Below are positions 1 through 25,512 of a stretch of DNA of 25,512 nucleotides, one piece after another (within the stretch, counting starts at the first letter, position 1; each line of letters begins with the position of its first letter). The notes under the pieces were generated by a model. The model was not told the origin of the DNA. It made no database searches and was given only the letters and a program-made list of their open reading frames with translations. Origin of the DNA: a virus. Taxonomy: Duplodnaviria; Heunggongvirae; Uroviricota; Caudoviricetes. The translations under genes were made by a program, and so were the position numbers. The DNA is taken from positions 1-25,512 of the IMG/VR virus record IMGVR_UViG_2627853638_000001. One strand, written 5' to 3'.

Positions 1-8980: not shown

Positions 8981-9000
8981 GAGGCCCGCCCCCGGGCCTC
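8981..9000. terminator. GC-rich hairpin between convergent ipaH and the tail-fibre assembly gene
   Basis: GAGGCCCG cccc CGGGCCTC; no clear T-tract, so terminator function is uncertain. Confidence 0.3.
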
Positions 9001-9116
9001 CCCGGATTCATCCGTTTCCCTGTTCAGCCTGACAGCACGCCCCCGCGGCCGGATGACAGACTCCGCTTCGGTAAGCAAAGCGGTCTTCTGTGATTCCGCC
9101 AGTTGCGGCTTATTCA

Positions 9117-9680
9117 TTACTCAACGTCAAACGCCCGAATTGAAGCCAAATCATCCAGACCGCTCAGCTCCTCTTTCATTTCACGCTGACGGCGATAAAT
9201 CTCATCGTTGCGATCGACCTGCGCCTGCACCATTGCTGCCGCCAGTTCTTCCAGTTCCGGCATCGACAGTTTCACCTGCTGATTATCGGCATCGCTCCAC
9301 GCCATATGTGTTTGTGCTGTGACAGATTTTGCCAGCATGACTACCGGGGACAGGCGGCCCAGTGAGTCGGGACCAGCATTCCAGATACGACCGTTCCATT
9401 CAAACGTGAACGGCTTCGCCTCCTGTTCTGCGCGCCATGCTTCAATTTCCTGACGTCTGGCCTCTCTGGCCGCTTCCAGCATTTCTGGTGTCACAGTGAA
9501 TGGGGCTATCTCACCCCATTTGCCGCTTTGCAGTTCCTGCCAGATTTGCTGACCCGTCGGAGCGACATCATCAGCGGTGGCTGTGTAGGGGACTGCCTGG
9601 TCCCTGTCGTCAAAAAAAACGTCACAGTCTACTGCGCCACTTTCGGTATAACGGGGATTAATGATTTTTTTAATTTCCAC
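9117..9680 (-). CDS. Putative tail-fibre assembly or chaperone protein partnered with the Stf-like fibre
   Basis: Lies immediately downstream of the fibre gene on the same strand. Start assigned to a GTG with an AGGA RBS; it could instead be the ATG at 9740. It lacks the lambda Tfa C-terminal WP motif, so the family is uncertain. Confidence 0.4.
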   Translation of the reverse strand: MEIKKIINPRYTESGAVDCDVFFDDRDQAVPYTATADDVAPTGQQIWQELQSGKWGEIAPFTVTPEMLEAAREARRQEIEAWRAEQEAKPFTFEWNGRIWNAGPDSLGRLSPVVMLAKSVTAQTHMAWSDADNQQVKLSMPELEELAAAMVQAQVDRNDEIYRRQREMKEELSGLDDLASIRAFDVE

Positions 9681-9690
9681 GGTGCATTCC

Positions 9691-10959
9691 TCACGATGTG
9701 CGAATAAAAAGCCCGGGCATTGCGCCAGAGACATGTACATCCGGCCCCCCGGACAGGGCGCAATATGACCCCGGTAATGAATGCTCTGAACATCCCGTAA
9801 TGAAAAATTGTGGGGATGCTATATACGTTCCGGTGGGAGTACTGGGCACTGAAATCCCCACCGGTCCCAGTCGTGAGCCTCTGTATGACTGCCCCCTGAC
9901 AAGTCTGATGACTTTATCACCGTCAGCTTCTCCCTGGTACGCAGCAATAATCAGCCCGCCAATGTCAGGGTCTCCCCATCTGTTGCGGACAGAGCTCGCC
10001 ACGATTCTGTAAATAATATCTTCTGTGGTTATATTTATTTTCACCCAGCCAGTCAGTCTGGATATGGGCCAGTAGCAGTAGCGGGTGTGATAAATGGGGC
10101 CGTTAATGCCGTAAAAAGTAAGGGATTTGGCTCTGTACCGCGGTTCTGTTGTCTCAGGGCGTGCATCAGTCCACCGGATGCTGAGCACCCCTTCAAACCG
10201 TGTGTCGGGTATGATGATGTCGTAGGGGCCAGCAACGGAATATTCACCTGGCAGCGCATTCCTTACCCAGGCCAGGAAATCACTCTTAGTGTCAAAACGG
10301 ATAACATCTTCAGGCAGAAAAGCACACCCAAAGCCGAATGCGCCGGGTATCGCCAGACGGCCTTTTGTCCGGTCGTAAATGTCGCTCTGTGCTTCCATCG
10401 TGGCCGCACTTTTCAGCCCCAGATTATCCCGGGACTTCTGTTGTGCCTTTTCGCCTGCTGCTGCGATTTCTGACAGATGGTTAGCCATTTTCAGAGTGCC
10501 GGTCAGCGCAGCATCAATGTCATTTTTGGCCTGTTCTGCTGCGCGGGCATAACCTGCGGCTGCCGCCACATCCTGCGCCGTCTGCTGTGCGTTTCCGGCT
10601 GCGGCCCCGGCGCTCTGCTGCGCCTGCGCCACCATTTCCTCAAAGCGTTTGACGACATCCGGCTTCAGGTCGCCTTCATCGGGGGCAGTCAGAAAGTCAT
10701 TCAGCGTGCCGGGCTTTGAGTCGTCGTATACAGCAATGTCGCCAACACAGTACTCGTCGCGCCAGTCCCGTTTCAGATACACGCAATATTTTCCGACCTG
10801 TGCCTCAAACGAATATTCACCGTTATTTCCGGTCACTACATCAGCCCTGGTACGCATCACCACTTCTGAGGTGTTTACACGGGATTTCAGAATAATCTGG
10901 CATCCGGACATGGGGATGCCTGCGCCATCAGTCAGCGCACCTGATATCACTACAGACAT
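9691..10959 (-). CDS. Lambda Stf-like side tail fibre protein (short form), 422 aa
   Basis: The N-terminus MSVVISGALTDGAGIPMSGCQIILK...YDDSKPGTLNDFL resembles the lambda Stf N-terminal domain; an Ala/Gln-rich coiled region follows. Confidence 0.65.
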   Translation of the reverse strand: MSVVISGALTDGAGIPMSGCQIILKSRVNTSEVVMRTRADVVTGNNGEYSFEAQVGKYCVYLKRDWRDEYCVGDIAVYDDSKPGTLNDFLTAPDEGDLKPDVVKRFEEMVAQAQQSAGAAAGNAQQTAQDVAAAAGYARAAEQAKNDIDAALTGTLKMANHLSEIAAAGEKAQQKSRDNLGLKSAATMEAQSDIYDRTKGRLAIPGAFGFGCAFLPEDVIRFDTKSDFLAWVRNALPGEYSVAGPYDIIIPDTRFEGVLSIRWTDARPETTEPRYRAKSLTFYGINGPIYHTRYCYWPISRLTGWVKINITTEDIIYRIVASSVRNRWGDPDIGGLIIAAYQGEADGDKVIRLVRGQSYRGSRLGPVGISVPSTPTGTYIASPQFFITGCSEHSLPGSYCALSGGPDVHVSGAMPGLFIRTS

Positions 10960-10982
10960 AGTTTTTCTCGCGATAAATTAAA

Positions 10983-11528
10983 TCAGGAAGAACCTTCCGG
11001 AGAGACGGGCCATTCAATGGCGTTGTATGAGGATTTATCAGTGATGGCGCTGAAATCCATCGCCTGCAGCGATTTCGCGTAAATACGGTACGCTTTCAGT
11101 TTTTCCCGGTCTTCGTCGCTGATTAGCCCCAGCAGCAGGTCTTCTTCCCATTCCCCTGTCCGGGCACTGACCTGAGCCAGAAGGGCATCACGCTCATCTT
11201 CCGCTTTGAGTCTGTAGTCAAAGACAAATTCATCATTGCGGTAAAACCAGTAACCCGGCGCGGTAATGCGGCGGTTGGCGGTAATATCAGGAACTTCAAT
11301 AACACTGGCGTTACGGGGTTCAATGCCTGTCACATCCTTACCGACCCACACCACGCGCCCGTCTCCGGTGTAAACCATTTTTATGGTGTCACTGGCAAAG
11401 TTCTTCTGTTCTTCATACCAGTTTTTGCCGTCTTCCGAAAAAAGCCAGGTGACATCATACTGTTTTGTCAGCTGATATTGTTCCGCGGTTTTCGGATTAC
11501 CTGCCGTAATATTTTTTAAATGCAACAT
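10983..11528 (-). CDS. P2 gpG-like tail-fibre assembly protein, 181 aa
   Basis: N-terminus MLHLKNITAGNPKTAEQYQLTKQYDVTWLFSEDGKNWYEE closely parallels P2 G; the C-terminus carries the IEWP chaperone motif. Confidence 0.75.
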   Translation of the reverse strand: MLHLKNITAGNPKTAEQYQLTKQYDVTWLFSEDGKNWYEEQKNFASDTIKMVYTGDGRVVWVGKDVTGIEPRNASVIEVPDITANRRITAPGYWFYRNDEFVFDYRLKAEDERDALLAQVSARTGEWEEDLLLGLISDEDREKLKAYRIYAKSLQAMDFSAITDKSSYNAIEWPVSPEGSS

Positions 11529-11530
11529 TG

Positions 11531-12738
11531 TTAAATACTCGCTACGTTATACCAGATGCCATTAATCAGTTTTTGCAGCGGTCGGTAATACACACCGTTG
11601 ACGTTATCCGCTGAGTTACGGCCGGTATCCGATATCGATATCCCTGACAACCCGTGTCCCGAAGGTGAGCGAAACGTCCATGAAACGGTGTTGCTGCCAG
11701 GGTTGTAATACATTTCATAACCATACCGCACATCCTGTACCCCCTCAGTTCGATGTTTATAGCGGGCATCGAAGTTTCCGTAATTTAACGGAATTACCTG
11801 TCCGTTTACAGCGAATGTGATACTACCATCGGTATTTCTCTGGCTGTAGAAATGCCAGCCGGAATCATCACCAAGCTCTGCAACAACAGGCCTGGATGGA
11901 TTACCCCACAAATAAAACGCTGCATTTTTCGTGGAGTTGTTGGCGCTGGATAACGTGAATTTTTTAGCATTTCCGGCCTGAATATTTTTTAACGCTATCG
12001 CCACACCATTCTGGAAACGAAATACATGCTGTCCATTCGCATAAACATCCAGAATGCCGTCGCCGTTTTGTTTTATACCTGTATCGTTATCCCCGAAAGC
12101 AATTGAATTCCCCCCAGGGCGTTCTGAACGCCGATACCCAGCGCACCATTGACCTGCGAACCACCGCCAACAGACACTTTATGCGACATGGATATTTCAC
12201 CCGTCCGCAAATTAATGGTGAACGGGCGCAGGGGACCAATATCGCCATTTTCCCCCTGACCTTCACTGGTGGGAATAAGGTGCAGGCACTCTTCCGAACG
12301 ACGAAAAATCAGGCCAAAAGCTTCGTTGAAAATCCTCAGCGCATTAACACCACGGATTTTCAGCTCTCCGGTCATGGTGTCGCCATCACGCTGAACGGCA
12401 TTTTTTGCCTTATCCACCGTGGGTTTTAATCCGAGGTTTTCAACAGCCTCATCCCTGTCTTCCACATCCGAAAGGTTATTTTTTATCAGCAATGCCTCTT
12501 CGTTAATTGCACCGCCCACCAGCAATAATATAGCCTTATATAGCTGGTCGTGTTCTTCTTTATTCAGTTCTATCCCGGCCTTCTCAATGACACCACAGAT
12601 TTCCTCCTGAATGGCATTCCACATGGCACTGTTCAGCCAGGTAGCAAGACGTCCTGTGCGAAGATTTCCGTCAGTAAATCCGTTCTTACCCGGACCAAAC
12701 TTATCTTTTACCGCAGTCAGCGTATCAATCCTGTGCAT
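11531..12738 (-). pseudogene. P2 gpH-like tail fibre gene with a -1 frameshift at a C6/G6 homopolymer (12110-12115)
   Basis: Two consecutive ORFs (12073-12750 and 11531-12004) each match P2 H. Translating the gap in the +1 frame restores the H-like sequence GDNDTGIKQNGDGILDVYANGQHVFRFQNGVAIALKNIQAG. Confidence 0.65.
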
Positions 12739-13315
12739 CTTCATCCTCATCTGGATAGGAAAATAAAACGACGGTGTGTGACGGACATAATTTATTAATC
12801 ACGCACTCCGCAACCGTATCCCCCCACGTCCGGATCGGTGTGTTGCAGGCGTCCGTGCATGTCTGCCACTGAGCACCGGCATCCACCGGCAACGTCACAC
12901 GCCAGAAATAACGCCAGCGATCTCCCCATTCCGGATCGGGGCTTGCATCCAGGTGCTGGAACTGTTCGATCGTTACGCCGGTATATCCCAGCGCCTCAAG
13001 CTGATCCAGGAAGAACTGCTCATTTATGCCACCAGCCACATTGGCTTTTGCTTCAAGACGTTGCTGACGCTGGCGTAATGTCTGGGTTCCGACAGGGGAA
13101 CAGGAATCAGGTAAACCATACAATTCTTCATAACGTTCAATCAGCTCTGTGGACTGACCGGGATCGATTTCAATCACCAGTTCATCAGCCCGCTGGTGAA
13201 CACGCACAAGCGATGGTGCCAGACCGTCAAGTACACCGTCGGTATCTGACCATGCAGGCCCCGGCTGCATCAGTCCGTACAGCAGCTTTGTATAATCATC
13301 CTGTAACGAATCCAT
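12725..13315 (-). CDS. Phage tail protein, P2 gpI / e14 YmfQ-like (DUF2313-type), 196 aa
   Basis: Sits immediately upstream of the H-like fibre gene, as in P2-like baseplate-fibre modules. The family call is from memory. Confidence 0.5.
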   Translation of the reverse strand: MDSLQDDYTKLLYGLMQPGPAWSDTDGVLDGLAPSLVRVHQRADELVIEIDPGQSTELIERYEELYGLPDSCSPVGTQTLRQRQQRLEAKANVAGGINEQFFLDQLEALGYTGVTIEQFQHLDASPDPEWGDRWRYFWRVTLPVDAGAQWQTCTDACNTPIRTWGDTVAECVINKLCPSHTVVLFSYPDEDEDAQD

Positions 13316-13490
13316 TATTTACTCCTTGCCGGGTCATAAGCCTGCCAGGTGATCTCGCCGAGCACCGGAAGCTCGGTCTCCCCCAGGTCAATATCCGATG
13401 AAGGGACGATTAACCGGTGGGCCACTTCACCAGCAGACAAACTGATGGCCTCACTGATTCTGGACAGATACATACGCCCCTCTGGCACAC
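13315..13490 (-). pseudogene. 3' remnant (about 58 codons) of a baseplate J-like gene, truncated by IS600
   Basis: The frame runs from inside IS600 into phage DNA and its stop overlaps the gpI-like start. Assigned by position in the module only. Confidence 0.3.
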
Positions 13491-13554
13491 TGAGGTAGCC
13501 TGAGTTTAACGGACACTCCTTCCTGAAATAGAATGGCATCAGAAGGAGCTAATA

Positions 13555-13857
13555 ATGAGCAGAAAAAACCAACGTTACTCTAAAGAGTTCAAAGCCGAAG
13601 CTGTCAGAACGGTTCTTGAAAATCAACTTTCGATCAGTGAAGGCGCTTCCCGATTATCCCTTCCTGAAGGCACTTTAGGACAATGGGTTACCGCCGCCAG
13701 AAAAGGGCTCGGTACTCCTGGTTCCCGCACGGTGGCTGAACTGGAATCTGAAATTCTGCAACTGCGTAAGGCGTTAAATGAAGCTCGCCTTGAGCGAGAT
13801 ATATTAAAAAAAGCAACAGCGTATTTTGCACAGGAGTCGCTGAAAAATACGCGTTAA
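13555..13857 (+). CDS. IS600 OrfA (HTH transposase component)
   Basis: MSRKNQRYSKEFKAEAVRTVLENQLSISE..., a typical IS3-family OrfA. Confidence 0.85.
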   Translation: MSRKNQRYSKEFKAEAVRTVLENQLSISEGASRLSLPEGTLGQWVTAARKGLGTPGSRTVAELESEILQLRKALNEARLERDILKKATAYFAQESLKNTR

Positions 13858-13892
13858 TCGAACAATGGCGACAACAATTTCCCATTGAAGCG

Positions 13893-14711
13893 ATGTGTCA
13901 GGTATTTGGTGTATCCAGGAGCGGTTATTACAACTGGGTACAGCATGAACCCTCAGACAGAAAACAAAGTGATGAGCGGCTAAAACTGGAGATTAAGGTG
14001 GCACATATCCGCACTCGCGAAACATATGGAACCCGGCGGCTCCAGACGGAGCTGGCAGAGAATGGCATCATCGTTGGTCGTGACCGACTGGCACGTCTTC
14101 GTAAGGAGCTAAGGCTACGCTGTAAGCAGAAACGCAAGTTCAGAGCGACTACGAACCCGAACCACAATCTGCCAGTTGCGCCAAATCTGCTGAACCAGAC
14201 GTTCGCTCCTACAGCACCAAATCAGGTCTGGGTGGCGGACCTGACGTATGTTGCCACACAGGAGGGATGGTTGTACCTCGCTGGCATCAAAGATGTTTAT
14301 ACGTGCGAAATTGTCGGCTACGCCATGGGAGAGCGCATGACAAAAGAGCTGACAGGTAAAGCCCTGTTTATGGCGCTCAGGAGCCAGCGCCCACCTGCCG
14401 GGCTAATCCACCACTCTGATCGAGGTTCACAGTACTGCGCATACGATTACCGGGTCATACAGGAGCAGTCTGGTCTGAAAACATCAATGTCGCGTAAAGG
14501 TCACTGTTACGACAACGCTCCGATGGAAAGCTTCTGGGGAACGCTGAAAAATGAGAGCCTGAGCCACTATCGTTTTAATAACCGGGATGAAGCCATCTCA
14601 GTAATACGGGAATACATTGAGATTTTCTACAATCGTCAGCGTCGTCACTCTCGTCTGGGGAATATCTCCCCGGCAGCCTTCAGGGAAAAATATCATCAGA
14701 TGGCTGCTTAA
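13893..14711 (+). CDS. IS600 OrfB (DDE transposase catalytic domain; normally expressed as an OrfAB fusion by -1 frameshift)
   Basis: DDE/rve-type motifs (...HSDRGSQY...); lies in the -1 frame relative to orfA. Confidence 0.85.
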   Translation: MCQVFGVSRSGYYNWVQHEPSDRKQSDERLKLEIKVAHIRTRETYGTRRLQTELAENGIIVGRDRLARLRKELRLRCKQKRKFRATTNPNHNLPVAPNLLNQTFAPTAPNQVWVADLTYVATQEGWLYLAGIKDVYTCEIVGYAMGERMTKELTGKALFMALRSQRPPAGLIHHSDRGSQYCAYDYRVIQEQSGLKTSMSRKGHCYDNAPMESFWGTLKNESLSHYRFNNRDEAISVIREYIEIFYNRQRRHSRLGNISPAAFREKYHQMAA

Positions 14712-14754
14712 AAAAAGAACAAATGGTAGTGTCCGCTATTGCCAGTACACCTCA

Positions 14755-15510
14755 CTGAGCCGGAGATTCCGGATCAACGGCAATGCTGACCACCGTCTCT
14801 TCCTGTGGTGGATTCTGTTGCTGGTGGGCGTGAGGCAGCAGCGCAAGATTTTTTGTGCGCTGCTTCAGTATGCTGGTGGCGGTCTGCTCTCCCGGCACGA
14901 TGTCGCTTTCACGGTACATTGAGCGGATTTTTTCCGCACGCAACCCCAGCGAACGACGTAATACTGCTTCCGGTAGCGCGTCCGCCACCTGATTGCGGAC
15001 CGCCCACCAGGATAATTCAGCCAGAGATAATTCACGCTCCTGCGTACCGCTTATTGCGTGACCGATGACGTCAATCATCCATGCTGACAGGTTTTGATGA
15101 GCAAGTTGCTCGAGTGATTCGGATGTCTGGTCACGCAACTGGTTGTCGCAGTGCCAGCACAACACCATTGCGCCGGTACCATAACGGTGAATGACGGTTT
15201 CGCTGTGATGATAATCGCCGTGTGGCCACTGGCAGGATTTAATATGGCGCAACAGCCAGTCAGACAATGCACCAGCACCACCAGCAGCACGAATCACCCG
15301 TGCGTTACTGAAAAACGGCAGCAATGTTTTGTCTTCCACTAGCGGCTGGCGAACGGCAGGAACGACCCCGGACGGCAGATTACGCATGCTTTTCGGTTCC
15401 GGCTCCACCAGTACCCGGGTATTGTGGAATACCGGCATGGATTCACGGCCTGGCTTAAGGACCACCAGCCCGAGTTCCGGAACCAGAACAGGTCGAAGTA
15501 ATACCCGCAC
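14755..15510 (-). pseudogene. Qin-like prophage protein (possibly YdfU/DUF968-like), 3' end truncated by IS600
   Basis: The ORF reads straight into the IS600 right end and stops there. It lies next to hokD as ydfU does in K-12 Qin. The family call is weak. Confidence 0.3.
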
Positions 15511-15511
15511 A

Positions 15512-15919
15512 TTACCTCCAGATCCGTTGCTGGAATGTGCAGGACGGACGCGGTGGCCGTTCGGAATAAGGGAGCCTGACGAAGATTATCCAGTGACGAT
15601 AATCGAGACTGAGGGCTTTCTTAATCTCGTATCCGTGTCTGCGGTAGCGCTGAATCAGCCATTCAGCCTGTTCTTCGGTGCAGGGGTCGTGCTGATACCA
15701 GTCAGATTTGAATGCATGAGAACGCCGCCCGTGCCTGCTGGCAGGCGCGGCAGAGTTATCCGAATTGTAAAATTTGGTATCGTGCGCCATCTGTTTTCTC
15801 TGCTGGCGCAGCAGGTGCCAGTTGTTCAGGCTGACGGATGGATTGTAAACCAGAACGACCAGAAAAAACAAAACCCGCCGAAGCGGGTTAAGTGCGGGTG
15901 CGTTGAGGATGCCTGACAC
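15512..15919 (-). CDS. Hypothetical prophage protein between hokD and the YdfU-like fragment (start uncertain)
   Basis: ORF only; about 1 frame offset from the downstream ORF, so it could also be the frameshifted N-terminal part of the same gene. Confidence 0.3.
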   Translation of the reverse strand: MSGILNAPALNPLRRVLFFLVVLVYNPSVSLNNWHLLRQQRKQMAHDTKFYNSDNSAAPASRHGRRSHAFKSDWYQHDPCTEEQAEWLIQRYRRHGYEIKKALSLDYRHWIIFVRLPYSERPPRPSCTFQQRIWR

Positions 15920-15957
15920 ATCAGCGGTGGCGAGGGATTTCTCCCCCGCCGGGTCTC

Positions 15958-16113
15958 TTACTCCTCAGGTTCGTAAGCTGTGAAGACAGCGACCTCCGTC
16001 TGGCCGGTTCGGATTCGTACCTCGCAGAGGTCTTTCCTCGTTACCAGTGCCGTCACTATGACGGTTAAACAGATGACGATAAGGGCGATTAACATCGCCT
16101 TTTGCTGCTTCAT
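15958..16113 (-). CDS. hokD: Hok/Gef-family membrane toxin HokD (RelF), 51 aa
   Basis: MKQQKAMLIALIVICLTVIVTALVTRKDLCEVRIRTGQTEVAVFTAYEPEE matches K-12 HokD as I recall it. The longer track ORF is an in-frame upstream extension. Confidence 0.85.
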   Translation of the reverse strand: MKQQKAMLIALIVICLTVIVTALVTRKDLCEVRIRTGQTEVAVFTAYEPEE

Positions 16114-16764
16114 AGCCTGCTTCTCCTTGCCTTTCGGCACGTAAGAGGCTAACCTACATGTGTTCAGCATGGATTGAGCCTCAGATTAATGTTAAGCGTC
16201 TTGCAGGACGCGTAGTGTTAACTGGGGCTTTTCTCTATCTGCCTTTTGGTGTTCATGCCTGAGACAGATAGCCTCAAGCACCCGCAGTCATTCTACTTAA
16301 CTAAGATTTCCCTGCAAACCGTTTTTGTCCGGCACAGTAAATATCCAACTAAACCAATAGCGTTCGCTGTATTTACCGCCAGTATTCAATGCACATGACC
16401 GCCATGAACACCCCTAAAAAAAGGGCATTTATATGTCCAAACATTAATATCAAAACATCAATTTTTTCCATATACCTTGCTGTGAAGATGATGGGCATAC
16501 ATGATGCGAACAACCAGAACGCAACAAACAAAAACTGCAATGCGTTTTTCATTATTCCCCCTACAATCAATGTGCAATAACATTTAAACACACCTCAATT
16601 TGGCCGGACATATAAATATCTAAACCAGAAAAAATCACTTACATAGCGTTACAAACTCTTTAGTCTAAATACTCATCGTAAAACATTCCCCATACTTATC
16701 AGTCCGTTCCGCGCCAGGTAGCTTATTGCCTTATCTGGCAACCTATAATCAGGTTTCCGCTTTT

Positions 16765-17187
16765 TCAGTTGGCTGGTCGTTTAACCGACATAGTTAACCC
16801 ATTAATCTGGTTGCCGGATGCTGGTGGATTTTCGCGTTTTAGTTGTTCATAAAAGTGCACAGCTTTAACCAGTTCTTCTGATGTAACCGGGACTGGTGGG
16901 GCAGTGAATAAGGCCTGAATTTCATAGTTCGGCCTGTCGTTACAATCCTCTTTTTTCGGTACATATTTCCAGTCACCAACCCACAACTCCCCCTGAGAGT
17001 CCATAACACCTTTTTTCACGTAGCGATATCGCCACGCTATCGGCTCTGCTTCCAGCGATGCCCGTGCAATTTTGAATAACTCGCCCTCTACTCGCGCCAT
17101 CCCTGAATTGGGGTGGCATTTCGTAATCGCTATTTTTAATTTGGCTTCTTCGATTAATTGTTCTTTTGTTAATTCAGTCATTTTCAT
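16765..17187 (-). CDS. Hypothetical prophage protein, 140 aa
   Basis: Start at MKMTELTKEQ with RBS AAGGG. IS1 sits 11 bp upstream of the start codon, so the native promoter is displaced. Confidence 0.4.
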   Translation of the reverse strand: MKMTELTKEQLIEEAKLKIAITKCHPNSGMARVEGELFKIARASLEAEPIAWRYRYVKKGVMDSQGELWVGDWKYVPKKEDCNDRPNYEIQALFTAPPVPVTSEELVKAVHFYEQLKRENPPASGNQINGLTMSVKRPAN

Positions 17188-17197
17188 TACCGCCCTT

Positions 17198-17206
17198 TCA
17201 GGCGGC
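17198..17206. repeat. IS1 target-site duplication, left copy (TCAGGCGGC)
   Basis: Identical 9-mer directly flanks both ends of IS1 copy 1. Confidence 0.85.
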
Positions 17207-17261
17207 GGTAATGCTGCCAACTTACTGATTTAGTGTATGATGGTGATTTTAAGGTGCTTGC

Positions 17262-17537
17262 GTGGCTTCCATTTCCATCAGATGTCCTTCCTGCTCCGCT
17301 ACTGAAGGCGTGGTGCGTAACGGCAAAAGCACTGCCGGACATCAGCGCTATCTCTGCTCTCATTGCCGTAAAACATGGCAACTACAGTTCACTTACACCG
17401 CCTCTCAGCCCGGTACGCACCAGAAAATCATTGATATGGCCATGAATGGCGTCGGATGTCGCGCCAGTGCACGCATTATGGGCGTTGGCCTCAACACGGT
17501 TTTACGTCACTTAAAAAACTCAGGCCGCAGTCGGTAA
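17262..17537 (+). CDS. insA: IS1 InsA
   Basis: [37 protein letters not shown]... (zinc-finger/HTH). Confidence 0.9.
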
Positions 17538-17959
17538 CCTCGCGCATACAACCGGGCAGTGATGTGATTGTCTGCGCTGAAATGGACGAACAGTGGGGCT
17601 ACGTCGGTGCTAAATCACGTCAGCGCTGGCTGTTTTACGCGTATGACAGGATACGGAGGACGGTTGTGGCGCACGTCTTCGGTGAACGCACTCTGGCCAC
17701 ACTGGAGCGTCTTCTGAGCCTGCTGTCGGCCTTTGAGGTCGTGGTATGGATGACGGATGGCTGGCCGCTGTATGAATCACGCCTGAAGGGAAAGCTGCAC
17801 GTTATCAGCAAGCGTTACACTCAGCGCATTGAGCGACATAATCTGAATCTGAGACAACATCTGGCAAGGCTGGGACGGAAGTCACTGTCGTTCTCAAAAT
17901 CGGTGGAGCTGCATGACAAGGTCATCGGGCATTATCTGAACATAAAACACTATCAGTAA
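17456..17959 (+). CDS. insB: IS1 insB reading frame (expressed as InsAB' transposase by -1 frameshift)
   Basis: Matches InsB; frameshift site TTAAAAAAC at 17510-17518. Confidence 0.85.
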
Positions 17960-17974
17960 GTTGGAGTCATTACC

Positions 17975-17983
17975 TCAGGCGGC
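17975..17983. repeat. IS1 target-site duplication, right copy (TCAGGCGGC)
   Basis: Identical to 17198-17206. Confidence 0.85.
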
Positions 17984-18054
17984 CTCCTGATGTTCTGAGG
18001 GTGCAGAAATCCCTCCGGTTAAGGATTAAATTTTATTTGCTGTGCTAAATTTAA

Positions 18055-18510
18055 TTATTCAGTTTTTATTCCTGCTCTCAAAACAGCCTCTGCCATTCTG
18101 ATATCCGGATTTTCTGAAATCATCTTTTCCGGCGAGTCGCAATCACCACCACATTCAGTTATGCGTTCATGACCAAAACGAATTGTGGTTTTGTGCGCAT
18201 TAATCATTTGTGTAAGCGCATCTGTCAATTCTGCAATGCGTTTGTCTTTAACTTCCAGCTCTTTCAGTAAAGCCAGTACGTCAGGAGCGCTAACATCAAC
18301 GACGGTTACGCGCGATTTCAGGTAATGCTCATCCGCAAAAGTTCGACCAGTTTTAAAATATCCATCATCCCCCTCACCTGTGCAGGCATACACAATATGC
18401 GTTCTGGAAAATATGCGCTGTATCGACATTTCATCGCCACAAACAGGACATTCCGGCACCTGAATTGGTGAATAACGTTCACGTAATGCCTGGTAATTAG
18501 TCTTGCACAC
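18055..18510 (-). CDS. Hypothetical prophage early protein with a CxxC zinc-ribbon-like N-terminus, 151 aa
   Basis: ECPVCGDEMS motif. GTG start with strong AGGAG RBS; overlaps the stop of the upstream gene. Confidence 0.45.
   Translation of the reverse strand: MCKTNYQALRERYSPIQVPECPVCGDEMSIQRIFSRTHIVYACTGEGDDGYFKTGRTFADEHYLKSRVTVVDVSAPDVLALLKELEVKDKRIAELTDALTQMINAHKTTIRFGHERITECGGDCDSPEKMISENPDIRMAEAVLRAGIKTE

Positions 18511-25512: not shown

Follow-up and report, generated by a model that had tools for sequence, protein, structure and literature searches.

The DNA analyzed here, in the following called the window, is a stretch of 25,512 nucleotides of the virus record IMGVR_UViG_2627853638_000001, and at positions 15958-16113 it encodes a toxin of the Hok family. 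The gene lies on the minus strand, so that its upstream side corresponds to the higher coordinates 16114-16370; an earlier, sequence-only reading of this DNA had left the strand unstated. The following features were assigned at the locus:

15862..15889, minus strand: intrinsic terminator with a 7-bp GC-rich stem and a T run (terminator scan)
15866..16283, minus strand: predicted full-length hok mRNA of ~418 nt (fold prediction)
15896..15908, minus strand: fbi element, CCUCAACGCACCC, complementary to tac (duplex ranking)
15929..15950, minus strand: 3'-UTR hairpin, putative end of the processed (truncated) mRNA (9-bp stem in the full-length and truncated folds)
15958..16113, minus strand: hok toxin gene, HokD allele, 51 aa (ORF translation, Pfam, comparison with K-12)
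15958..16170, minus strand: mok frame of 70 codons in frame with hok, consisting of the 19-aa extension MLNTCRLASYVPKGKEKQA and Hok (ORF translation)
15972..15975, minus strand: TACG motif at the Hok Tyr47 codon, a TadA A-to-I editing site (Tyr to Cys) as reported for K-12 hokD (read from the sequence)
16108..16283, minus strand: match to Rfam RF01794, "sok antitoxin (CssrC)" (115.6 bits, E = 5e-26)
16127..16128, no strand: homology breakpoint with K-12, where everything above 16127 is relE/relB (alignment)
16127..16155, plus strand: probable Sok promoter, TTGCCT, 17 nt, TAACCT (read from the sequence)
16162..16232, plus strand: Sok antisense RNA antitoxin, 71 nt (aligned from the sokW misc_RNA of NC_000924)
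16179..16182, minus strand: mok Shine-Dalgarno sequence GAGG, mRNA nt 102-105, 8 nt upstream of the mok AUG (read from the sequence)
16222..16230, minus strand: ucb or anti-Shine-Dalgarno box, mRNA nt 54-62, AAGCCCCAG (fold prediction)
16272..16283, minus strand: tac element, mRNA nt 1-12, GGGUGCUUGAGG (folds and duplex ranking)
16290..16318, minus strand: predicted hok/mok mRNA promoter, TTTGCA, 17 nt, TAGAAT (consensus promoter scan)

The hok reading frame translates to MKQQKAMLIALIVICLTVIVTALVTRKDLCEVRIRTGQTEVAVFTAYEPEE (51 aa, minus strand, 15958-16113) and matches the Pfam family Hok/Gef (PF01848) with E=3e-23 and 81.6 bits against a cut-off of 22. The peptide shows 100% amino acid identity to HokD of Escherichia coli K-12, and the two genes are distinguished by a single synonymous nucleotide change. 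The sequence-only reading had described an intact 51-aa hokD, which is confirmed by both comparisons. It was reported that the HokD coding sequence, which is the same as here, is toxic when overexpressed (bioRxiv 10.1101/2025.08.07.668861). The TadA editing motif TACG is conserved at the Tyr47 codon (window 15972-15975, minus strand), and for the K-12 hokD mRNA ~6% Tyr-to-Cys editing was reported (PMC5630033, PMC12214031). A strongly hydrophobic ORF of 72 aa (16373-16591, minus strand) is located in the AT-rich DNA that adjoins the hok promoter on its upstream side; a Pfam search with this ORF gave no match. In some related genomes a "hypothetical protein" is annotated in this area, and in E. 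coli FDAARGOS_944 no gene is annotated at this place.

Upstream of hok, a consensus scan of positions 15700-16700 found only one promoter-like site, the sigma-70-like TTTGCA-17-TAGAAT. Its -10 hexamer is the same in hokW of phage 933W and its position is kept in other hok loci. The promoter ends 7 nt upstream of the conserved 5' end of the mRNA, and this conserved end together with position 1 of the Rfam model would place the transcription start at ~16283. The covariance model RF01794 is matched over its full length (1-157) with 115.6 bits against a gathering score of 59. Because the last part of the model consists of the hok Shine-Dalgarno sequence and AUG, the model is written on the strand of the hok mRNA and describes the hok leader; a match to this "sok" family thereby indicates where the locus is but assigns the antitoxin to the wrong strand. 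Within the leader, the mok frame starts with the ATG at 16170, its layout agrees with the annotated, collinear mokW/hokW of 933W, and the nucleotide sequence of the mok-specific part is the same as in 933W. The mok Shine-Dalgarno sequence has its counterpart in plasmid R1, where it is also GAGG (PMC9841398). Downstream of hok, the terminator is the only terminator-like site found by the scan of 15700-16700, which places it at 15889-15872 on the minus strand. The cassette matches 79 phage records, including the Stx phages 933W and VT2-Sakai (Sp5), with 93% identity over 90% of the query, and the 933W record NC_000924 annotates mokW, hokW and a 71-nt "SokW antisense RNA".

The Sok segment aligned from this annotation carries two substitutions in 71 nt relative to sokW of 933W (97% identity), and the stretch from the Sok segment to the hok ATG is 100% identical with 933W. 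Sok is complementary to nt 52-122 of the mRNA and spans ucb, the mok Shine-Dalgarno sequence and the mok AUG. Its predicted fold consists of a single-stranded 5' tail of 14 nt, a long hairpin and a U tail (z = -3.9). The position of the Sok promoter was deduced from the annotated start of sokW: the candidate hexamers overlap the hok Shine-Dalgarno region, are the same as in 933W and end 6 nt before the annotated sokW start. The consensus scan of 15700-16700 did not detect this promoter, the hexamers of which are weak with 4/6 and 3/6 consensus matches. For Sp5, sokW expressed from its own promoter was shown to neutralise the toxic HokW (Takada et al. 2021, PMC8621323), and mutation of the sokW -10 element resulted in loss of antitoxin activity. 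Both hokW and sokW RNAs were seen on northern blots, and the hokW-sokW locus was reported to bring about earlier lysis upon prophage induction (PMC8621323).

The segment complementary to Sok behaves like a unit that is swapped between loci. Compared with the window, the locus annotated "gef" in the PPompW phage (L010:320-684) is 99% identical in the hok CDS and 97% in the 3' UTR and only 44% identical in mRNA nt 52-122, while 933W (L002:2544-2930) is 97% identical in this segment and 94% in the CDS. This pattern suggests that Sok segments are exchanged by recombination at the conserved flanks, possibly with diversification of antitoxin specificity as the outcome.

In the hok/sok family, according to the summary in PMC9841398, tac and fbi lock the mRNA while ucb sequesters the mok Shine-Dalgarno sequence, and 3' trimming leads to tac/ucb pairing, mok translation and Sok binding. 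For the full-length mRNA (418 nt) the minimum free energy (MFE) is -171 kcal/mol, with z = -7.9 against shuffled sequences; in this fold nt 1-12 (tac) are paired with nt 376-388 (fbi), closing the 5' end on the 3' end, and nt 55-58 and 60-62 (ucb) are paired with the mok Shine-Dalgarno region at nt 100-107, so that the Shine-Dalgarno sequence is sequestered. An RNA ending at nt 358, i.e., after the 3'-UTR hairpin, shows in its MFE structure pairing of tac nt 1-8 with ucb nt 54-60 and an unpaired mok Shine-Dalgarno sequence; the tac/ucb stem is not part of the centroid structure. This end was chosen by analogy with R1, in which the equivalent hairpin shields the truncated Tr-hok mRNA from exonucleases (PMC9841398). 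All folds are thermodynamic predictions, and the MFE structures are of low ensemble frequency. A 5'-3' closed mRNA and a tail-hairpin Sok are what structure prediction for fold-back and antisense elements, as proposed in the sequence-only reading, yields here.

The pairing of the mRNA ends was also ranked by duplex energy. In this ranking fbi comes first among 313 candidate duplex partners of the 5'-terminal 13 nt of the mRNA (-19.8 kcal/mol), and in 7/8 hok loci the 3' element is the top partner of the 5' 13 nt. The eight loci compared were those of the window, 933W, the PPompW phage, an IncY plasmid, hokC, an Atlantibacter plasmid, an R1-type plasmid and K-12 hokB; another R1-type locus (L005) and the Enterobacter (L006), Raoultella (L013) and two Salmonella (L011, L014) plasmid loci were left out because they are truncated by IS elements or an integrase or have an altered 3' end. 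The ranking was done for each locus separately instead of counting pairs by alignment column, because MAFFT misaligned fbi of R1 and Atlantibacter. Compensatory changes are found between tac and fbi, namely GGGUGC/GCACCC in R1-type loci vs GGCGC/GCGCC, and a change from G-C to A-U in hokB. The differences between the window and hokW in the paired regions examined are structure-neutral, such as a U-G pair replacing C-G in the 5' hairpin.

The presence, the order, the conservation and the predicted pairing are thus on record for every element of the cassette. We conclude, with a probability of roughly 90%, that 15862-16318 represents a complete hok/mok/sok type I toxin-antitoxin cassette with a hokD allele, directly homologous to hokW-mokW-sokW of 933W/Sp5. 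Transcription, 3' processing, Sok action and toxicity in this host would follow by homology with R1 and Sp5, an intact architecture being no proof of activity. By the same homology (R1 hok/sok, Sp5 hokW-sokW), a constitutive promoter would drive synthesis of the ~418-nt mRNA, in which tac at the 5' end would be locked to fbi at the 3' end and the mok Shine-Dalgarno sequence would be held by ucb, so that the RNA would be neither translated nor bound by Sok. Slow trimming from the 3' end would remove fbi, tac would then pair with ucb and the mok Shine-Dalgarno sequence would become exposed. Synthesis of Hok would require translation of mok, which is here in frame with hok. Sok, an unstable RNA of 71 nt that is transcribed in the opposite direction under the control of its own promoter, would pair with the region of the mok Shine-Dalgarno sequence and AUG, thereby blocking translation and leading to cleavage by RNase III. 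Hok, a membrane-depolarising peptide, would then be made only once the supply of Sok ceases, for example when the element is lost, transcription stops or the prophage is induced.

In the prophage Qin of K-12 MG1655 the gene order is relB-relE-hokD, and it was correctly stated in the sequence-only reading that hokD is the third gene there. The same reading found no relE or relB reading frame upstream of hok in the window. This holds: a tblastn search with K-12 RelE and RelB over six frames of the whole 25.5-kb window gave nothing better than E=5. A short-word blastn search with the K-12 relB-relE-intergenic DNA over the whole window gave a sole match of 14 nt (16114-16127), which directly abuts the hok ATG on its upstream side, and neither search detected relE/relB remnants in the window. 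Consequently, the idea that the locus is a degraded K-12-type relB-relE-hokD operon, with relBE decayed beyond recognition, was rejected and can be practically dismissed. It can draw on the shared hokD allele, 3' UTR and terminator only, while residual similarity to relBE is zero at the protein and the DNA level and the upstream DNA is 93-100% identical to hokW-type leaders.

The sequence-only reading had instead regarded hok as an orphan toxin gene, with no cognate antitoxin and a mechanism left unidentified after the loss of relBE. The absence of relB and relE fits such a view, as does the fact that annotation pipelines call only "hokD" here in related genomes, with no sok feature. However, the ~170 nt upstream of the gene are a full hok leader with promoter, tac, mok and the Sok gene, and relBE would never have been part of the ancestral locus, of which the K-12 form appears to be a truncated derivative. 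Based on the RF01794 match, the alignment with 933W and the relBE search, an orphan hokD was rejected and is very improbable. Of what had been said about its control, the possibility of a mok/sok-like mechanism proved well founded, while control can no longer be called unclear, since the leader elements as well as fbi and the terminator in the 3' UTR were identified.

Alignment of the upstream DNA, as had been proposed, showed that homology to K-12 ends 14 nt before the hok ATG and that identity to plasmid R1 is ~30% in the Sok segment. The K-12 relB-relE-hokD (relBEF) operon shares with the window the identical HokD protein, a 3' UTR with fbi that differs by two substitutions and a terminator with identical stem and slightly different T run, and its neighborhood in Qin is equivalent, with a DUF968/ydfU gene downstream. 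Unlike in the window, rem sits between hokD and ydfU, and K-12 hokD keeps only 14 nt upstream of its ATG, the promoter, tac, ucb, the mok start and sok being replaced by relBE. Compared with the relBEF type, the window has no relB/relE frames directly upstream of hok, and its hok is equipped with a leader, mok and sok. In the K-12 annotation there are entries for mokB/sokB and sokE and none for a mok or sok of hokD, and a passage of PMC12214031 that cites Pedersen & Gerdes 1999 attributes the inactivation of K-12 hokD to a rearrangement of the genome.

In a set of 5426 complete E. coli genomes, 1167 have the relE-hokD junction of K-12 and 4286 have the promoter-leader-sok segment of the window type; the latter occurs in up to 9 copies per genome (median 2). 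The arrangement of the window is therefore carried by most genomes and, as all other hok loci are built in this way, it is probably also the ancestral one. Judged from these comparisons, the K-12 relBE-hokD operon is a rearranged, truncated derivative in the minority of the genomes; the unusual form is that of K-12, and the choice of this operon as reference state in the sequence-only reading has to be abandoned.

A truncation reciprocal to that of K-12 was observed in E. coli G4/9 (L004, NZ_CP060073.1; match 2001-2588), in which the leader, sok and the upstream spacer are retained up to the hok ATG, the hok CDS is missing and the site is directly adjoined by a partial ISNCY transposase gene. 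Together, G4/9 and K-12 suggest that the hok Shine-Dalgarno/ATG region is a recurrent breakpoint. In the prophage of FDAARGOS_944 (L003 14807-15291) a pair of relB/relE-family genes is located by the repressor genes, at a distance of ~5.5 kb from hokD and in the opposite orientation, showing that a related prophage has a relBE module at another place in its early region. This segment is absent from the window.

Strain FDAARGOS_944 is the closest E. coli relative (99.8% identity), and the locus lies there in a lambdoid prophage, flanked on one side by ead/Ea22-like and replication genes and on the other side by a small hypothetical gene, DUF968, RusA and Q. In the window, the cassette sits at the junction of the early region and the nin region of a decayed, IS-riddled lambdoid prophage. 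The wider surroundings contain the following features:

6027-6246, minus strand: IS009 (Rfam match)
6987-7166, minus strand: CssrB sRNA, RF02799, 228.9 bits (Rfam)
7294-8937, plus strand: IpaH-type effector gene with LRR_TTSS and NEL E3-ligase domains
13555-14753: IS3-family element with orfA (100 aa) and orfB (272 aa), truncating the DUF968 gene
17207-17974: IS1 with a 9-bp target duplication (alignment to the relative)
~21897-22664: second IS1, beside a deletion (alignment to the relative)

The second IS1 is associated with the loss of the ydfA-dicB segment that is present in FDAARGOS_944. CssrB is encoded directly upstream of the IpaH-type gene; this E3 ligase gene and CssrB, together with the IS content, indicate a chromosome of the Shigella type. 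For CssrC in S. flexneri 301 a northern band of ~340 nt, transcribed from the same strand as its neighbors, was reported (PMC3071730). This size is consistent with the hok mRNA and far above the 71 nt of Sok, and the band indicates that the homologous locus is transcribed in Shigella.

It is conceivable, though we hold it to be the less probable case, that the cassette is intact and yet physiologically silent, a cryptic passenger of a dead prophage whose conservation reflects recent descent instead of selection. The prophage is heavily decayed, as shown by the two IS1 copies, the IS3-family element in the DUF968 gene and the missing immunity/dicB segment, and in the literature the chromosomal hokA, hokB and hokC failed tests of post-segregational killing and rifampicin treatment. 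Formation of Cys at the Tyr47 codon amounts to only ~6% for K-12 hokD, and native toxicity may be low. On the other hand, no regulatory element is disrupted despite IS insertions on both sides, the differences from the functional hokW locus in the paired regions examined are structure-neutral, the CssrC northern blot shows the homologous S. flexneri locus to be transcribed, and the HokD coding sequence is toxic when overexpressed. As a textbook hok/mok/sok cassette with the hokD allele, the locus implies no new biology.

A further and rather speculative idea, which we consider unlikely, is that the cassette acts as an addiction module holding the IS-riddled prophage remnant, and that the exchange of Sok segments reflects selection for antitoxins that do not cross-react. 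If the former were true, the ipaH effector gene ~7 kb away would be held as well, and it would be explained why the cassette alone escaped disruption. If the latter were true, 44% identity in Sok vs 99% in the CDS would reflect selection for distinct specificities among the 2-9 hok copies per genome. For annotation, K-12 is a misleading reference for hokD, its relBE-hokD operon being a rearranged remnant, and pipelines that label only "hokD" and omit mok and sok make complete type I loci look like orphans.

The locus of the window belongs to the same sequence family as CssrC of Shigella flexneri 301, which is part of the RF01794 seed, and in both cases CssrB is encoded not far away in a setting of the Shigella type; cssrB and cssrC are ~17.8 kb apart in strain 301 and 9.1 kb apart in the window. 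The hok/mok/sok (parB) locus of plasmid R1 has the same architecture, including the predicted tac/fbi and ucb/mok Shine-Dalgarno pairings, the 3' hairpin and, in the MFE structure of the truncated window RNA though not in its centroid, the tac/ucb pairing (PMC9841398), and its antisense Sok likewise covers the mok translation-initiation region. In contrast to these similarities, nucleotide identity to R1 is only ~50% in the CDS and ~30% in the Sok segment, and HokW, which differs from the window Hok at four residues, was reported to be 44% identical to R1 Hok (PMC8621323). The tac element of R1 begins with GGGUGC, with the matching change in fbi, that of the window with GGCGC. Furthermore, mok of the window is an in-frame N-terminal extension of hok in a chromosomal prophage, whereas the R1 locus resides on a plasmid. 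The loci hokC(gef)/mokC/sokC and hokB/mokB/sokB belong to the same family with the same order of elements and conserved tac and fbi, and mokC is in frame with hokC as mok is with hok in the window. Identity to the window CDS is 83% for hokC and 51% for hokB, their Sok hairpins are unrelated, and unlike the window locus both occupy fixed chromosomal sites outside prophages.

The closest known system is hokW-mokW-sokW of 933W, with the same order of elements and 93% identity over ~440 nt (window 15886-16329). The mok-specific part and the hok Shine-Dalgarno sequence are identical, mok is in frame with hok and the carrier is a lambdoid phage in both cases. The Hok proteins differ at four C-terminal residues (..FTAYEPEE in the window, ..FVDYESEK in 933W), and 933W possesses no GC-hairpin terminator after fbi, whereas the window and K-12 have one. 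The 933W locus is positioned near the end of the genome beside a gene of the YgiW/YdeI family. The locus of the window is placed between the ead/Ea22-like early region and the DUF968/nin region, in a host prophage that, unlike 933W, is defective.
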